Origin: Escherichia phage L14 | Reading direction: 5' to 3' (one strand) | Length of the DNA stretch: 64,000 nucleotides | Sequence record: OQ992558.1 | Part shown: positions 1 through 64,000 of the stretch, piece by piece | Numbering within the stretch: the first letter of the stretch is position 1 | Layout of the letters: each line of letters begins with the position of its first letter | Notes under the pieces: model-generated | The model's input: only the letters and a program-made list of their open reading frames with translations | What the model was told of the DNA's origin: nothing | The model's database searches: none | Program-made: the position numbers and the translations under genes

Positions 1-642
1 ATTTTCTAAAGCAATAGAAGCAGCAACAGCAACAGCTTTAGGAACAGCATTACCTGTTTTAACATCTACATAAACATCACCAACCTTTGATTCAACTTTT
101 GTGAATAACTCAGTTGAAATAGGAGGTACACCTGGAATGTCTTCTAAATTGGCATTTTTACGATAAACCATAATATATGCGTACTTTTTATCATAATCCC
201 AGATTTCCTTTAAAAGAACATATCGACCTGCTCCTTTAGTACGTACTAAACGGTCAGCAATAACTTGCATTTGACGAGCAGCGCCATTTGTTTTACTCTT
301 TAGTACGCGGAATAAGCATGCATCAATTTTATACTGTTTCATTGTTTGAAGAGCAGTATCAAAAACCGCATTAATGACACCAATTGGATTTCCACCCAAG
401 TTTTTAAGTTTAACTAATGATAGTTTCTCATTAACACCTATCATTACGATATGCATCATTTTATCGCCTGGCTTAACGTTTTTATTTGTATCACCGCCAG
501 AGGTGTATGTACAAAATCTAAATCCAGGAAGCACGCTTTCTTCACCGGCTTGAATAGCAAAAATTTGAGGTATTTTATGCTTAGGATTTAAGTTAACAAC
601 CGGCGCCGAAGCGCCGTCAAATAATTCTGTAATAAGTTCCAT
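1..642 (-). CDS. Alt-like ADP-ribosyltransferase paralog, N-terminal part only (gene runs off the window edge)
   Basis: Minus-strand ATG at 640-642 preceded by AAGGA; my translation (MELITELFDGASAPVVNLNPKHKIPQIF...) is open to position 1 and clearly homologous to the N-terminus of the adjacent alt ORF. Confidence 0.7.
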   Translation of the reverse strand, partial: MELITELFDGASAPVVNLNPKHKIPQIFAIQAGEESVLPGFRFCTYTSGGDTNKNVKPGDKMMHIVMIGVNEKLSLVKLKNLGGNPIGVINAVFDTALQTMKQYKIDACLFRVLKSKTNGAARQMQVIADRLVRTKGAGRYVLLKEIWDYDKKYAYIMVYRKNANLEDIPGVPPISTELFTKVESKVGDVYVDVKTGNAVPKAVAVAASIALEN

Positions 643-645
643 GAT

Positions 646-2739
646 TTATCCTTGAATGAACTTGTAAGGCATGTTTGCAATATCTATGCAAGATGCAATA
701 ATTCCAAGAGATGATTCTACTTTTTGTTTAACATTTGATGAAACAAATGATGCAAAGTCAACTCTGTCTTCTATTTCAATATCACCTGTCATTGCAACTA
801 CTTCACCAGTTTCCATTAGACGGTCACCGTCATAAATTACTGATTCAGTGAGTTCTTCCGTAGTCATAACTTCAGCTTGAATGAGTTTTGTATTATTAGA
901 TGTTGTTCCGTCATTATTAGAAGCATCAGTTATTTTATTAACTTTGACCATCAATCCGCGTGGTAGAATAACTTCAGCTTCTGTTGCTATTCCGAGGCTT
1001 CCTGGATATACAACATTAACTTTATGAGCTCCATCAATTGCCCATCCTATTTGAACTTTAACGTATTCGGGATTTTCTTTATACGCTCTTATTTCGTTTG
1101 AATTAATAGTTATTCCTTCTTCATTTTTATCAACTGTCAATTCATTACGAGCTTCTGGTTCTAAAAGACCAATACCAGCATGTGTAATTCCAAAACGTCC
1201 AAAAATGATAGGAGTTAAAGAAGTAGATACAAAATTTCTGAAATAGAACACTTTATTTTTAACTAGTGCTTCGTATATAGGAGCAGTCATGCTTTGAGCA
1301 CGATAAACTGTAATGCCTTCTGGTATACGGTCACCATTTTCAAAGGCTGAATCTAAATTATTTATCGCAGATTCAATTTCTTTTTCACTCATTACCTCAT
1401 ATCGTTCTGGATTGTAGCGACCTAAAAGAAGATTATTGATGTCAGTATATCCTGAACCACAATACTCTCTGATGCCGCGCTTTTGTGATGGAGTATATTT
1501 AGAACCATCACGAGCAATAGTAATATCAATCATTGGACCTGCACCAATTCCAGAAAAACTATAAATCATTCTTTTGAGGAATTTAGTTTTTGCTGCGTTC
1601 CAGGAATTTTTAGTTATTTCTTCCCAGACTTCATCTGTCTGTCCTTTACGAGTTTTATTATGTTTATCAAGCCAGTTATCTTTATATTCTTCAAATAATT
1701 GATTAACAGCTGCTGCGTATTTCTCTAAACATTTTATTGAAGTAGTTGGTTCATTTTTAATCGCATTAAGAATTACATCTTTAATTTTTTCAGAAACTTC
1801 ATTAACCTCACTTTTTGAAAAGAATTTATAGTCATAATGAAGTTCATCTGCAGTTCCTTCAGCAATAATTTTTGCTGCCTTAGTTTTAGAAGCTAATGAA
1901 TTAATTCCAAGCTTCATTTCTTCTGCTTCGGGAATTAAAGGAGCTGTAGCAGGTTTATTGAAATTAGCTGCGGTAGATTCATACTTCTGGAATAATTCAC
2001 TTTCAAATCTAGAAGATTCTAATGACTGACTTTGTGCAATTGCTCTACGGGAAATTTTAACTTTAACGATTACAGCTTGATCAGAACGTTTATCGTTTTC
2101 TTGCGCAATAGATGCTGCAATTGCCTCATTTTTAGTTACTTGAGCTCCAGTATCTTTATTGATATAAACATCACCGACCTTCGATTCAACTTTAGTAAAG
2201 AGCTCGGTACTAATTTCCGGAACTCCTGGAATGTCTTCTAGTGATACATTTTTGCGATGTATAAGAATATATGCATACTTTTTATCATAATCCCAGAGTT
2301 CCTTAAGAAGGACGTATCTGCCACCTGAACGACTACGGATAAGTCTATCAGCAATAACTTGAATTTGTCGAGCTTGACCAGCGGTTTTAGACTTAAGAAT
2401 ACGAAGCATACAAGCATCAATTTTATACTGACGCATTGTTTGCATTGCAACAGTAAAAACTGAATTGATATAATTAATTGGGCTTGGACCAAGACCTTTT
2501 AATTTAGCAATTGAACCTTTAGCAGTTAATGTAAAAGGAACAATATGCATCATTTTATCGCCCATTTTTAAATCGCGATTAGTATCACCTCCAGATGTAT
2601 AGGTACATAAACGAAAGCCTGGTTGTTCAATTGCATCATCAACATGAACTGAAAAAATTTGCGGTATTTTCTTCTTTGGATTTAAGTTTGTAATCGGAAG
2701 AGTAGTATCTTCGTCAAATAATTCTGTAATAAGTTCCAT
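646..2739 (-). CDS. alt: Alt ADP-ribosyltransferase (packaged internal head protein)
   Basis: 698-aa ORF recognised as T4 Alt; start moved to second ATG (MELITELF) which has GAGG at 5-nt spacing. Confidence 0.85.
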   Translation of the reverse strand: MELITELFDEDTTLPITNLNPKKKIPQIFSVHVDDAIEQPGFRLCTYTSGGDTNRDLKMGDKMMHIVPFTLTAKGSIAKLKGLGPSPINYINSVFTVAMQTMRQYKIDACMLRILKSKTAGQARQIQVIADRLIRSRSGGRYVLLKELWDYDKKYAYILIHRKNVSLEDIPGVPEISTELFTKVESKVGDVYINKDTGAQVTKNEAIAASIAQENDKRSDQAVIVKVKISRRAIAQSQSLESSRFESELFQKYESTAANFNKPATAPLIPEAEEMKLGINSLASKTKAAKIIAEGTADELHYDYKFFSKSEVNEVSEKIKDVILNAIKNEPTTSIKCLEKYAAAVNQLFEEYKDNWLDKHNKTRKGQTDEVWEEITKNSWNAAKTKFLKRMIYSFSGIGAGPMIDITIARDGSKYTPSQKRGIREYCGSGYTDINNLLLGRYNPERYEVMSEKEIESAINNLDSAFENGDRIPEGITVYRAQSMTAPIYEALVKNKVFYFRNFVSTSLTPIIFGRFGITHAGIGLLEPEARNELTVDKNEEGITINSNEIRAYKENPEYVKVQIGWAIDGAHKVNVVYPGSLGIATEAEVILPRGLMVKVNKITDASNNDGTTSNNTKLIQAEVMTTEELTESVIYDGDRLMETGEVVAMTGDIEIEDRVDFASFVSSNVKQKVESSLGIIASCIDIANMPYKFIQG

Positions 2740-2763
2740 CATAGCCTCTCTAGTGTTTATTCT

Positions 2764-2771
2764 ATTTATAA
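2764..2771 (-). promoter_or_regulatory. T4-type late promoter (TATAAATA) upstream of alt
   Basis: Exact TATAAATA on minus strand about 24 nt upstream of alt ATG; Alt is a virion protein so late expression is expected. Confidence 0.5.
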
Positions 2772-2791
2772 AATTAAAGGCCCGAAGGCCT

Positions 2792-2980
2792 TTAGTAATC
2801 TAGTGGTAAGAGAGTACGATATATTTCAAACTTTGGTCCTTTTTCATAGGCATCAAATGTTTCTGTAAATTTATTATAAGCGTATGCATCTACAAATTCG
2901 AGAATGACTTGTGATACAGAAGTAGAAACATCTCCACCTTCTTTTTGAGCAATGACAATTGTTTCTAAGTAAGCTTTCAT
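2792..2980 (-). CDS. hypothetical protein (62 aa) between ligase and alt
   Basis: ORF on coding strand, start overlaps ligase stop; followed by C(UUCG)G hairpin. Confidence 0.55.
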   Translation of the reverse strand: MKAYLETIVIAQKEGGDVSTSVSQVILEFVDAYAYNKFTETFDAYEKGPKFEIYRTLLPLDY

Positions 2981-4440
2981 AGACCAGTTACCTCATGAAA
3001 ATCACCAAATACATCCTCGAATGTATTAGCTTTAGTTTTATCTTCACGTAAACGAATCGCAATCGGAAGAAATAATTTAACGTAATCAGTGCGGCCATCA
3101 GATTTTAACCAACCGTTGCATTCGCACTCTAGAATTTTTCCAATATAATAATTTTGGTTTTCCATAATGCGAGTACGGTCAAGTTCATGCGATTTTACAC
3201 CGGCTTTATCTTTTAAGCCTGAACCAGCATTTACTTTAATTTTTCCACACTCTGACTCAAGAATAAATCCACCTGCTTTAGTAGGGTCTTTACGGTGAGG
3301 ATAAATTCCTACAATTTTTAAATCAACATCAATTACTTCTTTAAATTTATAGAGATTTTTTGAACGAGCATTTTCCCATAATCCATCGATATTTTTGAGA
3401 ATAATACCTTCAAGACCTTGGTCAATATACTTTTTATAAATTACCTTAGCTTCATCTAGGTTATTTACTACCTGGTTTTCAATTAAAATTACTTTATCAT
3501 ATCCCGATGTCATTTGTTCTAGTTTAGAAAAACGTACATCATATTTTAAACGAAACGCTGGAAGACCGTATATTTCTACCAACGGGACATAATCCCAGAC
3601 CTGAAACTTCATACATTGAGCTTCTTTTTCAGAAATGGTTCCCTTTAAAGATTTATTGGCGATGCCATTAGATGCAGTACGTGATTCAGCTACTTCGGCG
3701 AATTCTTTAGCTTTACTGTTTTCAGGATAAGCATCAAAAAGAAAATCTAGGCCTTCTGGCTCCTTTTCAACTTGCTCATGGTATACCAATTCGCCATCAA
3801 TTAACACGCCTTCTGGATGAATCTGGCGGGCTTCAGCGGTCATTTTGATTAATTCTTCCTTAAGAAGATCTAATCCTAGATATTCATTACCAGCTCGTGA
3901 TAAAAGACGAACGTCATCTAATTCATCACCTCTGACTTCGGCAAAGCACCGAGCTCCATCTGCTTTTAACTGGGCAAAGGCTGGAAATTTGATATTCTTA
4001 TTAATGCCTTTTTCATCATAAGAACTTGCGAGCATTTGAGGTTGTTCAGGAATTAAACCTGGCCAAACTTTGTTTGCAATAGATACTGAAGCACCACATT
4101 CAAGGTCTCGCATCATCACTCGACGCAAAACTTCAACATCATCTTTTTTACCGTCAGTAATATAACCTACTAATTCCTCAATTGCCGCATTTCCGGTCAA
4201 TTTTCGAGTAGCTAATGTAAATTCAATGAAGTCAAGCATATCAGTAATAGTCAGCATTCCAAAACTCTGGGTAGCAATACCAGGTTTAGGCCATTTCTTG
4301 ATATAATACTGTAACCCACGAGAATAAGTCAGACGATATACTCGTTTAAGCAATTCATTATCTTTATTCTTTTCAAGAATTGCTTGCTTCTGCTTAGTTG
4401 AACCAATAGATGCTATTTCGTTCAGAATTTTAAGAATCAT
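2977..4440 (-). CDS. 30: ATP-dependent DNA ligase
   Basis: 487 aa, recognised as T4 gp30; adenylation motif KADGAR. Confidence 0.93.
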   Translation of the reverse strand: MILKILNEIASIGSTKQKQAILEKNKDNELLKRVYRLTYSRGLQYYIKKWPKPGIATQSFGMLTITDMLDFIEFTLATRKLTGNAAIEELVGYITDGKKDDVEVLRRVMMRDLECGASVSIANKVWPGLIPEQPQMLASSYDEKGINKNIKFPAFAQLKADGARCFAEVRGDELDDVRLLSRAGNEYLGLDLLKEELIKMTAEARQIHPEGVLIDGELVYHEQVEKEPEGLDFLFDAYPENSKAKEFAEVAESRTASNGIANKSLKGTISEKEAQCMKFQVWDYVPLVEIYGLPAFRLKYDVRFSKLEQMTSGYDKVILIENQVVNNLDEAKVIYKKYIDQGLEGIILKNIDGLWENARSKNLYKFKEVIDVDLKIVGIYPHRKDPTKAGGFILESECGKIKVNAGSGLKDKAGVKSHELDRTRIMENQNYYIGKILECECNGWLKSDGRTDYVKLFLPIAIRLREDKTKANTFEDVFGDFHEVTGL

Positions 4441-4706
4441 TGTTCATCCTTTAGAGTTTGGTTTACAGCTCTATTATAAATCAATTCATCATTAAGCTCA
4501 GTCAAAGACCTGTGGTACGTGGTTCTAACTTTATTTCCTTGCATCCAGTGCTTGACGTAAATGAAACCTTGCTCTACGCATTTTTTAAAAATTCGTTCGT
4601 CTTTTTGAGCTCGGAATTCTGGATTGCATCTAAAAAATTGATTTACGTGACCGTAATCACGTGTAGTATTACCTTCATTTTCATAAATAGTGTGAACAAC
4701 AAACAT
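4437..4706 (-). CDS. hypothetical protein (30.1 position)
   Basis: 89-aa ORF, coding strand, stop overlaps ligase start. Confidence 0.6.
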   Translation of the reverse strand: MFVVHTIYENEGNTTRDYGHVNQFFRCNPEFRAQKDERIFKKCVEQGFIYVKHWMQGNKVRTTYHRSLTELNDELIYNRAVNQTLKDEQ

Positions 4707-5542
4707 TAGAATGCTCCTTGGAAAATATTATTAGCACCAGTAGGTCTATTATACAAATACTCTATGCCACCGGGTTTAATATAGTTCCATGTCTGAAACG
4801 GATGCGTCTGATATGGATGATATGGATTATAAGGATTAAATCCAGGAGTTCTCCAGGTAGTGTTCCAAGGAAAAGAATCGTTTTTGATCATCTTCTCAAT
4901 TACATCTTTTATAACTTTTTCACTATCAAAACTTTCTTTATTTTCCTTCGATGGAAAAAGCTTATTCTCTACATCATTCCATGTATAAACTCGCTGAGCA
5001 GTTTTTGGAATATTGTCACGCTCTCCTCGAGCCATCCAATAAACAGGAACATTTAATATTTCACTCGCATGATCGCAATGGTGAGCGAGATCGTCAATAT
5101 AACAAATCACGTTATATTTCTCTTTTGCCTTTTTAAACAACTCTTCTTTTGAAGAATCATGACCACACATCAGTACTTCTGAGAAGGCACCAGGAAAAAG
5201 AGCGTTTAAATTAAATTGACGATTCAGCAGAGCGTCAATAGAATCACCCAATGCTGTAACAGCTACAAAATTATAATCTTCTTTTAATTTGTTAATTACA
5301 CACAGGGCATCTTTATATGGAGACAAGTAACGAATAAAATCTGAACGATTGTATTTTTCAATTAGCTTGACGCCAAGTTCTTCGTCACAATTAAAGAGTT
5401 TACCTGGAGAAATAAATTTCTCATCCTGGATCATTTTTAAAATATGTTCTAACGGAAGATTATATTTCTGAGCAAAATAAGGAAGACCTGATTGCCAGCT
5501 TAAACATACTCCATCAATATCAGTTAAAATAGTAGGCTTCAT
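4706..5542 (-). CDS. HAD-like hydrolase family protein (30.2 position)
   Basis: 278 aa; N-terminal DIDGV motif typical of HAD phosphatases/nucleotidases. Confidence 0.65.
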   Translation of the reverse strand: MKPTILTDIDGVCLSWQSGLPYFAQKYNLPLEHILKMIQDEKFISPGKLFNCDEELGVKLIEKYNRSDFIRYLSPYKDALCVINKLKEDYNFVAVTALGDSIDALLNRQFNLNALFPGAFSEVLMCGHDSSKEELFKKAKEKYNVICYIDDLAHHCDHASEILNVPVYWMARGERDNIPKTAQRVYTWNDVENKLFPSKENKESFDSEKVIKDVIEKMIKNDSFPWNTTWRTPGFNPYNPYHPYQTHPFQTWNYIKPGGIEYLYNRPTGANNIFQGAF

Positions 5543-6003
5543 AGAGAGTCTCTTAATAGGTTTAACACATCAATAAATTCAGCTTCGGTTAGTATTGTAT
5601 CATCTTTTGTTAGACCACTAGCCATGCTGTGCTTCAAAACTTTTCCTTTCGAGGCTTGTAATGCATCACGAAAGCCCTTGTTTTGAATCGCTGCTTCAAA
5701 ATATGCATTTGTGTATAATTCTTTCCACGCCGGGGAGTATCTTGAAAATGGAACTCCAAGCCAGAAGAGGGTCCCACGGTCCTGAGCTCTAGCATAAGAC
5801 CTTCCAGCTTGTTGAGCGGCAAGCCCGGATAACCCAAATATACGACGTTGTTGTTCAACGTTTTTCACCTTGCATCCTTGGAGGAATCCTTCAAGACCTC
5901 CAAATTGAATACCATCCATAACGAAAGGCCAATGGGCGAAATTACTTAATGCACATGATGGCCACCTAAAATTACTTCTAATCTCTAACTCAGACATTTT
6001 CAA
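5539..6003 (-). CDS. putative NADAR (DUF1768)-like protein (30.3 position)
   Basis: 154 aa; resembles what I recall of T4 gp30.3 / YbiA-like family; family assignment from memory only. Confidence 0.55.
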   Translation of the reverse strand: MKMSELEIRSNFRWPSCALSNFAHWPFVMDGIQFGGLEGFLQGCKVKNVEQQRRIFGLSGLAAQQAGRSYARAQDRGTLFWLGVPFSRYSPAWKELYTNAYFEAAIQNKGFRDALQASKGKVLKHSMASGLTKDDTILTEAEFIDVLNLLRDSL

Positions 6004-6196
6004 TGCTTATAATTTCAACATCAGCCCAATGACCATAGTTTGGTAGACGAAATTCAACTGGCCAGTCACTGCCTTTTTCTAATATAATAGACTCAATTTG
6101 TGGTTCTTCATGTTCATCGGTATATGGATTTTTATCTGTTACTTTATATGTGACCTTAATGTACTGAATTCCAAAAATCTTATTAATTATATTCAT
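5990..6196 (-). CDS. hypothetical protein (68 aa)
   Basis: coding-strand ORF in tightly packed 30.x array. Confidence 0.5.
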   Translation of the reverse strand: MNIINKIFGIQYIKVTYKVTDKNPYTDEHEEPQIESIILEKGSDWPVEFRLPNYGHWADVEIISIENV

Positions 6197-6390
6197 ACTA
6201 ATTCCTTTAATCCGTAGATAGGAGATAATTCATCGCCCATACGAAGGTCTTCATTTCCATCTACCCAAGAAACAATATAAGCCTCTTTTATTTGAATACC
6301 ACTCCATTTAAACGAAGGTAGAACCTTAGAAATTAATCCAGGTATATCAACTCCCTTTAATTCAACGGTTTGATCTAAAAAGAATTTCAT
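6193..6390 (-). CDS. hypothetical protein (65 aa)
   Basis: coding-strand ORF, overlapping stop/start with neighbours. Confidence 0.5.
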   Translation of the reverse strand: MKFFLDQTVELKGVDIPGLISKVLPSFKWSGIQIKEAYIVSWVDGNEDLRMGDELSPIYGLKELV

Positions 6391-6677
6391 TAGAACCTCA
6401 TCTGAAAACCATGCGATTTAACATTACCTCCACCAATATCAGAAATATTAATTTCGCGCGCAATTGAAGGGTCAATGTCAATTTCACGATTGAGTTTAGT
6501 GATAGCTAAAGTATCGCGCCCATTTACAGTACGAAACTCTAAAGGACAAACCACATCAACGTAGTTTTTAATCGATTCGCTAGTAGGCTGCAAATGTGCA
6601 GGAAGGTCTTTAGGCGCCTTTGAGAAAACTACTTCGCAGAAGTTTTTACGAGTATCAAAATAAGTGGTCATAAACAT
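6390..6677 (-). CDS. hypothetical protein (95 aa)
   Basis: coding-strand ORF; GAGGAAA RBS; preceded by GGGGC-UUCG-GCCCC hairpin. Confidence 0.55.
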   Translation of the reverse strand: MFMTTYFDTRKNFCEVVFSKAPKDLPAHLQPTSESIKNYVDVVCPLEFRTVNGRDTLAITKLNREIDIDPSIAREINISDIGGGNVKSHGFQMRF

Positions 6678-6716
6678 AATATTTTCCTCAGTAAGGGGCC
6701 GAAGCCCCTTTTTATT

Positions 6717-7082
6717 TTAAATATCAAATTCGTTAAGAACTACATCAAAGATTGCTTCAAGATGCTCAGGTTTAGCTCTATTACTCAGAATATGACGAAT
6801 CCAAGTTTTAACCAGAAGCTTACGATTAACACCATTCCAGCAAGGATGAGTCCCTAAATCACGTTGACGAAAATCATCATCTAATGCGATTTTAAAAGAA
6901 GAACCTTCTTTCGTGATTGAAACTGTAATACCGTTTTCAAATCGCATATAAACGTAATTAGGAGTCATATACTGTTCAATTTCGCATACTGATCCATTTT
7001 GATGTTTCCAAAGGCAGATAGTATCAATAGAACCTGCAATACCATTAGAAACATATTTACGCTCAAAGTTGATGTAGTTCAT
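6717..7082 (-). CDS. hypothetical protein (121 aa)
   Basis: coding-strand ORF with RBS. Confidence 0.6.
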   Translation of the reverse strand: MNYINFERKYVSNGIAGSIDTICLWKHQNGSVCEIEQYMTPNYVYMRFENGITVSITKEGSSFKIALDDDFRQRDLGTHPCWNGVNRKLLVKTWIRHILSNRAKPEHLEAIFDVVLNEFDI

Positions 7083-7150
7083 TTTTATTCTCCGAGATGT
7101 TTAATTGCGGTACAGGTATATAATATCATATCCTGTACCAAAGTAAACAA

Positions 7151-7483
7151 TTATTTTACTACTTTCCAGTGTTGCATGTCAAGTTTACCGACTTTTTTCA
7201 TCTTCTCAATTAAGCGTTCGGCACGTTGGCGAGCTGTAACATAATGCCATTCGCCTAATTCATTTTGTTCAATTTTTCCAACGATTACTGTATTCAATTC
7301 ATAAATCCAACCAGTAAAGAAATTATGAACTTGAATTGTAAAGGTGAAATCTGTTCCCATACCTTCTGTTGTTTCTACTTCAATAATATCACCTTCAACT
7401 GCCATTAAGAACCACATAGTTTCATCATATTTACCATTGAAGCATTTAGTTTTAACTGCAGCGTTCAGATTAATCGTTTTCAT
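7151..7483 (-). CDS. hypothetical protein (110 aa)
   Basis: coding-strand ORF; GGAG RBS; early promoter immediately upstream. Confidence 0.6.
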   Translation of the reverse strand: MKTINLNAAVKTKCFNGKYDETMWFLMAVEGDIIEVETTEGMGTDFTFTIQVHNFFTGWIYELNTVIVGKIEQNELGEWHYVTARQRAERLIEKMKKVGKLDMQHWKVVK

Positions 7484-7510
7484 TTTATTCTCCTTTGTTT
7501 GTGTAAGATA

Positions 7511-7540
7511 ATACTATCACAAAGGAACCATACTGTAAAC
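7511..7540 (-). promoter_or_regulatory. T4-type early promoter (GTTTAC -35, TAGTAT -10)
   Basis: minus strand reads GTTTAC-18nt-TAGTAT just upstream of ORF 7151..7483. Confidence 0.5.
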
Positions 7541-7560
7541 AACTTTGTGCAATCTTTGGA

Positions 7561-7588
7561 AAATAAAAAAGGACTCCCGAAGGAGTCC
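7561..7588 (-). terminator. rho-independent terminator, GGACUCC-UUCG-GGAGUCC stem-loop plus U-run
   Basis: perfect 7-bp stem with UUCG tetraloop followed by UUUUUUAUUU on minus strand, directly after ORF 7594..7770. Confidence 0.7.
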
Positions 7589-7593
7589 TCAAC

Positions 7594-7770
7594 TTATGCT
7601 TTCTGCTTACCAAAACGAGAAGCATCATCTCGAAGAACCGCACGTGCTCGGCGCATGATCTTCTCAACAGTTTGATTGATACGAGAGTTCGACCCACGCT
7701 TGTAGCCAGCGCGTTTAGAATCACCAACTTTCTTTTCAACTGCTTTCTTTGCTTTAACTTGTTTTGCCAT
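7594..7770 (-). CDS. small basic protein (58 aa, 30.9 position)
   Basis: ORF track gives 72 aa; I chose internal ATG (MAKQVKAKK...); lysine/arginine rich; ends just before a strong terminator. Confidence 0.5.
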   Translation of the reverse strand: MAKQVKAKKAVEKKVGDSKRAGYKRGSNSRINQTVEKIMRRARAVLRDDASRFGKQKA

Positions 7771-8016
7771 TATAAATTCTCTTTTAAATGAAAATGCAGG
7801 ACTTATTGGCATTGCCTGCGCAAGCCCTCAAGGGGAACATAGGTTTTTGGATATTTAACGACCAGGATAACCATAAACCCGTCATCATTCACATTCAAGA
7901 GGTACACCGTAAAAACTGCCGGGGTCTTAAAACTATAATGATTCGCAAATCATTAATCAGACAATTTCGACGGCTCCTCGATTTTAGCTCACACTAAGGC
8001 AGTGAATCTCCATAAA

Positions 8017-8265
8017 TTACTTCAATGTTACCACAAAGTGACGAACTGCTTTTCGTGCAGCAGAAGCCAGAGGCTTAGCATATTTAAGTTCATCTTTTTC
8101 CTGAAGCTCAGCAGCTAGTGCAGTTTGAGCAGGATTCAGATGTTTGAAATAACGCAGGATTTCAAGAGCTTCGGCTTCAACATCAATAGATGCGCCATAG
8201 TTTTCGTGACCATTATTCCATGCGTTTCGTTGCAGTTCAAGAGCGTGTTGTAATTGTTTAATCAT
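8017..8265 (-). CDS. rIII: lysis inhibition accessory protein rIII
   Basis: 82 aa, size and position between 31 and the 30.x block match T4 rIII; sequence recognised from memory. Confidence 0.75.
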   Translation of the reverse strand: MIKQLQHALELQRNAWNNGHENYGASIDVEAEALEILRYFKHLNPAQTALAAELQEKDELKYAKPLASAARKAVRHFVVTLK

Positions 8266-8412
8266 TTAAAAATTCTCGTTAGAGATTAAAACTCGGTAGT
8301 CACGTTCTTCTGAATTTCATCTTCTTTCGACAGATCTCTCAGTTGTAGACTACCACATAGAATTGTTCGGTTAACTTATTATTCCGACACCCAATTCATA
8401 TTATTATTTATA

Positions 8413-8748
8413 TCACTTATAAAGACACGGAATAGCTTTATAGTGACAGGTAACGAATTTTTGTTTAATTTCTTTTGGCTGCTTAAGACCCAGAGCTACA
8501 AGAGGATGCGGAACGTTTCGAATTTGACCAACTGGAAGAGAAGTCAAATCACCAACTTCGCAGAAACCTTCAGGAACATCAGGACCAACAGAGTGAATTA
8601 CACACAGTTCAGGAACTTCACCTTGAACACGTTTACCGATAATAAGTCCTGATTCTGTAACTTCTTCATCACCAGCCTGTGCAGGTTCAGAAACTAAAAT
8701 AACATATTCACCGACAGCACGAATTGGCAGCTGTTGTACTTCAGACAT
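8413..8748 (-). CDS. 31: co-chaperonin (GroES analogue) for capsid folding
   Basis: 111 aa, recognised as T4 gp31. Confidence 0.9.
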
Positions 8749-8804
8749 CGTTTTTCCTTTTTGTTAACAGATGAATTAATAATAACAAATAATTCTTAAA
8801 GCAT

Positions 8805-9113
8805 TTATTTACCAATAAATTGGAGTAAATGCTCAACTTTCATACCATTAACGGAAATCAATTTGTCAATAGAAAAACCTCGCCATGCACCAAGCTCAAC
8901 ATCAAATACTGGAATCATGTCAGTAGATTCTTTCCGAGTAGATTCAGTCAATTTGTCAGTTTGTATGGTTGGCATAAAGTCTGCATCACGAGTACCTTTC
9001 ATGGTACGAATAGTACCATCAGACTTTTCAAAAACTACGTTTGAAATACCCATGGACAATTTAGTTTTCAAAATTTCACGAATTGCTACTTTTTGTTCAG
9101 TCGTCAGTTTCAT
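8805..9113 (-). CDS. hypothetical protein (31.1 position)
   Basis: 102-aa coding-strand ORF. Confidence 0.55.
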   Translation of the reverse strand: MKLTTEQKVAIREILKTKLSMGISNVVFEKSDGTIRTMKGTRDADFMPTIQTDKLTESTRKESTDMIPVFDVELGAWRGFSIDKLISVNGMKVEHLLQFIGK

Positions 9114-9350
9114 TTATTTACCTATTACAGTTTTAATATGAGTTGTTCCACGTTCTTTAAGAGTGGAAAGTAATTTTTGGCATTTTTCTAAATCAGATTT
9201 CCAACTATGTGGTCTATCAATACAAACCCAGTTTGACTTATAATACTGCTTCCATTTAGAGAAAAAATACTTCTTATACTCTACAGCAAATGAAATGTTC
9301 TCGTTGGAATAAGAACTAATTGCTGTGAGTTGTACCAAACGAAATTTCAT
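9114..9350 (-). CDS. hypothetical protein (31.2 position)
   Basis: 78-aa coding-strand ORF, abuts cd. Confidence 0.55.
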   Translation of the reverse strand: MKFRLVQLTAISSYSNENISFAVEYKKYFFSKWKQYYKSNWVCIDRPHSWKSDLEKCQKLLSTLKERGTTHIKTVIGK

Positions 9351-9931
9351 TATTCACCACAGAATTCGTTGATATTTTCCCAGTTTAACTTATTCAAGTT
9401 TTTCTTAGGAACATTAAACACTTCAATACCTGCATTTCGCAGAATATCATCCCAGCCAGGTTTATTTTTATCGTATGTTTCACAATAAACCAGCTTTTTA
9501 ATTCCAGATTGAGCTATTGCTTTTGCACAATCTGGGCAAGGAGAAAGTGTTACATACATAGTAGCACCTTCAATTGAAGAACCGTTTCGTGCAGCAAACA
9601 AAATAGCATTTAGTTCAGCATGAATTTCATTTTTAGACGACCATTCAGAGTGCGCGCTACGATGTTCTTTCGCCAATACAAAACGATCAGTTGAACCAAA
9701 CGATACACATTCAGGCTTATGACCTTGAATGATAGTATGTTTAGGCTTATTCAGCAACCAACCTTGCTCAGCAGCATAATCACAGCAGTTCACACCACCT
9801 GCAGGTGAACCATTATATCCAGTAGAAATAATACGTCCATTCTTTTCAATTACTGCTCCTACTTTCCAGGAGCAACATTTTGATTCTTGTGATACTAAAT
9901 ATGCAATTTGAAGTACTGTACTCGCTTTCAT
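9350..9931 (-). CDS. cd: dCMP deaminase
   Basis: 193 aa; zinc-binding HAE...PCxxC cytidine/deoxycytidylate deaminase motifs. Confidence 0.9.
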   Translation of the reverse strand: MKASTVLQIAYLVSQESKCCSWKVGAVIEKNGRIISTGYNGSPAGGVNCCDYAAEQGWLLNKPKHTIIQGHKPECVSFGSTDRFVLAKEHRSAHSEWSSKNEIHAELNAILFAARNGSSIEGATMYVTLSPCPDCAKAIAQSGIKKLVYCETYDKNKPGWDDILRNAGIEVFNVPKKNLNKLNWENINEFCGE

Positions 9932-10266
9932 TTCATAATCACCAGATAAGCAGATTTAGCAGTTTCAACACGATAAATTTCGTGACGAAGTTTAGTTATA
10001 CTTTTAATAACAGAACTAATTATATTCTGCCCATCTTTAAAGCGGTTTTTCTTATCAATAAAAATTGCGCCAACCATCTTTTTGTGAAGCTCAACCGGAT
10101 ACTTCGTCACAATAATAGCATCATACACAGAAGGATGAATACTATTCACCAGAGTATCATTCATTAAAGTTATTCTAATGAACTTTGCTGTTTCAGAGTC
10201 AAGCGCTCTATGATCGCCAGTATCATTTTCAAGACAATTATCAATTATATCAGTTAAATTCATCAT
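9928..10266 (-). CDS. hypothetical protein (112 aa)
   Basis: coding-strand ORF, overlapping stop/start. Confidence 0.55.
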   Translation of the reverse strand: MMNLTDIIDNCLENDTGDHRALDSETAKFIRITLMNDTLVNSIHPSVYDAIIVTKYPVELHKKMVGAIFIDKKNRFKDGQNIISSVIKSITKLRHEIYRVETAKSAYLVIMK

Positions 10267-10499
10267 AGTACGCCATACACCCTTTGTGCTTCAACTAATC
10301 CATCAAAATCCAATTTGAGATGTGTTATTTGGTCACCATCACCTGGATTCACAATTACTAATACTGAACGAGGAGTTTCGGTAATAACACGAACCGATGT
10401 TTCGGGAAATCGTTCAGAAACCTTATTTACTAATTCCTGCGCAAATAGTTTAACTTTTTCTTGGAATTCTTTAACAGTAATTGGTTTTTCACTTAGCAT
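10263..10499 (-). CDS. hypothetical protein (78 aa)
   Basis: coding-strand ORF. Confidence 0.5.
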   Translation of the reverse strand: MLSEKPITVKEFQEKVKLFAQELVNKVSERFPETSVRVITETPRSVLVIVNPGDGDQITHLKLDFDGLVEAQRVYGVL

Positions 10500-11020
10500 G
10501 TTGATCCCAGCTCCTTACTTTCAACGTTTTTAACTAATTTGACAGAAACTAATTCAGCATCTTGGGTAATCATTACCGGGCCTTCTTCATACTCTTCAAG
10601 ATATTCTAGAGCTTTCTTTTTAGCTTCTTCCTTTGTATCAGTTTGAGCATAGATATAAAACATGCAACCAGTAATACCTACTACTTTCCACTTAATTTCT
10701 TTATCAGTTTTAATTTCAAATTTACTGGCAGAATCATCTTTTTGAACTTCTTCGAAAAAAGAATATTCTAACATATAAGCAATTGAAAATAACGGGCTAA
10801 CTTTATAGGATTCACCCATTACATCAACAGCTTTATACCAACAATCATCAATTTCGCGTTTAATGCTAATAACATTCTTTGCAGGGTCAATTTTTACTTT
10901 AAATGAATTTTCCCCAATAAACTGGGCGATTCGTTTATTAGCCCCGCAAGTTTCATTAAAAATATCTTTATACCCAGTTTTAAAGCGATAAACCTTATCT
11001 TCTTCAAACCATTCGCTCAT
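10493..11020 (-). CDS. hypothetical protein (175 aa)
   Basis: coding-strand ORF, GAGGAAA RBS, early promoter upstream. Confidence 0.55.
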   Translation of the reverse strand: MSEWFEEDKVYRFKTGYKDIFNETCGANKRIAQFIGENSFKVKIDPAKNVISIKREIDDCWYKAVDVMGESYKVSPLFSIAYMLEYSFFEEVQKDDSASKFEIKTDKEIKWKVVGITGCMFYIYAQTDTKEEAKKKALEYLEEYEEGPVMITQDAELVSVKLVKNVESKELGSTC

Positions 11021-11082
11021 TTCAATTTCCTCATTTGTTTTGGTAGAGCTATAATATCACAACTCTACCGTAAAGTAAACCA

Positions 11083-11388
11083 TTAAATCGCTTTGAATTC
11101 CGCAGTTTGAGATTCAAAGCGAATGTCGCCTTTGATAACTAGCTCAGCATCAAGACCGAATACAACAATGATATGCGCGGAACCTGGATACAACGTAATG
11201 GCAATAGAATCCACCTGGTCTGGAAGCAAAGTGTTCAATACATGAGTCACTTGAGCGTGGATTCGAAGCTCAGCTGCGTTATCAAGTTTTTCAAACATAT
11301 TATTAGCGATAATTTGGCTAAACACTACTTCTACGATTTTAGAGTAAGTCGGAAACATATTTACCTCACATAATTTTCTTCGAGCCAA
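11083..11388 (-). CDS. hypothetical protein (about 101 aa)
   Basis: coding-strand ORF; true start may be internal. Confidence 0.5.
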   Translation of the reverse strand: MARRKLCEVNMFPTYSKIVEVVFSQIIANNMFEKLDNAAELRIHAQVTHVLNTLLPDQVDSIAITLYPGSAHIIVVFGLDAELVIKGDIRFESQTAEFKAI

Positions 11389-11422
11389 TTAATAATAGTC
11401 CAAGTTTCATGGTGCAAAGCCA

Positions 11423-12623
<1,201 letters not shown>

Positions 12624-12627
<4 letters not shown>

Positions 12628-12854
12628 TTATTTTTCTCAACCAATGATTGAATATAATCATGCAGGTCTTTAGATGCTTTACCCCACTTATTTTGATATT
12701 CATTTTTAAGATTAGCACGTGATTGAGCTAATAAAACATCATTAGTTGGAGGTAAAGATTCTAATCGCTGAATCTGGCGTCCATAAATCATTGCAGCCAT
12801 CTCGGATTCATAAATCAATCCTTTGAGATGTTCAAATTGATGCCATGAAATCAT
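12624..12854 (-). CDS. hypothetical protein (76 aa)
   Basis: coding-strand ORF. Confidence 0.5.
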
Positions 12855-13150
12855 TTACATTTATCCTCTTTTAACTCTTGACGATAATAACATATCATAG
12901 TTTTCTGATCATGTACATATCGTTTTACATCATTAAGCCAAATACGAAATTCCTGGGAATCTTCGAATGGCATACCGACCCAAGCTTTACCATCAATAAC
13001 TTTAACTTGCCAAGATAATTTAGCTTCGTCATATGACTTTATTTGTACAGGCCAATTAGGATGAACTGTTTCTTTCTTTACTTCTAGAGGCTTTGTCGAA
13101 CAACCAACTAGAAGACCAATAGATAATATTACTGCTGATAGTTTAATCAT
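12851..13150 (-). CDS. pseT.2: outer-membrane spanin lipoprotein (Rz1 equivalent)
   Basis: 99 aa; signal peptide with lipobox LLVGC; adjacent to TM/coiled-coil partner. Confidence 0.7.
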   Translation of the reverse strand: MIKLSAVILSIGLLVGCSTKPLEVKKETVHPNWPVQIKSYDEAKLSWQVKVIDGKAWVGMPFEDSQEFRIWLNDVKRYVHDQKTMICYYRQELKEDKCK

Positions 13151-13500
13151 TTAGAAAGGTCCTGGATGTCTTCTGCGAACTTGTTGAAGGAGTTGTTGAT
13201 TTGTTTTTCAACCAATCCTGGCTTATGAGCCACCACATCCGCCTTCTTTGCATCTTTGCGCAGTTTTTCATTTTCACGCTCAATAGCAGCAATTGCCTCA
13301 CGATTTTTATTATTCATCGCATCAATATAATTATACTGAATTCGCAAATTATTTAATGCTAAGGCGTTTTCATTGGCCGTTTTTGTAATTTCAGTAACTG
13401 ATGTTTCTAATCTTTCTACCTTATTTTTTAAAATAATAGATGTTCCGCCAAATGCTATTACAAGTAATAGCAATCCAGCTGTAAAATTACTTACATGCAT
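13147..13500 (-). CDS. pseT.3: inner-membrane spanin (Rz equivalent)
   Basis: 117 aa; N-terminal TM helix then charged coiled-coil-like region; overlaps o-spanin start. Confidence 0.65.
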   Translation of the reverse strand: MHVSNFTAGLLLLVIAFGGTSIILKNKVERLETSVTEITKTANENALALNNLRIQYNYIDAMNNKNREAIAAIERENEKLRKDAKKADVVAHKPGLVEKQINNSFNKFAEDIQDLSK

Positions 13501-13994
13501 AAAGTTTTAATAACCTCTATAATATCGTCTTGAGAAAGACCGTTAATTAAAATATGATGTTCAGCCGGAGATTTAGAAATTTTAAAGCACGCCGCAACAT
13601 CTTCTGCCATATCCGATGCGCTACGATTTGGATTACTAATTCCAAGACGATGCTTTCCTGTCAAAGGATTAACGATGATATAGCATTTGCAGCTATTGAT
13701 ATGAACATTAGGTTGAGTCTGATTAATAAACACTTCACAATCATACTTAGCGAGCTGATTTTCTAAAAAGACTTTCATCTCCTCAACCGCATCAGGAAGC
13801 ATATCACGGGCTTGCTCAAGACGACGATTTCGATATTCTTTAATGGTTGTTTTCCGCTTTACTTGCTTAGCTAAATCTTTCTTAAGATCGGTGATATATC
13901 CAACTCGACGATTTCCTTTGAATACAGAAATCCCATCTGTAGTATCACCGTATGCTTCAACGACCATTTCAGTAGTAATGAGCTGCAAATCCAT
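13491..13994 (-). CDS. alc: Alc, inhibitor of host transcription elongation on cytosine DNA
   Basis: 167 aa from second ATG; recognised as T4 Alc; GAGGA RBS; early promoter upstream. Confidence 0.75.
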   Translation of the reverse strand: MDLQLITTEMVVEAYGDTTDGISVFKGNRRVGYITDLKKDLAKQVKRKTTIKEYRNRRLEQARDMLPDAVEEMKVFLENQLAKYDCEVFINQTQPNVHINSCKCYIIVNPLTGKHRLGISNPNRSASDMAEDVAACFKISKSPAEHHILINGLSQDDIIEVIKTLCM

Positions 13995-14025
13995 CATAAA
14001 GTCCTCATGTTATGTCAGTAAGATT

Positions 14026-14055
14026 ACTATAACACAACACGAGGGACTTGTAAAC
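14026..14055 (-). promoter_or_regulatory. T4-type early promoter
   Basis: minus strand GTTTAC-18nt-TATAGT upstream of alc. Confidence 0.5.
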
Positions 14056-14058
14056 AAC

Positions 14059-15646
<1,588 letters not shown>

Positions 15647-15673
15647 AATAAAATGGGCCTTGCGGCCCACTCC

Positions 15674-16852
15674 TTAAAAGTATTTTTTAAAACTCATCAT
15701 AACTTTATCATCAACATCATTATCAATCTGTGCAACAAGATAAGATGACAGTTCTACTTCTTGTGGCGCTGATTGAACATTATCAGAATTAAGATATTCA
15801 CGAATCCAAGGATATGGATGTTTAACCGGAGCATCGGTAATTGGGCATGGAAGACCGCACTGTTTCATACGAGATACAGTTAAGTAATCAATAAAGCTCC
15901 ACATGCTATTTGTATTTAATCCAGGAACATCGCCATCTTTAAATAAATGAACTGCCCAATCTTTTTCTTGACGGTTAACTTCCATGAAAATATCAACTGC
16001 TTCTTGTTCACACTCTTGAGCAATTTTAACCCATTGATCGCCATCAGTACCAGATTGAAGTTGACGAATAATATATTGTGTACCTTTAAGATGAAGCTGC
16101 TCATCACGTGCAATGAACTTCATAATCTTGGCATTACCTTCCATGATTTCCATGTTTTTATGGAAGTTAAAGGTACACGCAAAGGATACATAAAAACGAA
16201 TAGCTTCTAATGCATTAATAACGTGCAAACAGAGGTAAAGAGATTTCATTAGCTCACGCTTCCAATATGTCTCATGCTCAATAGCATCTTCAATAACGTC
16301 TTCGTCTGCATTAATTTCTTTTTGGTATTCGATATCAGCTTTAGCGTTTTCCCAATAACGAGTTTTAATCAGAACATCATCATAATAACGTCCAATGGAT
16401 TCAGCACGTTTCATAATAGCTTCATCTAATACAATTTCATCAAATACCTTCGATGGATCAGTATAAAGATTTCGCATGATATGAGTATATGAACGACTGT
16501 GAATAGTTTCACTAAAAGTCCATGTAGCAACCCATGTATCAAGGCTTGGGTCTGAAATTAATGACATAAGTACAGCAGATGGCGCGCGACCCTGAATGCT
16601 ATCTAAAAGTGATTGATACTTCAAGTTGTTAGTAAAAATATTTTGCTGATACTGAGGAAGCTTATTAAACTGTGCAGCATCCATCATCAAGTTTACTTCT
16701 TCAGGACGCCAGAAAAATGATAATTGCTTTTCGGTTAAATCTTCAAAAACTTTATGACGTTGAATATCATAACGCGCAATACCAAGACCTGAACCAAAAA
16801 ACATAGGTTCTTTTAAAACATCAACTGGATTTGTATTAAAAACTGTGCTCAT
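15674..16852 (-). CDS. nrdB: aerobic ribonucleotide reductase small subunit, uninterrupted
   Basis: 392-aa continuous ORF with class I RNR beta features; no intron. Confidence 0.93.
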   Translation of the reverse strand: MSTVFNTNPVDVLKEPMFFGSGLGIARYDIQRHKVFEDLTEKQLSFFWRPEEVNLMMDAAQFNKLPQYQQNIFTNNLKYQSLLDSIQGRAPSAVLMSLISDPSLDTWVATWTFSETIHSRSYTHIMRNLYTDPSKVFDEIVLDEAIMKRAESIGRYYDDVLIKTRYWENAKADIEYQKEINADEDVIEDAIEHETYWKRELMKSLYLCLHVINALEAIRFYVSFACTFNFHKNMEIMEGNAKIMKFIARDEQLHLKGTQYIIRQLQSGTDGDQWVKIAQECEQEAVDIFMEVNRQEKDWAVHLFKDGDVPGLNTNSMWSFIDYLTVSRMKQCGLPCPITDAPVKHPYPWIREYLNSDNVQSAPQEVELSSYLVAQIDNDVDDKVMMSFKKYF

Positions 16853-16903
16853 AAATTTTCCGCTTAGTTAATAGTTGGTGACTCGTCCGTGAGTCAAATT
16901 ATA

Positions 16904-19168
16904 TCATAATTTACAGGATGAACAATCTTCAGCTTTTGGAGTTTCTATTTCATAATCATCAGTACCAGAACCATCGCGTGTATTATGATAATAGAAATTT
17001 TTAATGCCATAATACCATCCGTATAGCATGTCATCAATCATTATTGACATTGGAACCTTTCCTTTTGGAAAAATCTGCGGATCATAATATGTATTCGCTG
17101 AAGCTGATTGACATACCCATTTCAGCATAATAGCTACCTGCGTAAGATAAGGTTTATTACCTTTCTTGGCTAATTTCCATGTATAATCATAGAGGTCTAT
17201 GTTATGCTCAATATTCGGAACAACTTGATTAAATGAACCATCTTTTGATTCTTTAACACTTACCGGTCCGCGTGGAGGCTCGATGCCGTTTGTACTGTTA
17301 GATACCTGACTGGACGATTCACAAGGCATAAGTGCTGATAATGTGCTATTACGGATGCCAAAGAGCTTAAGGTCTTCCCGCAGCGCCGACCAGTCACAAA
17401 CGTATTTTGGAGCTGCGATTTGGTCAATCTTTTTATTGTACCAGTCGATAGGTAATTCGCCTCGAGACCAACGAGTGTCTGAATAATATTCGCAAGGTCC
17501 TTTTTCTTTGGCGAGCTTAATGGATGCTTTAATGAGTCCATACTGTAATCTCTCAAATAATTCATGTGTTAAATCGTTAGCATCTTCATAAGAAGCAAAG
17601 TTACTTGCCAGCCAAGCTGCATAGTTGGTAACACCTACACCAAGGTTACGGCGCTTTTTAGCTTTTTCTGCTTCAGGAACTGGATATCCTTGGTAATCCA
17701 ACAGATTATCAAGAGCACGAACTTGAACTTCTGCCAATTCATTAATTTTATCTTGGTCTTGCCAGTCAAAATTATCTAGTACGAATGCAGAGAGAGTACA
17801 CAATCCAATTTCAGCATCAGGACTATTCACATCATTTGTTGGAATAGCAATTTCACAGCACAAGTTACTCTGACGAATAGGCGCCTTTTCACGAATAAAC
17901 GGAGTATAGTTATTCGTATTATCAATGAACTGCACATAAATCCTTGCGGTTCCTGAACGTTCAGTCATGAGCAATTCAAATAGTTCACGGGCTTTAATAC
18001 GCTTTTTACGAATATTAGGGTCTTTTTCTGCTGCTTCGTATAATTCACGGAAACGGTCTTGGTCTTTAAAATAAGAATAATAAAGCTCGCCACCCATTTC
18101 ATGCGGACTGAACAAAGTAATGTAATCATTCTTTCCGAATCGTTCCATCATCAAATCATTCAGTTGAACACCATAATCCATATGACGAATGCGGTTTTCT
18201 TCTACGCCTTTGTTATTTTTCAAAACAAGAAGATTTTCAACTTCCAAATGCCAAATAGGATAATAAGCAGTAGCAGCGCCGCCACGAATTCCACCCTGTG
18301 AGCATGATTTAACAGCAGTCTGAAAATGTTTCCAAAAAGGAATAACACCAGTATGGCGTACTTCACCCATGCCAATCTTAGAACCTTCAGCACGAATCAT
18401 ACCAACGTTAATACCAATTCCAGCGCGTTTAGAGATATATTCAACAATTGAAGCAGAAGCCTTATTGATAGACTTCAGTGAATCGCCTGCCTCAATAACA
18501 ACACATGAACTAAACTGCCGAGTTGGAGTACGGCAACCAGCCATAATAGGAGTTGGTAATGAAATCTGTCGAGTAGATACCGCTTCATAAAAACGGATAA
18601 CATGTTTTAATCTATCAACAGGTTCATCTTGATGCAATGCCATTCCAATAGTCATAAATGCAAACTGTGGAGTTTCATAAATTTGACCAGTGGTTTTATC
18701 TTTAACTAGATATTTTTCTTTTAATTGCATCGCCCCGGAATAAGTAAATTCCATATCCCGCTCGTGCTTAATTTTTGATTCTAAAAATGTAATTTCTTCT
18801 GCTGAATATTTTGACAATAATTCAGGGTCATATTTACCTTCATTTACACAGTAAGAAATATGGTCAATAAATGAACGTGGTTCATACTGCCCATAAACAT
18901 GCTTACGAAGAGCGAACATTAAACAACGTGCAGCTACATATTGATAATCAGGCTCTTCAACCGAAATAGAATTCGCAGCGGCCTTAATGACAATAGTCTG
19001 AATATCATCAGTTGTCATTCCATCACGGAGATAAGATTTAATATTTTCATATAATTCATAAGGATCTACTGATGTTCCTTCAGCTGCCCAAGATAAAACT
19101 TTAATAATTTTTTGCGGGTCAAAGCTCTGAGAAACACCACTACTTTTGATAACATTAATTAATTGCAT
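16904..19168 (-). CDS. nrdA: aerobic ribonucleotide reductase large subunit
   Basis: 754 aa, recognised as T4 NrdA. Confidence 0.95.
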   Translation of the reverse strand: MQLINVIKSSGVSQSFDPQKIIKVLSWAAEGTSVDPYELYENIKSYLRDGMTTDDIQTIVIKAAANSISVEEPDYQYVAARCLMFALRKHVYGQYEPRSFIDHISYCVNEGKYDPELLSKYSAEEITFLESKIKHERDMEFTYSGAMQLKEKYLVKDKTTGQIYETPQFAFMTIGMALHQDEPVDRLKHVIRFYEAVSTRQISLPTPIMAGCRTPTRQFSSCVVIEAGDSLKSINKASASIVEYISKRAGIGINVGMIRAEGSKIGMGEVRHTGVIPFWKHFQTAVKSCSQGGIRGGAATAYYPIWHLEVENLLVLKNNKGVEENRIRHMDYGVQLNDLMMERFGKNDYITLFSPHEMGGELYYSYFKDQDRFRELYEAAEKDPNIRKKRIKARELFELLMTERSGTARIYVQFIDNTNNYTPFIREKAPIRQSNLCCEIAIPTNDVNSPDAEIGLCTLSAFVLDNFDWQDQDKINELAEVQVRALDNLLDYQGYPVPEAEKAKKRRNLGVGVTNYAAWLASNFASYEDANDLTHELFERLQYGLIKASIKLAKEKGPCEYYSDTRWSRGELPIDWYNKKIDQIAAPKYVCDWSALREDLKLFGIRNSTLSALMPCESSSQVSNSTNGIEPPRGPVSVKESKDGSFNQVVPNIEHNIDLYDYTWKLAKKGNKPYLTQVAIMLKWVCQSASANTYYDPQIFPKGKVPMSIMIDDMLYGWYYGIKNFYYHNTRDGSGTDDYEIETPKAEDCSSCKL

Positions 19169-19485
19169 AAGTCCTCAACTTGAAAATCGTCTTTAAACAA
19201 TCGGTTAACTATATGAGCTATTATATCACCATGACACGGCTTTGGTTTACATGTGCATCCTAGCCTCATTCCACGTAAAGGCTCTAAATGTGCTTTAGTT
19301 ATTTCTCCGGATTTAATTCGACGTATAAAATCTTTTTTGAATAATTCAATGGCAGCCTCCCGGCTGCCAGCATCTTTACCGACGTAATTTCCCCAAAATG
19401 TACCACGGTGAATATTAACATCAAAGTCGGATTTATATTTATTCACTACCTGGCATAGACGGCCCGCGCGGTGATAATTCGTCAT
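19159..19485 (-). CDS. hypothetical protein (108 aa), Cys/His cluster [11 protein letters not shown]
   Basis: coding-strand ORF between td and nrdA. Confidence 0.5.
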
Positions 19486-19702
19486 ATTGTTTTTCCGTTA
19501 AAACAGTAATATCATAGTAACAATCAGAAGAAGTTTTAACTGTAGAAATTTTATTATCAAAATACTCACGAGTCATTTTATGAGTATAATATTTTTTGCC
19601 ATAAATGATAATAGGCTGATTTGGTCCTGGAACTTCTAACTCACTTGGGTTAGGAAGTGTAAAAAGAACTACACCAGAAGTATCTTTAAATCGTAAAATC
19701 AT
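19439..19702 (-). CDS. hypothetical protein (87 aa)
   Basis: coding-strand ORF; overlaps next ORF by 47 nt so start/stop relationship uncertain. Confidence 0.45.
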
Positions 19703-19725
19703 AAATCCTCACAATTAAATTAAAA

Positions 19726-20037
19726 TTACACCGCCATTTTTCCTTTCAAGACGCCGTGGGACTGATAATCTTTGAGAACGAAATCTTTAGGCCTGAGTTT
19801 AAGAATGTATTCCAATTGTTCTTTAGTAGAAAGATAGCGGAATTTATAAGGCAATCCGCCTATTACCAGTTCACAAAGCTCTTTAGGTTCACGACGCAAA
19901 ATTTCTTTACATTGTTCTACGTGATTCATATAGATATGAGTATTACCACCGGAAAATATCAAATCTCCCGGAATAAGATTACACATCTTAGCTACAATAT
20001 GAACTAACGTAGCATATGATGCAATATTAAATGGAAG
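19726..20037 (-). CDS. td: thymidylate synthase, exon 2
   Basis: encodes LPFNIASYATLVHIVAKMC...; the ATG at the ORF start is the last 3 nt of the intron (omega-G). Confidence 0.9.
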   Translation of the reverse strand, partial: LPFNIASYATLVHIVAKMCNLIPGDLIFSGGNTHIYMNHVEQCKEILRREPKELCELVIGGLPYKFRYLSTKEQLEYILKLRPKDFVLKDYQSHGVLKGKMAV

Positions 20038-20357
20038 CATTATGTTCAGATAAGGTCGTTAATCTTACCCCGGAATTATATCCAGCTGCATGTCACCATG
20101 CAGATCAGACTATATCTTCAACTTGTTAAAGCAAGTTGTCTATCGTTTCGAGTCACTTGACCCTACTCCCCAAAGGGATAGTCGTTAGGCATTTATGTAG
20201 AACCAATTCCATTTATCAGATTTTACACGGTAAGTAACTAATCCTGATGAAATTATTAAAGGGTAGTCCTACAATTTAGCACGGGATTGTCTACTAGAGA
20301 GGTCCCCCGTTTAGATAGATTACAAGTATAAGTCACCTTATACCTAGGCCTCAATTA
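20038..20357 (-). ncRNA. group I self-splicing intron in td, about 320 nt, no internal ORF
   Basis: intron ends match my memory of the T4 td intron (5-prime UAAUUGAGGCCU..., 3-prime ...CUGAACAUAAUG); in-frame TAA directly after exon 1; no ORF over 60 aa inside. Confidence 0.85.
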
Positions 20358-20906
20358 ACCCAAGAAAACATCTACACTGCGTTGATACCATTGTAAATCA
20401 AGATAACCATTACGCACATTAAACTGATAGAACATATGACAAGGTGGTAATGCCATATATTTAAGTTCAGCTGGATTCCACGCAGAAACAATTTGACGCC
20501 TATCACTTGGTAGTTTTTTAATACGATCAATAACTTCTATAATTTGGTCTACACCGCCAAAATCGCGCCACTGTTTTCCATAAATTGGGCCAAGTTCACC
20601 ACTATGGTATCCTAAATCTTTTGCCTGATTTTCGTAATTTTCATCCCAAACTGTTTTGCCTTGGATTAACGAATCATGCTGAATTAATCGTAAATCATTG
20701 ACATTTGTGCTTCCTGATAAAAACCAAAGTAGCTCAGCAATGCAAGCTTTCCAGGCGAGCTTCTTAGTTGTTACCGCAGGAAAACCTTTAGTTAAATCCC
20801 AGCGTAATTTAGTACCGAATAAAGCAATTGTTCCTGTGCCTGTTCGGTCATCGGTTTCATAGCCATTTTCAAAAATGTCTTTAATTAAATCTTGGTATTG
20901 TTTCAT
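20358..20906 (-). CDS. td: thymidylate synthase, exon 1
   Basis: 183 aa ending ...VDVFLG, then intron. Confidence 0.9.
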
Positions 20907-20951
20907 TTAGTACCTTATATAAATTATAATACATTTTATGAAGCTAAATAA

Positions 20952-21299
20952 TCAATACGGTTTAGCATCAAATTTTCTCTCAATTTCAGGTGTGAAATAT
21001 AATTCTTTACCACGTTTGGAAAAGCGACCAATAATATGATAATTATTCTCATCAAACGTGATATTACCAATATCCATAGCTTTCAACCAAATATCGATAT
21101 TTCTATCCAGCTTTATGTCAAAATTCCAATACGGAGAACTATTACCGAAAATACTGCAAGCGGATTCAGTGAAACAACTGCTATAAATCTTGTCTTTAGG
21201 AACTACTAATTGATAGACACCTTTAATAAACTGAGGACCCTGCCACTTTGGCTGTTTCGTGTCTTTTTCTAATAGAATAGGGTAATAATTAAAATTCAT
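20952..21299 (-). CDS. hypothetical protein (115 aa) inserted between frd and td
   Basis: coding-strand ORF MNFNYYPILLEKD...; no motif recognised. Confidence 0.55.
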   Translation of the reverse strand: MNFNYYPILLEKDTKQPKWQGPQFIKGVYQLVVPKDKIYSSCFTESACSIFGNSSPYWNFDIKLDRNIDIWLKAMDIGNITFDENNYHIIGRFSKRGKELYFTPEIERKFDAKPY

Positions 21300-21318
21300 A
21301 TTTCCGCCACGCGTTATT

Positions 21319-22145
<827 letters not shown>

Positions 22146-22156
22146 ATTGCCTCCTA

Positions 22157-22489
22157 TTAAAAAGGATCAGTAACATATCCGCTAGCTTTAATCATTTTAA
22201 TTAACGTTAACATTCCTTTGTTAACTGCTCGTGAGATTTCATCAAAAACTTCATCACTAAAAAGTTCTAACACGCCCTTCTGAACTTTTAATTTACAGCC
22301 AACAATTTCGTCATCTCCTATAGTAAATTCGCTTCCGCCAATTCCGCCGAAAAACTTAATTACGCCAGTTAACTGTCTTCCACGAGAATATGGGTCGTGT
22401 GATAAAGTAATATGAGTCACCCCAGGTACAGTTTTAAATTGGCAGCGGATGTTTACTTGAGCAATTCCAGTTACATGAATGTCAGACAT
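22157..22489 (-). CDS. hypothetical protein (110 aa)
   Basis: coding-strand ORF. Confidence 0.55.
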   Translation of the reverse strand: MSDIHVTGIAQVNIRCQFKTVPGVTHITLSHDPYSRGRQLTGVIKFFGGIGGSEFTIGDDEIVGCKLKVQKGVLELFSDEVFDEISRAVNKGMLTLIKMIKASGYVTDPF

Positions 22490-22499
22490 ATTATTTTCC

Positions 22500-22742
22500 T
22501 CAAACAGACTTTTTCACAATTTTCCAATCAGCTTTAAACTGATCAACATCAGAATGATAAATCCAGAATCCTGCGCTTTCTCCGTCTTCATAAAGAGGAC
22601 ATCCATCACATTCATCTTCCCACCCCATATCGCGTAAAAGATGTTCAGCTTTTTCAACAAGCCCAGAATCTTTACCGATGATATTAAAATACCATTTACC
22701 TTTAACTTCTGAATCTTTGATGCTCTGGCGTTGTAATCTCAT
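22500..22742 (-). CDS. hypothetical protein (80 aa)
   Basis: coding-strand ORF. Confidence 0.55.
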   Translation of the reverse strand: MRLQRQSIKDSEVKGKWYFNIIGKDSGLVEKAEHLLRDMGWEDECDGCPLYEDGESAGFWIYHSDVDQFKADWKIVKKSV

Positions 22743-22851
22743 TTTATTCTCCTTAACAAGCTTTAATCAAAAGATATAAACAGACCAACATAACTGCTGC
22801 CATAATATAAGGTGCGAACATTTTCTTTTCTCCATTAGTTTTGATAGGGTA

Positions 22852-22881
22852 ATAGTATCACACTACTACCCTTCTGTAAAC
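22852..22881 (-). promoter_or_regulatory. T4-type early promoter
   Basis: minus strand GTTTAC-18nt-TACTAT; followed by a possible 21-aa hydrophobic peptide with GGAG RBS. Confidence 0.45.
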
Positions 22882-23261
22882 TACTTTTTGAAAGTTTTTC
22901 GCAAAAGTTCAATGATTTCATCTACATTGTTTTCGTCAACAATGCAGTGAATTTTTGTTACGCCAGAAACTTTGTCTTTGACTTCATCTTCTTCAGAAGT
23001 CGGTTCTTTATACTCACGAAAACAATGAAATTCGTCTTCACAAACGTTAAAGTAAAAATGCTTTCCATTTGCGCATTCAATGTGTTTTATTACTCTAAAT
23101 CCATCAACAAAGAAAGCTTCTTTAACTTCAAACCATCCGCCATTTTCTTGAATAATTTTAACTATTGCTGAATTAGAACGTGGGCGATAATTAATAAATG
23201 TATCAATAAGTCTTGGAACAAGTTCATACTTTTTGCCGATTTCCATTTTGATTTTCCTCAT
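22881..23261 (-). CDS. hypothetical protein (126 aa)
   Basis: coding-strand ORF. Confidence 0.55.
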   Translation of the reverse strand: MRKIKMEIGKKYELVPRLIDTFINYRPRSNSAIVKIIQENGGWFEVKEAFFVDGFRVIKHIECANGKHFYFNVCEDEFHCFREYKEPTSEEDEVKDKVSGVTKIHCIVDENNVDEIIELLRKTFKK

Positions 23262-23291
23262 TTTAATAGGGGCTTAATAGCCCCTTGATAA

Positions 23292-23519
23292 TTATTGTTC
23301 AATCATTCCCATGTAAAATTCTGTGTCTTCAGCATCCATACCATCACAATATTCATTAGCCATAAAGCGGGTGAGGTCTTCAAGAGGACCTTCAATAACG
23401 ATTTGAATACTCCAAAACTTAGAATCTTGTACGCTTGTGATACTAAGTTCAGGATAACGATTACGAATAATTTCTTCAATATATTCAAAATCAACGATGT
23501 CAATATCAACTTTAGCCAT
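23292..23519 (-). CDS. hypothetical protein (75 aa from MAKVDIDIV)
   Basis: internal ATG with strong AAAGAGGAAA RBS; ORF-track 5-prime extension overlaps the promoter. Confidence 0.5.
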
Positions 23520-23562
23520 ATTATTTTCCTCTTTAATTATCAGCAGTATTGCCGATAGTTGT

Positions 23563-23592
23563 ATAGTACCATGGAAGGACAAGGATGTAAAC
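23563..23592 (-). promoter_or_regulatory. T4-type early promoter with A/T-rich upstream element
   Basis: minus strand GTTTAC-18nt-TGGTACTAT; conserved flanks shared with elements near 40.25 kb and 43.9 kb. Confidence 0.5.
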
Positions 23593-23620
23593 CGTTTTGT
23601 GAAAAAATTTTTGAAATAAA

Positions 23621-23652
23621 AAAGGGGACCTCTAGGGTCCCCAATTAATTAG
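23621..23652 (-). terminator. rho-independent terminator downstream of gene 32
   Basis: GGGGACC-loop-GGUCCCC stem followed by UUUUUUAUUU on minus strand. Confidence 0.6.
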
Positions 23653-23664
23653 TAATATAATCTA

Positions 23665-24573
23665 TTAAAGGTCATTCAAAAGGTCATCCAGGTCTGTGTC
23701 ATCAGCACTAGATGAACTGCCAGAGCTTGAGCTCATAAAATCATCTTCAGTTTTTGTTTTGAAGTCATCAACATTGAATGCATCCAAATCATCAGCAACT
23801 TTATCAGCTTTCTTAGCGGCAGTTGCAGCGGCACCACCCATTGCAGCAGTTCCCATAACTTGACTGAACTTAGTGCTCAGTTCTTCAAATGATTTGAATT
23901 TATCTTTAGAAGTCATTTCAGAAAGGTCAACCATTTGTTCGAACAGTTCTTTCTGGAAAGATTCATCGTCAATGTTTGGAATCGCAGATTGATTCAGGAA
24001 TTTAGATTCGTCGTAGTTACTAAATCCAGAAACCTGTTTAACTTTCAGTACAAAGTTAGCACCTTCCCACGGACAAGTTACATCAACCGGAGTTTCACCC
24101 ATTTCAACATCAACCGCAATCATCGCGTTGATTTTATCCCAGATTTTCTTACCGAAACGATATTTAAATACTTTACCTTCATTTTCTGGAGCAGCTGGGT
24201 CTTTTACAACAAGAATATTAGCCCAGTAAGAAGTTTTACGTTTAACAAGACTGTACTCTTTATTGTCAGTGTTGTACAGATCATTTTTACTGATGTACTG
24301 ACATACTGGACAAGAATCGTAATCACCGTGGGTAGATGAACAGTTTTCAATATACCATTTACCATTTTTCTTGAAACCGTGATTTACAAGAATTGCGAAT
24401 GGTGCTTGTTCATCATTTTTAGACGGAAGAAAACGAATTACTGCTTGACCGTTACCCGCATTGTCGAGTTTCAGTTTCCACTCGCCTTTATCTTCAGAAG
24501 AAAAACCACCTTTATTTCCAGCCAGTTTAGCCATTTGTGCAGCGAGTTCAGCAGTAGATTTACGTTTAAACAT
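23665..24573 (-). CDS. 32: single-stranded DNA-binding protein
   Basis: 302 aa, recognised as T4 gp32 including the acidic Ser/Asp-rich C-terminal tail. Confidence 0.95.
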
Positions 24574-24660
24574 TTTTATTTCCTTTTTTAATTTAATTAA
24601 CAGTTGGTGCTATGACGATGTATGACCTCATAGCTGGTCAGTGAGATAATTATAATCTAT
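24574..24660 (-). promoter_or_regulatory. gene 32 translational operator (5-prime leader pseudoknot plus A/U-rich tract)
   Basis: leader contains GCUAUGAGGUCAUACAUCGUCAUAGCACC then UUAAUUAAAUUAAAAAAGGAAAUAAAA-AUG, matching my memory of the T4 autoregulatory site. Confidence 0.6.
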
Positions 24661-24673
24661 TTATAATAAGCAA

Positions 24674-25327
24674 TTAATACTTGCAAGATTTCACAGTTTC
24701 AATGAAAACATTTTTAGCTTTCTGTGAATCAATATTTAAAATTTTTCTATAAGCCTTTAACTTTATAGAATAATTATTCCAGACTAAATTATCAGTCTGT
24801 TCATCGTGTTTATCAATTATATTTAAAAACGAATCAAGCAAGATAAACGTTTCAAACGAAATTATATTCGATTGAAGTAGTTTAAAAATATAACTTGATT
24901 GAACTTTTGGATTATACTCAAAGATTTCTTTAAAAGCAGAAACTTCAACTTTTTTACTAAAATAGTAAATATTGCGAATATCTTCTTCAAACTTAAATTT
25001 AATTTGCTTTAAGCGTCCGATATATTCACGATAAAACACAAGTGCATCAGCGTCAGAGATGTCGCCAATCCAAGCATCCTGGTTAGCAACAAGATTGCTT
25101 ATAAAGATTAAAGCAAGTTCCTTTAATTTATATTTTTCTGATAACTTCTGGAAAAAATACTTATCCCTTCGCTTTTGATAAGCGGCATCAGACACCCGCA
25201 TGCACCAATTATACTTAATAACATCATACTTTCCATTCATATGCTGTTTTATCATTAAGTATAATTTATAAACTGATTTACCATCAATGTATCTTTCACC
25301 ACCAGCAGGCATGCGGAGTTTAATCAT
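24674..25327 (-). CDS. 59: helicase loader
   Basis: 217 aa, recognised as T4 gp59. Confidence 0.9.
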   Translation of the reverse strand: MIKLRMPAGGERYIDGKSVYKLYLMIKQHMNGKYDVIKYNWCMRVSDAAYQKRRDKYFFQKLSEKYKLKELALIFISNLVANQDAWIGDISDADALVFYREYIGRLKQIKFKFEEDIRNIYYFSKKVEVSAFKEIFEYNPKVQSSYIFKLLQSNIISFETFILLDSFLNIIDKHDEQTDNLVWNNYSIKLKAYRKILNIDSQKAKNVFIETVKSCKY

Positions 25328-25662
25328 AGTAGAAAATCTAATGTATTAGTTTTTTCACAACGAACAACAGAAGGACGTAAAAGATTTTCGTCAATGGCTT
25401 CTGACTGAATTTTTTCAATTATACCCGAAGGAATAAATTTAGCAAATTGAGTTTCAGGAATAGAGTTTTCTTCCAAGAATGCTGTCGTAGCTTCAAGATA
25501 ACTCATTCCAAACTCTTCTACCATTTTTTCAATAATAAATCCATTTTCTTGGCGGTCAAGAAGCTTTGCAATTTCATCCTTTTCTTTCTTGATTGAAAGT
25601 TCTTTTTCTGAAAGCCCGGTCTCATCAACCGGACGAATATCATTTAGAGAAAACTGTGTCAT
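25324..25662 (-). CDS. 33: late transcription co-activator
   Basis: 112 aa from ATG at 25662 (MTQFSLNDIRP...). Confidence 0.85.
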   Translation of the reverse strand: MTQFSLNDIRPVDETGLSEKELSIKKEKDEIAKLLDRQENGFIIEKMVEEFGMSYLEATTAFLEENSIPETQFAKFIPSGIIEKIQSEAIDENLLRPSVVRCEKTNTLDFLL

Positions 25663-25909
25663 AAAGTTCAACTACCTCTTCAGTTTCAGCTTCAAACACA
25701 TCACGGTTATCTTTATGATACAAAGCTAATAGACGATTAAACATCTTACCATCAACGCCAAGTTCATCTTTGGCACGAATTCGAATATCTTTAATCAATT
25801 CATTATAACCGGAAATTTTCAGTTTATGATCAGATGCTTCTTTAATAAATTTAGCCAAGTCTTCGCCATGGATAGCTTCATCAAATTCAACCATTTCTTT
25901 TTTAGCCAT
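25640..25909 (-). CDS. dsbA: double-stranded DNA-binding protein DsbA
   Basis: 89 aa, recognised as T4 DsbA. Confidence 0.85.
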   Translation of the reverse strand: MAKKEMVEFDEAIHGEDLAKFIKEASDHKLKISGYNELIKDIRIRAKDELGVDGKMFNRLLALYHKDNRDVFEAETEEVVELYDTVFSK

Positions 25910-25917
25910 TATTCACC

Positions 25918-26835
25918 TCAAAATTCATTAATGCTATTAGTTAATTTAGAAAGACCCGCTTTTACAAAATATGAATAAATTTTGCCACGCGGTGGTAATT
26001 TATATGAATTATAGTAATTCACAATGTTTGAAGCAATATTATCAGGAATATAATCAAAATCAATTAGAACTAAATTTTCTTTATAACGATTATATTCAGA
26101 TTCTGTGAGAAGCACCTTAGCTTGCTCACGGTCATTAGCAATAGCTTCAACGATTGAAGTTTTCATTGAAGGAGTCCGTTCACCTTCAACTCTGGTAAAC
26201 CAAAAGTCAGAACGTACTTTAACTGAAGCAACGTTATCCTTTTTGTCACCCTTAAGAATTTTAGTCATACAATCAATTTCAGCAGAACCGCTTTTAATTT
26301 TAACCCATTTCTTGTGCATCGGTGACCATTGCTTAACATTTGGATATTTGTGAAGTTGAGTAAAGTCACCGTCCGATGAAATGATTAAAATCTTATGTCC
26401 TTCTAAAGAGAACTTTTTAACAAGAACAGCAATGTGGTCATCTGCTTCATACTTATCAATATCCATAACAATGTATGGCATATAAGCTTTCAATTCATCT
26501 ATAACTTTATGGCTGGATTCAAAATAACCTTCCCAGTCCCAAGTAGATTCTTCTCGTGCTTTTCCACGGTTTTTCTTATAATAATAAGCGAAATCACGGC
26601 GCCAGTATCCAGATTTCGCGTTATCAATACACAGCACAATTTTAGTGTATCCAAGCGTTTTTGCTTTTTTGACATTAAACTTAATTGAGTTCAATATCAA
26701 ATGACGAACCATTGATAAATTAATTTTTTCTTTATCTGGGAAGTTTACCAGAGCAGTTGAAAGAGCAATTTGACTAAAGTCAATAAAGCAAATTCCTTCT
26801 TTGTAATCTTCATCCAGCATCATTTCTAAATCCAT
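25918..26835 (-). CDS. rnh: RNase H (5-prime to 3-prime exonuclease, FEN family)
   Basis: 305 aa from ATG at 26835 (MDLEMMLDEDYKEG...) with GAGG RBS; ORF-track start is a TTG extension. Confidence 0.9.
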   Translation of the reverse strand: MDLEMMLDEDYKEGICFIDFSQIALSTALVNFPDKEKINLSMVRHLILNSIKFNVKKAKTLGYTKIVLCIDNAKSGYWRRDFAYYYKKNRGKAREESTWDWEGYFESSHKVIDELKAYMPYIVMDIDKYEADDHIAVLVKKFSLEGHKILIISSDGDFTQLHKYPNVKQWSPMHKKWVKIKSGSAEIDCMTKILKGDKKDNVASVKVRSDFWFTRVEGERTPSMKTSIVEAIANDREQAKVLLTESEYNRYKENLVLIDFDYIPDNIASNIVNYYNSYKLPPRGKIYSYFVKAGLSKLTNSINEF

Positions 26836-26897
26836 ATGAACCTCGTTCAATTAGTGAGATTTCTATTATATACTATCCAAATCTTAAAGTAAACAAG

Positions 26898-26905
26898 TAT
26901 AAATA
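26898..26905 (+). promoter_or_regulatory. T4-type late promoter for gene 34
   Basis: exact TATAAATA about 35 nt upstream of gene 34 ATG. Confidence 0.6.
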
Positions 26906-26939
26906 CTTATTATTGAAAACACAATAGGAGCCCGGGAGA

Positions 26940-29900
26940 ATGGCCGAGATTAAAAGAAAGTTCAGAGCAGAAGATGGTCTGGACGCAGGTGGCGATAAAA
27001 TAATCAACGTAGCTTTAGCTGATCGTACCGTAGGAACTGACGGTGTTAACGTTGATTACTTAATTCAAGAAAACACAGTTCAACAATATGATCCAACTCG
27101 TGGATATTTAAAAGATTTTGTAATCATTTATAATAATCGTTTTTGGGCAGCAACGGATAATATTCCAAAACCTGCTGGAAATTTTAATAGAATTCGTTGG
27201 AAAGCATTACGTACTGATGCTGTATATACAACCGTATCATCTGGACCATATCAATTAAAATCCGGAGAAGCAATTTCAGTAGATACATCAGTTGGCAATG
27301 ACATTGAGTTTACTTTACCACCTTCTCCGCTTGATGGAGAAACCGTAATAATTCAAGATATCGGTGGAAAACCTGGCATAAATCAGGTTAAAATAAATTC
27401 TTCAAATCAGAGTATTGTCAATTTTAGAGGTGAACAGGTACGTTCAGTTTTAATGACTCATCCAAAGTCACAGATGGTATTCATTTTTAATAACCGTTTG
27501 TGGCAAATGTATATTGCTGATTATAGCAGAGAAGCTGCGATTGTTACTCCATCGACTGCATATCAAGCACAATCTAATGATTTTATCGTGCGTAGATTTA
27601 CTTCCGCTGCGCCGATTAATATTAAACTTCCAAGATTTGCCAATCATGGAGATATCATTAATTTCGTTGATTTAGATAAATTAAATCCACTTTATCATAC
27701 AATTGTTACGACATATGATGAAACGACGTCAGTGCAAGAAGTTGGAACTCATTCCATTGAAGGCCGTACATCGATTGACGGTTTCTTGATGTTTGACGAT
27801 AATGAGAAATTGTGGAGATTGTTTGACGGGGATAGTAAAGCACGTTTACGCATTATAACAACTAATTCAAATATTCGTCCAAATGAAGAAGTCATGGTAT
27901 TTGGTGCGAATAACGGAACAACCCAAACAATTGAACTTCAGCTTCCGACTGATATTTCTGTTGGTGATACTGTTAAAATTTCCATGAATTACATGAGAAA
28001 AGGACAAACAGTTAAAATCAAAGCTGCTGGTGAAGATAAAATTGCTTCTTCAGTTCAATTGCTGCAATTCCCAAAACGTTCAGAATATCCGCCTGAAGCT
28101 GAATGGGTAACAGTTCAAGAATTAGTTTTTAATGGTGAAACTAATTATGTACCAGTTTTACAGCTTGCTTATATCGAAGATTCTGATGGAAAATACTGGG
28201 TTGTACAGCAAAACGTTCCAACAGTTGAAAGAGTCGATTCTTTAAATAATTCTACTAGAGCAAGATTAGGCGTAATTGCTTTAGCTACACAAGCTCAAGC
28301 AAATGCTGATTTAGAAAATTCTCCACAAAAAGAATTAGCAATTACTCCAGAAACGTTAGCTAATCGTACTGCTACTGAAACTCGCAGAGGTATTGCAAGA
28401 ATAGCAACTACTGCTCAAGTAAATCAGAACACCACATTCTCTTTTGCAGATGACATTATCATCACTCCTAAAAAGCTGAATGAAAGAACTGCTACAGAAA
28501 CTCGTAGAGGTGTTGCTGAAATTGCTACGCAGCAAGAAACTAATACAGGTACTGATGATACTACAATCATCACTCCTAAAAAGCTTCAAGCTCGTCAAGG
28601 TTCTGAATCATTATCTGGTATTGTAACTTTTGTATCTACTGCAGGAGCTACTCCAGCTTCTAGTCGTGAATTAAATGGTACGAATGTTTATAATAAAAAC
28701 ACTAATAATTTAGTTGTTTCACCTAAAGCTTTGGATCAGTATAAAGCTACTCCAACGCAACAAGGCGCAGTAATTTTAGCAGTTGAAAGTGAAGTAATTG
28801 CTGGACAAAGCCAAGAAGGATGGGCAAATGCGGTTGTAACACCAGAAACGTTACATAAAAAGACATCAACTGATGGAAGAATTGGTTTAATTGAAATTGC
28901 TACGCAAAGCGAAGTTAATACAGGAACTGATTATACTCGCGCAGTCACTCCTAAAACTTTAAATGACCGTAGAGCAACTGAAAGTTTAAGTGGTATAGCT
29001 GAAATTGCTACGCAAGTTGAATTCGACGCAGGCGTCGACGATACTCGTATCTCTACACCATTAAAAATTAAAACCAGATTTAATAGTACTGATCGTACTT
29101 CTGTTGTTGCTCTATCTGGATTAGTTGAATCAGGAACTCTCTGGGACCATTATACCCTTAATATTCTTGAAGCAAATGAGACACAGCGTGGTACACTTCG
29201 TGTAGCTACACAAGTTGAAGCTGCTGCAGGAACATTGGATAATGTTCTAATAACTCCTAAAAAGCTTTTAGGTACTAAATCTACTGAAGCACAGGAAGGC
29301 GTTATTAAAGTTGCAACTCGGTCTGAAACTGTAGCTGGAACGTCAGCAAATACTGCTGTATCTCCAAAAAATTTAAAATGGATTGTGCAGAGTGAACCTA
29401 CTTGGGCAGCGACTACTGCGATAAGAGGTTTTGTTAAAACTTCGTCTGGTTCAATTACATTCGTTGGTAATGATACAGCTGGTTCAACACAGCCATTAGA
29501 ATCATATGAGAAAAATGGTTATGCAGTATCACCATATGAATTAAATCGCGTATTAGCAAATTATTTGCCATTAAAAGCAAAAGCCGTAGATAGTAATTTA
29601 TTAGATGGTCTAGATTCGCTCCAGTTCATTCGTAGGGACATTGCACAAACAGTTAATGGTTCACTAACCTTAACCCAACAAACGAATCTGGGTGCCCCTC
29701 TTGTATCATCTAGTACTGCTACATTCGGTGGATCAGTTTCAGCAAATAGTACATTAACTATTTCTAATACTGGAACGGCAACTCGTCTGATTTTTGAGAA
29801 AGGACCTCAAACTGGAACAAACCCGGCTCAAACGATGACAGTCAGAGTGTGGGGAAATCAATTTAGCGGGGAATCAGACACAACACGTTCTACCGTATTT

Positions 29901-30809
29901 GAAGTTAGTGATGAAACGTCTAGTCATTTTTATTCTCAGCGTAATAAAGCTGGAAATATAACATTTAATATCAACGGTACAGTAACACCGATAAATGTTA
30001 ATGCTTCAGGAACATTGAATGCAAATGGTGTAGCAACATTTGGTAATTCAGTCACTGCAACTGGTGAAATTATTTCTCGAAGCGCAAATGCTTTCCGTGC
30101 TATTAGCGGAAATTATGGTTTCATTGTTCGCAATGACGGGTCAGTAACGAATTTTATGCTTACTGCATCGGGTGATCAGACTGGTGGATTTAATGGATTA
30201 CGTCCATTGTCCATTAATAATCAATCTGGGCAGGTCACAATTGGTGAAAGCTTGATCATTGCTAAAGGTGCTACTATAAATTCAGGTGGTTTAACTGTTA
30301 ACTCGAGAATTCGTTCTCAGGGCACTAAAACATCTGATTTATACACCCGCGCTCCAACATCTGATACTGTAGGATTCTGGTCAATTGATATTAACGATTC
30401 AGCCACTTATAACCAGTTCCCGGGTTATTTTAAAATGGTTGAAAAAACTAATGAAGTGACTGGGCTTCCATACTTAGAACGTGGCGAAGAAGTTAAATCT
30501 CCTGGTACATTGACTCAGTTTGGTAACACACTTGATTCACTTTACCAAGATTGGATTACTTATCCAACGACCCCAGAAGCACGTACCACTCGCTGGACAC
30601 GTACATGGCAAAAAACTAAAAACTCTTGGTCAAGTTTTGTTCAGGTATTTGATGGAGGTAACCCTCCTCAACCTTCGGATATAGGAGCAATTCCATCTGA
30701 TAATGGAATAATAGGTAATCTTACTATTCGTGATTTCTTACGAATTGGTAATGTTCGCATTATTCCTGACCCAGTGAATAAAACTGTTAAATTTGAATGG
30801 GTTGAATAA
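26940..30809 (+). CDS. 34: long tail fibre proximal subunit
   Basis: 1289 aa, recognised as T4 gp34; internal fibrous repeats. Confidence 0.95.
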   Translation: MAEIKRKFRAEDGLDAGGDKIINVALADRTVGTDGVNVDYLIQENTVQQYDPTRGYLKDFVIIYNNRFWAATDNIPKPAGNFNRIRWKALRTDAVYTTVSSGPYQLKSGEAISVDTSVGNDIEFTLPPSPLDGETVIIQDIGGKPGINQVKINSSNQSIVNFRGEQVRSVLMTHPKSQMVFIFNNRLWQMYIADYSREAAIVTPSTAYQAQSNDFIVRRFTSAAPINIKLPRFANHGDIINFVDLDKLNPLYHTIVTTYDETTSVQEVGTHSIEGRTSIDGFLMFDDNEKLWRLFDGDSKARLRIITTNSNIRPNEEVMVFGANNGTTQTIELQLPTDISVGDTVKISMNYMRKGQTVKIKAAGEDKIASSVQLLQFPKRSEYPPEAEWVTVQELVFNGETNYVPVLQLAYIEDSDGKYWVVQQNVPTVERVDSLNNSTRARLGVIALATQAQANADLENSPQKELAITPETLANRTATETRRGIARIATTAQVNQNTTFSFADDIIITPKKLNERTATETRRGVAEIATQQETNTGTDDTTIITPKKLQARQGSESLSGIVTFVSTAGATPASSRELNGTNVYNKNTNNLVVSPKALDQYKATPTQQGAVILAVESEVIAGQSQEGWANAVVTPETLHKKTSTDGRIGLIEIATQSEVNTGTDYTRAVTPKTLNDRRATESLSGIAEIATQVEFDAGVDDTRISTPLKIKTRFNSTDRTSVVALSGLVESGTLWDHYTLNILEANETQRGTLRVATQVEAAAGTLDNVLITPKKLLGTKSTEAQEGVIKVATRSETVAGTSANTAVSPKNLKWIVQSEPTWAATTAIRGFVKTSSGSITFVGNDTAGSTQPLESYEKNGYAVSPYELNRVLANYLPLKAKAVDSNLLDGLDSLQFIRRDIAQTVNGSLTLTQQTNLGAPLVSSSTATFGGSVSANSTLTISNTGTATRLIFEKGPQTGTNPAQTMTVRVWGNQFSGESDTTRSTVFEVSDETSSHFYSQRNKAGNITFNINGTVTPINVNASGTLNANGVATFGNSVTATGEIISRSANAFRAISGNYGFIVRNDGSVTNFMLTASGDQTGGFNGLRPLSINNQSGQVTIGESLIIAKGATINSGGLTVNSRIRSQGTKTSDLYTRAPTSDTVGFWSIDINDSATYNQFPGYFKMVEKTNEVTGLPYLERGEEVKSPGTLTQFGNTLDSLYQDWITYPTTPEARTTRWTRTWQKTKNSWSSFVQVFDGGNPPQPSDIGAIPSDNGIIGNLTIRDFLRIGNVRIIPDPVNKTVKFEWVE
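28350..29430 (+). repeat. internal tandem-like fibre repeats within gp34 (about 6 copies of a roughly 40-aa unit)
   Basis: recurring pattern TE(T/S)R(R)G(I/V)A(E/R)IAT..E.N.GTDDT.IITPKKL visible in the translation. Confidence 0.5.
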
Positions 30810-30817
30810 GAGGTATT

Positions 30818-31933
30818 ATGGAAAAATTTATGGCAGAGTTTGGACAAGGATATGTCCAAACGCCATTTTTATCGGAAAGCAATTCAGTAAGATATAAAAT
30901 AAGCATAGCGGGCTCTTGCCCGCTTTCTACTGCAGGGCCATATGTTAAATTTCAGGATAATCCCGTTGGAAATCAAACATTTAGTGCAGGTCTTCATTTA
31001 AGAGTTTTTGACCCTTCTACGGGAGCATTAGTTGATAGCAAGTCATATGCTTTTTCTGCTTCAAACAATACAACATCTGCCGCTTTTGTCAGTTTCATGA
31101 ATTCTTTGTCAAACAATAGACTTGTTGCTATATTAACTAGCGGAAAGGTTAATTTTCCTCCTGAAGTGGTATCTTGGTTAAGGGGAGCAGGAACTTCAGT
31201 TTTTCCATCAGATTCAGTATTGTCAAGATTTGACGTGTCATATGCTGCTTTTTATACTTCTTCTAAAAGAGCTATTGCATTAGAGCATGTTAAACTAAGT
31301 AATAGAAAAAGCACAGATGATTATCAAACTATTTTAGATGTTGTATTTGATAGTTTAGAAGACGTCGGAGCTACAGGATTTCCTAAAAGAACATATGAAA
31401 GTGTAGAGCAATTCATGTCAGCAGTTGGTGGAACTAATAACGAAATTGCGCGATTGCCAACTTCAGCTGCTATAAGTAAACTTTCTGACTACAATTTAAT
31501 TCCTGGTGATGTTCTTTATCTTAAAGCACAACTATATGCTGATGCTGATTTACTTGATCTTGGAACTACAAATATATCTATTCGTTTTTATGATGCATCA
31601 AATGGATATATTTCCTCGACCCAAGCTGAGTTTACTGGGCAAGCTGGGTCTTGGGAATTAAAAGAAGATTATGTAGTTGTTCCTGAAAATGCAGTAGGAT
31701 TTACGATATATGCACAAAGAACTGCTCAAGCAGGTCAAGGCGGCATGAGAAATTTAAGTTTTTCTGAAGTATCAAGAAATGGCGGCATTTCAAAACCTGC
31801 CGAATTTGGCGTCAACGGTATTCGCGTTAATTATGTCTGTGAATCGGCTTCACCTCCAGATATAATGGTACTTCCTACACAAGCCTCTTCTAAAACTGGC
31901 AAAGTGTTTGGACAGGAATTTAGAGAAGTTTAA
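30818..31933 (+). CDS. 35: long tail fibre hinge connector
   Basis: 371 aa, position and size match T4 gp35. Confidence 0.88.
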   Translation: MEKFMAEFGQGYVQTPFLSESNSVRYKISIAGSCPLSTAGPYVKFQDNPVGNQTFSAGLHLRVFDPSTGALVDSKSYAFSASNNTTSAAFVSFMNSLSNNRLVAILTSGKVNFPPEVVSWLRGAGTSVFPSDSVLSRFDVSYAAFYTSSKRAIALEHVKLSNRKSTDDYQTILDVVFDSLEDVGATGFPKRTYESVEQFMSAVGGTNNEIARLPTSAAISKLSDYNLIPGDVLYLKAQLYADADLLDLGTTNISIRFYDASNGYISSTQAEFTGQAGSWELKEDYVVVPENAVGFTIYAQRTAQAGQGGMRNLSFSEVSRNGGISKPAEFGVNGIRVNYVCESASPPDIMVLPTQASSKTGKVFGQEFREV

Positions 31934-31938
31934 ACTGA

Positions 31939-31965
31939 GGGAGCCTTCGGGTTCCCTTTTTCTTT
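31939..31965 (+). terminator. stem-loop with UUCG tetraloop and U-run after gene 35
   Basis: GGGAGCC-UUCG-GGUUCCC followed by UUUUUCUUU. Confidence 0.55.
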
Positions 31966-31972
31966 ATAAATA
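31965..31972 (+). promoter_or_regulatory. T4-type late promoter for gene 36
   Basis: exact TATAAATA about 24 nt upstream of gene 36 ATG. Confidence 0.6.
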
Positions 31973-31995
31973 ATATTAAAATAAAGGGGCATATA

Positions 31996-32646
31996 ATGGC
32001 TGATTTAAAAGTAGGTTCAACTGTAGGTGGATCTGTCATTTGGCATCAAGGAAATTTTCCATTGAATTCAGCCGGTGACGATGTACTCTACAAATCATTT
32101 AAAATATATTCAGAATATAATAAACCACAGGCAGCTGATAACGATTTCGTTTCTAAAGCTAATGGTGGTACTTACACCGGTCCAATTACTATTAATTACG
32201 GGGTAAATAGTTATCTTCAATTAAGTAATAATGAAACCCCCATTCGAATTCGTTCTGGTGGCGGTACCGGTAATACTCTTGTAGTTGGCGGCTCTTCCGG
32301 CGGTATTAGTTTTAGACCTGCAGGTAGTGAAATCACTACTGGACAAATTACTATTACACCAGAAGGTTTGACAACATTTACCAGGGCTGTAACGGCTCCA
32401 TCGGTAACTGTTACATCTACTCCTTCCGCAGCATCTGATGTTACTCGCAAAGATTATGTTGATGGAGCAATAAATACTGTTACAGCAAATGCAAACTCTA
32501 GGGTATTACGCTCTGGAGACACTATGACAGGAAATTTAACTGCGCCAAACCTTTTTTCACAGAATCCTGCATCTCAACCTTCACACGTTCCACGATTTGA
32601 CCAAATCGTAATTAAGGATTCTGTTCAAGATTTCGGCTATTATTAA
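31996..32646 (+). CDS. 36: long tail fibre distal connector
   Basis: 216 aa, position and size match T4 gp36. Confidence 0.88.
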
Positions 32647-32654
32647 GAGGACTT

Positions 32655-35639
32655 ATGGCTACTTTAAAACAAATACAATTTAAAAGAAGCAAAATTGCAG
32701 GTCAACGTCCTGCAGCTTCAGTATTAGCCGAAGGTGAATTGGCTATAAACTTAAAAGATAAAACAATTTTCACAAAAGATGACTCAGGTAGTGTTATAGA
32801 ATTAGGTTTAAAATATGGAGGAACAATTGATGGTTCTTTAACTGTTAATGGAAATATAATTGGAAATTTAACAGGTAACGCTGCAACTGCAACGAAATTA
32901 AAAACAGCACGAAAAATTAATGGTATATCCTTTGATGGGTCAAAAGATATCACGCTAACTCCATCTGACATAAATGTCAATAGCACAACGTTTATAAAAA
33001 ATAATGGCGAATTACCTGTTGATGCTAATTTAGATACGTATGGGCCTGTTGAAGAATATCTTGGAGTTTGGTCGAAAGCAACTTCAACCAACGCTCAACC
33101 AGCAAATAAATTTCCAGAAGAAAATGCTGTAGGTGTGCTAGAAGTATTTGTGGCCGGTCAATTTGCTGGTACTCAGAGATATACAACTAGATACGGAAAT
33201 GTTTATATTCGTTCCTTGACTGCTACATGGAACGGAGTAAATGGTCCGTGGAGTGTGTGGCGAAATATTCAATCCGGTACTCGTCCACTGTCAACAACAA
33301 TTGATCTTAATGATCTAGGAGGCGCTGAACACTTTGGTTTGTGGCGAAATAGTTCAAATTCCATTGCTACCTTTGACAGAAATTTCCCAGAAGAGGGGTC
33401 GTCAGCTCAAGGTCTTTTGGAAGTATATGAAGGTGGAAAATATTCTCGTACACAAAGATATACAACCAGATTTGGTGTTGTATATACTCGTTGTCTTGCT
33501 GCCGCGTGGGATGCTTCCGCGCCTAAATGGGGACCGTGGCAACAAGTCGGTAATGTCACACCAGCGACTTTCTATGACGGAGATCTGAATGATTTTAAAA
33601 CCCCTGGGTTATATAATATTTTAGGCACTGATGCCGTTATTAACTGTCCTACAGGTGAAGGTTTGCCGCCTGTTATTATTGGTTTACTGGAAGTTAAACA
33701 GCGTGCTTCCGGTGGTGCTATTTTCCAAAAATTTACTACTGCCGGAACGGGTGCAACTACTCGCGGACGTATTTTTGAGCGTGCATATACTGGTGGTGCG
33801 TGGGGCGCATGGAACGAAGTATATACATCTTATTCTCTGCCAATTACTTTGGGTATGGGTGGTATTAAAACTCAATTAGCGGAGCTAGATTGGCAAACAT
33901 TTGATTTTGTTCCTGGTAGTATGTTTAGCGTTCCTTTGAACAAAATAAAGAACATGCCAGCAAATATGGATTGGGGCACGATTGATGGAAACTTGATTAT
34001 GTTTTCCGTCGGTCCTAGCGAACACACTAGCACAGGGCGTACTGTTCAGGTTTGGCGTGGTACTGTATCCCAGACAAACTACCGTTATTTTGTCGTTCGT
34101 GTATTCGGTAATTCAGGAAATAGAGCTTGCACAGTTCGTCGTGTTGTTCTTGAAGATGGTCGCCACAAATGGACAGCGCAACAAGATTTTAATGGTGCTG
34201 TTAACTTCGGTGCTCCTACCAATTTTAACTCTACTGTTAACCTTAATAACACTACCACTTTTAAAACAGAAGTTAAATTTCGCTCATTGAATGCATTCCG
34301 TATGTATGGCGGAAAATTTGGTACATTTTTACGTAATGATGGAGAGAGTCTTTATATTCTTTCCACCGACGAAGATGATCAAGATGGAAACTTTAATACA
34401 AATAGACCTTTCCGTTATGAATTAAGAACTGGTGATGTTACTTTGGGTGGTGCTAGTGGTGCTAACGTTTTAAAATTAAAACGTGATTCTCTCACCGCAT
34501 TTTTTGGTGGTGATATTAACATGAAAGGCTTGATGACTTTTGACGCCGGACGTTTAGGATCACGAGATTATTTTAAATTTAACCATTGGGGTGATAGCAA
34601 TAACGCTCGTGATAACATTATTCAGTTAGAAGATAGCAAAGGCGTTCATTTTTCCACTGAACGTACTTTAGCGACTGGTGCAATTAAAACTAAATTCTTT
34701 GGTGAAGTTGAATCAACTGGTCGATTGACTATTAAACGTCCGGGTGATGCGATTGTATTATCGACTACAGCCAGCAACTCTTTGCATATTCGTGGTGACG
34801 TAGACGGGACTGGTAACTGGTATATTGGCAAGGGTGGTGCTGATAATGGATTAGCGTTCTATAGTTATGCTACTAATGCTGGTGTATACATTACAAACGG
34901 AGGGGATATCGCGCTAAGTCCAAAAGGTGTCGAAATGGCTCAGGTCAATAACGTTCGATTATATGTTCATGGTGAACGTTGGACCGCTAGTCAACCAGGT
35001 GATTGGGGTAGTCAGTGGCAAGTGGAAGCGCCAATATTCGTCGATCATGGTTATGTTTCACAGGATTGTTATTATCCAATTATTAAAGGAAGAAGTGTAA
35101 TCACCAATCAAGGGTATGTAACTGCCGTCGATCTTGGTATTCGTCGTGTCAATAACAATTGGGGACAAGCAATTATTCGTGTTGGATCTGCAGAGGCATC
35201 GCCAGCGGCTGGACACCCTAACGCGGTATTTGAATTTCATTACGACGGTACTTTCTATTCTCCTGGTAATGGTAATTTTAGCGATGTGTATATTCGTTCT
35301 GACTCCCGTCTCAAGATTAATAAAGAAGAATTAGAATATGGAGCGGTCGAAAAAGTTTGCCGACTAAAAGTTTATATTTACGATAAAGTTAAGTCTATTA
35401 AAGACCGTAGTGTTATTAAACGTGAAGTTGGTATTATTGCTCAGGACCTTGAAAAGGAATTGCCGGAAGCTGTATCTAAAGTTGAAGTTGATGGATCTGA
35501 TGTTCTGACAATTTCTAACTCTGCTGTGAATGCTCTTTTAATTAAGGCCATTCAGGAAATGAGCGAAGAAATTAAAGAATTGAAAACACCTTTCTTCACT
35601 AAAATTGCTCGCAAAATTAGTAATTATTTTAAATTCTAA
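32655..35639 (+). CDS. 37: long tail fibre distal subunit with C-terminal intramolecular chaperone domain
   Basis: 994 aa; C-terminal about 113 aa carries an S74-like SDxRxK motif (SDSRLK). Confidence 0.93.
35298..35636 (+). other. predicted self-cleaving intramolecular chaperone domain of gp37
   Basis: motif SDSRLK followed by a coiled-coil-like tail. Confidence 0.55.
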
Positions 35640-35671
35640 CAGCAGGGGGCTTTGCCCCTTTGGAGAAAATT

Positions 35672-36454
35672 ATGGCAGTAGTTGGTGTTCCTGGTTGGAT
35701 TGGTAGTTCATCCGTAAATGAAACAGGACAACGATGGATGAGTCAAGCGGCTGGTCAATTAAGATTGGGTATTCCTTGCTGGATGAGTCAATTTGCAGGT
35801 CGCTCAAGAGAAATTATTCACACGCTTGGAGCAGACCATAACTTCAATGGTCAATGGTTCCGAGATAGATGTTTTGAGGCAGGTAGTGCACCTATAGTGT
35901 TTAATATCACTGGAGATTTAGTATCATATTCTAAAGATGTTCCTTTATTCTTCATGTACGGAGATACACCGAATGAATATGTTCAGTTGAACATACATGG
36001 TGTAACGATGTATGGCCGTGGCGGGAATGGCGGTAGCAATAGTCCTGGCTCAGCTGGGGGTCATTGTATTCAAAATGATATTGGTGGGAGACTAAGAATT
36101 AATAATGGTGGAGCTATTGCTGGCGGCGGTGGCGGCGGGGGCGGCGGGTATTATTCTCCTTTTTCACAAATGAGATTGACCTTTGGCGGTGGCGGCGGTC
36201 GTCCGTTTGGCGCACCGGGCGGATCTATTGATATGCAATCAGGAGCAACTGCTGGTACTATTTCTGCGCCAGGCGCAGGGTCTGTGAACGGTATCTACAA
36301 CGGCGGGTCTGGTGGTGAAGTTGGCTCCGCAGGAGGTAGATGTAATATTCGTGGTCAAGGATATGAATACGATGGCGGAGCTGCTGGTTATGCCGTCATA
36401 GGGTCTACACCGACATGGCAAAACGTTGGAGCAATATATGGTCCAAGAGTATAA
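35672..36454 (+). CDS. 38: tail fibre adhesin gp38, T2-type with glycine-rich motifs
   Basis: 260 aa from ATG at 35672 (GGAG RBS); C-terminal half has GGGGGGGG and other poly-Gly segments separating variable stretches. Confidence 0.85.
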
Positions 36455-36486
36455 TTTTTGAATAAATACCCTTAAAAGGAGGGTCT

Positions 36487-37143
36487 ATGGCAGCACCTAG
36501 AATATCATTTTCGCCCTCTGATATTCTATTTGGTGTTCTAGATCGCTTGTTCAAAGATAACGCTACCGGGAAAGTTCTTGCTTCCCGGGTAGCTGTCGTA
36601 ATTCTTTTGTTTATGATGGCGATTGTTTGGTATAGGGGAGATAGTTTCTTTGAGTACTATAAGCAATCAAAGTATGAAACATACAGTGAAATTATTGAAA
36701 AGGAAAGAAATGCACGCTTTGAATCTGTCGCCCTGGAACAACTCCAGATAGTTCACATATCATCTGAGGCAGACTTTAGTGCGGTGTATTCTTTCCGCCC
36801 TAAAAACTTAAACTATTTTGTTGATATTATAGCATATGAAGGAAAATTACCTTCAACAATAAGTGAAAAATCACTTGGAGGATATCCTGTTGATAAAACT
36901 ATGGATGAATATACAGTTCATTTAAATGGACGTCATTATTATTCCGACTCAAAATTTGCTTTTTTACCAACTAAAAAGCCTACTCCCGAAATAAACTACA
37001 TGTACAGTTGTCCATATTTTAATTTGGATAATATCTATGCTGGAACGATAACCATGTACTGGTATAGAAATGATCATATAAGTAATGACCGCCTTGAATC
37101 AATATGTGCTCAGGCGGCCAGAATATTAGGAAGGGCTAAATAA
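36487..37143 (+). CDS. t: holin T (lysis timing, lysis inhibition target)
   Basis: 218 aa, recognised as T4 holin; single N-terminal TM and large periplasmic domain. Confidence 0.9.
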   Translation: MAAPRISFSPSDILFGVLDRLFKDNATGKVLASRVAVVILLFMMAIVWYRGDSFFEYYKQSKYETYSEIIEKERNARFESVALEQLQIVHISSEADFSAVYSFRPKNLNYFVDIIAYEGKLPSTISEKSLGGYPVDKTMDEYTVHLNGRHYYSDSKFAFLPTKKPTPEINYMYSCPYFNLDNIYAGTITMYWYRNDHISNDRLESICAQAARILGRAK

Positions 37144-37416
37144 TTATTTGTTCGTATACATTTCTAGATATCGATATACACCCTCAAAACCCTCGTTGAA
37201 TTCATCGATGAGGGTTTTCTTATCTTCTTGAGTTAATTCAGAAACAATTTTACGAAATGAATTCTGATTTAACTTTCTACCTTCATGCGTTACTCCAATC
37301 TCATTAAGAAATGCAATAAAATTAGCACGATTCTCAACAATATCTTCTCTGGAAAATTTAATCAAAATAGATGCAACAGTAATAATTTCACGAACTGTAT
37401 CAATGTTTTTATTCAT
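37144..37416 (-). CDS. asiA: anti-sigma70 factor AsiA
   Basis: 90 aa MNKNIDTVREIITVASILIKF..., recognised as T4 AsiA. Confidence 0.9.
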   Translation of the reverse strand: MNKNIDTVREIITVASILIKFSREDIVENRANFIAFLNEIGVTHEGRKLNQNSFRKIVSELTQEDKKTLIDEFNEGFEGVYRYLEMYTNK

Positions 37417-37577
37417 TAACTATACCACTCAATTAGTTGACTTTGTTATAATATCATCAGACGCTTGATTTGTAAACTGGTCTGTGTTATTTTCTTCAAA
37501 AATTTTTTCTACGAATTCCTTGAACGACTCGCGTTCCTGAGCTACATTATGCTCGATTACCTTTTCAAGATTATGAC

Positions 37578-37856
37578 TCATTCGAAATAATCTTCAATTT
37601 CGTAATCATGGACATAAATCATTATAGTTTTTAATACATCATCAATACTTTTTCCTGGAGCTGGAATTACGTAAAAATATCCTGCTTTTGAGAGGTCTTT
37701 ATAAGTTCCAATCAAGAAATCATTATTCTCAAGATGTAACTCTTCAACTAATTCATTGACAATTGAATGGTATAGGTTTGGTAGAAACTTATATAGCTTT
37801 TCTAGAATATCAATTTTGATTGTGTATTGAACCATGGACTGAGAATCAATAATCAT
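37578..37856 (-). CDS. arn: putative Arn (anti-restriction, McrBC inhibitor)
   Basis: 92 aa, size and position next to asiA as in T4; sequence identity not verified. Confidence 0.65.
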   Translation of the reverse strand: MIIDSQSMVQYTIKIDILEKLYKFLPNLYHSIVNELVEELHLENNDFLIGTYKDLSKAGYFYVIPAPGKSIDDVLKTIMIYVHDYEIEDYFE

Positions 37857-37933
37857 AGACCTTCCCCTTATGTTTCTGTTTGCGATTAGATTCTTTAAAC
37901 GCTTTCTTCTTATCCTTATGGACAGAAGCTTTA

Positions 37934-38158
37934 TTAAAATTGTGTTTTGCGACTAAATTGTTCATAGTGCTGAATTACCTCTCTCAAACACTTGCATGTG
38001 AATGAAAACTTTTTAGCTACACCACATTCAAATATATGTTCTCTTAAATCACGTGTGTCAGTATATCCCATCTCAACAATAAAATGTCTTATTAGATTTT
38101 TATCTTTATCATTGAGAGAATTAAAATAATCGGATTTTGAATTAATTTCCCTGGCCAA
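37934..38158 (-). CDS. hypothetical protein (74 aa)
   Basis: coding-strand ORF. Confidence 0.5.
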   Translation of the reverse strand: MAREINSKSDYFNSLNDKDKNLIRHFIVEMGYTDTRDLREHIFECGVAKKFSFTCKCLREVIQHYEQFSRKTQF

Positions 38159-38438
38159 ATTGAATCACCTTCAGTTGACGTTTTAGTTCTTTTATCATTT
38201 CTTCGTTCATCGCAATATAAAGATCGCGTAAAGCAGGTTTTAACATTCCATTTACTGGAGAACTAAATGGACATACATAATCTTTTCCTACGAGCTTTTT
38301 GGTGAATTCCATATCACAGAACTGAAATGCCGGTTCATTGGCATAAATTCCCCAATTAGTTGACATCATTTTATTGGCATATTCCAACGCCTGGATTTGA
38401 TTCTTAATTCCATCAATTTGAAACTTTTTAATATTCAT
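38142..38438 (-). CDS. hypothetical protein (98 aa)
   Basis: coding-strand ORF. Confidence 0.5.
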   Translation of the reverse strand: MNIKKFQIDGIKNQIQALEYANKMMSTNWGIYANEPAFQFCDMEFTKKLVGKDYVCPFSSPVNGMLKPALRDLYIAMNEEMIKELKRQLKVIQFGQGN

Positions 38439-38899
38439 TAGTAAAGGTCCTCAGAGTAAAGTTCTTTTTCACTACCACCGCGTTCAATACGTACTTGTCC
38501 GGCGTAAGTTGCAATAATCATTGCTTCTTCACGTGTCCAGTAATTGCTATACTGATCAATAAACCCTTGGTCATCATCACAAACTTGCTGAGTAACTAAT
38601 TGGGGTTTAACTACATCTAAAACTTCTGCCATATCTTTAGAATAATGACGAGCACCTGGAATAACAAGAGTTCGTCCATCTTTTAATTTAAAACGGTTGG
38701 CGGCACAAACAATTCGTCGTTGATACTTTTGGTTTTCATCCCAGTATGCGGTCTGCCAACAGATTTCAGGAACTTCTTTTAGAATATCTTCTTCTGTGCA
38801 TTTATAACCATGCGCTTTAAATTTTTCAACAAGACTTTCTGGAGTTTCACGACATAAAGGAACATTCAGCATTTTTAAACGATTAATAAATGGGTTCAT
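38438..38899 (-). CDS. hypothetical protein (153 aa)
   Basis: coding-strand ORF. Confidence 0.55.
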
Positions 38900-39225
38900 T
38901 TAAACCATCCTTTAATACGTTGCCATAAAGTTTTCTGTTGAGCTTTGTTAACACCAATTGAACGAATAACTGGTTGAGATTCCTGAAATTCTTTATAATC
39001 AGCAAGGTAAATTTCGTAAGCTGCATCCGTAAATGAACTTATCGCTGCCATAAAATTATTGCGAATACCTACTGGAGCATCTTTACTTTCACGAATAATC
39101 ATGTATTTACCAGTCTTAATCTTTACGATAGTTCCAAGATAAGCTCCATGGTACCAGATGTCCCAACCCTCTTGAGTAGGTTCTACACAACGACGAAGTT
39201 CATTGACAATTTCTAACTTGTTCAT
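38896..39225 (-). CDS. hypothetical protein (109 aa)
   Basis: coding-strand ORF. Confidence 0.55.
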
Positions 39226-39235
39226 TATTTATTCC

Positions 39236-39871
39236 TCACAGTTCAGATGCTACAGTGATTACAGCTTCAATGTTTTCTGCCGAGCGTTTAATGTCAAGAT
39301 ACACATTACCGTTTTTAGCGATTTTACATGACATTCCGATATCAGTAAATTTCTGAATATGGTGTTCCATCATTTTGTATCCAAAAATTCGCATATTTCC
39401 GTTGTTGTTAATTTCAAAATTGCGAATTCCGTGAGTACGTTTTTCTAAAATAGCAAGATAGTTACTGCGGTAAGTTTCAACTTTTTTAAGAACAAATCCA
39501 TTTTCATCTAAAAGTTTTAGCATAAGGTCTTTATCTTCTTCCATATCGGAAGTAATCTCACGAGCTTTACGAGTTGCTCGTTTTTTCAGTAGTTCAGGAG
39601 CATTTTCCTGTGCATATAAAGTTGCTGCATTTGAAATAATATCCTGAGCTTCTCCTGTAATGATTAATCCATCACCAGATTTCTCTACCAGACCTTTTTT
39701 AATCAATACCCCAATATTACTATTAACTACTGCATTACCTAAATCTGGATGCACCTCACGAACTTCTGCAGCTGTAATGAAATCTTTCTTAGCAATGGTA
39801 ATTAAAATCGCAGCAGTTTTTTCATTCAGAACATCGTTAGAAGCTTTGATGATGTAAGTTACTTTAGACAT
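39236..39871 (-). CDS. motA: middle-transcription activator MotA
   Basis: 211 aa, recognised as T4 MotA; GGAG RBS; early promoter upstream. Confidence 0.9.
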   Translation of the reverse strand: MSKVTYIIKASNDVLNEKTAAILITIAKKDFITAAEVREVHPDLGNAVVNSNIGVLIKKGLVEKSGDGLIITGEAQDIISNAATLYAQENAPELLKKRATRKAREITSDMEEDKDLMLKLLDENGFVLKKVETYRSNYLAILEKRTHGIRNFEINNNGNMRIFGYKMMEHHIQKFTDIGMSCKIAKNGNVYLDIKRSAENIEAVITVASEL

Positions 39872-39908
39872 TTTAATCTCCGTTTCAGTTCATTTATTTG
39901 ATAGGTCT

Positions 39909-39937
39909 ATAGTATCACGTTTAAAGCAGAAGTAAAC
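39909..39937 (-). promoter_or_regulatory. T4-type early promoter for motA
   Basis: minus strand GTTTAC-17nt-TACTAT. Confidence 0.5.
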
Positions 39938-39976
39938 ACTTTTTTGCACTATTTTTCAAGAGCTCTAATAAAGTAC

Positions 39977-40204
39977 TTACTTAATGTTCAGATTACGAAC
40001 TTCGATTTCGTCTTCATGGGCAAAATCAAACTGTTTGAATTCTGTGTCACCTTTAAATTTAAAAATCATTGTGAAGAAAGTCAGAACACCAGGTTTTTCT
40101 TCACGAACTCCACAAATATCATATTCAATACCATCTACAACCAGTTTGTTAGCAGTCAGAGCATTTTTAGCTTTAACGATTTCGTTTTCGATTTTAAATT
40201 TCAT
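39977..40204 (-). CDS. hypothetical protein (75 aa)
   Basis: coding-strand ORF with GGAG RBS. Confidence 0.55.
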   Translation of the reverse strand: MKFKIENEIVKAKNALTANKLVVDGIEYDICGVREEKPGVLTFFTMIFKFKGDTEFKQFDFAHEDEIEVRNLNIK

Positions 40205-40253
40205 TTTTTGTATCTCCGGGTTGTTTGTTTCAGTTCATTTATTTGATAGTTGT

Positions 40254-40283
40254 ATAGTACCATAAAGCTTTATGCTTGTAAAC
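40254..40283 (-). promoter_or_regulatory. T4-type early promoter
   Basis: minus strand GTTTAC-18nt-TGGTACTAT. Confidence 0.5.
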
Positions 40284-40300
40284 CGTTTTGTGAAAAAATT

Positions 40301-40333
40301 TTGAAATAAAAAAGGGAGAGCCGAGGCTCTCCC
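40301..40333 (-). terminator. rho-independent terminator after the gene 52 operon
   Basis: GGGAGAGCC-loop-GGCUCUCCC stem followed by UUUUUUAUUU on minus strand. Confidence 0.6.
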
Positions 40334-40338
40334 TAAAA

Positions 40339-40488
40339 TTACTGCATGACTGTGATAACTGTCATGATAACACGTTGAATTCCGAACGCAAGAAGACCTC
40401 CTGCTACGGCAGGAACAACACCTAAACCCGACAGTAAAATGCCACCAGATACTAATGCAGCGCTTGTAATACCTATGAATGGACTCAT
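40339..40488 (-). CDS. small hydrophobic protein (49 aa)
   Basis: not in ORF track (under 60 aa); ATG overlaps gene 52 stop (ATGA); two predicted TM segments. Confidence 0.4.
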   Translation of the reverse strand: MSPFIGITSAALVSGGILLSGLGVVPAVAGGLLAFGIQRVIMTVITVMQ

Positions 40489-41813
40489 TTGATTTCCTCT
40501 AAATCTTTGGTGTATTCTGTAACTACATCAGTAGTTTTCCAATATTCGTTTTCTTCTTTTTTAGCTTTAGCTTCTTCAGCAAGTTTCTTTGCTTCGTCGG
40601 AAGTCATATGAAAAATATTCATTCCAACTAGTTTATCAACATAAGAAGAATACATATCAATTTTAGAAAGTTCTTCGGTCAGTTCTTTGCGAGTTTTACC
40701 CTGCACAACAATTTCACCTGAAATTACTTTCTTAATGAAATGTGCCTTGGCAAAAGCTAAACGAAATGCTGATTCAGTTTCTTTGATTTTGTTATCAATT
40801 CGTTTTTGGACATAAGTTTTACGAACTTCAACGAAGTCTTTGATTAAATCAACTACATTATCGTAAACTTGCAGCTTTCCTTTCTCATTAATGACGGTAA
40901 TATTCTGGGAACGACGCTCAATCAACCCGAAGTCTTTCATAATTTTTGCATGGCGTTCTTCTTCATTATCGCTTAAGGAATATTCTTTTCGGAATTTAAC
41001 TTTGAAGCCAAAGCCATGCTCACCACAAGCATCATCCCATGTAATGAAGCCTTTATCTTCAAGCGGGTCTAAGATTTTACTCACATAAGTTTCACGATCA
41101 TACTTATATGGAATCTCAGTGATATGCATTTGAGTTCGTGAAGTAAACTTATATGTTCCACGAATTTCATATTGCCCATCAATTTCAACGACTTCACCAC
41201 GAAATTCTGGGAATTCTACCTTCGGTTTAGTTACTTTCTTTCCTTGAAGAGCTTGCAGTACAGCTTTCTTGACAGAAGAAACACTATGAGGAAGAATGTA
41301 AGTTGCATAACCAGTTGCAATACCGGAAACGCCATTAAGAAGAACAGTAGGAATAATAGGCAAATAGAAAGCAGGCGGAATGTGTTCTTTATCTTGATGT
41401 ACTGGAGCATATTCAGTATCTTTATATACGTTATAGAAATTTTTACTTACACGAGCAAAAATATAACGACTTGCTGCTGCCTTTTGGACAGTACGAGAAC
41501 CAAAGTTTCCTTGACCGTCTAACAGAGGAAAGTTATTATTCCAAGTGTTAGCCATCAAAGCACCTGCGTCTTGCGCAGAGTTTTCACCATGATGATATCC
41601 AAGGTCCGCTACACCGCCTGCGATAGAAGCGAGTTTGTGAAACTTATCTTTATTTCCTCGTGCCAAATCAAGAGCTCGAGCAATAACAAATCGTTGAACT
41701 GGCTTAAATCCGTCAATCATATTTGGAATGGCACGATTTTCAACCGTGTACATAGCATAAGCCAATGCTTCATTATCAATGATACTTTTTAAATCACGAT
41801 TATTCAGTTGCAT
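40485..41813 (-). CDS. 52: DNA topoisomerase II medium subunit (GyrA-like)
   Basis: 442 aa, recognised as T4 gp52. Confidence 0.93.
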   Translation of the reverse strand: MQLNNRDLKSIIDNEALAYAMYTVENRAIPNMIDGFKPVQRFVIARALDLARGNKDKFHKLASIAGGVADLGYHHGENSAQDAGALMANTWNNNFPLLDGQGNFGSRTVQKAAASRYIFARVSKNFYNVYKDTEYAPVHQDKEHIPPAFYLPIIPTVLLNGVSGIATGYATYILPHSVSSVKKAVLQALQGKKVTKPKVEFPEFRGEVVEIDGQYEIRGTYKFTSRTQMHITEIPYKYDRETYVSKILDPLEDKGFITWDDACGEHGFGFKVKFRKEYSLSDNEEERHAKIMKDFGLIERRSQNITVINEKGKLQVYDNVVDLIKDFVEVRKTYVQKRIDNKIKETESAFRLAFAKAHFIKKVISGEIVVQGKTRKELTEELSKIDMYSSYVDKLVGMNIFHMTSDEAKKLAEEAKAKKEENEYWKTTDVVTEYTKDLEEIK

Positions 41814-41950
41814 AAATTTACCATACTAGTGAATGTAGTGCCATAATAACATCAGAAATGAAAAGCACGACTTGAATTAATCCGAACATTATTCCGTAAT
41901 ATAATGCTATCAATAAAATAGCAAGGGCTAATGAATAGCCCAAGATTTTC

Positions 41951-42109
41951 TTAATCATTAGTAGATAACAACACAAATGTTAAATATGCACACATACCCT
42001 GAGCTAAAGCTTGCGAAAACACACTGCTGGCATCAATACAGATAGTTAAAACACATGCTACTATCCAACAAATAAATGAAATAACTCCTAATAATTTTGC
42101 GATATTCAT
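41951..42109 (-). CDS. ac: small membrane protein (52 aa), ac-like
   Basis: not in ORF track; ATG with GAGGAAAAT RBS overlapping stp stop; hydrophobic; size and position match T4 ac, sequence identity not verified. Confidence 0.55.
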   Translation of the reverse strand: MNIAKLLGVISFICWIVACVLTICIDASSVFSQALAQGMCAYLTFVLLSTND

Positions 42110-42116
42110 ATTTTCC

Positions 42117-42197
42117 TCACTGGCGTCCGAAGACGCCTTTAGTTTTAAGATTATTACGATAGAACTGCATCACGTGTTCGTTGTGGAAATTACTCAT
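42117..42197 (-). CDS. stp: Stp peptide (26 aa), activator of host anticodon nuclease PrrC
   Basis: not in ORF track; translation [26 protein letters not shown] matches my memory of T4 Stp; ATG overlaps ndd stop. Confidence 0.8.
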
Positions 42198-42655
42198 TAA
42201 TATGCCTGCAAAACGAATTTAAAATTATCAGCCAACATACGGTTCATTTCTTCAAGTGTTTGATACTCAGAATGATGATTACGAGTAAACGCTAAAGCTA
42301 ACTGTCCTTTTCCAAATCCCGTCGTCAGAGGTTTCATCTTAGAAGCAGGCAGATAAAATACTGTGTATGGAACATTGTTATTTGCAATAGTACGTGCAAG
42401 CTGAGACCGACGTTGACGAATATGACTTAGAACTGCACTGAATCCTTGCTTAGAACGCTGATTACCTACATAAAATCGTGCAGACACGCATGGATTACTA
42501 AATGGACGACCATCTAATTTACTCACTAAAAAGTAAAATCCAGGTTTAGATAAAAAGTCTTTATGCGGAGTTCCCAAAAACCATTCACCGTTCTTGATTG
42601 TACCAATAACGGTAGCGCCCGCATTATTCAGATCAGTAACAGTCATGTATTTCAT
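42197..42655 (-). CDS. ndd: nucleoid disruption protein Ndd
   Basis: from internal ATG ([16 protein letters not shown]...) with GAGGA RBS; ORF-track start is a GTG extension. Confidence 0.8.
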
Positions 42656-42715
42656 ATTAATTTCCTCTAAATTATTTTCTACTCCAAGGCCGCATGAATA
42701 CACACGGCCATTAAA

Positions 42716-42931
42716 TTAATCGTCGCAGTCGACGCTCAATTCCCAAAACTCTTCTACAGTATAAGTTTCAGTATCATTTTCAATACAGAAACGTTCATTA
42801 CTATTATTTGCTAAAGTAGCATTAACTGTCGGTTTCTCGCTAGTGCTCTTAAGAGGTGAAATACGAATTAACTGATCACCGTTATCTAAACAGAAAATTT
42901 CACCAACTTTTACATCTTTAAAACTTTTCAT
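42716..42931 (-). CDS. hypothetical protein (71 aa)
   Basis: coding-strand ORF. Confidence 0.5.
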   Translation of the reverse strand: MKSFKDVKVGEIFCLDNGDQLIRISPLKSTSEKPTVNATLANNSNERFCIENDTETYTVEEFWELSVDCDD

Positions 42932-43046
42932 AATTCACCTCAAGGAGTATAAAATCCGAATGCAGTTGTTGACCATCCCATCCAGTATAGGAAATTTGCA
43001 CCAATGTAAAACATAAGAATATAAAACCAACCGCTCAGCAAATTCA

Positions 43047-43265
43047 TTATTTTACACCATTCCAAATTGTTTCAACCACGGATTTTAAACCATTTTGATG
43101 AATATCAATTCCGACTACTGTCATCAAATAGATTCCAACCACAACTGAACCCAAGGCGAAAATCAGCATGAAAATGAATAAAGCCGGAAAAATATTATCG
43201 AAAAACCATTCAATAAATGTAAAAGCACTGCGTTTACGCTTCATATTTTCCTCACATAAATCCAA
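43047..43265 (-). CDS. small membrane protein (72 aa)
   Basis: coding-strand ORF with hydrophobic segments. Confidence 0.5.
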   Translation of the reverse strand: MDLCEENMKRKRSAFTFIEWFFDNIFPALFIFMLIFALGSVVVGIYLMTVVGIDIHQNGLKSVVETIWNGVK

Positions 43266-43365
43266 AGTAAGCGTTTAATACATCAATCATTAAAACGATT
43301 GGGAATATACTCAAAACTATTAGTATTATAACTACATTCCATATAGCTTTAATAATCTTTTTCAT
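43252..43365 (-). CDS. small membrane peptide (37 aa)
   Basis: internal ATG with GGAGG RBS; longer ORF-track version overlaps an early promoter. Confidence 0.4.
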   Translation of the reverse strand: MKKIIKAIWNVVIILIVLSIFPIVLMIDVLNAYFGFM

Positions 43366-43393
43366 TTTCTGTTCCTCCGTAGTTGATAGAGTA

Positions 43394-43423
43394 ATAGTAC
43401 CACGGAAGAACAGTCTTGTAAAC
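43394..43423 (-). promoter_or_regulatory. T4-type early promoter
   Basis: minus strand GTTTAC-18nt-TACTAT. Confidence 0.5.
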
Positions 43424-43608
43424 AACTTTTTTAAAAATATTCGTAATAAATGTGAATACCAACTACTACCGCTGAAACCTGTGCAACCCACCACGCGCAA
43501 GCAATAAGTACAGAATTCAAAATTTTCATAATAACCTCATTACAAAAGTAAATGTTAAACAAATTACTGGAATACTAATTAACCAAACAAAACACCACCA
43601 TAATGAAC

Positions 43609-43872
43609 TCATAGTTCAATCTCAACGATTTTCATTTCATTACTATTAATAGCCTCTTTAAGACTATCTGAAAGAATTACATTCCAGTGGTCATTCATAT
43701 GACCATTAACTAAGCGTGTAATTTCTTCAGGAGTTGAAAAATAAGGCTGATCGGACTCCCAATGCGATAATCCTAAGCGAGTATAAATCATACCTTCATC
43801 ATCGCTAGAATATTCAACTGACACAAACTCATCAGTTATTTTATGCTTAGCATAATAAAATTTAAATTTCAT
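43609..43872 (-). CDS. hypothetical protein (87 aa)
   Basis: internal ATG with GGAG RBS; ORF-track 5-prime extension overlaps an early promoter. Confidence 0.5.
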   Translation of the reverse strand: MKFKFYYAKHKITDEFVSVEYSSDDEGMIYTRLGLSHWESDQPYFSTPEEITRLVNGHMNDHWNVILSDSLKEAINSNEMKIVEIEL

Positions 43873-43906
43873 TTTACTCTCCAAATCCGTATCAGTTGAT
43901 AGTTGT

Positions 43907-43936
43907 ATAGTACCACGGTCCTTGTGGTATGTAAAC
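43907..43936 (-). promoter_or_regulatory. T4-type early promoter
   Basis: minus strand GTTTAC-18nt-TGGTACTAT. Confidence 0.5.
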
Positions 43937-43952
43937 CGTTTTGTGAAAATTT

Positions 43953-44510
43953 TTAAATGGAAAGATACCATCCGTTGTAGTTGCTTTTTCTTACAACCTT
44001 ACGAAGGTCTTCTCTATCACCGATGAACTTCGGAGTGTACTGGATGACACCTGGGTGAATTTCTTTAGTGTTGAATATAATTATACAGTCAGCGACCTGA
44101 TGATTCAGAATGGGCCCTAGATTTATTCCAGAACCGTATGGATACTCTCCGCTGCATCCTGTTGTTACAGAAATCCAACGTGAGTCAGTTTGATGTGTCT
44201 TAACTTCTACACGAAGCCCACAGTATCTTGGATGTGCTAAAACATCCCATGCATATGTATACGGATCATCGACATCTTCTTGGCCTTTATTGACATATCC
44301 GCTTAGCCAATCTGCCACAAAAAACTCTGCGTACACAGCGATACGACATCTTTCGATAACTTCTGCCTTATCCTGATTTGGGTTTTGTTTTAAAGAGTAT
44401 CTTGCAGTATCAGCAATTTTGACCTTCATTTCACTAGTCAAGTCACTGTTCGATAGGGTAAATGTCGGAATCTGAAATAGTCTCTGTAAACCCGGATTCG
44501 TTTTCTGCAT
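43953..44510 (-). CDS. denB: endonuclease IV (cytosine-DNA specific)
   Basis: 185 aa, size and position match T4 denB; AGGAAAG RBS; sequence recall moderate. Confidence 0.7.
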   Translation of the reverse strand: MQKTNPGLQRLFQIPTFTLSNSDLTSEMKVKIADTARYSLKQNPNQDKAEVIERCRIAVYAEFFVADWLSGYVNKGQEDVDDPYTYAWDVLAHPRYCGLRVEVKTHQTDSRWISVTTGCSGEYPYGSGINLGPILNHQVADCIIIFNTKEIHPGVIQYTPKFIGDREDLRKVVRKSNYNGWYLSI

Positions 44511-44772
44511 TTAGACTTTCCTTTTTACCGCTGAGATAAGCGTTATATACTTTAAGAGTGCCGTAATAAATTCGGTCATTTTCATCTAAAGACTCACGGT
44601 CAAGTTCATCGAGTTCCTTTTTATCCATGACTATAACATCATTGCAGTAAAGAAACCCAAGTTTTTCGTGACCAAACTCAAATTTATTGCAGTACACAAT
44701 ATTAGCGTGATGATTTCCGTGTAGATTAATCTCTTTTATGTCGGAATCACCGATATTCATACAATAAATCAT
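44443..44772 (-). CDS. hypothetical protein (109 aa)
   Basis: coding-strand ORF with AAGGAAAAATT-ATG; overlaps denB start by 68 nt. Confidence 0.45.
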   Translation of the reverse strand: MIYCMNIGDSDIKEINLHGNHHANIVYCNKFEFGHEKLGFLYCNDVIVMDKKELDELDRESLDENDRIYYGTLKVYNAYLSGKKESLNAENESGFTETISDSDIYPIEQ

Positions 44773-44810
44773 AATTTTTCCTTAAAACAAAAGGGCCGAA
44801 GCCCCTTATT

Positions 44811-45005
44811 TTATTTGAATTGTGCAATTCTTTTTTCTAAACAATCTGCGTAAGATTTCATTGAGATGAACTGTGAAAGCAGTAATTCTTGCTCAACTTC
44901 ATTAATCGTTAGAAACTTTGTGCTTTCTAAAAATTTGCTCAGTGCATTAATTTTGAGCATTAATTGATCGTATTCTTCTTTTACTCGTGCTTGATAACCT
45001 AACAT
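44811..45005 (-). CDS. hypothetical protein (64 aa)
   Basis: coding-strand ORF flanked by two C(UUCG)G hairpins. Confidence 0.5.
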   Translation of the reverse strand: MLGYQARVKEEYDQLMLKINALSKFLESTKFLTINEVEQELLLSQFISMKSYADCLEKRIAQFK

Positions 45006-45033
45006 AATTTTCCTTAGTTAAGGGCCGAAGCCC

Positions 45034-45972
45034 TTATTTAAATTGTTCAGTAACGTCTTCAACTACTTCGTATTGGCAGGTACGCATTTTAGCATCGTTG
45101 TAATCAATCGGAATTGATACTACATCACGCGGATGCACTTTAACTTTTACAACTCGACTGGTTGAACTGCCAAAGTGACGAATATAAGATTTAGAACACA
45201 CATGCAGACCACGAGAACAAGTTTGTGTATCATCGTCATTCACACGAGTACGTGGCATTTTAACTACTTTACCAGGACTGTTATCAAAAGTATTTGAATG
45301 ACAGTCAAAGTAATTGCTGCGAACTACTTTCCAAGCATAGAAGTAACCATCTTCTGTAATTTCAATATCGTTTGCTACCAAGAAATCAAAGAGTCGAGAT
45401 ACCGCTTTTTGGCTTGGGTTTTCCAACAGATTTTCCAAGAACGGAAAATAAAATTCAAAGTTTTCGCCTTTTTCCATCGAATCGAGAATACGATCAACTA
45501 AACCAGACCGCAATTCAATATTTTGATAGAACAAGCTTCCACCTTCAATTCGAACATCACCGGAAATATATTTTTCAACGGCGCGACGAACGTTAATTTT
45601 TTGCGCCGCTTCTTCCAATTTATCTGTAACAAGCAGATTAAGAATTTCCTGGAAGTTTGAATGAGTATTAGGAGTTGCGTTATAAGTTACACCGTCAACA
45701 GTAATTGAAATGAATTTTTTAGATGCATTCCAAATAATGTCAGATTTAGCAACTGGAGCAATAACTGCATCGCTATTAACTTTAACTGTAATGTCACCGC
45801 TAATAGTAACTTTAGAGCGTTCTGCTTCTTCAGCATTTTTCAAAACACGACGGATTGTGTCAACCGATACACCTTGCCAATCAGCCAATTCCTGCTGGGT
45901 GTAATTACCACTTGAATACAGTTTAACAATTTCAGCTTGTTCGTTTTTGGTCAGGCATTTAATATTGTACAT
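45034..45972 (-). CDS. rIIB: rIIB (rapid lysis / Rex exclusion escape)
   Basis: 312 aa, recognised as T4 rIIB. Confidence 0.9.
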   Translation of the reverse strand: MYNIKCLTKNEQAEIVKLYSSGNYTQQELADWQGVSVDTIRRVLKNAEEAERSKVTISGDITVKVNSDAVIAPVAKSDIIWNASKKFISITVDGVTYNATPNTHSNFQEILNLLVTDKLEEAAQKINVRRAVEKYISGDVRIEGGSLFYQNIELRSGLVDRILDSMEKGENFEFYFPFLENLLENPSQKAVSRLFDFLVANDIEITEDGYFYAWKVVRSNYFDCHSNTFDNSPGKVVKMPRTRVNDDDTQTCSRGLHVCSKSYIRHFGSSTSRVVKVKVHPRDVVSIPIDYNDAKMRTCQYEVVEDVTEQFK

Positions 45973-45983
45973 AATTTTCCTTA

Positions 45984-48161
45984 TTAGGCCGCAAGGGCCT
46001 TCATAGTTTTAGCGATTTGAGAAACTTCATCATCACTTAAAGAGTTGCGATATCCGATGAAGTCGGAAACAATACGGAATTTCTTGGTAAACTCAGCAAC
46101 CATTTTATCACTGTTTTTTGAAGCATTATTTGATAATACATCAAAAAGATTAGTTACTGTCCAGATATCATGACCGATGGTATCTTTTCCACCATTAAAA
46201 TATACACCGCGCAATGAACTAACTATATTAGCGAGTCGTGTATATTCTTCAGAAACTTCATCTGTACTGAAGTACTTCATCATAAAATCTAGTTCAGGAT
46301 ACTTGATAATTTTATCAATATATCGTTGAGCTGAACTTGAATAACCTACATACTTATCATAATCTACATCATCAAAAGCATCTACATATAAATCACGCAA
46401 AGCTTCAAAAATACATTGGCACTGACCGAGTTCTTTTACCTTTTTCTGTAAAAGCGGACGAATAACATAAAATTCATTAATGCCAATAAGATTAGCCATA
46501 CGAATCAAAATATTCATAGATGGATGACAAAGAGATGTAGTACCATCCATAGAGAAAATATCAGAACGATGCATATACGCTACATAACCAGTAATTTCAT
46601 CTGCTTCTGATGTGAGCGTAAACAGTTCCTCTTTTTCCCATCGCCCATCTTTAATTTCAAACTTAAATGCTGTAGCAGCTTTAGGACGAGGAGCTTTACT
46701 TTTAACTACCTTTGGAATATAGCTTTTAACTAAAGCTTCAATTTCTGACAAATAATGAATGTTAACTTCATCACTTTCAAACATCGCCATAATATCAGGA
46801 AGTAAATCAATCTGCGATTCTACTTCTGGATTAATAAACAGAAGACGCTCATTGTGATGAATATTCAAAGTGTTATTAAATTCACTATCATCTAACGCAT
46901 GTGCTAATCCACGGACAATATTAACACGATTTTTAATATTATCAATAACGATATTAATTTTTGTTGTATTAATACCGAACAGACGATAACTTGATGCAAC
47001 GGCTGAAGTTTCATGACTTTGCTTAATGCGTTTCAGTCGAGGGTCAAGATTTACTTCATACACAACTCCTGCATTGCATAGTTTACTATCAGGTTCAAAC
47101 ATGCTTTGCATCTTTTTATATGACAGATTTTTAGTCGTAAATTTGACTGAATTACTAATCATATAATCTCGAGCAGAATATCCCATCTTCATCAATTCAC
47201 GGTATGTATGACGAGGAGATGTAGATTCTTTAAATCGTTTTACATCTTCATTGAATGCCTTCTCACTAAGCTCTTTAACGCGCTCAATAATATTTTTACG
47301 AGTACGATCATCTAGTGAAAGAGCTTCGCGTGATGGAGCAATATCAAGTGAACCCATTGGAAACTTAATGTAATTCACTTCATTGCGGATGCTTAACCAG
47401 TTACGGTCTCTAATAACGCCATCGATAGGATAAACAATACCACCATAGATAGCATACAATCCACCACGATCTGGCCAATATCTTTCTGGATTTACGCCGT
47501 AATAGTCATCAAAATCCGGAAAATAATCAATTTCGCGGTCAAGACCATTAATGATAGCCAAATCTTTGAATGGTCGCATGATATAAGAAACTTCATAAGC
47601 AAAGTTTCTAAAGTCCTTTTCTTCAACTGGAACTACGATTTCAATACCAGTTTTATCATCTGGACCCATTTCTTTTACGAACGTAGGTTTAATTTGCGGA
47701 CCATCACCATCCATGTAAGCTACATAACCACGAATTTCGCCTTTATGATATGAAGTAATACTAAATGTATCAGTATAACTAAACGGAGATTTAGAACCTA
47801 AACCAAATCCACCAATGAAATCGTTAGATTCAGCCTTAGATGAACTAAAGTATGAATTATACAACCCAGGAGAATTATCATCACCTTGAATATCAAAATC
47901 GCTCATACCCGGACCAAAATCTCGGCAAACAAATCGCGGATCTAATCGTCCTGGAACTTGAATGATAAATTTTTCATGATTTCCATTGAGAGCATGGGCG
48001 TCAATCATGTTGGTAATCAATTCACGGACTACTGCGCGAATCTTGTTTGTATACAAATCAGATGACAGAATTTTAAATACTTTAGGAGATGCTGTGATGC
48101 TAAATGCTTTTGATTTAGAACCATTGCCAAGAATTGTTTCTTTTTCAGTGGTGATAATCAT
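45984..48161 (-). CDS. rIIA: rIIA (membrane-associated, GHKL-ATPase-like N-terminus)
   Basis: 725 aa, recognised as T4 rIIA. Confidence 0.93.
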
Positions 48162-48171
48162 AATTTCCTCA

Positions 48172-48375
48172 TTAATTCATATTACGCTTAATAACTTCAG
48201 CAACTTCTAGTAATTCATCTTTAGTTGCAGTGTCGGATTGAATTTTATCTCTAATATCTTTAAAGCGGTTTTTAAATTCTTCGGCTTCTCCCATATCGAA
48301 AAAGCGTTGAATGATTCTATATTCTCGATGAACTGCTTTATCAAAAAGTTCTAAATTTACTTTATATGATTTCAT
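48172..48375 (-). CDS. hypothetical protein (67 aa, rIIA.1 position)
   Basis: coding-strand ORF with GAGGA RBS and early promoter upstream. Confidence 0.55.
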
Positions 48376-48400
48376 TTCAATATCCTCATTTGCCCAATTA

Positions 48401-48430
48401 ATTATACCACATCCTTGTGGTAAAGTAAAC
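48401..48430 (-). promoter_or_regulatory. T4-type early promoter
   Basis: minus strand GTTTAC-18nt-GGTATAAT. Confidence 0.5.
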
Positions 48431-50250
48431 TACTGGCTCATCCATTCTTTACGAAGGTCAGCATTATCTCCCATGAGCATTTCAAAAAGCTCTTTCCAGT
48501 TCTCAGGAAGTTTAACAACATCATATACTGGATTTTGAATCATCTCACGATATTCAGATTTTTCCAAAGAGCCAAGTCCTTTAATATAACGGATGCTATG
48601 TTTAGGTAGAGCATCTTTAGCACTCTCATATTCAGCGACTGTATAAAACCATTCTTGTTTTTTACCGACCTGAGCGATGATTACAGGAGTTTTGACAAAA
48701 CGAATTCTTCCTTGCTCAAACAGTTCTGGCCAATTACTAAAAAACCCGAGCAGAGAAGGATAAATGCTTCCTAGACCATCATGGTCAGCATCAGTCATAA
48801 TAGCAATATTATGATAATTCAAGTTTTCAGCTTTTTCACCGAGAACTAATCCAGTGATTGCGCAAATATCAAACAATTCTTTGTTTTTAAGCATATCAGC
48901 ATATGACATACCCCAACTGTTGAGAACTTTACCGCGCAATGGATAACCACCATGAAGTTCTTTATCACGAACATCAATAAGATATCCGATAGCAGAATCA
49001 CCCTCAGTCAAGAAAAGAGTAGTGTCAGCATCTTTACCGCAAAGATTCGCTTTAATGTGTTTATGAACCTTAGCTTTAGAAGCCTTTTTAGCTGCTTTAG
49101 TTTCTGCTGCCTTTTCTGCCGCCAATTTACGAGCCAAAGCAGCTTCAATAATTGGCATTAAAATTGCTTCATTGTTTAAAATAGCACGTGAAATCTTTTT
49201 AGCATCAAGCTGAATATGACTACGAATTTCACCAAATGGAGAAGTCAAACGCTCTTTAGTTTGAGAATCAAATCGCATGTTTTTCATATCACGAACAAAC
49301 ATAACGATAGTCAAACATTCTTTAACACGTGCTTTAGTTACATCAATTTTGAACTTACGTTTGATTTGTGGAATAAGGTCTTCACAAATATCATCCATAA
49401 CACAGTCAATGTGATGGCCACCATTCTTAGTGTGAATGTTATTGACGTATGTTAATTGACGAAAACCATCCGGTGAACGACCAACCGCAATAGAACAATT
49501 TTCTTGTTCTTGAACAATAGCATGCTCATCATATTGGCGTGCATATTTCTTAAAATTGCCCTGAACCTTTTTACCATTAAAGGTAAATTGAATATCAGGA
49601 TAAACTACTGCAAGTGTCTGGAGACGATCTAGTGTAATGTCAAGATAAACTTGGGACAGCTCATTAGTTTCAAATGACATAAAATCAGGAATGAAAGTAA
49701 CACGAGTTCCTTTCCATTTTCCAGGAATAGTTTCCCATGATTTATTTTCCATGCCATTTGAACAACGAACTACAATATTATTTTGACCATCACCAGTTTC
49801 ACCGACAAACATCACAGAAAAAATGTTTGTCAAACTAGAACCAACACCATTCATACCGCCAGTGACGCGTTCTTTATCATCACCGAAGTTACCACCTGCT
49901 TTTGGAATAGTCCATGCAGCAACAGGACCAGGAATTTCTTCACCGGTAGGTGTTTTAACCATCGCCTGCGGAATACCACGACCGTTATCTTCAACTGTTA
50001 CTTGATTGTTTTTAATAGTAACATTAATTTTATTTGCGAATTTAAACTTAGTACGAATACCTTCATCTACTGAGTTATCGATAATTTCATCAATAAGCTT
50101 AACAAGACCAGGTACATACTGAACACTTTCCCATTTACCAAACAGAAAGCGCTCATGCATTTCATTAGCAGAAGAGCCAATATACATGCCGCTACGCTTT
50201 TTGATATGTTCAATATCACTCAGAATTTTAATTTCATTCTTAATCATCAC
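48430..50250 (-). CDS. 39: DNA topoisomerase II large subunit (GyrB-like ATPase), continuous
   Basis: 606 aa single ORF spanning what T4 splits into gene 39 and gene 60. Confidence 0.93.
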   Translation of the reverse strand: MMIKNEIKILSDIEHIKKRSGMYIGSSANEMHERFLFGKWESVQYVPGLVKLIDEIIDNSVDEGIRTKFKFANKINVTIKNNQVTVEDNGRGIPQAMVKTPTGEEIPGPVAAWTIPKAGGNFGDDKERVTGGMNGVGSSLTNIFSVMFVGETGDGQNNIVVRCSNGMENKSWETIPGKWKGTRVTFIPDFMSFETNELSQVYLDITLDRLQTLAVVYPDIQFTFNGKKVQGNFKKYARQYDEHAIVQEQENCSIAVGRSPDGFRQLTYVNNIHTKNGGHHIDCVMDDICEDLIPQIKRKFKIDVTKARVKECLTIVMFVRDMKNMRFDSQTKERLTSPFGEIRSHIQLDAKKISRAILNNEAILMPIIEAALARKLAAEKAAETKAAKKASKAKVHKHIKANLCGKDADTTLFLTEGDSAIGYLIDVRDKELHGGYPLRGKVLNSWGMSYADMLKNKELFDICAITGLVLGEKAENLNYHNIAIMTDADHDGLGSIYPSLLGFFSNWPELFEQGRIRFVKTPVIIAQVGKKQEWFYTVAEYESAKDALPKHSIRYIKGLGSLEKSEYREMIQNPVYDVVKLPENWKELFEMLMGDNADLRKEWMSQ

Positions 50251-50316
50251 TTATCCTCGTTTGGTTTCGGGAATATTATACTCCGGTAATCATAAAGCTA
50301 AAGGCCCGAAGGCCTT

Positions 50317-50586
50317 TTATTTAAAACGGATAGTCGAATCCTTGAAGAATAGACCAGAACACACGGTTCCTTCTACTTTCTGCCCAGTAGGTCCAATAGC
50401 ACGAAATCCAGTATGTTGAAAATCATTTTCAGAGCAACCGAACCAGTTGTATCCAGTGATTTCAATATTAGTAAAACCACTTGAAGACAAAACTTTGGTT
50501 GCATTATCAGCATCAGTACATCCTGCTAAAGACACTGCTAATACTAATGCTGCGATAGAACGATTAATATATTTCATAGTTTTCAC
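50317..50586 (-). CDS. putative lipoprotein (89 aa)
   Basis: signal peptide plus lipobox LAGC. Confidence 0.6.
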   Translation of the reverse strand: MKTMKYINRSIAALVLAVSLAGCTDADNATKVLSSSGFTNIEITGYNWFGCSENDFQHTGFRAIGPTGQKVEGTVCSGLFFKDSTIRFK

Positions 50587-50954
50587 TTAAATTTAATGGC
50601 TTGAAGGAGACTAATAATTCTCAAGCGACTTCTTTCATCTTTAACCGTAAATGAAAGAGGGTCACCAGATTTCATAATGATAGTGCATTCAAAATCAAAA
50701 TCTTCGGGAACTTCTTCGAAGAAGTCAAATTCTTCATCATATATTAGAACATTACTCTGAAAACTGTGAAGAATTTTTCCATCATTTCCAGATGCTGTAC
50801 TAATCATTGTAACATTATTACCTTTCATATCTTCAACGATAAATTCGCTTGTAGATATTACGGCATTAATAGAACCATTCCTATAAATAGCAGAAAATAG
50901 ATATTTCTTTTCTTCACCTTCGCGAATGCGATATTTCTTACCAATTTTAAACAT
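50583..50954 (-). CDS. hypothetical protein (123 aa)
   Basis: coding-strand ORF. Confidence 0.55.
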   Translation of the reverse strand: MFKIGKKYRIREGEEKKYLFSAIYRNGSINAVISTSEFIVEDMKGNNVTMISTASGNDGKILHSFQSNVLIYDEEFDFFEEVPEDFDFECTIIMKSGDPLSFTVKDERSRLRIISLLQAIKFK

Positions 50955-50956
50955 AA

Positions 50957-51133
50957 TTACCCTTTAAGTAAGTCGTAAAAACCACCATTCACATGCTTAG
51001 GAGCGGAAACTAACCGAATAGCAACCCGATGACAATCAGGACATACATCAGTATCCCTTTCAGAAATTTTCTTGATTTTTTCGTATTCTTTTGCACAGTC
51101 TTTGGATTGACATTTATAATCATAAAGCGGCAT
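50957..51133 (-). CDS. small Zn-ribbon protein (58 aa), FmdB-like
   Basis: not in ORF track; MPLYDYKCQSKDC...CPDCH, two CxxC pairs; AAGGA RBS. Confidence 0.45.
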   Translation of the reverse strand: MPLYDYKCQSKDCAKEYEKIKKISERDTDVCPDCHRVAIRLVSAPKHVNGGFYDLLKG

Positions 51134-51135
51134 AA

Positions 51136-51549
51136 TTATTCCTTAAAGTGAGCTTTCAACATCTGATACAAAGACCATGCCTGTTCATTATTTTCAATAG
51201 TAACGTTCATGACCGGGAATTTAGATGGATCAGTTATTGTTGCAGATTCTTCCTGCTCTTCAGCTGCCTGGTATGGATTTTCAACTTCATTAAAGAATTC
51301 AGCTTCATTCGATGAAAGCCAAATAAAATCTTCATCCAAAATATCTTTACCAGAAGATAGTACTAAATTTCCAGCAAATGACATAATTTTAATAGGACGC
51401 CCAAGAGCATCCACATCTAAAATTTTAAAAGGATGCATACCTAAACGGCGTGCATAGATTCCGTTATCAGTATGGTCTTTAATAAAATTTTCTTGAGCTT
51501 GTTTATTTTTAAATTGATACCATTTATTAACTTCAAATTTAATAGCCAT
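51136..51549 (-). CDS. hypothetical protein (137 aa)
   Basis: coding-strand ORF. Confidence 0.55.
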
Positions 51550-51764
51550 TAATAAATTTCCTTCCAGTAAGTTGTACCGTCTTCAGTGATTTCACGAAAT
51601 ACACCGTAAATTGGTTGTTTATCCCCAACCTTTTCATACACATAAACCGAAGTCAAGTGAGTAAACTTAGCAGTGTGTTCCTTTTGAACTACTACCAAAT
51701 CTGGATCGAATAACACATCTTCAAATTCGTCATTAGTGCAGTTCTGAACAATTTTACGTTTCAT
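51549..51764 (-). CDS. hypothetical protein (71 aa)
   Basis: coding-strand ORF. Confidence 0.5.
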
Positions 51765-51935
51765 TACAATTTCCTCGTTAATTGAACATTGGAGCGATGC
51801 GTTTCAGAAGAGTAGCAGCACCTTTGGCAAATTTTCCATTTTATTCTCCAAGTTATTTTCTGTATCAGTAGTTGATATTGATATAGTACCATAATCAACT
51901 ACTGATGTATATAGTTTTATGAAAAAATTTAAACT

Positions 51936-52433
51936 TTATGCATAGCGAGCTTTGCTATAGTGTTTAATCCAACTTTCAGGAATGACTTTGTATGTTCCTA
52001 AAAATACTGCGTTGTACAACTTAACGCCATCTTCTACCCACTGATCGGTAATGTATGCACACATAGCGCGAGTACGGTGTTTTTGAACAACCCCTTCTTC
52101 GTCTTCGGTAAATTCAAATTCATAAGGAGCGACGAACTTAATAGCTTGACCGAGTTTCCACTTAAAGTCTACACCTACGTGCGAAGTATCAATCGTTTCA
52201 ATTCCTTTAGCAGGAACAGCTTTCAAAAACGCAGATTCAAGAAATTTCGCACGAACATAGCCAAACTGAGGTTTAGACTTTCCATCTTTAGGAATGATAC
52301 GCACTTTTACTTCAGAATCTTCATCTTTAACACCATGTTTAAGCTGAATGCTTACAATTTCAACCAATTTTCCTGCTGCTTTAGAACGGGATTTATCAGA
52401 TACACGAGCAATTTCACCAATATTAATAATCAT
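51936..52433 (-). CDS. hypothetical protein (165 aa), paralog family with 52510..53052
   Basis: shares C-terminal motif ITDQWVEDGVKLYNAVF with the next ORF. Confidence 0.55.
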   Translation of the reverse strand: MIINIGEIARVSDKSRSKAAGKLVEIVSIQLKHGVKDEDSEVKVRIIPKDGKSKPQFGYVRAKFLESAFLKAVPAKGIETIDTSHVGVDFKWKLGQAIKFVAPYEFEFTEDEEGVVQKHRTRAMCAYITDQWVEDGVKLYNAVFLGTYKVIPESWIKHYSKARYA

Positions 52434-52509
52434 AGTTATCTCTCACTTGTTAAAAAGATTTTATACTCCACGGGACCATTATACTCTGGTCCCAAGAGTT
52501 TGTAAACTA

Positions 52510-53052
52510 TTAATTCAAAATAGCTACCACTGCGCTACGAGGTACTACGCTAAAATCACCTGCATGAACAACGTTCAGGAGTTCAACGCCATCTTCAATC
52601 CACTGGTCTGTTACCCAACCACAGACCGAAATAAATGGAGTCTTGATAGCTACTGCACGAGTCAAAAGGTCAGTAGGATCGCATTCTTGGAAGAGGATAA
52701 GCTCTGCTTCAAAGACTATAGTTTTAATTACTTCATCATTATCTAAGCGATGTGCTCGAATCACGTAAGCTTTATTCTTATCATACCAATTACTTTTTGA
52801 AAAACTTTTAACCACAAACTCGCCTTCACCAAAAACACTAGTCAATGCTTTATAACCCAAATCTAGTTCAGTAGTTTTAATTTCAGTTTCAACCAGTTTG
52901 TAGATTTTGCCAATTTCGATGGTCCGAGCAGTCATAAAGGTTTCCTTAATTTCTATTGGTTTAACAAGAGTACCGTACATGCTTGCTATATCCATATCAA
53001 GCAGCTTATATACAGGATTCGGTGTGCATTCAGGATTATAATTAAATTTCAT
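52510..53052 (-). CDS. hypothetical protein (180 aa), paralog of 51936..52433
   Basis: C-terminal VTDQWIEDGVELLNVV motif. Confidence 0.55.
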   Translation of the reverse strand: MKFNYNPECTPNPVYKLLDMDIASMYGTLVKPIEIKETFMTARTIEIGKIYKLVETEIKTTELDLGYKALTSVFGEGEFVVKSFSKSNWYDKNKAYVIRAHRLDNDEVIKTIVFEAELILFQECDPTDLLTRAVAIKTPFISVCGWVTDQWIEDGVELLNVVHAGDFSVVPRSAVVAILN

Positions 53053-53054
53053 AA

Positions 53055-53555
53055 TTATCTCATTTCAATAAAATCTACAAGTTCAGCATGGGATTTGCGG
53101 AACATTACTTGGTGTCCGCCAATGATAACTTGGTCATCTGGCACTTCGTATACAGCAAGATAAAATCCTTTAGAAGATAATTCTTCACGCTCTTCTCGTG
53201 TGAACCATCTCATCATATCATATTCGCTAGCGAAAGCAAAATGATAAAGAGCTATAAACCATCCTGGAATATGATATTCTACTCCAACATAATCTTTCTT
53301 GAACTTAGTATTAATTACTATATTAGCGTTTTTAACTAATAGTTTATCTTCATGCGGTACAGGAATTCTTTTATTATCATCACTATGATGCATAAAATTA
53401 GGTCTACTATAACCTACCCGTAATAGCCACTCTTCGCTCCATGAATCCATTATACTCCTGTATGGCGTAATTTGAACGCAAAGATTTCGACGTATTGTTA
53501 TAGCGTCTTCATAATTAAGAATACTAAAAGATGATTCAACACGATAAATTTTCAT
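53055..53555 (-). CDS. hypothetical protein (166 aa)
   Basis: internal ATG with GAGGA RBS; ORF-track start is a TTG extension overlapping the promoter. Confidence 0.55.
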   Translation of the reverse strand: MKIYRVESSFSILNYEDAITIRRNLCVQITPYRSIMDSWSEEWLLRVGYSRPNFMHHSDDNKRIPVPHEDKLLVKNANIVINTKFKKDYVGVEYHIPGWFIALYHFAFASEYDMMRWFTREEREELSSKGFYLAVYEVPDDQVIIGGHQVMFRKSHAELVDFIEMR

Positions 53556-53582
53556 TTTATTATCCTCAGTAGCTATGGTGTT

Positions 53583-53612
53583 ATAATACCACAACTAACC
53601 GAGGAAGTAAAC
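53583..53612 (-). promoter_or_regulatory. T4-type early promoter
   Basis: minus strand GTTTAC-18nt-GGTATTAT. Confidence 0.5.
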
Positions 53613-53618
53613 AACTTT

Positions 53619-54302
53619 TTATCGTTTTGTTGGAAGAGATAGAGGATCGCATTCTTCCTCTGACGGAGCATCTTCAAGACCCATAGCATATCGCAAAGCA
53701 TACTTCATCATCAGGATGTCTTTAGCGCAGTCATGAATAGAATCATGTGCAACGAATCCATCTAAAGTTCCTTTTGGAAGAGGACACGTGGTCATATCAC
53801 GAACAAGCAGAAGTGCTTCAATTCTAGTACGAATATCACGCTGATTCCAGAATTTACATGGTTCTAACTTAAATGTGTCAAGCTCATTCTCAGAAACGCC
53901 ATTAAGACGTTGAATATCACGAATGAGATCGACTAAAATTGGAAAATCAAACGACATTCCACGGCACCAACCCTGAGATTTCCAGGGATCGATATTATGC
54001 GCATTGATATAATCATTAAATTTTGCAATACCATCAATGGTGCTTACATCTTCATCTGATGGTGCAATATTTTTTCGAGCTTCAGGAGACTGATTTTTCC
54101 ACCATTCGATAGTGCTTTTAGTAAAAAGACGGTGTCCTTTTTGGCTTTTTAAATCAAATTTGATTTTAATGCCACGTGAAACTAATTCATCAAATGTTTC
54201 AACTACTTCTGGATTAGGGTCAAAGGCAATAACAGCCAAATCAATAACAGCTGCCTTTTCACCGCTTCCCATTGTTTCAAAATCTATAATAAAATCAAAC
54301 AT
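53619..54302 (-). CDS. dexA: exonuclease A (DEDD 3-prime to 5-prime exonuclease)
   Basis: 227 aa; N-terminal FIIDFET exonuclease motif. Confidence 0.85.
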   Translation of the reverse strand: MFDFIIDFETMGSGEKAAVIDLAVIAFDPNPEVVETFDELVSRGIKIKFDLKSQKGHRLFTKSTIEWWKNQSPEARKNIAPSDEDVSTIDGIAKFNDYINAHNIDPWKSQGWCRGMSFDFPILVDLIRDIQRLNGVSENELDTFKLEPCKFWNQRDIRTRIEALLLVRDMTTCPLPKGTLDGFVAHDSIHDCAKDILMMKYALRYAMGLEDAPSEEECDPLSLPTKR

Positions 54303-54577
54303 TAAATTTTCCTTGCTAAATCGCGAATTTGACCTACAGTATAATCTTGAATATAAACTTTATTAATAGGCTCATCAATAAATTTTGCCATAGATTCAAT
54401 ATCTTTTTGTATCTCTTCAAGACTGTATACTATCTTTAAAGCTTTTTCGCGAATAGTAACATTATCAGGTCCTGGATTTTCTTGAATGACAGCTTTAACA
54501 TTTGTCATAAGAGATTTAAACTGATGCAAACTTAATTCAATCATTAATAACCGCCTTATAAAGATGGCTAATTTCAC
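54302..54577 (-). CDS. hypothetical protein (91 aa)
   Basis: coding-strand ORF. Confidence 0.5.
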   Translation of the reverse strand: MKLAIFIRRLLMIELSLHQFKSLMTNVKAVIQENPGPDNVTIREKALKIVYSLEEIQKDIESMAKFIDEPINKVYIQDYTVGQIRDLARKI

Positions 54578-54797
54578 CTAAAACATAATCACTGATTGTA
54601 ACAGTTTTCACTTCACCGCAAAAGAATTCTAATGCAATCAAATCTCGTTCAATTTCTTCCAATTGAAGCATTAACTTGCCTGATTCAATTTTCACGTTTT
54701 TGCGATTTTTACTATAAGCTATTTCATAAATTTCGCTCACTTTATCTTGAAGCAGATAAAACTGGTCTTTAGTTATTTCCACGAATAGCTTCCTCAA
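54537..54797 (-). CDS. hypothetical protein (86 aa)
   Basis: coding-strand ORF. Confidence 0.5.
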   Translation of the reverse strand: MRKLFVEITKDQFYLLQDKVSEIYEIAYSKNRKNVKIESGKLMLQLEEIERDLIALEFFCGEVKTVTISDYVLGEISHLYKAVIND

Positions 54798-55029
54798 ATT
54801 TAATCAGCAGCTTACAGACACTTTCATCTAATGTAATTACCGTGTCTGTATTACTATGATATGATTGTTTTTCAATTCGTTTAATTGCTAGTATAGTATC
54901 ACTTATAAGATTAAGTTTATAAAGGAGCTCAGCTCCTGTTACCATAACACTGAGGTTATCTTGCTTATCAGTATGCTTCTTTATACCATCTATTAGACGA
55001 TTTAAATATTTTGAATTGATGTTAATCAT
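54769..55029 (-). CDS. hypothetical protein (86 aa)
   Basis: coding-strand ORF. Confidence 0.5.
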   Translation of the reverse strand: MININSKYLNRLIDGIKKHTDKQDNLSVMVTGAELLYKLNLISDTILAIKRIEKQSYHSNTDTVITLDESVCKLLIKFEEAIRGNN

Positions 55030-55035
55030 ATATCC

Positions 55036-56355
55036 TCACACATAAAACACATCATAACGACCACGAGTAACACCAACATAAAGAAGCTGCTGAGCTAGTT
55101 CAGCATCTGCATAATGAATACAAGGCGTATAGATGAAAGCACGGTCTACAGACATACCCTGCGCTTTATGGAACGTTGATGCAGGAAGTGCTTTCACTTT
55201 ACTAAACTGTGATTTAGCATCCCAAAAATCACTCCATGGAGCTTTTCCACCTTTATTCCAATTTTTATAAGTTTCTGCCGTTTTACCTAAAAATAGGTTA
55301 AACTTATATAGCTCTTCATCAGATGAAATTATTTTAATCTTTTCACGATAATATTCATCATCGCCGTAAGTTTCTACTGTTAAATCCCAATGACGAATTA
55401 AGTATTCTCCAGGAACACCACGAGCTTTAACAAACGTCGATGTATACTCTGCTTCTATAATACGAACTAATTGTCCGTTATTAAAAATAATTTCTGACAC
55501 AGGCTTTCCATCAATTTTATATGTTTTAATTAATGGTTCCTGCATTACAATAATTTCACCGACAATAAAATCTTTATCAGTTTCAAAAATCTTTTTACGA
55601 ATAATGCTATTTAACTTGTCAACAGATTTATTTGTAAATGCCATTACGCGATTTTCAAACAAATCGTCTAGTGATTTTACGATTGAAAAATAATTTACCA
55701 TAAAATCGCGTAAAGCGGTATCACCAGTAAATCCACGTACTCCATGGCCGTCAACAACTTTATCATAAATCCACTTACCGTTGCGAACATCAGTAGCTAC
55801 ATCAATAATAGGAGCATTACTGCGTTTAACTTCAGTGAGTTCACGCTGATAAAAATCTTTGTGTGTAAAGAATGGACTGATATAAGCAGTATTTTCTCCT
55901 GGATCAACAGGTCTAATTTGCTTATTATCACCTATTCCAATTATAGTACACCAAGGTGGAATAGTTGAAAGCAGAATTTTAAATAGCTTTCTATCATACA
56001 TTGACACTTCGTCGCAGATTAATACCCTGCATTTAGCTAAATCTGGTACTTCCTTCTGTTCAAAAAGAACGTTTTCTTCATACGTAACTGGGTTAATTTT
56101 AAGAATACTGTGAATAGTACTCGCTTCTTTCCCTGATAGTTTTGAAAGAATCTTTTTAGCTGCATGTGTAGGAGCTGCCAAAATGATACCAGTTTCGCCC
56201 GTAGATATTAAAGCTTCAATGATGAACTTAGTAAGAGTAGTCTTACCAGTACCAGCAGGTCCATTAATAGTTACATGATGTTTCTTTTCTTTAATAGCCC
56301 TCATAACGATGTTAAAGGCATTTTTCTGGCCTTCAGTCAAATCATCAAATGTCAT
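55036..56355 (-). CDS. dda: Dda DNA helicase (SF1B)
   Basis: 439 aa; Walker A GPAGTGKT; recognised as T4 Dda. Confidence 0.93.
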   Translation of the reverse strand: MTFDDLTEGQKNAFNIVMRAIKEKKHHVTINGPAGTGKTTLTKFIIEALISTGETGIILAAPTHAAKKILSKLSGKEASTIHSILKINPVTYEENVLFEQKEVPDLAKCRVLICDEVSMYDRKLFKILLSTIPPWCTIIGIGDNKQIRPVDPGENTAYISPFFTHKDFYQRELTEVKRSNAPIIDVATDVRNGKWIYDKVVDGHGVRGFTGDTALRDFMVNYFSIVKSLDDLFENRVMAFTNKSVDKLNSIIRKKIFETDKDFIVGEIIVMQEPLIKTYKIDGKPVSEIIFNNGQLVRIIEAEYTSTFVKARGVPGEYLIRHWDLTVETYGDDEYYREKIKIISSDEELYKFNLFLGKTAETYKNWNKGGKAPWSDFWDAKSQFSKVKALPASTFHKAQGMSVDRAFIYTPCIHYADAELAQQLLYVGVTRGRYDVFYV

Positions 56356-56663
56356 CGTAAATTCCCTGCAATTGGTATACTAACAATACGCCCAGTATCT
56401 AAAATTCGCTGATATAATCTTTGCGTGTCTACGTCAGGCTTAACATGTTTAACTTCTATTTTATTAAACCAAAATTTACGTGGAGTCTCAACTAATCTTG
56501 GAATTCCTTTACCTAAAGCTAGTCGATACTGTTCTTTAAGAGTGGTAAATACTTTATCAGCAATCTTCCATTCAAAAAATACAGCAGGACGATGTTCATC
56601 AAGTGGAACTGGCGCCGTAAATCCGTCTTTGTCTCGGTAAACTATCGCATATACATAAACCAT
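56352..56663 (-). CDS. hypothetical protein (103 aa, dda.1 position)
   Basis: coding-strand ORF. Confidence 0.55.
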   Translation of the reverse strand: MVYVYAIVYRDKDGFTAPVPLDEHRPAVFFEWKIADKVFTTLKEQYRLALGKGIPRLVETPRKFWFNKIEVKHVKPDVDTQRLYQRILDTGRIVSIPIAGNLR

Positions 56664-56664
56664 A

Positions 56665-57411
56665 TTATCCTCGGATAAGTTTAAAAATTGAACAATTTAG
56701 CGGGTATCCTCTTTTCAGTTTAAGTTTATCAATAAAAGACAAGTTTTGATACCGCTCTACACCTTGAATAATTTTATCACACATATCATATTGCATTTCT
56801 GCTTCTGACAACTTTTTCACAGTTTTCCAATCCGAGCCTTTAAGAAGAACGTTCAATTTAACAACTTCAGCGCCTTCTGCTATACGAGAACCATCAATAC
56901 GAGCTTTAAGTGCTATAATTCTTAGCTTAATGTCAGAGGTCTGTTTTGATTTAGAAAGCTGAGAAATGTGTTCAATTCGGTTTTCACGTTTTTTCTGTAT
57001 AGCTTTAATTTGATTATAGGTCTTTTTGATTTTAGCCCATTTCTTTTCATCTAAATTTAGTTTATGAACTTTTTTCGCAGATGAACGACCAATTCGCAAA
57101 GCAAATAAATCACGCTTTTCAATCAACTCTTCTAAAGTATAATCAGAACGAAATGTATTATACTTTTTCTTTACTGCAATAACATTCCCTTTAATGTATC
57201 CAACGTTATTATCAAAACGTTCTAATGATAATTTCTCTCCTTCAATACGATTATCAAAAGGTTCTCCTGAGTAAGCGCAAACTTTCTGATCTAAAATATT
57301 CTTAATATAATTGAAGTCTAAGTTAAAATCTTTAGAACGTCTTTTTGCAGATGCCTGAGTATGCTCTAGACGACGTTTAATTTTACGAATTTGGTTATTA
57401 GATAGCTTCAT
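56665..57411 (-). CDS. putative Srd-like protein (248 aa)
   Basis: size and position between dda and modA match T4 srd; sequence identity not verified. Confidence 0.55.
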   Translation of the reverse strand: MKLSNNQIRKIKRRLEHTQASAKRRSKDFNLDFNYIKNILDQKVCAYSGEPFDNRIEGEKLSLERFDNNVGYIKGNVIAVKKKYNTFRSDYTLEELIEKRDLFALRIGRSSAKKVHKLNLDEKKWAKIKKTYNQIKAIQKKRENRIEHISQLSKSKQTSDIKLRIIALKARIDGSRIAEGAEVVKLNVLLKGSDWKTVKKLSEAEMQYDMCDKIIQGVERYQNLSFIDKLKLKRGYPLNCSIFKLIRG

Positions 57412-57447
57412 ATTTTTCTCACATCTTACGGACGGTTAACTACTTAT

Positions 57448-57477
57448 ACTATAACATTTTTACTTCAGCTTGTAAAC
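57448..57477 (-). promoter_or_regulatory. T4-type early promoter
   Basis: minus strand GTTTAC-18nt-TATAGT. Confidence 0.5.
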
Positions 57478-57534
57478 AACTTTATGTAAAAATGCTTTAA
57501 AACTTTCATGGTATAATGAATCTAAGTCCTTCCA

Positions 57535-58137
57535 TTATAGATTAAATCCTTCAAAATCAAGAGTATAGATAGTGTATGTTGAATACTTTTTGTACTCATA
57601 TCTATCTGCAATTCTAAATACACTTCCAGCTGGTATCATTACTTCTTGTTCATCTGAAACTAATTCCATATTACGATAACGATGGCTATCTGGAAACTTA
57701 AAACTTGGACTATATTCTTTACAACGTAGAGCTTTTATAGCATACTCCTGGAAATTAAATACCATAGGAGCTTTGAATTCAAAAATAACTTGTGTGTTAT
57801 ACTCTAAACCGGAAGCAAAATGTAGAGCTATATTTTTATCATATGAAGCTGATACTACTTTATCAAATGTAATAATATCAATTCCTTGATTTAATACTTG
57901 CTTAGTCTCAGCTGGAACACCTCTCCAAAGAGGTTTATCGTTTGGTTCCAAACGAGATTTGATTATTTCATTTAACCAAGTATGGTCATCTGGTTTATTA
58001 GTAATACAATGAATTAAAAGTTCAATTTCAGATAAATTAAACCCTTCAGAAAGTAATTCTTCACGAATAGAAGCACGCACCGATGCATCCATTGATTTTA
58101 TTTTAAAATCTTTTAGTTGCATTACTGAGTATTTCAT
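57535..58137 (-). CDS. modA: ADP-ribosyltransferase ModA
   Basis: 200 aa; R-S-ExE pattern (LWRG, SAS, EQEVMIP). Confidence 0.8.
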   Translation of the reverse strand: MKYSVMQLKDFKIKSMDASVRASIREELLSEGFNLSEIELLIHCITNKPDDHTWLNEIIKSRLEPNDKPLWRGVPAETKQVLNQGIDIITFDKVVSASYDKNIALHFASGLEYNTQVIFEFKAPMVFNFQEYAIKALRCKEYSPSFKFPDSHRYRNMELVSDEQEVMIPAGSVFRIADRYEYKKYSTYTIYTLDFEGFNL

Positions 58138-58757
58138 TCAACTACCTCAATATCATAAACTTTAAATGTTCCAAATGAATCGTGTAATTTTTCTTTTGAA
58201 ATAGAAGTTATTCTATACTTTCCAATTGGAATCATCCATTCTTGTTCACGCACAATCATCATTAAGTTATCAGTACGCTCTGAATCTAGCCCATCAGTAT
58301 CTTCATACGTGTACTTAAACTCAGTATTAGGAGAAGAAAGTATAATATCGCTGATATGGTCAGAATAATTAAAAGCTTTATCAGTTTTTAAGCGAAATAT
58401 TATTTCAGTGAAATACTCAACATAAGAAAAACCACATGCTGTGTGCAAACTAGTAGTAAATGAATCTACCCTATTCGTTGAAAACACTTCTCCAACTTGT
58501 AAATCTTTAATGAGTTCTTTTGTCGATTTTGATATACCACGATATAACTGATAAGGTGATTTAGTTAAATGCTTTTTAACGATTTTATTCAACTGCCGAT
58601 GAAGAGCTTCATTCTTTTTAGCTTCCATACATTGCCAAAGAACTGACTGCTCAAAGTCAGTAAATTTTTCACAGACCTTTTTATACATATCATATTGAAA
58701 ATCAACGCTTTCAGCTTTTATAGATAACTGTTCAACATCTGCAAGATTAATAATCAT
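58134..58757 (-). CDS. modB: ADP-ribosyltransferase ModB
   Basis: 207 aa; paralog of ModA with LYRG ... EQEWMIP; GGAGG RBS. Confidence 0.8.
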   Translation of the reverse strand: MIINLADVEQLSIKAESVDFQYDMYKKVCEKFTDFEQSVLWQCMEAKKNEALHRQLNKIVKKHLTKSPYQLYRGISKSTKELIKDLQVGEVFSTNRVDSFTTSLHTACGFSYVEYFTEIIFRLKTDKAFNYSDHISDIILSSPNTEFKYTYEDTDGLDSERTDNLMMIVREQEWMIPIGKYRITSISKEKLHDSFGTFKVYDIEVVE

Positions 58758-58783
58758 GATAGCCTCCGTATACTTCAGAAGCT

Positions 58784-58813
58784 ATCATATCATCGTTAGA
58801 AAGGAAAGTAAAC
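58784..58813 (-). promoter_or_regulatory. T4-type early promoter for modB-modA
   Basis: minus strand GTTTAC-18nt-TATGAT. Confidence 0.5.
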
Positions 58814-58824
58814 AACTTTTTGAA

Positions 58825-59007
58825 TTATTTTGCCCAAGGAGCCCAAGGCGGAGGGTCAAGATGGTATGAAGCTAGTTCTTCTAGAAGAGCATCTGGGGCT
58901 TCAATTCCATAATTCTGTAATACTATACGGTACTCTTTCTTATAATCACTAGAATCATTCTGGATATTCGTAGAATGATTATCTTCTAACATCTCAAATA
59001 AATCCAT
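58825..59007 (-). CDS. hypothetical protein (60 aa)
   Basis: coding-strand ORF. Confidence 0.45.
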   Translation of the reverse strand: MDLFEMLEDNHSTNIQNDSSDYKKEYRIVLQNYGIEAPDALLEELASYHLDPPPWAPWAK

Positions 59008-59015
59008 ACTAATTC

Positions 59016-59486
59016 CTAGCGATAAAAACCAAATTGACGATTAGCTTCAATAATCTTTCTTTCTTCTTCGGACATTCTCCAGCGTAGTCCAACATCAAAA
59101 TGAGCCCAGACCATCTTAACAAATGCATTTATATCTTTAATATCTTCAATAATGAATGATTTACTTTTAGAAGGTTGACTCGCTAATTTAACTTTATCGT
59201 CTTCAAACAGGTCAAAAAGACCATATTCATGGGCTCTTTTATAGCCTTTAATAGTTAAAGCTTCAGAAGAAGAAAAAGGTGAATCAGTATTCTGCAAAAT
59301 ATCTTCAGTATGCTTTATAATTAGAATAACATTTTCTGGATATTTTCTTTCTTTTATATCTTTAATTAAAAAATCCGGATTTTCTGCTAAAGGAATAATT
59401 AATGAGCATTTTTTACCAAGAGTATTTACTGATTTACCTTCTTTAGACATGAATTCTACTGAATAATGTTTTGCTACTTCAATCAT
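59016..59486 (-). CDS. hypothetical protein (156 aa)
   Basis: coding-strand ORF. Confidence 0.55.
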
Positions 59487-59639
59487 GTGATTTCCTTTTG
59501 CCTACTAATGGACCATCGGGAATTTTGTTTTCCTGGATATATTTCTCATTTTCTTCCATCATTTTACTACCGATTTTAAGAAGCAAATCCATTGCTTCAT
59601 TTGCTTTAGCTTTAGCCTCTTCTAATATCATATCTCTGT

Positions 59640-59843
59640 TCACGATTTATCCCCATAGATGTCTCTCATTAATTTAAGCGCTGAGCGTTCTAATTTCTTT
59701 TCTTTCTCAGCACTAATCATTGATTTCATCCATTCTTCCGATTCGTTCTGCATTTCTTTATTTGCTTGTTCAACCCAACCATCATCAATATACATCGAGT
59801 TTGGTCTATTGAACCATTCAAGCATCTTCTTCAGAGCTTTCAT
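59640..59843 (-). CDS. hypothetical protein (67 aa)
   Basis: coding-strand ORF. Confidence 0.45.
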
Positions 59844-60315
59844 TTGTTTTACCTAAAACAACAGTAGGAGCATCATCAAATTCATGAATTTTGAGCAAAT
59901 TTGGATGTAAACTATTCCATACAGAAGAAATAAAGTATGATAAAGCATCTTCACTCGCAATTATAAATTTATTTCCTTTATCTATTTTCCAACTATATAC
60001 TGAATCGTACGAATAAAAAGATAAAGGTTTATTATTATATTGTTCTGCGCTAACATTAATGTATTCTGATTTAGTAAATGCTTCAATTGCTCTAAACGGA
60101 ATATTTGGTACAGTTTCAATAATACCAATCTTTTTAAGTTTTATTTCAGCATCTTCTGGAACTGGCATTGAAACGAAATTTTCTACGAGATACATTGGGT
60201 CACAATAACCCTTATCAATCATTACTGCTACGGTAATTGGAACGTCTTTAGCAAACGACATACTATTACTGCTAATATACATTTCAAACAAAATCGCTTC
60301 CATAATTTTCCTCAA
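59818..60315 (-). CDS. hypothetical protein (165 aa)
   Basis: coding-strand ORF. Confidence 0.5.
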
Positions 60316-60653
60316 TCACAAGATGTAGATGAACAACTAGAATCACAAGAACTTCCACATGAATCGCCTTCCCATACATGAACAGGAACATTAGTATCAT
60401 ATGAATCAGAACTAGACTGTGTATTCTGCGTATTAGATGATGTAGTAGGTGTTGACCAGCGCCAAGGATTTTTATAATATTCTTGGGCTTCTTCATAAGT
60501 CATAGTAACTGCTTCTACTGTTCCATCTCCCATATAAACATACTCAACTACAGTTAAAGGAAGGTAGTCATTTGAAATAGGAACTACACCTTCTCCGGGA
60601 GTTGTAGAGAAAAAATCCGTAAAGAAACTTTTAAACCAATTAAAGATAAACAT
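60312..60653 (-). CDS. hypothetical protein (113 aa) with Cys/Ser-rich C-terminus
   Basis: C-terminal ...[19 protein letters not shown]. Confidence 0.5.
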
Positions 60654-60859
60654 TACAAAAAGCCTCTTTTGAATTCAACTTGCTTCTCGCCATAATCATA
60701 TCGAATCTCTGCATTAAATTCAACAGAACCATCTGCGTACATCATAAATGAATGCACAACAACTTCTGTAGACCATGGCTGTAGTTCATATTTCTTCATT
60801 ACATGCCGTGAAATGATAATATCTAAATCTTCATTTGGTTTAATCCAGCGATTTAACAT
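60653..60859 (-). CDS. hypothetical protein (68 aa)
   Basis: coding-strand ORF with GGAG RBS and early promoter upstream. Confidence 0.5.
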   Translation of the reverse strand: MLNRWIKPNEDLDIIISRHVMKKYELQPWSTEVVVHSFMMYADGSVEFNAEIRYDYGEKQVEFKRGFL

Positions 60860-60885
60860 AGTGCTCTCCTCTATAAGATAATTCT

Positions 60886-60915
60886 ATTATACCATACTCA
60901 TTTTGGAAAGTAAAC
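60886..60915 (-). promoter_or_regulatory. T4-type early promoter
   Basis: minus strand GTTTAC-18nt-GGTATAAT. Confidence 0.5.
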
Positions 60916-60921
60916 CGGTAA

Positions 60922-60949
60922 AATGAAAAAAGGACTCCCGAAGGAGTCC
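60922..60949 (-). terminator. rho-independent terminator after soc (same GGACUCC-UUCG-GGAGUCC hairpin as at 7.57 kb)
   Basis: stem-loop plus U-run immediately downstream of soc stop. Confidence 0.7.
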
Positions 60950-60957
60950 TTGAATTA

Positions 60958-61194
60958 TTAACCACCTATTTCTGTAGGCGTAAACATTGCAGCATTCTTA
61001 GTTTTCCAAGTTGTTGCATCGGAAACTACATCAGAATAAGCTGCTTTTTCTGACGGAAAGATTTGATAATGAGAATCTGCAATACGGTGTTCATTTGAAT
61101 ATACATCAAATGCTACAGAAACTTCCATACCTTTAACTTCTTTGCCTTCACCTGCTGGATGAGTAAAGGTCTTGATGTTAACGAAACCACCCAT
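60958..61194 (-). CDS. soc: small outer capsid protein
   Basis: 78 aa; shares FVNIKTF ... SVAF ... HYQxFPSEKAAYS with my memory of T4 Soc; late promoter upstream. Confidence 0.85.
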   Translation of the reverse strand: MGGFVNIKTFTHPAGEGKEVKGMEVSVAFDVYSNEHRIADSHYQIFPSEKAAYSDVVSDATTWKTKNAAMFTPTEIGG

Positions 61195-61225
61195 AATAAA
61201 CTCCTTTATTGTTTAATTACAGGTG

Positions 61226-61233
61226 TATTTATA
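61226..61233 (-). promoter_or_regulatory. T4-type late promoter for soc
   Basis: exact TATAAATA on minus strand about 30 nt upstream of soc ATG. Confidence 0.55.
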
Positions 61234-61403
61234 TCAGTCTTCAATGAAAACTTGTGCCAGGAATTCGTGTTCATCTTGAATTTGTTTATATAAAGCCATT
61301 ACAGCATTTATATTAGATCTATCTACTTTAAGTTGATAGGCATACCACTCGTATAAATTAATTAAAGCTTTTTGTCGTCTAATAAATTCTTCTTTGGATA
61401 TTT

Positions 61404-61604
61404 TCATTTTGAATGCTCTATAATTAATTTTAAGGCTTCTTTACTGACAAAAATTTCATCAAGACCTTCTTCTACACCCCAATCAACTACACGAAGCTGA
61501 TTAGATAAGAGCTCGTATGTGAGCTCCTTGTCATAATTTTTAAATAGCTGGTCAATACGTTTCTTGTGGGCTTTCTTAAGCTGGCGTTTATTTAAACGAG
61601 CCAT
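61404..61604 (-). CDS. hypothetical protein (66 aa) between 56 and soc
   Basis: coding-strand ORF. Confidence 0.5.
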   Translation of the reverse strand: MARLNKRQLKKAHKKRIDQLFKNYDKELTYELLSNQLRVVDWGVEEGLDEIFVSKEALKLIIEHSK

Positions 61605-62122
61605 TAATAACCTCGGTCTTGACGAGCGAAGTTTTCAGCATTTTTCAGATAATAAAGTTTAAAGATTTCTTCAGCCGTAAGACCGAGGCCTTGGAACATG
61701 TTCAGAACGAAATGAAGAATATCAATCATTTCGAATTTAATTTCCAACTGGTCTTGTGGAGACAAATCAGTAATCAGAGTTTCACGTCGTTCACCATGTT
61801 GAGCTTTCCAAGGCTTCCATACAGCAGATGCATCTTTTTCACCATTGCTCATACCACCAAGAGAAGTCAATAGTTCGCGGAATTCATCATCAATATAATC
61901 TTTCTGATTACGCAGCCAATCAACAACTTCACCCGCAGTAGCCAAATCATCAGGATGACGGTTATATTCAGGTTTATCTTTAGCTAAACGAACCTGCAGA
62001 GATTTCTGCATATCAAGCATAACTTGCAACGGGTCTTTTTCATCACCGAGAATATCCCAGTATTCATTTTGAGCTTTATCAGCGCCTTCAATCAGTTGTG
62101 AACATTCATTAAAGTATGCCAT
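61604..62122 (-). CDS. 56: dCTP/dCDP pyrophosphatase (MazG-like)
   Basis: 172 aa from ATG at 62122 (MAYFNECSQLIEGADKAQNEYW...); ORF-track N-terminal extension is hydrophobic and probably not translated. Confidence 0.88.
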   Translation of the reverse strand: MAYFNECSQLIEGADKAQNEYWDILGDEKDPLQVMLDMQKSLQVRLAKDKPEYNRHPDDLATAGEVVDWLRNQKDYIDDEFRELLTSLGGMSNGEKDASAVWKPWKAQHGERRETLITDLSPQDQLEIKFEMIDILHFVLNMFQGLGLTAEEIFKLYYLKNAENFARQDRGY

Positions 62123-62193
62123 TATTTTTCCTTTCAATTCATGGGTTAGTAGATTAATTATACAATAAATATATAAAGCAATAAGGAGGACAT

Positions 62194-62394
62194 ATGGTAC
62201 AAAAATTAATGGCACTTGTTAATGCCATCAAAGGTAATAAAAAGCGTATAGCTTTTACTATTTCTGCTATGGTAGGAATTTTACTCTGGAACTTTATTTT
62301 ATCACCAATTGCAATTGCGCATGGTGTTAATATTCCAGTAGTTACTCTTGATACATTCGTAGATCTAGCATTTGCTTTAGTTGGGTTAATTTAA
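62194..62394 (+). CDS. small membrane protein (66 aa) on the opposite strand between 61 and 56
   Basis: strong AGGAGG SD 5 nt before ATG; two predicted TM helices; only convincing plus-strand ORF in a minus-strand block. Confidence 0.4.
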   Translation: MVQKLMALVNAIKGNKKRIAFTISAMVGILLWNFILSPIAIAHGVNIPVVTLDTFVDLAFALVGLI

Positions 62395-63419
62395 ATCTTG
62401 GCATATTTAGATAACCGCATTTTAGCCATTAACCCCTGGGCAATATTATTTTTCATATATTCCATAATTTGTTCAGGGGTTGCACCTTCCTTTCTAATCA
62501 TATCATTAACATCTTTTGATTTCCAGGGAGATTTATCCCAAAACATAACCCTTTCTCCTGCATCAACTAATTTAGTCATTCGCTTGATAGTGTCAGGGTG
62601 ACGAGGTTCATTATCTAAAACCCACACTCGTCTATCTTTAAATGGAACAACTTCTAGGTCTAATTGACCACCCGTAATAGCTATACCATTTTCAATAAAA
62701 AGTGAATCTATAGGTCCTTCTAGAACATATACATCACCATCTTTAACTCGTTCGACTCCATATATTTTTGTTGCCTCAGGATAAGCTTTGATGGTGATAT
62801 ATTTTTGAGGAGCATCTTTCTTTAATGCACGTCCTTGAAAAGACTCAGCTTTTCCGTTAGCATTATAAATTGGAATAACAAGACGAGGCTCAGGTGTTTC
62901 CTTTTTATATGTTCCTGGAGCTATACTATTAACTAATTTAGGCCATTCAGTTGTAAACCAAAGATATTTCCATTTATCCTTTGGAATACAACGAGCTTTT
63001 ACATATTTTATAATTGGATGGTCTTCCGCCAGTTTATCTAATCGAACACATGACGGAAGAGATTTAATTATTTTCTTCTCAGGTTGTTTAGGAAGTTCTT
63101 TAGGTTTTTCTACTGGACGACTTTTACCTTTTTCTTTTCTTATTTCAAAGATATACTCACGATATAAATCAGGTTCAAACTCCTTTAAATATATTCCGAT
63201 TGGCGCATGATAGTTACAGTTATAACAATGAATATTTCCTTCATTATTATCACCATAATACCATCCACGAGCTTTATTCTGGTCGGTTTTTGAATCTCCA
63301 CAAACAGGGCATCTAAACCGCAATTTAAAAGTTGAACTATTATTTACTTGTGTGAATTTAGGTAAATGAGCTAATGCACGATACGCAAACTCATTATCAA
63401 TCCAAGGTATTGATGACAT
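62391..63419 (-). CDS. 61: DNA primase
   Basis: 342 aa; N-terminal zinc ribbon CPVCG ... HCYNC and TOPRIM VLEGPIDSLF. Confidence 0.92.
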   Translation of the reverse strand: MSSIPWIDNEFAYRALAHLPKFTQVNNSSTFKLRFRCPVCGDSKTDQNKARGWYYGDNNEGNIHCYNCNYHAPIGIYLKEFEPDLYREYIFEIRKEKGKSRPVEKPKELPKQPEKKIIKSLPSCVRLDKLAEDHPIIKYVKARCIPKDKWKYLWFTTEWPKLVNSIAPGTYKKETPEPRLVIPIYNANGKAESFQGRALKKDAPQKYITIKAYPEATKIYGVERVKDGDVYVLEGPIDSLFIENGIAITGGQLDLEVVPFKDRRVWVLDNEPRHPDTIKRMTKLVDAGERVMFWDKSPWKSKDVNDMIRKEGATPEQIMEYMKNNIAQGLMAKMRLSKYAKI

Positions 63420-63421
63420 TT

Positions 63422-63586
63422 TTACTCTTCTTTTTCTTTAGATTCCTCTTTTTTCTTTTTAGGAATCTGTTCAGGACCTTTATTTACTACAGCACCTGAC
63501 GTTGTTCCAGTGGAGATATTTTCAGGATTACCACCTGAATCTCCAGCTACCATATCTTCTTTAATAAATTCTTTATATGTTTTCAT
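63422..63586 (-). CDS. small charged protein (54 aa)
   Basis: not in ORF track; ATG with GAGG RBS immediately after stop of the upstream ORF; lysine/glutamate-rich tail. Confidence 0.35.
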   Translation of the reverse strand: MKTYKEFIKEDMVAGDSGGNPENISTGTTSGAVVNKGPEQIPKKKKEESKEKEE

Positions 63587-63587
63587 A

Positions 63588-63944
63588 TTAACCTCTATTC
63601 ATAAAAGCATTAAAAATTTGGTCATCAATCGATGGAATAGTAACTTTTTCTGCATCATTTAGCAAATCATTAATTTCATCAGATAGCATAACGCATGTAC
63701 CTTTATTTCCTGTAATTGCTACTGCACAATTACGAACGTTTTCTTTATCAAATTTTAGGTTAATATTTTCGTAGTGAAAATCCTTTAATGCCGAATATAT
63801 TTTTAAAATGAAATTGTCTTTTACTACAATAAACCCAACCTCACTATTAAAACGTGGTTCATGGAAACTGTAATAAACCTTTTCATCTATAAAATCGTAT
63901 GAAATTTTTTCCATTTTTAAATATGAAAATTCAGAACTATACAT
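63588..63944 (-). CDS. hypothetical protein (118 aa)
   Basis: coding-strand ORF with GAGG RBS. Confidence 0.5.
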   Translation of the reverse strand: MYSSEFSYLKMEKISYDFIDEKVYYSFHEPRFNSEVGFIVVKDNFILKIYSALKDFHYENINLKFDKENVRNCAVAITGNKGTCVMLSDEINDLLNDAEKVTIPSIDDQIFNAFMNRG

Positions 63945-64000
63945 ACTAACCTCTAATTATTCACCTACCACTTCAGCGATGATATTTTTATTATTAAAGT

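Follow-up and report, generated by a model that had tools for sequence, protein, structure and literature searches.

Gene organization of the tail fibre locus

The analysed window, a 64,000-nt stretch of the Escherichia phage L14 record OQ992558.1, is Tequatrovirus DNA with ~96-97% identity to T6-like phages. The order of its tail fibre genes, g34-g35-g36-g37-g38-t, is common to the L14 window, T6, T2, PST, and the fPS phages, and the holin gene t is located directly after g38. Gene 37 (positions 32655-35639, plus strand) is an open reading frame encoding the 994-aa, 109.0-kDa precursor of the distal subunit of the long tail fibre. Gene 38 (35672-36454, plus strand) encodes a 260-aa, 26.4-kDa protein that we assign, from Pfam domains, PDB matches, and homologues, as the probable fibre tip adhesin of the T6/Tsx type. 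Scans of the whole window revealed one group I intron (Rfam) and no tRNAs.

The nucleotide identity across g37 and g38 together is low (93.7%), because known modules are combined here as a mosaic. The gp37 protein contains a Gp34_trimer domain (Pfam) at residues 521-587 and shows 96.4% identity to its counterpart in phage EcNP1, which rules out a novel gp37 body. Antisense open reading frames within g37 and g38 are unsupported; the sequence that hosts them is strongly conserved coding DNA.

The stop codon of g37 and the start codon of g38 are separated by 32 nt. A GGAG ribosome-binding site, read from the sequence, lies 6 nt before the ATG of gene 38 (35662-35665, plus strand). A TTG codon at 35660, given as the start in the program-made list of open reading frames, was rejected as the gp38 start on two grounds: (i) it overlaps the GGAG site, and (ii) the ATG form aligns through its residues 1-42 with positions 1-40 of the Gp38_N model. 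As a separate observation, gp38 is annotated in longer versions in T6 and PST. The gap itself (35640-35671) contains a GGGGC...GCCCC stem of -14.3 kcal/mol, with a z-score of -0.49 against shuffled sequences, and the terminator scan found nothing in this interval; on these two results a regulatory hairpin in the gap was set aside.

The C-terminal chaperone domain of gp37

The C-terminal part of gp37 is an intramolecular chaperone domain of the Peptidase_S74 type, identified by Pfam, homology, and AF2/Foldseek analysis (residues 882-994, 12.9 kDa; 35298-35636, plus strand). A chaperone domain of roughly 113 residues carrying an SDSRLK motif had been proposed from the sequence, and the present analysis bears this out: the codon of Ser882 starts at position 35298, and exactly 113 codons lie between this point and the stop. 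The Peptidase_S74 match (PF13884) covers residues 882-940 with an E-value of 6.4e-10 and a score of 39.6 bits, compared to the Pfam cut-off of 22 bits, and is thus well beyond chance. The same family is present in 76 of the 77 database homologues, and the domain is 100% identical to that of phage a51.

Conservation points to two functional motifs within the domain. The SDSRLK motif (35298-35315, plus strand) contains the predicted catalytic dyad of Ser882, the nucleophile, and Lys887, in line with the Ser-Lys mechanism described for the S74 chaperone domains (PMC3742440). In an alignment of 63 homologues extending down to ~26% identity, S882, D883, L886, and K887 are invariant. The second motif, GIIAQ (residues 926-930; 35430-35444, plus strand), corresponds to the GVIAQ sequence named as the trimerisation region (PMC3742440); in the 63 homologues, conservation is complete at G126, I128, A129, and Q130 (fragment numbering) and reaches at least 90% at I127.

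In the AF2 model of gp37 residues 801-994, a monomer in which trimeric packing is not represented, the pLDDT values by 10-residue block are 73-93 in the chaperone part, most of them exceeding 80, and pLDDT is below 60 across most of residues 801-880, the tip preceding the cleavage site. The top 12 Foldseek matches of this model in PDB are chaperone (ICA) domains only, starting with 7dc3 (E-value 6.9e-5, TM-score 0.67 on target), then 4uw8, 3gud, and 3gw6; these fold matches are the chaperone domains of MyRF, T5 pb1, GA-1, and endoNF. The domain also aligns, weakly (E-value about 1e-3), to the S16 gp37 chain 6f45_A.

Residues 882-994 are predicted to be cut off once the trimer is made, and Ser882 would be the new N-terminus of the released fragment. 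The predicted mature gp37, delimited by alignment, comprises residues 1-881 (96.1 kDa; 32655-35297, plus strand) and ends with the beta-strand DVYIR, which should form the docking surface for gp38. In the T6-type fragment, the C-terminus is a basic, aromatic tail of 17 residues that is absent from T2.

Architecture of the gp38 adhesin

The gp38 protein matches two Pfam families, GP38 (3e-71) and Gp38_N (3.9e-20), from the PF05268/PF21721 adhesin group, and two proteins of solved structure, the PP01 adhesin (9v85_A, 3.6e-80) and S16 gp38 (6f45_D, 2.7e-49, over residues 5-257). The matches to the two solved gp38 structures are decisive. The role of gp38 as an adhesin, suggested in the original prediction, is supported by membership in a family with the known structures 6F45 and 9V85. 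By analogy with S16, PP01, T2, and T6, gp38 probably occupies the fibre tip in the virion and binds the receptor.

The N-terminal attachment domain, delimited by the Gp38_N match, spans residues 1-42 (35672-35797, plus strand) and includes Trp9, Trp22, and Trp37. These residues are conserved in T6, T2, the fPS phages, RB5, and PST and align to the three conserved tryptophans described for S16 gp38 (PMC6851490); they are predicted to act as prongs inserting into the gp37 tip.

Composition and alignment delineate a second region, residues 116-245 (36017-36406, plus strand), in which glycine-rich motifs alternate with hypervariable segments. Glycine accounts for 62 residues of the whole protein (24%) and for 46 of the 130 residues of this region (35%), which contains 12 runs of at least two glycines, including G9 at 151-159 and G5 at 172-176. 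The long form of gp38 with poly-glycine blocks separating variable segments, noted previously, is therefore confirmed. The GC content of the corresponding DNA is 0.54 compared to 0.354 for the window, owing to the glycine codons. The region aligns to the receptor-binding domains of S16 and PP01 and is predicted to form a polyglycine-II sandwich with receptor-binding loops.

Subtype of gp38 and prediction of the receptor

Near-identical homologues of gp38 are those of UGKSEcP2 and Killian (99.6% identity; one difference from UGKSEcP2) and of RB3 and RB5 (98.5%; four differences from RB5). They are followed by the adhesins of fPS-65 (96.9% identity, eight differences; also 96.9% in residues 116-245), PST (13 differences), and T6 (92%, 20 differences; 93.8% in residues 116-245). 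The identity to T2, 50% overall, falls together with that to fPS-2 to ~47-48% in residues 116-245, whereas the flanks of the fPS-2 protein are 93% identical. On these sequence comparisons, gp38 belongs to the T6-type hypervariable-segment subgroup and not to that of T2. The label "T2-type" given originally thus holds for the architecture of the locus and fails for its sequence.

Receptor specificity has been mapped by genetics to the hypervariable segments of gp38 (PMC3157838, PMC12032242), and the receptor is predictable from gp38 phylogeny (PMC12032242). Since gp38 is of the T6/RB5 type, it most likely uses the nucleoside channel Tsx as its primary receptor on E. coli and not the T2 receptors. 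RB5 is a phage with determined Tsx specificity, and Tsx is stated to be recognised by all T6-like adhesins on E. coli (Trojet et al., PMC3157838).

The Tsx assignment is not secure, because near-identical adhesins, those of fPS-65 and PST, are reported with other receptors. The tip architecture could be correct while the receptor is not Tsx (e.g. OmpA or the LPS core), or while host range depends mainly on further factors, among them the O-antigen barrier, the short fibres, and defences inside the cell; we consider this rather unlikely. In T6-like adhesins, specificity can shift with only a few changes in the hypervariable segments, as in PST, which needs Tsx, OmpA, and other factors (PMC3157838). 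The fPS-65 adhesin is assigned to LPS inner-core heptose on Yersinia (PMC7917993), and residues S213 and Y231 of the L14 protein differ from those of RB5, T6, fPS-65, and PST. On the other hand, only the four differences separate the protein from the adhesin of the Tsx phage RB5, its hypervariable segment HVS2 is identical to HVS2 of RB5, and the PST changes Q166R, M167I, and G207I are absent. The proposal that host range is set by the variable segments of gp38 and not by gp37 is accordingly retained for the choice of the primary receptor only, given that near-identical adhesins are associated with other receptors on other hosts.

Proposed assembly of the fibre tip

The distal tip of the long tail fibre encoded by the locus is very probably the standard module of a T2/T6-type Tequatrovirus. 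Its assembly would proceed as follows: (i) gp37 would be synthesised as the 994-aa precursor, (ii) its last 113 residues, the S74 chaperone, would cause the beta-helical tip ahead of them to trimerise and fold, (iii) on completion of the trimer, Ser882 activated by Lys887 would cut the Arg881/Ser882 bond, (iv) departure of the 12.9-kDa fragment would expose the DVYIR strand surface, and (v) one gp38 would attach to this surface by means of Trp9, Trp22, and Trp37 in its N-terminal three-helix domain, giving a probable 3:1 stoichiometry. The docked gp38 would present the polyglycine-II sandwich, the distal hypervariable loops of which may bind the outer-membrane receptor.

The cleavage step of this scheme is modelled on relatives. 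The last 113 residues of S16 gp37 are reported to be autocleaved at DLNVS^SDRRIKK, and a published prediction places cleavage in the fPS phages at DVYIR^SDGRLKI (PMC7917993). Proteolytic processing of gp37 is also reported in T2 and T6 (PMC7917993; PMC3157838, citing Drexler 1986), where gp38 then caps the fibre (PMC3157838), and capping by gp38 is likewise published for S16. Alternatively, the chaperone domain might fold the fibre and stay on the virion gp37, with gp38 binding elsewhere or transiently. Sequence alone cannot show cleavage activity, which leaves some room for such a retained domain. We find it very improbable, as the Ser-Lys dyad and the surrounding motif are invariant in the homologues, processing or autocleavage is reported in T2, T6, and S16, and in the structure of the S16 tip gp38 docks on the very face that removal of the chaperone exposes.

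We give hardly any weight to a second role of the released 113-aa fragment with its 17-residue tail (e.g. in the membrane or in lysis timing, given the holin gene nearby), or to a shift of specificity off Tsx caused by the few private gp38 residues, I34, S213, and Y231. The idea that gp38 is a T4-like assembly chaperone outside the virion and that gp37 itself binds the receptor draws on the shared name and position of T4 g38, the product of which is a released chaperone (PMC12892980, PMC6851490), and has next to no probability, since the L14 protein falls into the PF05268/PF21721 families and has E-values of 1e-49 to 1e-80 against solved tip adhesins, T4 gp38 is described as having no sequence relationship to them (PMC6851490), and the C-terminus of gp37 here is a chaperone domain in place of the needle-type receptor-binding tip of T4.

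Homology to relatives studied by experiment thus supports the cleaved gp37 tip capped by gp38 that the original prediction proposed. The arrangement is already known: publications on near-identical phages cover its architecture, the site of cleavage, and what the hypervariable loops of gp38 do, and crystal structures are available for two members of the gp38 family. The gp37/gp38 tip of L14 opens no fresh question; its use lies in annotation and in the prediction of the receptor, probably Tsx, for the design of phage-therapy cocktails and the engineering of host range.

Comparison with known systems

Comparison of the L14 module with related systems revealed both shared and variable components. 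T6 and the RB3/RB5 group have the same gene order, the 994-aa gp37, and the same set of hypervariable segments. The T6 chaperone domain (113 aa) is identical to that of L14 across the aligned region, whereas RB5 has another variant of 117 aa that is ~67% identical. The presence of this variant beside a near-identical gp38 shows that modules are shuffled between gp37 ends and gp38. The Yersinia phages fPS-65, fPS-2, and fPS-90 (PMC7917993) share the DVYIR^SD.RLKI junction with L14, in the form SDSRLK in L14 and fPS-65 and SDGRLK in fPS-2; they differ in their Yersinia isolation hosts and in the reported receptors, LPS core and OmpF.

Phage T2 has the same gp37/gp38 arrangement and a VYIR^SD.RLK junction. 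Its gp37 is longer than that of L14, its chaperone domain of 99 aa is ~42% identical and lacks the C-terminal 17 residues, and its receptors are OmpF/FadL. Alignment of the variable segments with those of T2, suggested as a check of the original prediction, gave ~47% identity in the glycine-rich region. In S16 (PDB 6F45; Dunne et al. 2018), a 113-residue C-terminal chaperone of gp37 is likewise combined with a separate gp38, which is monomeric and consists of a three-Trp attachment domain, a beta-helix, and a polyglycine-II sandwich. The S16 gp37 tip ahead of the cut is unrelated to that of L14 except for the last few residues, and S16 binds OmpC. Other S74 proteins, endosialidase K1F, GA-1 gp12, T5 pb1, and eukaryotic MyRF, share the Pfam family, the Ser-Lys dyad, the GxIAQ motif, and the fold with the L14 domain. 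In contrast to these proteins, the surface exposed in L14 would receive a separate adhesin and would not itself be the functional tip.

Genomic context of the gp37-gp38 region

The window is a piece of a T4-like phage genome of the genus Tequatrovirus, and a 24-kb query around the gp37-gp38 region matched T6-like coliphages, among them Pinarejo, GADU22, KK4 and T6, at 95-97% identity. A complete long-tail-fibre operon lies on the plus strand: g34 (26940-30809; 1289 aa), g35 (30818-31933), g36 (31996-32646), g37 (32655-35639; 994 aa) and g38 (35672-36454; 260 aa), followed by the holin gene t (36487-37143). The feature analyzed here (35298-36454) comprises all of g38 together with the 3'-terminal 113 codons of g37.

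Several other features were observed in the window. The hinge connector gp35 (30818-31933) matches, over residues 58-112, the Pfam family PF15711 (ILEI, interleukin-like EMT inducer; E 8e-8; 33.1 bits vs a cut-off of 27), a name that one would not expect for the hinge of a phage fibre. On the minus strand, a group I catalytic intron at 20086-20367 (Rfam RF00028, matched over the whole model at 70.3 bits) adjoins an ORF at 20355-20906; judging from its position among early genes upstream of g34, this intron is presumably of the td type known from T-even phages. Also on the minus strand, a single 606-aa ORF (48430-50250) occupies what we take to be the place of the split topoisomerase subunit of T4 (genes 39 and 60), and is presumably consistent with the unsplit subunit of other T-even phages.

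Chaperone domain of gp37

The original prediction that roughly the last 113 aa of gp37, with their SDSRLK motif, form an intramolecular chaperone domain was borne out: nt 35298 is the first base of the Ser882 codon, where this hexapeptide begins. Pfam detects Peptidase_S74 ('chaperone of endosialidase', PF13884) at residues 882-940 (E 6.4e-10; 39.6 bits, curated cut-off 22 bits), and 76 of the 77 homologues of gp37 801-994 found in a large protein collection carry the same domain. In an alignment of 63 of these 77 homologues, reaching down to ~26% identity, the invariant positions are S882, D883, L886, K887, G926, I928, A929, Q930 and the LPEAV stretch. They match the published Ser-Lys catalytic dyad, in which the cut is made at the serine, and the G(V/I)IAQ motif required for trimerisation of the domain (PMC3742440). 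From this alignment an AlphaFold2 model of residues 801-994 was built; its pLDDT averages 71.8 and is mostly above 80 in the chaperone part. Its best 12 Foldseek matches in PDB are all solved chaperone domains, including MyRF ICA (7dc3; E 6.9e-5), the T5 L-shaped fibre with its chaperone (4uw8), GA-1 gp12 (3gud) and endosialidase NF (3gw6). The S16 gp37 chain of 6F45 also aligns by sequence with the C-terminal region. Thus, by profile, motifs and fold, the gp37 C-terminus belongs to the S74 chaperone family. The invariant Ser-Lys dyad makes it very unlikely that the domain is left uncleaved on gp37.

T6-type chaperone domains end in a basic, aromatic tail ([17 protein letters not shown]; gp37 aa 978-994, nt 35586-35636), which in the model forms the last part of a long helix.

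The gp38 adhesin

The gp38 start is ATG 35672, located 6 nt downstream of GGAG; the TTG at 35660 proposed by a mechanical ORF list was rejected, as it overlaps this ribosome-binding site. As foreseen, the 260-aa protein is rich in glycine (62 residues in total; 35% of residues 116-245), with runs of nine at 151-159 and five at 172-176, and this content accounts for a local GC peak of 0.51-0.54 vs 0.354 for the window. Glycine-rich motifs alternate with variable segments, the pattern that forms a polyglycine-II sandwich.

Its assignment to the tip adhesin family was likewise upheld by Pfam domains Gp38_N (residues 1-42; 3.9e-20) and GP38 (47-260; 3e-71), and by matches to the two gp38 structures that have been solved: 9V85, which is the receptor-binding domain of PP01 (3.6e-80), and 6F45, in which chain D is the S16 adhesin bound to the tip of gp37 (2.7e-49; residues 5-257 aligned). 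The N-terminal tryptophans W9, W22 and W37 are the same three that in S16 gp38 are inserted into gp37 trimer pockets, according to the S16 structure paper. In contrast, T4 gp38, called an unrelated released chaperone by the S16 structure authors, is of a different kind to which the window gp38 does not belong. Given this family assignment, a T4-like gp38 acting only as a chaperone is very unlikely.

Proposed maturation and receptor

By analogy with S16, T2, T6, RB5 and PP01, gp37 would be synthesised as a 109-kDa precursor whose C-terminal domain nucleates trimer folding. Ser882 with Lys887 would then cleave between R881 and S882, freeing a 12.9-kDa fragment and leaving a mature 96.1-kDa chain that ends in DVYIR. 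One gp38 would dock on the exposed face, with its variable loops available for receptor binding.

The window gp38 has one difference from UGKSEcP2 (I34V), 4 from RB5, 8 from fPS-65, 13 from PST and 20 from T6. Trojet et al. (PMC3157838) determined that RB5 uses Tsx as its receptor; they also state that recognition of Tsx on E. coli is common to all T6-like adhesins and that the PST changes 167R, 168I and 208I widen specificity. In comparison with PST, none of these three changes (Q166R, M167I and G207I in window numbering) is present in the window gp38. The receptor is predictable from gp38 phylogeny, with Tsx the commonest class (Lutz et al., PMC12032242). The resemblance to RB5 and T6, the absence of the PST changes and the predictive phylogeny make Tsx our best guess from sequence. 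A real caveat comes from the almost identical adhesin of fPS-65, for which the LPS inner core was assigned on Yersinia, a host without Tsx (PMC7917993, PMC3157838). The proposal that the variable segments of gp38 set host range is supported as a reading; live uncertainty is limited to the receptor and to the extent to which gp38 alone sets host range.

An apparent gp38-gp37 fusion on another contig

A 303-aa protein (P0017; L008, 6001-6912 of contig ABMKHH010000064.1, GCA_031535085.1; same contig as L009, SRR25757103) begins like a gp38 adhesin, with ~157 residues that span the attachment domain, the beta-helix and the first glycine motifs, and continues as a gp37-like tip that ends in DVYIR^SDRRLK and a full S74 chaperone domain. 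Its gene lies directly 3' of a 1140-aa fibre gene, likewise ending in S74, and the phage context is not T4-like: a capsid-protease fusion is found upstream and T5-like distal tail protein matches downstream. The phage collection contains no single-gene counterpart, every match being split between a g37 and a neighbouring g38. This protein may be a genuine recombinant adhesin, or else a chimera produced by assembly.

Comparison with known systems

The best phage match across the g37-g38 DNA taken whole is 93.7%, and the separate best matches are EcNP1 for gp37 (96.4%), a51 for the chaperone domain (100%) and UGKSEcP2 for gp38 (99.6%). The pair is mosaic, with the usual module shuffling at this locus, and the recombination boundary seems to coincide with the DVYIR/SD.RLK junction or to lie close to it, as likewise noted for fPS phages. 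Comparison of the region 32655-36454 with phage records showed independent assortment of the chaperone domain and gp38 among close relatives. RB5 has almost the same gp38, but a 117-aa chaperone variant only ~67% identical; the a51 chaperone domain is identical to that of the window.

The feature is real and was correctly read, every detail of the observation being confirmed. The T2-type label holds as a reading of the arrangement, whereas the sequence itself is T6-type: T2 gp38, to which an alignment had been suggested, is 50% identical (47% in the glycine-rich region), and the T2 chaperone domain is ~42% identical, 99 rather than 113 aa long and without the C-terminal tail. The arrangement is already known: Trojet et al. 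(PMC3157838) report that gp37 of T2 and T6 is cleaved and then capped by gp38, citing a 1986 demonstration of the processing for T2. For the fPS phages a cut at DVYIR^SDGRLKI was predicted, and the last 113 residues of S16 gp37 are described as autocleaved (Salem et al., PMC7917993).

Follow-up and report, generated by a model that had tools for sequence, protein, structure and literature searches.

What do the small genes packed between ndd and gene 52 of Escherichia phage L14 encode, and what is an RNA hairpin of the C(UUCG)G type doing inside the reading frame of one of them? We examined both questions in the window, that is, the whole 64,000-nucleotide stretch of record OQ992558.1, whose numbering is used throughout. 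The phage is a Tequatrovirus; the region is about 95% identical to the T4 records among those listed and 92 to 99.7% identical to hundreds of Tequatrovirus genomes. The genes stp, ac, 52.1, pseT and rnlA, the mechanism of Stp and the CUUCGG hairpin class are already known, and the new points are modest: codon-choice statistics, natural hairpin variants, and unannotated Stp-like peptides in siphoviruses.

Three small genes between ndd and gene 52

The genes ndd-stp-ac-52.1-52 form a packed run on the minus strand:

Positions 42197 to 42655, minus strand: ndd, nucleoid disruption protein (96.7% identity to T4 Ndd).
Positions 42117 to 42197, including the TGA stop, minus strand: stp, 26 aa (ORF list, T4 identity, Pfam, PHROG and synteny).
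Positions 41951 to 42109, minus strand: ac, acridine resistance locus, encoding the 52-aa hydrophobic protein Ac (ORF list, T4 identity and phrog_2501).
Positions 41818 to 41958, minus strand: 52.1, 46-aa predicted membrane protein (tblastn, Pfam and T4 annotation).
Positions 40485 to 41813, minus strand: gene 52, topoisomerase II medium subunit (99.8% identity to T4 gp52), the downstream end of the run.

The preliminary description of this DNA had assigned the 26-aa peptide to T4 Stp, and alignment of the two bears this out, with 26 of 26 residues identical to T4 Stp NP_049878. The peptide also matches Pfam family PF08133, "anticodon nuclease activator," at 75.3 bits (cutoff, 25) over residues 1 to 26 of 26 and PHROG 6763 with an E value of 4e-21, and on its sequence the 26-aa product is a member of PF08133/Stp. 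In T4, stp is a genetically defined gene, and the RefSeq annotation places it in the same position between ndd and ac, with the same 1-nt TAATG overlap with ndd; the two stp genes show 2 synonymous differences, use the same hairpin-forming codons, and specify no protein difference. The N-terminal 18 residues of Stp, including residues 4 to 14, are identical to those of T4, and the N terminus is almost invariant across lineages. Loss-of-function mutations in Stp cluster at residues 4 to 14 (PMC3014915). In the secondary account of Penner et al. 1995 given in PMC3014915, the activity is carried by the N-terminal 18 residues, and deletion of the last 8 stp codons leaves both activities only moderately lower.

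The second small gene, first described as encoding a 52-aa hydrophobic ac-like protein, proved to be ac on the basis of 96% identity to T4 Ac (NP_049877), a match to phrog_2501 (E = 4e-25) and synteny; many records carry the label "acridine resistance protein," and no Pfam family exists for Ac. Its product, a membrane peptide of 52 aa, reads MNIAKLLGVISFICWIVACVLTICIDASSVFSQALAQGMCAYLTFVLLSTND and carries one extra Thr codon near the C terminus compared with the 51-aa T4 protein, a form that is common to other Tequatroviruses. Loss of ac in T4 results in acridine resistance, a genetic phenotype known for T4 only. The third gene, 52.1, had been missed, so that two small genes rather than three were counted between ndd and gene 52; its product shows 93% identity to T4 gp52.1 NP_049876 by tblastn and matches Pfam PF24129 (DUF7396) at 78 bits. 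The order of ac and 52.1 and their 8-nt overlap are the same in T4.

The small genes had also been described as chained by overlapping stop and start signals, and this holds at two of the boundaries. The ndd TAA stop shares 1 nt with the stp ATG (TAATG), which suggests that translation of stp may be coupled, and the end of ac and the start of 52.1 share 8 nt (ATGATTAA); gene 52 starts 4 nt past 52.1. The genes stp and ac do not overlap, since the stp UGA is followed by GGAAAAU and then by the ac AUG, placing the two 7 nt apart. The Shine-Dalgarno (SD) sequence of ac, GAGG, overlaps the stp stop codon, and the junction that contains both was invariant in 13 of 13 distinct hairpin-type junctions:

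Positions 42107 to 42119, minus strand: stp-ac junction UGAGGAAAAUAUG, consisting of the stp stop, GAGG (42118-42115), a 5-nt spacer and the ac AUG.

About 100 Tequatrovirus records (L003, L028 and L030 among the loci collected) have a second, 41%-identical paralogue of ac after stp in place of ac, and in the record examined, FriedrichZschokke (MZ501067.1, L003 912-1067), the paralogue stands between stp and ac. The start of the paralogue is preceded by the same hairpin-RBS junction.

A C(UUCG)G hairpin in the last codons of stp

Immediately upstream of this junction, the stp reading frame contains the following element, identified from the sequence, its folds and a census of the window:

Positions 42137 to 42122, minus strand: C(UUCG)G hairpin GGCGUC-UUCG-GACGCC, inside stp codons 21 to 26.

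The stem-loop first noticed as GCGUC-UUCG-GACGC is real, with a stem of 6 perfect pairs rather than 5 and a UUCG loop closed by a C-G pair. It spans the codons G21 to R25, as proposed, and in addition the first base of Q26, and its 3' end lies 2 nt upstream of the stp stop and 12 nt upstream of the ac AUG. The base of the hairpin, at about 42,121, corresponds to about 165,510 in T4. Folding of the stp mRNA gave a local hairpin of -10.0 kcal/mol (z = -4.3) when folded alone, and the centroid structure of the 121-nt context retained it as the sole element; there was no larger structure, the 121-nt context folding no better than its shuffles (z = -0.30). The codons that form the stem are rare in this phage (relative use, GGC 0.15, GUC 0.08 and CGC 0.13). 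For the peptide GVFGRQ, the observed codons tie for the most stable among 1,536 synonymous encodings, with -11.5 kcal/mol compared to -3.0 for the usage-weighted mean, and an equally good or better fold has a usage-weighted probability of 5e-4, a test that is post hoc, since the site was picked because of its hairpin.

Hairpins with a UUCG loop are far more frequent in the window than Markov-1 simulations predict: 11 with a stem of at least 5 bp (0.7 expected) and 9 with a stem of at least 6 bp (0.2 expected), with an approximately 45-fold excess of the CUUCGG motif. The minus strand, which carries most of the window's early and middle genes, has eight C(UUCG)G hairpins; all are C-G closed, and six of the eight begin at or just after a stop codon. 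A G+C-rich hairpin is found just upstream of 5 of the 13 strongest minus-strand RBS motifs, and two of these, at 45036 and 6710, show nearly the same layout as stp/ac, hairpin-N2-U(G/A)AGGAAAAU...AUG; the stp-ac junction motif likewise comes after CUUCGG hairpins at 45019 and 6693. Taken together, the enrichment, the placement and the codon choice make the stp hairpin a non-chance feature.

The first description of C(UUCG)G hairpins in T4 mRNA, as "extraordinarily stable," is reportedly that of Tuerk et al. in 1988. With this class the stp hairpin shares (i) the C-G-closed UUCG loop, (ii) the G+C-rich stem in an A+T-rich genome, (iii) the location on the minus (early and middle gene) strand, and (iv) the position at a gene end beside the next RBS. 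In contrast to the class, it lies wholly within the ORF, in the last six codons, rather than at or after the stop, and it is therefore also translated (G-V-F-G-R). CUUCGG hairpins in T4 mRNA have already been described (PMC4371310).

Several other stem-loops of the window were recorded. The only other coding-embedded example, CGGCGC-UUCG-GCGCCG at 601 to 616 (minus strand), is located within a short frame repeating the alt N terminus (MELITELFD...), at the site of alt.-1/alt.-2, which the T4 annotation treats as an old duplication. Near-identical stems, GGACUCC-UUCG-GGAGUCC, occur at 60930 to 60951 and at 7570 to 7589 (minus strand), each followed by a U-run and a GTTTAC element, with TATAAT in addition after the 60951 site; we take the two sites to resemble the terminator-plus-early-promoter cassettes by which T4-type phages have been proposed to shuffle genes. 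Inside the 52.1 coding region, a second hairpin, GGGCUA-UUCAU-UAGCCC followed by UUGCUAUUUU (41925 to 41941, minus strand), was terminator-like on both strands by scan, and the homologous site in NC_054924 is annotated as "terminator" and then "promoter."

How far hairpin and peptide depend on each other was judged from stp loci gathered with a degenerate pattern of the Stp N terminus, blind to the hairpin codons, together with annotated records; anchoring on Ndd in viral contigs yielded only 5 loci, and the N-terminal pattern did better. Roughly 800 phage records contain stp; of approximately 35 distinct stp sequences inspected, the 13 distinct hairpin-type junctions were compared, and the types found are as follows:

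Hairpin-type, 13 junctions (Tequatrovirus, Gaprivervirus and roughly 170-kb T4-like relatives): stem retained, with pairing in 98.7% of cells; -8.3 to -10.0 kcal/mol; tail GVFGR followed by Q, L, P or a stop.
VR7: loop UUCG to UUUG, synonymous; -10.0 kcal/mol; tail GVFGRP.
UPEC07: U-A to U-G wobble, synonymous; -9.4 kcal/mol; tail GVFGRP.
Roughly 170-kb relatives L009, L011 and L020: outermost G-C to G-U; -8.3 kcal/mol; tail GVFGR, 25 aa.
FriedrichZschokke: CGC to AGC, one pair broken; -4.2 kcal/mol; tail GVFGSQ.
ECP52 and vB_Eco_F25: intact stem with an inverted loop (CGAA); -9.1 kcal/mol; tail GVRRRQ.
T2-type (T2, TOPO13 and L024): no hairpin and a different ac RBS; 0 kcal/mol; tail ...NFGILGFKK.
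Kagunavirus-type siphoviruses: no hairpin, GGA GUG UUU GGA AAA UGA; 0 kcal/mol; tail GVFGK.

Three Tevenvirinae genera retain the stem, and the stem-breaking variant of FriedrichZschokke was found in 1 record among the 102 with its junction type. No compensatory covariation was detected in the 13 junctions, in which none of the 6 pairs changed on both sides and the changes seen were 2 wobbles and 1 break, so that stem conservation cannot be told apart from conservation of the peptide or of the nucleotide sequence itself. The Stp tail is under a constraint of its own, as GVFG is kept in siphovirus Stp without the hairpin. Hairpin and peptide are nevertheless separable in both directions, since the Kagunavirus-type sequences have GVFG without the hairpin, two phages have the stem with GVRRRQ, and the T2-type sequences have neither. 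The coupling of RNA structure and peptide that the preliminary description had seen is thus physical and applies to this lineage, not to these three other types, and the T4-type Stp tail amounts to GVFG(K/R) encoded by the best-folding codons.

The inverted-loop hairpin, GGCGTC-CGAA-GACGCC, is present in ON782582.1 (ECP52, L051 461-476) and in OP870144.1 (about 163340-163392); the inversion turns the tail GVFGRQ into GVRRRQ and looks as if it arose by template switching or by inversion of the palindrome. In the T2-type sequences (T2, L047; TOPO13, L050; and L024) the RBS of ac is UUGAGGAGAA, which contains GGAG, and the T4-type junction contains GAGG only. GGAG is the motif cut by the RegB endoribonuclease (PMC3014915).

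Possible roles of the stp hairpin

The reading that we consider probable is that stp, ac and 52.1 are the known T4 genes and that the hairpin is one of the CUUCGG hairpins found at T4 gene ends, with an RNA-level function, most likely as an element of RNA stability or folding. The last six codons of stp, rare and G+C-rich, form a 6-bp C(UUCG)G hairpin that we read as a member of this known class, placed inside the ORF here because the C-terminal tail of Stp, largely dispensable (PMC3014915), runs through it. The hairpin would act when free of ribosomes, as a local stability or folding element, e.g., as a barrier to 3'-to-5' exonucleases that could protect the ndd-stp segment. A literature search turned up no usable Ribo-seq or transcript-end data for stp in T4. 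A stronger version is possible, although we hold it only tentatively: the Stp tail may be a dual-coding segment under RNA-level selection, in which an ancestral GVFGK was recoded into the C(UUCG)G hairpin. Such recoding would have taken three synonymous changes and a K-to-R replacement, GVFGK being still unstructured in the Kagunavirus-type Stp, and the hairpin might then set a boundary of stability or expression between ndd-stp and ac-52.1-52. If true, this would be a clean example of a working micro-peptide gene onto which an RNA element has been superimposed.

The main alternative to a role in RNA stability or folding is that the hairpin tunes the translation of ac, and of 52.1 coupled to it, by shaping 30S binding or by tying initiation to ribosomes that finish stp. 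The hairpin does lie 12 nt upstream of the ac AUG, the layout hairpin-N2-UGAGGAAAAU-AUG recurs at 45036 and 6710, a hairpin precedes 5 of the 13 strongest RBS motifs, all 13 lineages share one junction sequence despite divergence of the ac-like gene that follows it, and the T2-type phages have both hairpin and RBS sequence replaced. We nevertheless regard this role as unlikely, as the hairpin pairs with neither the SD sequence nor the AUG, and most recodings leave the stretch from SD to AUG slightly more accessible in thermodynamic terms than the native hairpin does. The specific proposal that the hairpin keeps the ac RBS open was rejected: opening the site costs 3.73 kcal/mol with the native sequence against 2.86 +/- 0.96 kcal/mol in 400 synonymous recodings, 85% of which were at least as accessible as the native sequence. 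That no gain in RBS accessibility is predicted would also be expected if the hairpin had no function of its own and either followed from constraint on the Stp C terminus (GVFGR) or persisted neutrally, a reading that can further draw on the lack of covariation in the stem, the conservation of GVFG in distant siphovirus Stp without the hairpin, and the T2-type phages that lack it. A pure by-product, however, fits the codon choice and the enrichment poorly, with observed codons that are rare yet tie for the most stable of 1,536 (P of about 5e-4) and a CUUCGG motif over-represented about 45-fold in the window; moreover, two records retain the stem though the peptide has become GVRRRQ, and the 8 C-terminal residues of Stp are largely dispensable (PMC3014915). 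We therefore find this explanation improbable.

Two further readings treat the palindrome as a signal in transcription or in recombination. Termination could concern the early transcripts of the minus strand or, on the plus strand, where the sequence reads GGCGUCCGAAGACGCC and then UUUAGUUUUA, antisense late transcripts; the plus-strand form was flagged as terminator-like by scan, and the CUUCGG hairpins at 60951 and 7589 precede U-runs and look like terminators. The stp hairpin shares the G+C-rich CUUCGG stem-loop with those intrinsic terminators and terminator-plus-early-promoter cassettes of T4-type phages but has neither a U-run nor a promoter after it, an RBS and a start codon standing there instead. 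On the minus strand it is followed by AGUGAGGAAAAUAUG, and read-through is needed for ac, 52.1 and 52 downstream; an intrinsic terminator on this strand was thus ruled out, given the missing U-run and the essential genes downstream. A plus-strand terminator of late antisense RNA was likewise rejected, as there is no late promoter TATAAATA within about 10 kb upstream on that strand, the nearest lying at 31965; the plus-strand T-rich tail is interrupted, and the census shows an orientation bias, with the UUCG form on the minus strand. Overall, a terminator role appears very improbable. A recombination-joint role has been proposed for the promoter-stem-loop cassettes of T4-type phages, and by analogy hairpin and RBS could form a conserved DNA patch at which small genes are shuffled. 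About 34 nt (the hairpin and UGAGGAAAAUAUG) are indeed nearly identical though the gene downstream varies, being ac, the inserted ac paralogue or other small hydrophobic ORFs; some phages have a gene other than ndd upstream of stp, and the loop inversion in two records shows that the palindrome is active at the DNA level. Against this, the downstream genes look like fast-diverging members of the Ac family (similar in size, hydrophobic, and with a C-terminal S/K-N-D) and not like inserts of unrelated origin, the stem-loop lacks the promoter that comes after it in the cassettes, and strong purifying selection on the junction for any RNA-level reason would give the same pattern, so that we consider a joint of this kind quite unlikely.

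The stp tail offers a compact natural example for probing what gene-end CUUCGG hairpins do in phage mRNAs, as the peptide is largely dispensable there and natural variants exist with the stem kept, the stem broken or the loop inverted.

Stp, the PrrC conflict and unannotated relatives

The preliminary description had also placed stp in an arms-race module with pseT and rnlA, and both genes are present in the window:

Positions 11426 to 12325, minus strand: pseT, polynucleotide kinase/phosphatase (tblastn, 92.4% identity over all 301 aa of T4 Pnk).
Positions 14062 to 15183, minus strand: rnlA, RNA ligase 1 (tblastn, 99.2% identity over all 374 aa of T4 Rnl1).

By binding EcoprrI, a type Ic restriction complex of the host, Stp prevents the restriction of DNA; EcoprrI and EcoR124I are targets of this inhibition (PMC3014915). 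In prr+ hosts, Stp unmasks the associated PrrC anticodon nuclease, which leads to cleavage of tRNA-Lys, and the cut tRNA is repaired by Pnk (pseT), which heals it, and Rnl1 (rnlA), which seals it (PMC3014915). From its identity to the tested T4 peptide, Stp of this phage is predicted to have both the anti-restriction activity and the PrrC-activating one. Judged by the presence of full-length stp, pseT and rnlA (100%, 92.4% and 99.2% identity to the T4 proteins, respectively), the phage side of the PrrC conflict is complete in the window. The earlier statement that the whole module is complete therefore stands for the phage half, in agreement with PMC3014915; PrrC is host encoded, so the window holds this half only, and the anti-restriction benefit had been omitted. 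Elsewhere in the window, the Alt ADP-ribosyltransferase (positions 649 to 2739, minus strand) is about 70% identical to T4 Alt, compared with 92 to 99% for its neighbours, and is thus locally divergent.

The absence of stp and ac from the ORF track, already pointed out in the preliminary description, was an effect of the length threshold. Among the 28 listed records with 100% full-length identity to the peptide, stp was named under the match in one (RB55), and the record of ECP52 annotates ndd as extending through stp. Stp-like peptides were also observed in siphoviruses of Kagunavirus (Guernseyvirinae) and Nouzillyvirus (Drexlerviridae), as well as in metagenome contigs of 43 to 50 kb. They occur in two forms, of 25 aa and 26 aa, and are unannotated in both siphovirus records examined:

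L052, positions 2501 to 2575 (MH051334.1, 3452 to 3526): siphovirus Stp-like locus.
L053, positions 1975 to 2049 (OR767160.1): siphovirus Stp-like locus.
L015 to L019 and L022 to L043: further Stp-like loci.

A search of one paper collection for Stp in Kagunavirus and Nouzillyvirus found nothing on such peptides. The resemblance of these peptides to Stp suggests that anti-type-Ic restriction by Stp may reach well beyond the T-even phages. Since this 26-aa gene lacks annotation in most deposited Tequatrovirus genomes and in both of those siphovirus records, surveys that collect anti-restriction genes and defence triggers automatically will undercount stp.

What the first reader, a model, noticed from the sequence alone, without database searches (positions are those of the whole stretch)
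51936..53555. Block of uncharacterised early ORFs including a paralogous pair with a conserved C-terminal TDQW(V/I)EDGV motif
ORFs 51936..52433 and 52510..53052 end in near-identical motifs (ITDQWVEDGVKLYNAVF and VTDQWIEDGVELLNVV) while their N-terminal regions differ. This suggests a shared C-terminal domain fused to variable N-terminal parts. Together with the neighbouring 166-aa ORF they form an early-promoter-driven block of unknown function upstream of dexA, a typical place for host-takeover or anti-defence genes.
Basis: seen in the sequence. Interest (0 to 1): 0.5.

Follow-up and report, generated by a model that had tools for sequence, protein, structure and literature searches.

The report
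T4-type MotB and MotB.1 paralogues

Summary
ORFs 51936..52433 and 52510..53052, both on the minus strand, share a C-terminal core that chance or composition cannot explain: BLASTP E 4e-11, z 15.5 against shuffles, and profile-profile E 1.3e-15 over 37 columns.

The window comes from an RB14/RB32-like Tequatrovirus.
- The first ORF is MotB (Pfam PF17613, full length, E 9e-100).
- The second is the "RB32ORF010c" type of the MotB.1 family.
- The 166-aa neighbour is MotB.2, 92% identical to T4 MotB.2, function unknown.

Patterson-West et al. 2021 (Viruses 13:84) already described MotB and MotB.1 proteins with a conserved C-terminal domain (CTD) and several different N-terminal domains (NTDs). Their table lists the RB14 orthologue of this ORF. 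The finding is therefore already known, and MotB is not uncharacterised.

What I add is small:
- The shared module is the most strongly conserved part of both families.
- It is acidic in the MotB.1-type protein, which argues against it being the DNA-binding surface.
- Fold searches return SH3-like barrels, not the OB fold the paper proposed.
- The family is tiny, with 32 cluster representatives among 1.84 billion proteins.

In passing: the 119-aa T4 reference MotB.1 results from one extra G that is present only in AF158101/NC_000866.

The parts
51936..52433 (-). motB CDS (165 aa plus stop). It has a basic KOW/SH3-like NTD (residues 1-68), a low-confidence linker (69-87) and a beta-rich CTD (88-165).
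   Evidence: Pfam PF17613 matches full length, E 9.4e-100. phrog_1671 matches at E 2e-76. The protein is 91% identical to T4 MotB. The AF2 model has mean pLDDT 80. The pI is 9.16 overall and 9.75 for the NTD.
51960..52070 (-). Shared core in MotB, residues 122-158 (RAMCAYITDQWVEDGVKLYNAVFLGTYKVIPESWIKH).
   Evidence: hhalign aligns this block with ORF2 141-177, E 1.3e-15. D130, W132, G136, N141 and V143 are invariant across 22 diverse family members. AF2 predicts strand, DG turn, strand, LG turn, strand with pLDDT 85-96.
52434..52509 (-). ORF2-motB spacer. It holds an early-promoter-like site (-35 TTTACA at 52506..52501, -10 TATAAT at 52483..52478) and a GGAG at 52469..52466, the position of the RegB cleavage site in T4 motB mRNA.
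   Evidence: The promoter scan matches 11 of 12 positions. The spacer is 100% identical to T4 MT984581. A motB promoter and RegB cleavage at GGAG were shown experimentally in T4 (PMC1702504). Their function in this phage is inferred from sequence identity.
52510..53052 (-). motB.1-family CDS of the RB32ORF010c type (180 aa plus stop), acidic with pI 4.9.
   Evidence: phrog_2333 matches at E 4.6e-75. The RB14 orthologue is annotated 'RB32ORF010c, similar to RB69ORF012c, motB'. The gene sits where T4 has motB.1. hhalign against T4-type MotB.1 gives E 5.5e-36 over 102 columns.
52936..53052 (-). ORF2 N-terminal extension, residues 1-39, containing the motif DMDIASMYGTLVKP.
   Evidence: It is conserved in the family, with M1-P7, N12, P13, D19, D21, Y26 and P32 invariant. 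AF2 pLDDT is about 30. The same motif lies directly before the CTD in KOW-type hybrids P0242, P0247, P0248, P0251, P0253, P0255 and P0258.
52681..52935 (-). ORF2 central beta-barrel domain, residues 40-124. It is probably the GoF/MotB.1/Frd.2 'LSm-like' (SH3-topology) type.
   Evidence: AF2 pLDDT is 70-85, with five strands and one helix. The domain is co-linear with the T4 MotB.1 NTD in hhalign. Foldseek hits T4 MotB.1 (P39415) at E 3.6e-7 over 120 columns. A GoF-like window protein cross-hits phrog_2333 at E 0.008. The direct hhalign to GoF is weak, probability 6%.
52513..52680 (-). ORF2 CTD, residues 125-180 (DPTDLL...GWVTDQWIEDGVELLNVVHAGDFSVVPRSAVVAILN). The core shared with MotB is residues 141-177, at 52522..52632.
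   Evidence: Mean identity across the family is 95.5%, against 67-71% for the rest of the protein. Against T4, the last 36 codons show 9 synonymous and 2 conservative non-synonymous changes. The pI is 4.3. AF2 predicts three strands plus a helix at pLDDT 50-66.
53055..53555 (-). motB.2 CDS (166 aa plus stop), function unknown. GAGGAT is the Shine-Dalgarno sequence, with GGAT at 53565..53562.
   Evidence: The protein is 92% identical to T4 MotB.2. All homologues carry PF26820 and come from T4-like phages. phrog_1106 is of unknown function. The local Pfam copy, NCBIfam, PADLOC and PDB gave no hits. The GGAU of motB.2 is cleaved by RegB in T4 (PMC1702504).
53583..53611 (-). Weaker promoter-like site between dexA and motB.2 (TTTACT-17-TATTAT, with TG before the -10).
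   Evidence: The scan matches 9 of 12 positions. Such matches are not enriched over shuffles in this AT-rich DNA (24 found, 23 expected), so this is only a candidate.

Best explanation
Shown: the window is from an RB14/RB32-like T4-type phage, and the block is the early gene string dexA -> motB.2 -> motB.1-family gene -> motB -> cef, all on the minus strand. ORF 51936..52433 is MotB. In T4, MotB is an abundant early protein that binds DNA non-specifically, co-purifies with H-NS and StpA on DNA, changes the H-NS footprint, de-represses part of the H-NS regulon, is toxic when expressed alone, and doubles burst size. ORF 52510..53052 is an old paralogue of the MotB.1 group. It keeps the MotB C-terminal module, and its N-terminus differs from MotB's: a 39-aa extension followed by a small beta-barrel of the GoF/MotB.1 kind.

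Inferred: the shared module is the C-terminal half of a small beta-barrel, with a strand-DG-strand-xG-strand arrangement around invariant D, W, G, N and V. It is the part of both proteins under the strongest protein-level constraint. It is neutral in MotB and acidic in the MotB.1-type protein. I therefore think it is a common structural or partner-binding (possibly self-association) module, not the DNA-binding surface. The N-terminal domains would then supply the differing activity: a basic KOW-like barrel that grips DNA in MotB, and an acidic LSm/SH3-like barrel of unknown ligand in the paralogue.
For: Identity:
- Pfam and PHROG hits.
- 95-97% DNA identity to RB14-like phages, with matching annotation.
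- Synteny with T4.
- T4 comparisons.

Homology of the C-termini: plus the family alignment with invariant D130, W132, G136, N141 and V143.

Published function of MotB: PMC6070864 and PMC7827196.

Constraint on the module:
- 95.5% identity against 67-71% for the rest in the ORF2 family, and 65% against 39-60% in the MotB family.
- 9 synonymous against 2 non-synonymous differences in the last 36 codons.

Charge: MotB pI 9.16 (NTD 9.75, CTD 6.9); ORF2 pI 4.9 (CTD 4.3).

Structure:
- The two AF2 models show the same secondary-structure pattern in the shared segment.
- Foldseek finds the two families reciprocally, E 3e-5 to 1e-3.

Modularity: the same CTD appears behind KOW, T4-MotB.1-type, ORF2-type, duplicated and extended N-termini.
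Against: - The functional role of the shared module is not tested anywhere. Patterson-West et al. assign it to an OB-fold DNA-binding domain and note that either domain could bind DNA.
- My ORF2 model is poor in the CTD (pLDDT 50-66), and the fold searches are not resolved by domain. Global TM-scores between the two families are only about 0.3.
- A direct MotB/H-NS contact without DNA could not be shown experimentally. H-NS is therefore not an established partner of the module.
- T4 delta-motB.1 has no phenotype under laboratory conditions.
Confidence: 0.8

Rival explanations
1. The shared C-terminal module is an OB-fold (cold-shock-like) nucleic-acid-binding domain, as proposed in the literature. 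On this reading the MotB.1-type protein is a second DNA- or RNA-binding nucleoid protein that acts in parallel with MotB.
For: Patterson-West 2021 report HHpred assignment to SCOPe b.40.4.5 and eIF5A for the MotB CTD. MotB binds DNA tightly. eIF5A-like viral models appear among weak Foldseek hits, E about 0.02.
Confidence: 0.25
2. The MotB.1-type protein works with or against MotB through the shared module. By hetero-association or by competing for one partner, it would act as an acidic modulator of the toxic, DNA-coating MotB.
For: The genes are adjacent and usually co-occur: tblastn typically finds 2 places per record, and the paper reports 40 genomes carrying both. The CTD is highly conserved. 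The two proteins have opposite charge. T4 MotB.1 runs as monomer and dimer on gels. MotB appears to coat DNA cooperatively.
Against: No interaction data exist. The paralogues are only 43% identical in the core, with 49.5% nucleotide identity, so the interfaces may have diverged. AlphaFold3 gave no confident homomultimers for T4 MotB.1. Delta-motB.1 has no phenotype.
Confidence: 0.15
3. The motif match is compositional or due to chance, or it reflects DNA-level conservation, for example the neighbouring motB promoter, and not a protein domain.
For: The 3' end of ORF2 abuts a promoter-bearing spacer that is 100% identical to T4's.
Against: z is 15-20 against shuffles, with 0 of 5000 reaching the observed score. 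BLASTP is composition-adjusted, E 4e-11. hhalign gives E 1.3e-15. Differences from T4 in the CTD are mainly synonymous, 9 against 2. The two paralogous cores share only 49.5% nucleotide identity but 16/37 amino acids. MotB's own CTD is not followed by that promoter and is still the best-conserved part of its family.
Confidence: 0.01

Closest known systems
T4 MotB (Pfam PF17613; Patterson-West et al. 2018 and 2021; Son et al. 2021 NAR, cited in PMC13096335)
   Same: ORF 51936..52433 is 91% identical to T4 MotB. It has the same length class, the same position between cef and motB.1, the same promoter and RegB-site spacer, and the same basic pI.
   Different: Nothing of note. It is 3 residues longer than T4 MotB (165 against 162 aa), with a few substitutions around residues 108-120.
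[quoted passage not shown] 2021; LSm-like family of Kim et al. 2025)
   Same: ORF 52510..53052 lies immediately 5' of motB. Its last 36 residues differ from resequenced T4 MotB.1 at 2 positions. It has the DPTDLL...GWVTDQWIEDGVELLNVVHAG form of the CTD. Its central barrel is co-linear with the T4 MotB.1 NTD. Its RB14 orthologue YP_002854346 is in the paper's Table S4.
   Different: The N-terminal 124 residues show no BLAST-level similarity to T4 MotB.1. The protein also carries an extra 39-aa N-terminal extension with a DxDxxxMY motif. It is 180 aa, against 143 aa for resequenced T4 MotB.1 and 119 aa in the reference annotation.
T4 MotB.2 (PF26820)
   Same: ORF 53055..53555 is 92% identical, with the same length and position.
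   Different: None. The function is unknown in T4 as well.
SH3-like small beta-barrels (KOW of NusG/Spt5, Tudor, PWWP, chromo)
   Different: Sequence identity is 5-23%. There is no evidence for an aromatic cage or for the KOW partner contacts. The search does not show which MotB domain was matched.

Membership tests
MotB (Pfam PF17613, PHROG 1671) | Full-length match to the family profile, including the N-terminal KOW-like barrel with the V-S-x-x-S-R-S-K-x-A-G motif | tested here: met
   ORF 51936..52433 covers profile positions 1-162 of 162, E 9.4e-100, and contains RVSDKSRSKAAG. ORF 52510..53052 does not meet this feature: only profile positions 120-153 match.
MotB (Pfam PF17613, PHROG 1671) | Basic protein that binds DNA non-specifically | not testable with these tools
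   The computed pI of 9.16 for ORF 51936..52433 agrees with the 9.23 published for T4 MotB. DNA binding itself cannot be tested here. ORF2 has pI 4.9.
MotB (Pfam PF17613, PHROG 1671) | Position between cef and motB.1/motB.2/dexA in a Tevenvirinae early region | tested here: met
   The gene order in the window matches RB14 and T4.
MotB.1 group (Patterson-West 2021, Categories 2-4) | A CTD closer to MotB.1 than to MotB, combined with a non-KOW N-terminus | tested here: met
   ORF2 against T4-type MotB.1: hhalign E 5.5e-36, with the last 31 columns nearly identical and 34 of the last 36 residues identical. Against MotB the core identity is only 43%. The RB14 orthologue is listed in Table S4 of the paper.
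MotB.1 group (Patterson-West 2021, Categories 2-4) | Gene immediately 5' of motB | tested here: met
   The ORF2 stop lies 76 nt before the motB start, and the spacer is the same as in T4.
GoF/MotB.1/Frd.2 LSm-like fold family (Kim et al. 2025) | [quoted passage not shown] | tested here: inconclusive
   The AF2 model of residues 45-125 has five strands and one helix at pLDDT 70-85. It is co-linear with the T4 MotB.1 NTD in hhalign, and Foldseek hits P39415 at E 3.6e-7. The phrog_2333 cross-hit from a GoF-like protein is only E 0.008, and the direct hhalign to GoF has only 6% probability.
OB-fold, cold-shock DNA-binding domain (proposed for the MotB CTD) | Five-stranded OB topology that resembles CSD/eIF5A C-domain structures | tested here: inconclusive
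MotB.2 (PF26820) | Full-length similarity to T4 MotB.2 | tested here: met
   152/165 residues are identical, E 7e-120. All 89 homologues are about 166-170 aa or fragments, and most carry PF26820.
Known anti-phage defence or anti-defence proteins | Match to a curated defence-system model | tested here: not met
PADLOC gave no hit for any of the three proteins at E <= 1.

The most novel reading that the evidence does not exclude
The conserved module is not a DNA-binding OB fold. It is a partner-binding or self-association half-barrel that phages attach to different nucleic-acid-binding barrels: KOW, LSm-like, duplicated or extended forms. A short mobile DxDxxxMY motif would be shuffled along with it. 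The acidic MotB.1-type protein would then be a built-in modulator of the phage nucleoid protein MotB, or a second effector aimed at the same host partner.
Probability: 0.15. Interest if true: 0.45.

Novelty: already known. Interest (0 to 1): 0.15.

Why it matters
As it stands, this matters little. The genes, their paralogy and their modular architecture are published for T4-like phages, and this window adds only one more RB14-like example.

Two points could help people who work on T4 host takeover:
- The shared module is the best-conserved part of both proteins, yet it is acidic in the MotB.1 type. That points experiments toward a partner-binding role for the module, away from a DNA-binding one.
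- The reference T4 annotation of MotB.1 (119 aa, 13.8 kDa) lacks the last roughly 28 residues of this module because of a single extra G, which every other T4 record listed in the search lacks. Constructs built from the reference CDS would not contain the intact domain.

Tried and rejected
- **PDB sequence searches.** Searches with MotB, ORF2, MotB.2 and the family profile found no relative with a solved structure. Only E > 0.02 SH3-like noise came back.
- **Family libraries.** NCBIfam and PADLOC gave nothing.
- **Promoter and terminator scan.** Matches were not enriched over shuffles, 24 against 23 expected. I rely only on the 11/12 site, which is identical to T4's.
- **GoF link.** hhalign of the ORF2 family against GoF-like proteins gave only 6% probability.
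- **Missing paper.** Son et al. 2021 (NAR 49:9229), the key paper on MotB as a nucleoid-associated protein, is not in the held library. I cite it only through PMC13096335.
- **Chance or compositional match.** Considered and rejected.
- **DNA-level conservation caused by the adjacent promoter.** Considered and rejected.
- **A third hidden copy of the module in the window.** Considered and rejected.

Full report
**1. What is there**

The region 50-56 kb of the window is read entirely on the minus strand. The gene order in the direction of transcription is dda, three small ORFs, dexA (53619..54302), a 166-aa ORF (53055..53555), a 180-aa ORF (52510..53052), a 165-aa ORF (51936..52433), cef, then goF-like genes and topoisomerase gene 39.

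Megablast of 51700-53800 finds 658 phage records. The best are Tequatrovirus genomes at 95-97% identity, including RB14. In RB14 the three ORFs are annotated motB.2, "RB32ORF010c, similar to RB69ORF012c, motB" and motB. In T4 the same positions hold motB.2, motB.1 and motB. The block is therefore downstream of dexA in the transcriptional sense, not upstream.

**2. The observation**

The similarity is far beyond chance:
- BLASTP gives 16/32 identities, E 4e-11 with compositional adjustment.
- The Smith-Waterman score is 105, against 29.7 +/- 4.9 in 5000 shuffles. None reached 105. When only the C-terminal parts are shuffled, z is 20.
- Profile-profile comparison of the two families gives probability 98.6%, E 1.3e-15, over ORF2 141-177 and MotB 122-158.
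- Pfam's MotB model (PF17613) hits the first ORF end to end (E 9e-100). It hits the second ORF only at residues 142-175, still above the curated cut-off.

The N-terminal parts are unrelated at the sequence level. A profile of the module finds exactly two copies in the window.

**3. Identity of the three proteins**

- ORF 51936..52433 is MotB, 91% identical to T4 MotB.
- ORF 53055..53555 is MotB.2, 92% identical to T4 MotB.2. Its homologues are confined to T4-like phages and carry PF26820. No function is known.
- ORF 52510..53052 belongs to the MotB.1 group. It occupies the motB.1 position. Its last 36 residues differ from T4 MotB.1 at two positions. hhalign against T4-type MotB.1 gives E 5.5e-36 over 102 columns.

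The first 124 residues of this third protein differ from T4 MotB.1. The AF2 model has mean pLDDT 59.6. It places a five-stranded barrel with one helix at residues 45-125 (pLDDT 70-85). Before it comes a disordered 39-residue extension. After it come three strands and a helix, predicted with low confidence. Foldseek against viral models hits T4 MotB.1 (P39415) at E 3.6e-7 over 120 columns. Kim et al. 2025 describe the T4 MotB.1, GoF and Frd.2 N-terminal domains as LSm-like, SH3-topology barrels. My link from ORF2 to that family is plausible but weak.

**4. Prior knowledge**

Patterson-West et al. 2021 (PMC7827196) aligned 102 phage homologues of MotB and sorted them into four categories:
- MotB proper.
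- A 29-aa RB69 peptide.

They suggested that one gene arose from the other by duplication. Their supplementary table lists YP_002854346, the RB14 "RB32ORF010c" protein, which is the orthologue of the ORF in this window.

MotB itself has been studied. It is an abundant early protein that binds host DNA and glucosyl-hydroxymethylcytosine-modified T4 DNA without sequence specificity. It is toxic in E. coli and increases burst size two-fold. [quoted passage not shown] T4 delta-motB.1 has no phenotype in the laboratory. The finding is therefore already known, and "uncharacterised" is wrong for one member of the pair.

**5. Early expression**

The 79 nt from the ORF2 stop to the motB start are 100% identical to T4. 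They contain TTTACA-17-TATAAT, the best minus-strand promoter match in the 5.5-kb stretch scanned (11/12), and a GGAG followed by an A-rich tract. In T4, a motB promoter was mapped by primer extension, and RegB, which inactivates early mRNAs, cleaves motB mRNA at GGAG and motB.2 mRNA at GGAU (PMC1702504). The GGAT in the motB.2 Shine-Dalgarno sequence is present here as well. Function in this phage is inferred from that identity. The promoter scan alone is not informative, with 24 matches against 23 expected.

**6. What the shared module looks like**

An exhaustive profile search of 1.84 billion cluster representatives found only 32 hits. In all the short proteins the module is C-terminal. The N-termini include:
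- the MotB KOW type;
- KOW fused to the MotB.1-type CTD;
- the T4 MotB.1 type;
- the ORF2 type;
- a tandem duplication of the ORF2-type barrel (P0244);
- an extra N-terminal domain (P0241).

Across 22 diverse members D130, W132, G136, N141 and V143 (MotB numbering) are invariant. Intermediates such as P0250, P0251 and P0253 connect MotB's "GQAIKFVAPYEFEF" to the MotB.1-type "DPTDLL..AV.I..PF". The homologous domain is therefore probably 55-75 residues with a hairpin of variable length, although only 37 residues align directly between the two window proteins.

**7. Mechanistic inference**

The module is the most conserved part of each family:
- ORF2 family: 95.5% mean identity, against 67-71% elsewhere.
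- MotB family: 65%, against 39-60% elsewhere.

The conservation acts on the protein. There are nine synonymous and two conservative non-synonymous differences from T4 in the last 36 codons, and the two paralogous cores share only 49.5% nucleotide identity.

MotB is basic (pI 9.16), and the charge is concentrated in the KOW-like NTD (pI 9.75), while its CTD is neutral (6.9). The MotB.1-type protein is acidic (4.9), and its CTD has pI 4.3. From this I infer that the N-terminal barrels carry the ligand specificity, DNA in the case of MotB. The shared module would provide a common structural, self-association or partner-binding function. This step is inference. The published alternative (OB-fold DNA binding) and a MotB/MotB.1 interplay model are listed as rivals.

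**8. Verdict**

The novelty class is "already known" and interest is low. The small additions are:
- the charge and conservation argument;
- the SH3-like rather than OB fold matches;
- the narrow distribution of the family;
- the mobile DxDxxxMY motif;
- the frameshift in the T4 reference record (see the items noticed in passing).

Noticed in passing
L003 (NC_000866.4) 3792..4151; compared with window 52588..52611 and L004/L005: The T4 reference motB.1 (119 aa, 13.8 kDa) ends ...GWVTDQWIGRWR because of one extra G (TGGATTGGAAGATGG against TGGATTGAAGATGG). The +1 frame continues EDGVELLNVVHAGEYSVVPRSAVVAILN. Only AF158101.6 and NC_000866.4 carry the extra G. The 13 other T4-named records listed (T4T, KJ477684-6, MT984581, OZ209023 and others) lack it, and the two I opened (T4T HM137666 and MT984581) annotate a 143-aa MotB.1. 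The two papers on MotB.1 use the 13.8-kDa form and mention no frameshift. The 29-aa RB69 'Category 3' peptide may be an orphan tail of the same kind.
   Followed up: yes
window 52957..53001 (ORF2 residues 18-32); P0242, P0247, P0248, P0251, P0253, P0255, P0258: A short motif D-x-D-[IV]-x-x-M-Y-x-T-x-x-x-P lies in the N-terminal extension of ORF2-type proteins, before the barrel. In KOW-type hybrids and in P0247 it lies directly before the DPTDLL start of the CTD. In ORF2 the barrel therefore looks like an insertion between this motif and the CTD. AF2 gives no confident structure for it.
   Followed up: partly
P0259 (43 aa): In some phage or metagenome a deletion joins the first 15 residues of MotB.2 (MKIYRVESSFSILDY) directly to the last 28 residues of the MotB.1-type CTD (EDGVELLNVVHAG...ILN).
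   Followed up: no
window 50583..50954 and 51136..51549 (minus strand): Two GoF-like paralogues (both phrog_622, only 22% identical to each other) sit a few genes downstream. The first also weakly hits the ORF2 family profile phrog_2333 (E 0.008). This suggests that the region is a cluster of small proteins built from related SH3/LSm-like barrels.
   Followed up: partly
window 51765..51935 (minus strand), between motB and cef: This 171-nt non-coding spacer contains an 11-bp inverted repeat, CAGTAGTTGAT...ATCAACTACTG, read directly from the sequence. The terminator scan did not flag it and I did not examine it further.
   Followed up: no
window 52470..52491 (minus strand): The -10 hexamer of the motB promoter lies in the loop of a GGGACC...GGTCCC inverted repeat (GGGACCAGAGTATAATGGTCCC), which is conserved identically in T4. 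Its significance is unknown.
   Followed up: no
P0025; L002 (phage Killian) annotations: Public annotations of these genes are inconsistent and sometimes misleading. An ORF2 homologue is named 'putative adenylribosylating enzyme', MotB.2 is called 'cell wall hydrolase', and DexA.2 is called 'dextranase'.
   Followed up: no

Follow-up and report, generated by a model that had tools for sequence, protein, structure and literature searches.

The interval 58825-60859 of Escherichia phage L14 (OQ992558.1; "the window" denotes the whole analysed stretch of 64,000 nucleotides) is, judged by its sequence, an ordinary copy of the catalogued T4 early cluster modA.2–modA.3–modA.4–srh–mrh–mrh.1–mrh.2. As a whole, it is best explained as the orthologue of the early, non-essential T4 operon modA.2–mrh.2, acting by the mechanism proposed below, and we assign this reading a probability of about 0.9. 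The block itself is already known and has been part of the T4 genome catalogue for decades.

Gene content and predicted early expression

The interval consists of seven densely packed minus-strand genes (Table 1). Neighbouring genes overlap by 1-26 nt or sit 8 nt apart, and together they tile the interval. The initial annotation had listed six uncharacterised ORFs of 60, 156, 67, 165, 113 and 68 aa; their strand and coordinates are correct, and a seventh gene, modA.4, had been missed. The length of 165 aa arises from a mechanical extension to a TTG codon; following the T4 annotation, translation starts at the ATG of position 60303, which is preceded by GAGG and gives 161 aa. A Shine-Dalgarno sequence is found 5' of every start codon in the cluster. 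The first gene of the operon, mrh.2, is preceded by GAGGAG; the start of mrh.1 overlaps the stop of mrh.2 (TAATG), srh and the end of mrh share 26 nt, and the GTG start of modA.4 overlaps the stop of srh (GTGA). All seven ORFs match phage protein families in PHROG (E = 1e-31 to 1e-62), and dN/dS relative to T4 is 0.02-0.40 across all seven genes. Because of the tiling, the family matches and these dN/dS values, the ORFs are more than chance open frames. An Rfam search found no RNA families within the interval, and searches of the cluster proteins against NCBIfam and PADLOC returned only sub-threshold noise.

The corresponding region of T4 (NC_000866 13198-15232) contains the identical seven genes with the same order, strand, lengths and overlaps, flanked likewise by modB and soc; the promoter hexamers and the terminator are shared as well. 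Among sequenced phages, the closest relative of this Tequatrovirus genome is Salmonella phage UAB_60. Every ORF has a close T4 homologue at this position, with a known function for srh and mrh only. Genetic characterisation within the cluster is limited to these two genes, so that the initial description of the ORFs as uncharacterised holds for five of the seven genes. A literature search found no relevant papers naming modA.2, modA.3, modA.4 or mrh.1.

Table 1. Genes and regulatory features of the cluster and its edges, in window positions. Identity to T4 of proteins is global and full-length, with no length change.
Feature	Position	Strand	Product	Identity to T4 (%)	Remarks
RNA hairpin over modB Shine-Dalgarno and AUG	58755..58789	-			dG -20.8 kcal/mol, z -5.9; also in the terminator/promoter scan
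Second early-type promoter, modA.2–modB gap	58784..58812	-		100 (over 81 nt)	GTTTACT-17-TG-n-TATGAT
modA.2	58825..59007	-	60 aa, pI 4.3	98.3	phrog_1647, E=2.4e-31
modA.3	59016..59486	-	156 aa	93.6	T4_MRH PF24070, 132.1 bits, residues 5-147
modA.4	59479..59643	-	54 aa	96.3	phrog_2681, E=1.7e-36; dN/dS 0.08
srh	59640..59843	-	67 aa	98.5	phrog_2441, E=1.4e-40
mrh	59818..60303	-	161 aa, pI 4.5	78.9	T4_MRH PF24070, 148.3 bits, residues 3-150
mrh.1	60312..60653	-	113 aa, pI 4.05	99.1	DUF7206 PF23836, 102.5 bits, residues 3-113
mrh.2	60653..60859	-	68 aa	98.5	phrog_1873, E=1.2e-36; dN/dS 0.04
Predicted early sigma-70 promoter of the cluster	60886..60914	-			GTTTACT-17-TG-n-TATAAT; 10/12 matches plus TG
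Intrinsic terminator-like hairpin with T-run	60930..60951	-		identical	9-bp stem with 5 GC pairs, then TTTTTCATTTT

The proposal that an early promoter drives the interval is supported by comparison with T4, where both hexamers and the spacer of the site upstream of mrh.2 are exactly the same; in the soc–mrh.2 alignment 5 of 108 positions differ, three of them directly upstream of the first hexamer. The site (TTTACT-17-TATAAT with TG) also ranks top among the 21 hits of a promoter scan. Since this number of hits is not above that in shuffled sequences (17.5±4.3), the scan alone proves little. Judged by its coordinates, the site most likely corresponds to Pe15.0 of T4; the second promoter, which marks the downstream limit of the cluster, most likely corresponds to Pe12.8. 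Pe15.0 and Pe12.8 belong to the early promoters of T4, whose characterised downstream genes include modA, modB, srh and mrh (PMC6024815). The predicted transcription starts in L14 lie at about 60879 and about 58777. The terminator-like hairpin, which adjoins soc on the downstream side, ends the upstream transcription unit. The hairpin at modB, equalled by none of 200 shuffled sequences, is predicted to sequester the modB Shine-Dalgarno sequence and AUG in transcripts reading through from the cluster.

In T4, the RNAs of all seven genes are early, and six of the seven proteins (ModA.2, ModA.3, ModA.4, Srh, Mrh and Mrh.2) have been detected, with Mrh.1 given as 'NA' (PMC9697503 supplement). T4 mrh.2 deletions are viable, and the gene is dispensable (PMC8262927). 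In the proposed mechanism, the operon would be read by host sigma-70 RNA polymerase immediately after infection, and translation of its genes would be coupled via the overlapping start and stop codons.

Srh and the T4_MRH family

The two genetically characterised genes of the cluster, srh and mrh, are modulators of T4 late transcription, both at 42 °C and in hosts mutant for rpoH (PMC6070864). Srh is a postulated sigma-32 decoy. Its gene has a dN/dS of 0.02 relative to T4 despite a dS of 0.29, and residues 23-60 of the protein align to sigma-32 region 4 (residues 244-279; BLASTP E=7e-4). The similarity is short, comprising 38 residues at 32% identity. The Smith-Waterman score of 58 lies about 5 SD above that of shuffled sequences (31.2±5.3) and was reached by none of 1000 shuffles. 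The same method gave no signal for Srh against RpoD or RpoS, and no match of the other six cluster proteins to RpoH. The sigma-32 signal is also present in the Dhakavirus Srh, which is 60% identical. No Pfam sigma family, the region 4 models included, matches Srh at E<=1, and among PDB chains phmmer detected no sigma factor. Within the alignment, W23, V24 and M59 of Srh correspond to W244, L245 and L278 of sigma-32, and E46, K47 and K49 correspond to E265, R266 and R268. In an open-complex structure from 2023, the former sigma-32 residues contact the beta-flap tip and the latter the -35 element (PMC10216364). Srh would accordingly reproduce the surface of sigma-32 region 4. The target for which it would most likely compete with sigma-32 is either the core polymerase, at its beta-flap, or a partner protein of sigma-32.

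There are several known proteins with which this proposal can be compared. AsiA of T4 binds sigma-70 region 4. Another small early T4 protein, Srd, is encoded in the same dispensable region as Srh and is described in the T4 record as an 'anti-sigma factor' and postulated RpoD/RpoS decoy. Like Srd and AsiA, Srh is proposed, from its sequence, to redirect host RNA polymerase via the sigma/core interface; in contrast to these proteins, Srh as far as is known does not bind sigma-32 region 4 but looks like it. A further early gene acting on the host sigma-32 heat-shock circuit encodes Rki, which belongs to a T4-related phage, carries a J-domain, stabilises sigma-32 and works through DnaK (PMC3486835). 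Rki is unrelated in sequence to the cluster proteins, none of which has a J-domain in Pfam.

By sequence, Mrh and ModA.3 are paralogues with 22-23% identity, and both belong to the Pfam family T4_MRH, far above its gathering threshold of 24.4 bits. Recombinant T4 Mrh forms a very large homo-oligomer, a megadalton assembly, and unpublished cryo-EM of Mrh is mentioned in the same paper (PMC8076793); our literature search found no follow-up publication of a structure. The AlphaFold2 model of Mrh, for which 39 sequences related to Mrh and ModA.3 were aligned, is unusable (mean pLDDT 35.9). In word-indexed protein searches, the matches listed are almost only Tequatrovirus sequences. We propose that Mrh, and probably also its paralogue ModA.3, may act on the heat-shock/late-transcription axis as an acidic oligomer.

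The mrh gene is also the point where the interval departs most from T4. The Mrh of L14 is a divergent allele, 79% identical to T4 in amino acids, and about 60% of sequenced Tequatrovirus genomes carry this type; across 503 phage records, Mrh identity is bimodal. The nucleotide identity is 84%, and the divergent block has sharp edges at about 59850-60300. Because synonymous divergence is raised too (dS 0.48, dN/dS 0.26), we interpret mrh as an exchanged allele; positive selection alone does not account for its divergence.

Mrh.1 and the other small proteins

The remaining four proteins, ModA.2, ModA.4, Mrh.1 and Mrh.2, are small and mostly acidic; presumably they bind host proteins. No credible solved structure of a relative emerged when Srh, Mrh.2, ModA.2, ModA.4 and the profiles of T4_MRH and Mrh.1 were searched by sequence and profile (best E=0.53). 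Mrh.2 matches 742 phage records in tblastn, including Dhakavirus (68%) and Mosigvirus (57%), and ModA.4 is 82% identical to its Dhakavirus orthologue. ModA.2 has orthologues in Dhakavirus (44%) and Mosigvirus (34%) and a conserved C-terminal motif, LASYxxDPPPW(A/S)PW.

Mrh.1 exceeds the gathering threshold of DUF7206 (25.6 bits) by a wide margin; its family is tiny, with 11 hits among 1.84e9 representatives. The protein consists of an N-terminal aromatic helix, a core, a linker rich in S, T and N, and a conserved acidic Cys tail; Lys and Arg together account for only three of its residues. The Cys/Ser-rich C-terminal tail had already been pointed out, with the correct residues, and is a genuine feature. 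T4 has exactly the same tail, and the core motif W-x-GDS…C…SS-x-SC-[D/E] is conserved at the C-terminus in three genera; on these grounds the sequences mark the tail as a selected C-terminal Cys motif. A chance low-complexity run can be set aside, as the tail is conserved in proteins that are just 41-44% identical. Invariant across the family are only C103 and C112, whereas T4-type proteins have four cysteines. A metal site would call for a conserved set of at least four Cys or His ligands, and one bridging two chains is possible; neither Pfam nor NCBIfam yields a match of Mrh.1 to a metal-binding family. In the AlphaFold2 model, which is of unusably low confidence (pLDDT 50.3, six sequences), the only elements are helices at 3-15 and 53-67 with a hairpin at 34-52 between them, and the tail is disordered. 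More speculatively, the tail (W-x-GDS...C-[D/G]-S...S-S-x-S-C-[D/E]) might constitute a functional module across Tevenvirinae, for example a two-chain metal or iron-sulfur site or a redox-sensitive bait for a host protein; separately, the T4_MRH proteins Mrh and ModA.3 might form a new kind of megadalton assembly acting on the heat-shock response, for which the unpublished cryo-EM of Mrh (PMC8076793) gives a hint. We consider this extended proposal unlikely.

We note that co-transcription of the seven genes is no proof of a common pathway. The five genes modA.2, modA.3, modA.4, mrh.1 and mrh.2 might be unrelated to sigma-32 or transcription, and instead encode small proteins that each inhibit some other host target, such as anti-defence or anti-protease factors, and have only the early promoter in common with srh and mrh. 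To this possibility we give a substantial minority share of our belief. None of the five proteins resembles sigma-32, they are small and acidic (pI about 4.0-4.3 for Mrh.1 and ModA.2), and early dispensable regions of T4 are known to be mixtures of takeover genes (PMC6070864). Moreover, the Cys tail of Mrh.1 is kept even in Mosigvirus, where the similarity of srh is lost. However, ModA.3 is a clear paralogue of Mrh, synteny with srh is retained across genera, and PADLOC offers no convincing match, the sole one being of Mrh.2 to BrxC (E=0.0066, 12 bits).

Variation within Tevenvirinae and significance

The interval had also been described as a variable accessory region with content unlike T4, comprising six novel ORFs. 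There is some variation to be explained. Mrh is the divergent allele described above, and outside the interval L14 differs from T4 in the adjoining soc, a divergent, Mosigvirus-like allele (43% identity to T4), and in the absence of segF. Relatives of Mrh and Mrh.1 were not detectable in our searches outside Tevenvirinae. The genera also differ in content: Tequatrovirus has both types of T4_MRH-family gene, whereas Dhakavirus KIT01 lacks mrh and has a single gene of the ModA.3 type, and Mosigvirus vB_EcoM_TU01 a single gene of the Mrh type. The Mosigvirus Mrh.1 is shortened to 62 aa, without the N-terminal helix, and the protein at the srh position shows no similarity to sigma-32. Nevertheless, a variable region is very improbable. 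Between modB and soc, every ORF has a T4 orthologue and the gene order is that of T4, with which the promoter hexamers and the stretches between genes also agree. About 500 sequenced Tequatrovirus phages carry the block: of 525 phage records with a match, 497 cover at least 80% of it, nearly all with a nucleotide identity of >=90%. Because it is gene for gene at the same place as in T4, the interval is not a new or variable region. A syntenic version is also present in the two further Tevenvirinae genera Dhakavirus and Mosigvirus: KIT01 and TU01 both keep the order soc, mrh.2, mrh.1, srh-position gene, T4_MRH-family gene, modA.2, modB, together with the Mrh.1 core and Cys tail, the DPPPWxPW motif of ModA.2 and the PDGPLVGK motif of ModA.4.

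Less credible still is that modA.4, modA.2 and mrh.2 are spurious non-coding frames: they are short (54-68 aa), have no Pfam family, and modA.4 starts with GTG and is annotated in a shorter version in some GenBank records, but dN/dS relative to T4 (0.04-0.24), PHROG matches (E=1e-31 to 1e-37), orthologues in other genera (34-82% identity) and detection of the T4 proteins by mass spectrometry (PMC9697503 supplement) speak against it.

The orthologous T4 operon hence remains our preferred reading, and its useful outcome lies in three corrections: the interval has seven genes rather than six, mrh starts at a different codon, and the gene content is that of T4. As the residues aligned with beta-flap-tip and -35 contacts lie within the part of Srh that resembles sigma-32, the old decoy idea is directly testable by point mutants. 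The cross-genus conservation of the Mrh.1 Cys tail and of the ModA.2 DPPPWxPW motif provides handles for interaction screens; if the Mrh.1 tail is indeed a functional module, Mrh.1 would represent a new small early takeover protein.

A seven-gene cluster between modB and soc

The interval between modB and soc is occupied by an unbroken run of minus-strand ORFs, as listed for window positions 57500-62500. All six ORFs of the initial annotation are present in this run, but a seventh, modA.4, had been left out. The genes are closely packed: mrh.2 and mrh.1 have a common TAATG, a gap of 8 nt lies between mrh.1 and mrh, mrh overlaps srh by 26 nt, srh overlaps modA.4 by 4 nt (GTGA), modA.4 overlaps modA.3 by 8 nt, and modA.3 is followed by modA.2 after 8 nt. 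Purine-rich Shine-Dalgarno sequences are found 5' of all seven starts, and sizeable intergenic gaps exist only at the two flanks of the cluster.

Features of the modB-soc interval and its surroundings (positions in window coordinates; protein identities to T4 from global alignments; dN/dS from codon comparison with T4)
Feature	Position	Strand	Description	T4 length (nt)	Identity to T4 (%)	dN/dS
modA.2	58825-59007	-	60 aa	183	98.3	0.24
modA.3	59016-59486	-	156 aa	471	93.6	0.40
modA.4	59479-59643	-	54 aa, GTG start	165	96.3	0.08
srh	59640-59843	-	67 aa	204	98.5	0.02
mrh (as listed)	59818-60315	-	165 aa counted from TTG	486	78.9	0.26
mrh.1	60312-60653	-	113 aa	342	99.1	0.04
mrh.2	60653-60859	-	68 aa	207	98.5	0.04
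soc	60958-61194	-				
ORF	61234-61407	-	57 aa			
ORF	61404-61604	-	66 aa			
ORF	62194-62394	+	66 aa, hydrophobic			
Promoter-like site, cluster 5' end	60914..60886	-	TTTACT-17-TATAAT, upstream TG			
Promoter-like site, ahead of modB	58812..58784	-	GTTTACTTTCC...TATGAT			
Terminator-like hairpin	60951..60930	-	downstream of soc			
modB start region with hairpin	58755-58812	-	dG -20.8 kcal/mol, z -5.9			

The annotation of T4 (NC_000866) gives, from modB to soc, modA.2, modA.3, modA.4, srh, mrh, mrh.1 and mrh.2, with gene lengths equal to those of the window provided that mrh begins at ATG 60303. Pfam assigns ModA.3 (132 bits) and Mrh (148 bits) to PF24070 (T4_MRH) and Mrh.1 (102 bits) to PF23836 (DUF7206), and the PHROG label of Srh is 'decoy of host sigma32'. 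Since gene order, lengths, protein identities and the PHROG and Pfam families all agree with T4, the earlier reading of this region as differing in content from T4, which had been its point of interest, is refuted. Likewise, a megablast search of positions 58700-61000 against 50,697 phage records matches 525 records, 497 of which span 80% or more of the query, nearly all with at least 90% identity; all are T4-like coliphages or their Shigella, Yersinia and Salmonella relatives, headed by Salmonella phage UAB_60 (99.7%). The interval is a T4 early gene cluster that is already known and conserved widely; five of its seven members are still functional orphans.

The dN/dS values of 0.02-0.40 indicate purifying selection on all seven genes. 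In a time-resolved T4 transcriptome and proteome, all seven RNAs are early and ModA.2, ModA.3, ModA.4, Srh, Mrh and Mrh.2 are detected as proteins, Mrh.1 alone being given as 'NA' (PMC9697503 supplement). Mrh.1 contains three Lys and Arg residues in total, which may account for this gap. T4 remains viable when deletions in mrh.2 remove as much as 526 bp (PMC8262927).

We note that many GenBank records name orthologues of ModA.2, ModA.3 and ModA.4 'molybdenum ABC transporter, periplasmic molybdenum-binding protein ModA' (e.g. OL656107 13048-13230). The label apparently stems from confusion with the name of the bacterial gene modA; for these 54-60 aa proteins it has no Pfam or NCBIfam support.

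Alleles and distribution across genera

Sliding identity to T4 stays at 96-100% over the interval and drops only in one block with sharp edges (about 59850-60300; 78-88%), which corresponds to the mrh ORF. As a dS of 0.48 accompanies the dN of 0.124, mrh has diverged as an exchanged allele and not by a burst of amino-acid substitutions. Identity to the Mrh of the window is bimodal in 503 phage records (at least 90% in 306; 60-80% in 154, T4 among them), and Mrh falls into two allele families within Tequatrovirus; the genes flanking mrh are near-invariant. The DNA of srh and modA.4 is moderately diverged from T4 (dS about 0.3), with almost unchanged proteins. In UAB_60, modA.3 is one T short in a homopolymer (window 59409) and is annotated as a truncated 93-aa ORF; it is a natural knockout unless the missing T is a sequencing error.

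Beyond the cluster, nucleotide identity to T4 falls to 55-69% precisely across soc. The encoded Soc is 43% identical to T4, 88% to Mosigvirus vB_EcoM_TU01 and 78% to Dhakavirus KIT01; of these four sequences, T4 soc is the outlier allele. Where T4 has segF, a homing endonuclease gene lying between soc and gene 56, the window has ORFs of 57 and 66 aa, both annotated in UAB_60. Gene 56 and primase gene 61 are separated by a further ORF, on the opposite strand; UAB_60, KIT01 and TU01 each have an ORF of about 66 aa annotated at this place and with this orientation.

In KIT01 the order is soc, mrh.2, mrh.1, srh, modA.4, modA.3, modA.2, one extra ORF and modB, without mrh. In TU01, soc is followed by an Mrh.2 homologue (57%), a short Mrh.1 of 62 aa, a 59-aa protein at the place of srh, a 154-aa T4_MRH protein, a ModA.2 homologue, a ModA.4-like protein and a modB-like gene. 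The sole T4_MRH protein of TU01 matches Mrh (E=2.5e-13) better than ModA.3 (E=1e-4); among the three genera compared, Tequatrovirus alone has both paralogues. The synteny in KIT01 and TU01 therefore marks the cluster as an old Tevenvirinae module. Outside this subfamily its proteins hardly show up: with HMMER, an exhaustive search of 1.84 billion representatives yields 11 matches for Mrh.1, only three of them full-length distant relatives. ModA.2 orthologues from three genera (the window; 4572-4751 of L006 and 4872-5060 of L007, loci from other genera) share just 34-44% identity and all end in LASYxxDPPPW(A/S)PW(x)K, which suggests a conserved C-terminal peptide motif.

Promoters and the modB hairpin

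T4 early promoters typically carry GTTTAC at -35 and an extended -10. The early promoter predicted at 60886-60915 in the initial annotation corresponds to the best site of our promoter scan, whose hexamers and spacer are exactly those of T4. The scan taken alone is weak evidence, because its 21 matches do not exceed the 17.5±4.3 expected by chance. The gap between soc and mrh.2 differs from T4 at 5 of 108 aligned nt, three of them immediately upstream of the first hexamer. A second such site, ahead of modB, lies in a region 100% identical to T4 across 81 nt. By their coordinates, the two sites would be Pe15.0 and Pe12.8, named T4 early promoters; modA, modB, srh and mrh are among the characterised genes downstream of DksA-responsive early promoters (PMC6024815).

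The modB hairpin is identical in T4 and pairs the Shine-Dalgarno sequence and AUG of modB with a 5' arm overlapping the -10 of the proximal promoter. This predicted pairing should therefore mask modB translation in read-through transcripts of the mrh cluster; transcripts from the proximal promoter should escape masking.

Srh, Mrh and the tail of Mrh.1

Srh residues 23-60 align with residues 244-279 of E. coli RpoH (32% identity, 66% positives, pairwise E=7e-4). The Smith-Waterman score is 58 versus 31.2±5.3 in 1000 shuffles, none of which reaches 58, and Dhakavirus Srh (60% identical) scores equally against RpoH, again with 0 of 1000 shuffles as high. Smith-Waterman comparison of Srh with RpoD and RpoS gives no similarity, nor do the other six cluster proteins resemble RpoH. 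In the sigma-32 open complex, W244, L245 and L278 touch the beta-flap tip, and E265, R266 and R268 are functionally important -35 contacts (PMC10216364); in our alignment these stand opposite Srh W23, V24 and M59 and Srh E46, K47 and K49, respectively. Srh has no match among the Pfam sigma region 4 models; on sequence grounds, the term that fits it best is short mimic of the sigma-32 region 4 surface, rather than sigma family member. Most economically, Srh would compete with sigma-32 for the beta-flap.

Genetic work on T4 covers mrh and srh, which modulate late transcription at 42 °C and in rpoH mutants (PMC6070864). Mrh produced recombinantly elutes as a megadalton assembly; a 3.3 Å cryo-EM structure is mentioned but not shown (PMC8076793); our literature search found no follow-up paper on it, and sequence and profile searches found no PDB relative. 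AlphaFold2 models have low confidence (pLDDT of 36 in Mrh, 50 in Mrh.1). Searches of the cluster proteins against the PDB (sequence and profile), NCBIfam and PADLOC, and of the interval against Rfam, gave nothing usable.

The Cys/Ser-rich tail of Mrh.1 had been proposed as a possible metal binder or low-complexity tether; it matches T4 in every letter. An alignment of the window's protein with its distant relatives and two other-genus orthologues has an invariant core (Y-x-G-D-G-x-x-E-x-V) and, at its extreme C-terminal end, invariant S98, C103, S108, S109 and C112, contained in the motif W-x-GDS...C-[D/G]-S...S-S-x-S-C-[D/E]. The S/T/N-rich linker from core to tail varies in length and sequence, and the 62-aa Mosigvirus protein has lost the N-terminal aromatic helix and kept core and tail. 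Such conservation across distant relatives and genera makes the tail a selected motif and not filler. T4-type Mrh.1 has two Cys beyond the invariant pair; as each chain offers two invariant Cys, a putative metal site would require a dimer or a larger assembly. This conserved tail is part of the residual value of the interval, as is the Srh decoy hypothesis, which can now be tested residue by residue.

Follow-up and report, generated by a model that had tools for sequence, protein, structure and literature searches.

In a 64,000-nucleotide stretch of the Escherichia phage L14 genome (record OQ992558.1; hereafter the window), from a T4-like phage of the genus Tequatrovirus, the interval between gene 56 (dCTPase) and gene 61 (primase) is very likely an ordinary Tevenvirinae junction, probably ancestral, whose dam slot, filled in T4 and T2, is empty and where the dmd group of genes was never present. 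This gene layout is common among T4-like phages, and we found the same junction, at a coverage of at least 80%, in 328 phage records. The locus gives no reason to expect sensitivity to RnlA or LsoA, which removes a false alarm raised by the first-pass annotation, and the absence of dam is a common state among T4-like phages. The comparison also brought out a small, predicted membrane-protein gene under purifying selection, which T4 and T2 both keep next to gene 61 and which their records (NC_000866 and AF158101 for T4, LC348380 for T2) omit.

Layout of the 56-61 junction

Genes 56 and 61 had been described as nearly adjacent, about 270 bp apart, and the measured gap is 268 bp (62123-62390; Table 1). 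The gene 56 product (172 aa) aligns with residues 1-171 of T4 gp56 at 73.8% identity, from the ATG at 62122 to position 61607, and is 99.4% identical to the gp56 of RB32 and 70.9% identical to that of T2. The earlier choice of 62122 as the start of gene 56 was right, because the T4 gp56 alignment begins there and the annotated 519-bp coding sequences of RB32, Sf21 and Paracelsus agree; a longer, GTG-initiated frame reaching 62215 is an artefact of the ORF lister. On the opposite strand, a 66-aa ORF converges on gene 61, whose end it overlaps by 4 nt, and diverges from gene 56, leaving a spacer of 71 bp (62123-62193) between the two ATG codons. This spacer lies at a mosaic breakpoint: identity to T4 is 96.8% on the right of 62183 and 77% in gene 56 on the left, and since identity to T4 breaks at this point, recombination clearly acted there.

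The spacer also holds a predicted MotA-type middle promoter of gene 56, defined here as a sigma-70 -10 element TAnnnT with the MotA box (a/t)(a/t)TGCTT(t/c)A some 12 bp upstream, and the sequence agrees with this definition. Equivalent elements are annotated in two other records, in SA20RB as a T4-like middle promoter and in T4 (X01416) as the mot-box and -10 of P(M)16.53, the promoter to which ours corresponds and whose transcript primes oriA according to a note in NC_000866. Gene 56 would be transcribed from it at middle times. A scan for sigma-70 promoters returned no more sites than were found in shuffled sequence.

Table 1. Features at and around the junction of genes 56 and 61, in window coordinates.
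Feature	Position	Strand	Basis or remark
soc (small outer capsid protein), divergent allele	60958..61194	-	47% identical to T4 Soc; phrog_1715, E = 2.8e-40
57-aa ORF in the slot of T4 segF	61234..61407	-	phrog_9053, E = 3.5e-26
66-aa ORF directly downstream of gene 56	61404..61604	-	phrog_5782, E = 1.2e-38; SA20RB note 'less similar to Soc.2'
Gene 56, dCTPase/dUTPase, RB32-type allele	61604..62122	-	full-length homology to T4 gp56
MotA-type middle promoter of gene 56 (predicted)	62157..62180	-	MotA box TGCTTTA 62180-62174, 11-nt spacer, -10 TATAAT 62162-62157
Late-promoter-like AATAAATA	62164..62171	+	7/8 bases of the T4 late-promoter consensus TATAAATA; last base at -23 from the ORF ATG
Shine-Dalgarno AGGAGG of the 66-aa membrane-protein ORF	62184..62189	+	four bases before the ATG
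66-aa predicted membrane protein gene (RB32ORF030w, phrog_2024)	62194..62394	+	converges on gene 61, diverges from gene 56
Terminator-like hairpin (62231-62206) followed by a T-run	62196..62231	-	downstream of gene 61, inside the 5' end of the + strand ORF
Gene 61, DNA primase, 342 aa	62391..63419	-	98.8% identical to T4 gp61 over 342 aa
Gene 61.1	63422..63586	-	96.3% identical to T4 gp61.1; phrog_1823
118-aa RB32ORF033c-type ORF, paralogue of the gp61.2/AdfA C-terminal half	63588..63944	-	95.8% identical to RB32ORF033c
sp (spackle), 3' end, cut by the window end	63957..64000	-	63998-63960 is a 100% match to the 13 C-terminal residues of T4 Sp

The dam slot in T4-like phages

The dam methylase of T4 is missing at this locus, as had been proposed. 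A tblastn search with T4 Dam (259 aa) gave no homologue in the 64-kb window (best E = 5.8) and no match at E <= 1 between 14.4 and 126 kb of EPIMAM01, a syntenic relative with the same gene order, in which this region takes in the rest of the genome beyond the window. Since window position 1 falls at about 121.4 kb of EPIMAM01, the window and this region together are equivalent to a whole genome.

Genes 56 and 61, the 66-aa ORF with its Shine-Dalgarno sequence, and the gene 56 MotA middle promoter are common to the window, T4 and T2. The T4 locus (NC_000866 16270-18963) has in addition dam preceded by an upstream region of 112 bp, both lying between the MotA box and the ORF, with the mot-box abutting the dam stop codon (X01416), while the T2 locus (LC348380) has dam and a gene for 181 aa in the same place; the window has none of these, and its gene 56 allele is only 74% identical to that of T4. 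We suggest that in T4 a cassette of about 880 bp, made up of dam and the upstream sequence belonging to it, entered between the MotA box and the small gene, and that T2 would have received dam together with the further 181-aa gene at the same insertion place. That dam was inserted in T4 and T2 is probable because Mosigvirus and Gaprivervirus also have the 56-ORF-61 order; loci of this form without dam, with a spacer of 84-88 bp, were found in Mosigvirus ST0, Gaprivervirus DK-13 and TH40, and the direction of the insertion is read from these three outgroup loci rather than from a phylogeny. The spacer between the small gene and the gene 56 middle promoter looks like a recurrent insertion site, empty in the window, occupied by dam in T4, and by dam plus a weakly restriction-enzyme-like gene in T2. 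The dam gene of T4 is dispensable.

The reverse order of events, in which the dam cassette of a 56-dam-ORF-61 ancestor disappeared from the RB32/Sf21-type lineage, seems unlikely to us. It would suit the presence of dam at exactly this place in both classical T-even phages, T4 and T2, and the active recombination recorded by the mosaic breakpoint in the spacer; however, the dam-less ST0, DK-13 and TH40 loci, with their spacers of 84-88 bp, come from two other genera, and the Dam homologues of other T4-like genera occupy different genome positions. The dam-less form is also the commoner one, with 328 records carrying the L14-type junction versus 182 carrying a Dam at least 90% identical to that of T4. 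The T4 dam cassette is flanked by ATTAATT repeats, but the spacer sequence of the window does not fit what a simple deletion between them would leave.

The 66-aa ORF and its predicted product

The first-pass annotation had placed a small membrane-protein ORF with a strong AGGAGG site on the strand opposite genes 56 and 61, and its coordinates, its frame and its predicted membrane character were all borne out. Across the seven sequences compared, which come from three genera and share 50-56% amino-acid identity, no frame but that of the ORF is open in every one. Second codon positions vary least (11-13 differences, versus 30-42 at positions 1 and 3), and dN/dS values of 0.10-0.43 point to purifying selection in at least three Tevenvirinae genera. 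The opposite-strand placement between genes 56 and 61 is kept in Tequatrovirus, Mosigvirus and Gaprivervirus, and a GGAG core upstream of the ATG is retained in T4, ST0, DK-13 and TH40. Residues 2-66 of the protein match the whole phrog_2024 profile (positions 1-65 of 65, E = 1.5e-31), and ORFs of this family were found in 692 phage records. Its RB32 counterpart, RB32ORF030w, annotated there as 'similar to RB69ORF029w', has the same position and length, with 98% DNA identity across the junction, and differs from the window copy in one residue (V25 in RB32, A25 in the window).

Searches with the ORF gave no match in Pfam or PADLOC. HMMER against 1.84 billion representative proteins yielded nine matches at E <= 0.001, comprising three full-length homologues (61-65 aa), three short copies that are truncated or frameshifted, and three long proteins (1255-1822 aa), the top one of which gave no BLASTP alignment and was taken as spurious. 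In a word-indexed protein search, all entries returned were near-identical and named 'hypothetical protein', apart from one automatic 'Holin' label, and a scan of IMG/VR added only near-identical loci. The fold search against viral models recovered the family's own member and, at 24-31% identity, two proteins of 63 aa (one from Enterobacter phage CIP9), and no match of known function. Literature searches covering the ORF names, unannotated T4 ORFs and Ribo-seq, T4 transcription-start maps and the distribution of dam returned nothing on the ORF or the junction, and the Petrov 2010 review mentions neither dam nor dmd.

That the ORF is no gene at all, the interval being the 3' untranslated region and terminator of gene 61 plus promoter DNA in which a frame stays open by chance, is very improbable. 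This reading could draw on the terminator-like hairpin that lies on the - strand inside the 5' end of the ORF (-12.4 kcal/mol, z = -3.0), on the missing annotation in the T4 and T2 records examined, and on searches that found neither a Pfam family nor an experimental report, but it conflicts with the frame kept open across three genera, the coding-type substitution pattern and the conserved Shine-Dalgarno sequence, as well as with the existence of a PHROG profile and of probable 63-aa relatives such as that of CIP9. Moreover, the hairpin was not found outside Tequatrovirus: its T4 version is weaker (z = -1.88), and in ST0, DK-13 and TH40 no equivalent fold stood out from shuffles. We do not regard it as a conserved RNA element, since it is convincing in the window only.

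Upstream of the ORF, a late-promoter-like AATAAATA is nested between the -10 element and the MotA box of the opposite-strand gene 56 promoter. In T4 late promoters, read by the gp55-RNA polymerase, transcription starts about 6-7 bp downstream of TATAAATA, and the match here extends to 7/8 bases only, the first T of the consensus being replaced in every lineage and the first base being variable. The form nATAAATA nevertheless stands at -17 to -23 in the window, T4, ST0, DK-13 and TH40 though the flanks have diverged, and ATAAATA occurs just 15 times in 128 kb (both strands of the window). The small gene may be transcribed late, through the gp55 late-transcription apparatus.

The predicted protein carries a net charge of +5 over residues 1-18 and a hydrophobic core at residues 19-41, and its AlphaFold2 model (mean pLDDT 75.6) has helices at residues 2-12, 16-42 and 52-62. 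Its topology is uncertain because the C-terminal helix, 11 residues long in the model, is too short to span the membrane. We envisage that the product inserts in the inner membrane, its basic N-terminus facing the cytoplasm, and could act at the envelope late in infection. Tentatively, and as a possibility to which we give somewhat less than even weight, the ORF would encode a genuine late-expressed inner-membrane protein conserved across the T-even phages, T4 and T2 included, whose role at the envelope could be measured, be it in lysis timing, lysis inhibition or superinfection exclusion, or in countering membrane-acting defence. If true, the T4 map would gain a gene that it now lacks.

Small phage membrane proteins that automatic annotation labels 'holin' (the UniRef name of vB_EcoM_OE5505 gp034) resemble the ORF product in size, hydrophobicity and basic N-terminus, and in what looks like a late promoter. 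We consider the label unsupported for this ORF, which has no holin-family match in Pfam, falls in the PHROG category 'unknown function' and is not next to an endolysin gene; in the syntenic EPIMAM01, the endolysin gene e lies at 62.2 kb, about 46 kb from the ORF. T4-type phages use holin T, which is unrelated.

dmd and the flanking genes

The first-pass annotation had placed the T4 block from 61.1 to dmd between genes 61 and 56, and had named a different T4 order at this locus as a finding that would refute its reading; for dmd the order is indeed different. The annotated T4 order (NC_000866) is soc-segF-56-dam-61-61.1-61.2-sp-61.4-dmd-41, in which dam is the sole gene between 56 and 61, while 61.1, 61.2, sp, 61.4 and dmd follow on the gene 41 side of gene 61. 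What had been described as the absence of a whole block holds for dam; past gene 61 the window has 61.1, an AdfA-like ORF and the end of sp. In T4, dmd (61.5), tifA (61.4) and adfA (61.2) form an 'anti-TA island' between genes 61 and 41 (PMC9391042; PMC11257639), away from the 56-61 junction, where this group appears never to have been. The window enters the island on its gene 61 side and stops within sp, probably about 570 bp before the expected start of dmd, so the positions of tifA and dmd fall past its end.

A search for Dmd (PF17587; 60 aa) gave no match in the 64-kb window (best E = 0.15), and its T4-equivalent position lies past 64000, outside the window. Four phages that share the 56-ORF-61 junction (EPIMAM01, Sf21, Paracelsus and RB32) have dmd next to gene 41, and a Logan metagenomic contig with an identical gp61 (L016) has the order dmd-sp-118aa-61.1-61-ORF-56; where compared, the Dmd proteins of the relatives are 98-100% identical to T4 Dmd. 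Because phages of the same architecture have dmd about 570-750 bp beyond the point that matches the window end, the gene would be expected just past 64000, by synteny with relatives 96-99% identical, and nothing points to its absence. The suggestion that this phage has no counter to RnlA/LsoA-type toxins is unsupported, given the dmd beside gene 41 in its same-junction relatives. A deletion of the 61.1-to-dmd block together with dam from between 61 and 56, with loss of the RnlA/LsoA antitoxin, is scarcely credible: genes 56 and 61 are indeed only 268 bp apart and searches of the 64-kb window detected no Dam and no Dmd, but the T4 block stands on the far side of gene 61, where the window retains 61.1, the AdfA-like ORF and the sp end, and every same-junction relative examined has dmd beside gene 41.

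The flanking genes differ from those of T4 on both sides. The full-length 61.2/adfA of the T4 island is replaced in the window by the 118-aa paralogue of its C-terminal half, which matches Pfam PF23813 (AdfA) at E = 1.8e-8, above the gathering score, over profile positions 114-211 of 211 only. We took as AdfA a full-length domain of about 210 aa that includes the region around residue 164, which is implicated in DarT1 neutralisation (PMC11257639), and comparison with the T4 protein found no full-length 61.2 in the window between the 118-aa ORF and sp, whose stop codon reads at 63957-63959. The dmd-sp block itself varies among phages, since the Logan contig is without 61.4/tifA between dmd and sp. 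On the far side of gene 56, T4 has segF between 56 and soc, whereas the window has two small ORFs there instead, and the counterparts of the 57-aa one are recorded as hypothetical proteins in Sf21, Paracelsus and EPIMAM01.

Gene order around the junction and the position of dmd

Both the raw sequence and the ORF listing bear out the local layout proposed in the first-pass annotation, in which genes 61 and 56 are separated by about 270 bp that hold an opposite-strand 66-aa ORF with an AGGAGG site; the exact gap is 268 bp. The proposed gene 56 start at 62122 also stands, being the biologically sensible ATG and the point where the tblastn alignment to T4 gp56 starts. A longer gene 56 frame, starting at a GTG and reaching 62215, is artefactual; the frame antisense to the hydrophobic small ORF is open by chance in some phages and is interrupted by a stop codon in DK-13, TH40 and a further compared sequence (L015). 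Hundreds of Tequatrovirus genomes were matched when the locus and the window's last 24.5 kb were searched by megablast; none was identical, the closest (96-98.6% identity) being Sf21, D5505, UAB_60, Paracelsus (BASEL Bas36) and RB32-type phages.

Features of the locus; tblastn queries were translations of the annotated T4 genes
Feature	Position	Strand	Remarks
Soc match	61188-60973		47% identity to T4 (tblastn)
Two soc-56 ORFs	61234-61604	-	57 and 66 aa (phrog_9053, phrog_5782)
Gene 56	62122 (ATG) to 61604	-	
gp56 match	62122-61607		73.8% identity to T4, residues 1-171 (tblastn)
Middle promoter, MotA-type	TGCTTTA 62180-62174; TATAAT 62162-62157	-	11-nt spacing; read from sequence
AATAAATA	62164-62171	+	nested between - strand MotA box and -10; AGGAGG then follows
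Small ORF	62194-62394	+	66 aa; AGGAGG at 62184-62189
Hairpin and T-run	hairpin 62231-62206; whole element 62196-62231	-	within codons 5-13 of + strand ORF
Gene 61	62391-63419	-	342-aa ORF (ORF list and raw sequence)
gp61 match	63419-62394		98.8% identity to T4 over 342 aa (tblastn)
gp61.1 match	63586-63425		96.3% identity to T4 (tblastn)
118-aa ORF	63588-63944	-	paralogue in the 61.2 slot
sp	63957-64000	-	
Sp match, last 13 residues	63998-63960		100% identity to T4 (tblastn)

The same annotation had reported a 61.1-dmd block missing between genes 61 and 56. This reading is not supported, because it was built on an incorrect T4 map that merged two separate intervals. The order annotated in the T4 RefSeq record is soc, segF, 56, dam, 61, 61.1, 61.2, sp, 61.4, dmd, 41, with dam as the sole gene between 56 and 61 and the 61.1-to-dmd block beyond gene 61. 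The latter region was termed a possible 'anti-TA island' by Srikant et al., in which dmd acts against RnlA, tifA (61.4) against ToxN, and adfA (61.2) against DarT (PMC9391042; PMC11257639). Beyond gene 61 the window starts normally, running through 61.1, a 118-aa ORF and the end of sp to its own end. EPIMAM01 has the same architecture (soc, two small ORFs, a 519-bp gene 56, the + strand ORF, 61, 61.1, the 118-aa ORF and sp) and continues with 61.4, dmd and 41, its Dmd being 98.3% identical to that of T4. Coordinate transfer from this genome would place dmd at about 64570-64752, some 570 bp past the window's end. The gene is also carried by Sf21, Paracelsus and RB32, all with the window's junction, and a metagenome-derived Logan contig (SRR16894778_8824, L016) combines a gp61 identical to the window's with a Dmd identical to T4's. 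On that contig (3575-4132) sp comes directly after dmd, 81 bp on, so that 61.4/tifA, the ToxN inhibitor, is missing; the content of the anti-TA block therefore differs among close relatives.

The slot of T4 61.2 (adfA, the anti-DarT factor) holds just the 118-aa paralogue in the window, whose match to the Pfam AdfA family covers the C-terminal half (E = 1.8e-8). Since sp follows it directly, the usual place of adfA lacks the full-length gene. Both a 118-aa-type gene and full-length 61.2 are present in RB32 and Sf21, whereas T4 and Paracelsus have the full-length gene alone; the window's arrangement was found in 297 records, PP01 and pSs-1 among them.

Absence of dam and probable history of the 56-61 interval

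The claim that dam is absent from the locus was confirmed, as tblastn with T4 Dam detected no homologue in the 64-kb window. Window position 1 corresponds to about 121.4 kb of EPIMAM01, so that the window together with EPIMAM01 14.4-126 kb is equivalent to a whole genome, and this composite gave no Dam match at E <= 1. The absence is real but common: in the phage collection, the window's junction occurs in one piece in 328 records, and a Dam with 90% or higher identity to the T4 protein in just 182. In T4, dam is a dispensable gene. ST0 (Mosigvirus) as well as DK-13 and TH40 (Gaprivervirus) have 56, a divergent small ORF and 61 without dam, and Dam homologues of other T4-like genera lie at unrelated genome positions. 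On the simplest reading, the 56, ORF, 61 arrangement is ancestral and the T4/T2 lineage probably acquired dam by insertion.

The site of insertion can be placed exactly. On one side, the dam stop codon of T4 directly adjoins the mot-box of the gene 56 middle promoter; on the other, T4-specific DNA stops shortly before the ribosome-binding site of the small ORF. A sharp breakpoint near 62183 in the window coincides with this site: to its right (ORF, 61, 61.1) identity to T4 is 96.8%, and to its left the gene 56 DNA is 77% identical, the encoded gp56 being 99.4% identical to that of RB32, 74% to T4 and 71% to T2. The junction is thus both a recombination boundary and an insertion site.

In T2 (LC348380), the same slot holds dam and a further 181-aa gene, T2_032 (L021 2365-2910), within the dam cassette. 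Its product shows weak similarity, below threshold, to the DpnII restriction endonuclease (Pfam, E = 0.0096) and to a PADLOC type II restriction-enzyme model (E = 1.1e-4), a hint of a possible origin of the T-even dam cassette in a GATC restriction-modification module. In DK-13 (L006 3372-4121), the small ORF and gene 61 are separated by an inserted homing endonuclease gene, which makes the 56-61 interval a repeated target for mobile insertions. The neighboring soc-56 interval contains two small ORFs in the window and also in T2, whereas in T4 it is occupied by segF, a homing endonuclease gene.

Predicted promoter elements of the spacer

The 71-bp spacer between the start codons of 56 and the small ORF contains elements for both strands. 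On the - strand, the motifs read as a canonical MotA-type middle promoter, similar to those annotated in SA20RB and T4 (P(M)16.53); the RefSeq note links the T4 transcript to oriA priming. On the + strand, ATAAATA lies at -17 to -23 from the small ORF ATG in the window, T4, ST0, DK-13 and TH40, with differing flanks; T4 retains the motif even though its upstream DNA there comes from the flank of the dam cassette. Because this rare motif is kept at a fixed position despite the differing flanks, we infer a late-type promoter for the small ORF, non-consensus and probably weak. ATAAATA occurs 15 times in 128 kb (the window, both strands), about one third of the base-composition expectation, and 8 of the 15 sites are the full TATAAATA; this rarity fits selection against spurious late promoters.

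The small ORF family

The small ORF belongs to an already-known hypothetical gene family, RB32ORF030w (phrog_2024, unknown function category), for which the RB32 record notes similarity to RB69ORF029w. What remains of interest is a conserved, predicted small membrane protein omitted from the T4 and T2 records examined: T4 (17738-17938, +) and T2 both encode the ORF, which lacks annotation in NC_000866, AF158101 (AF158101.6) and LC348380 and is annotated in the recent Pyrodigal-annotated T4 record OZ209023. By tblastn, 692 phage records contain it, of which 502 match at >=90% identity and 190 at <60%, the latter including Mosigvirus and Gaprivervirus (44-56% identity among those listed). Three observations support a protein-coding role: seven pairwise comparisons gave dN/dS of 0.10-0.43, second codon positions showed 11-13 differences vs 30-42 at first and third in four between-genus comparisons, and this is the sole frame open in all seven compared sequences.

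The hairpin and T-run within the ORF resemble a terminator of the gene 61 transcript, so that the 5' end of the ORF may serve two purposes; the hairpin folds at -12.4 kcal/mol (z = -3.0). Since the T4 equivalent is weaker (z = -1.88) and none of ST0, DK-13 and TH40 has an equivalent fold distinguishable from shuffles, the hairpin is a lineage-specific feature and was rejected as the explanation of the ORF's conservation.

At its N-terminus the encoded protein is basic (net +5 over residues 1-18). Residues 19-41 are hydrophobic, and the protein also has a conserved HGV..P turn and, towards the C-terminus, a hydrophobic segment that includes two acidic residues. AlphaFold2, from a shallow alignment, placed helices at 2-12, 16-42 and 52-62 (mean pLDDT 75.6). 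As a working model, we propose that the protein is made late and in small amounts and sits in the inner membrane, where its N-terminus would be cytoplasmic and it would act at the envelope. No Pfam or PADLOC family matched it. When 1.84 billion representative proteins were searched exhaustively, the only matches were small-protein homologues, truncated copies and three long proteins; the top long-protein match yielded no alignment in BLASTP and was considered spurious. Nothing supports the 'Holin' label on one UniRef family member. A fold search added probable 63-aa relatives, one of them in Enterobacter phage CIP9.
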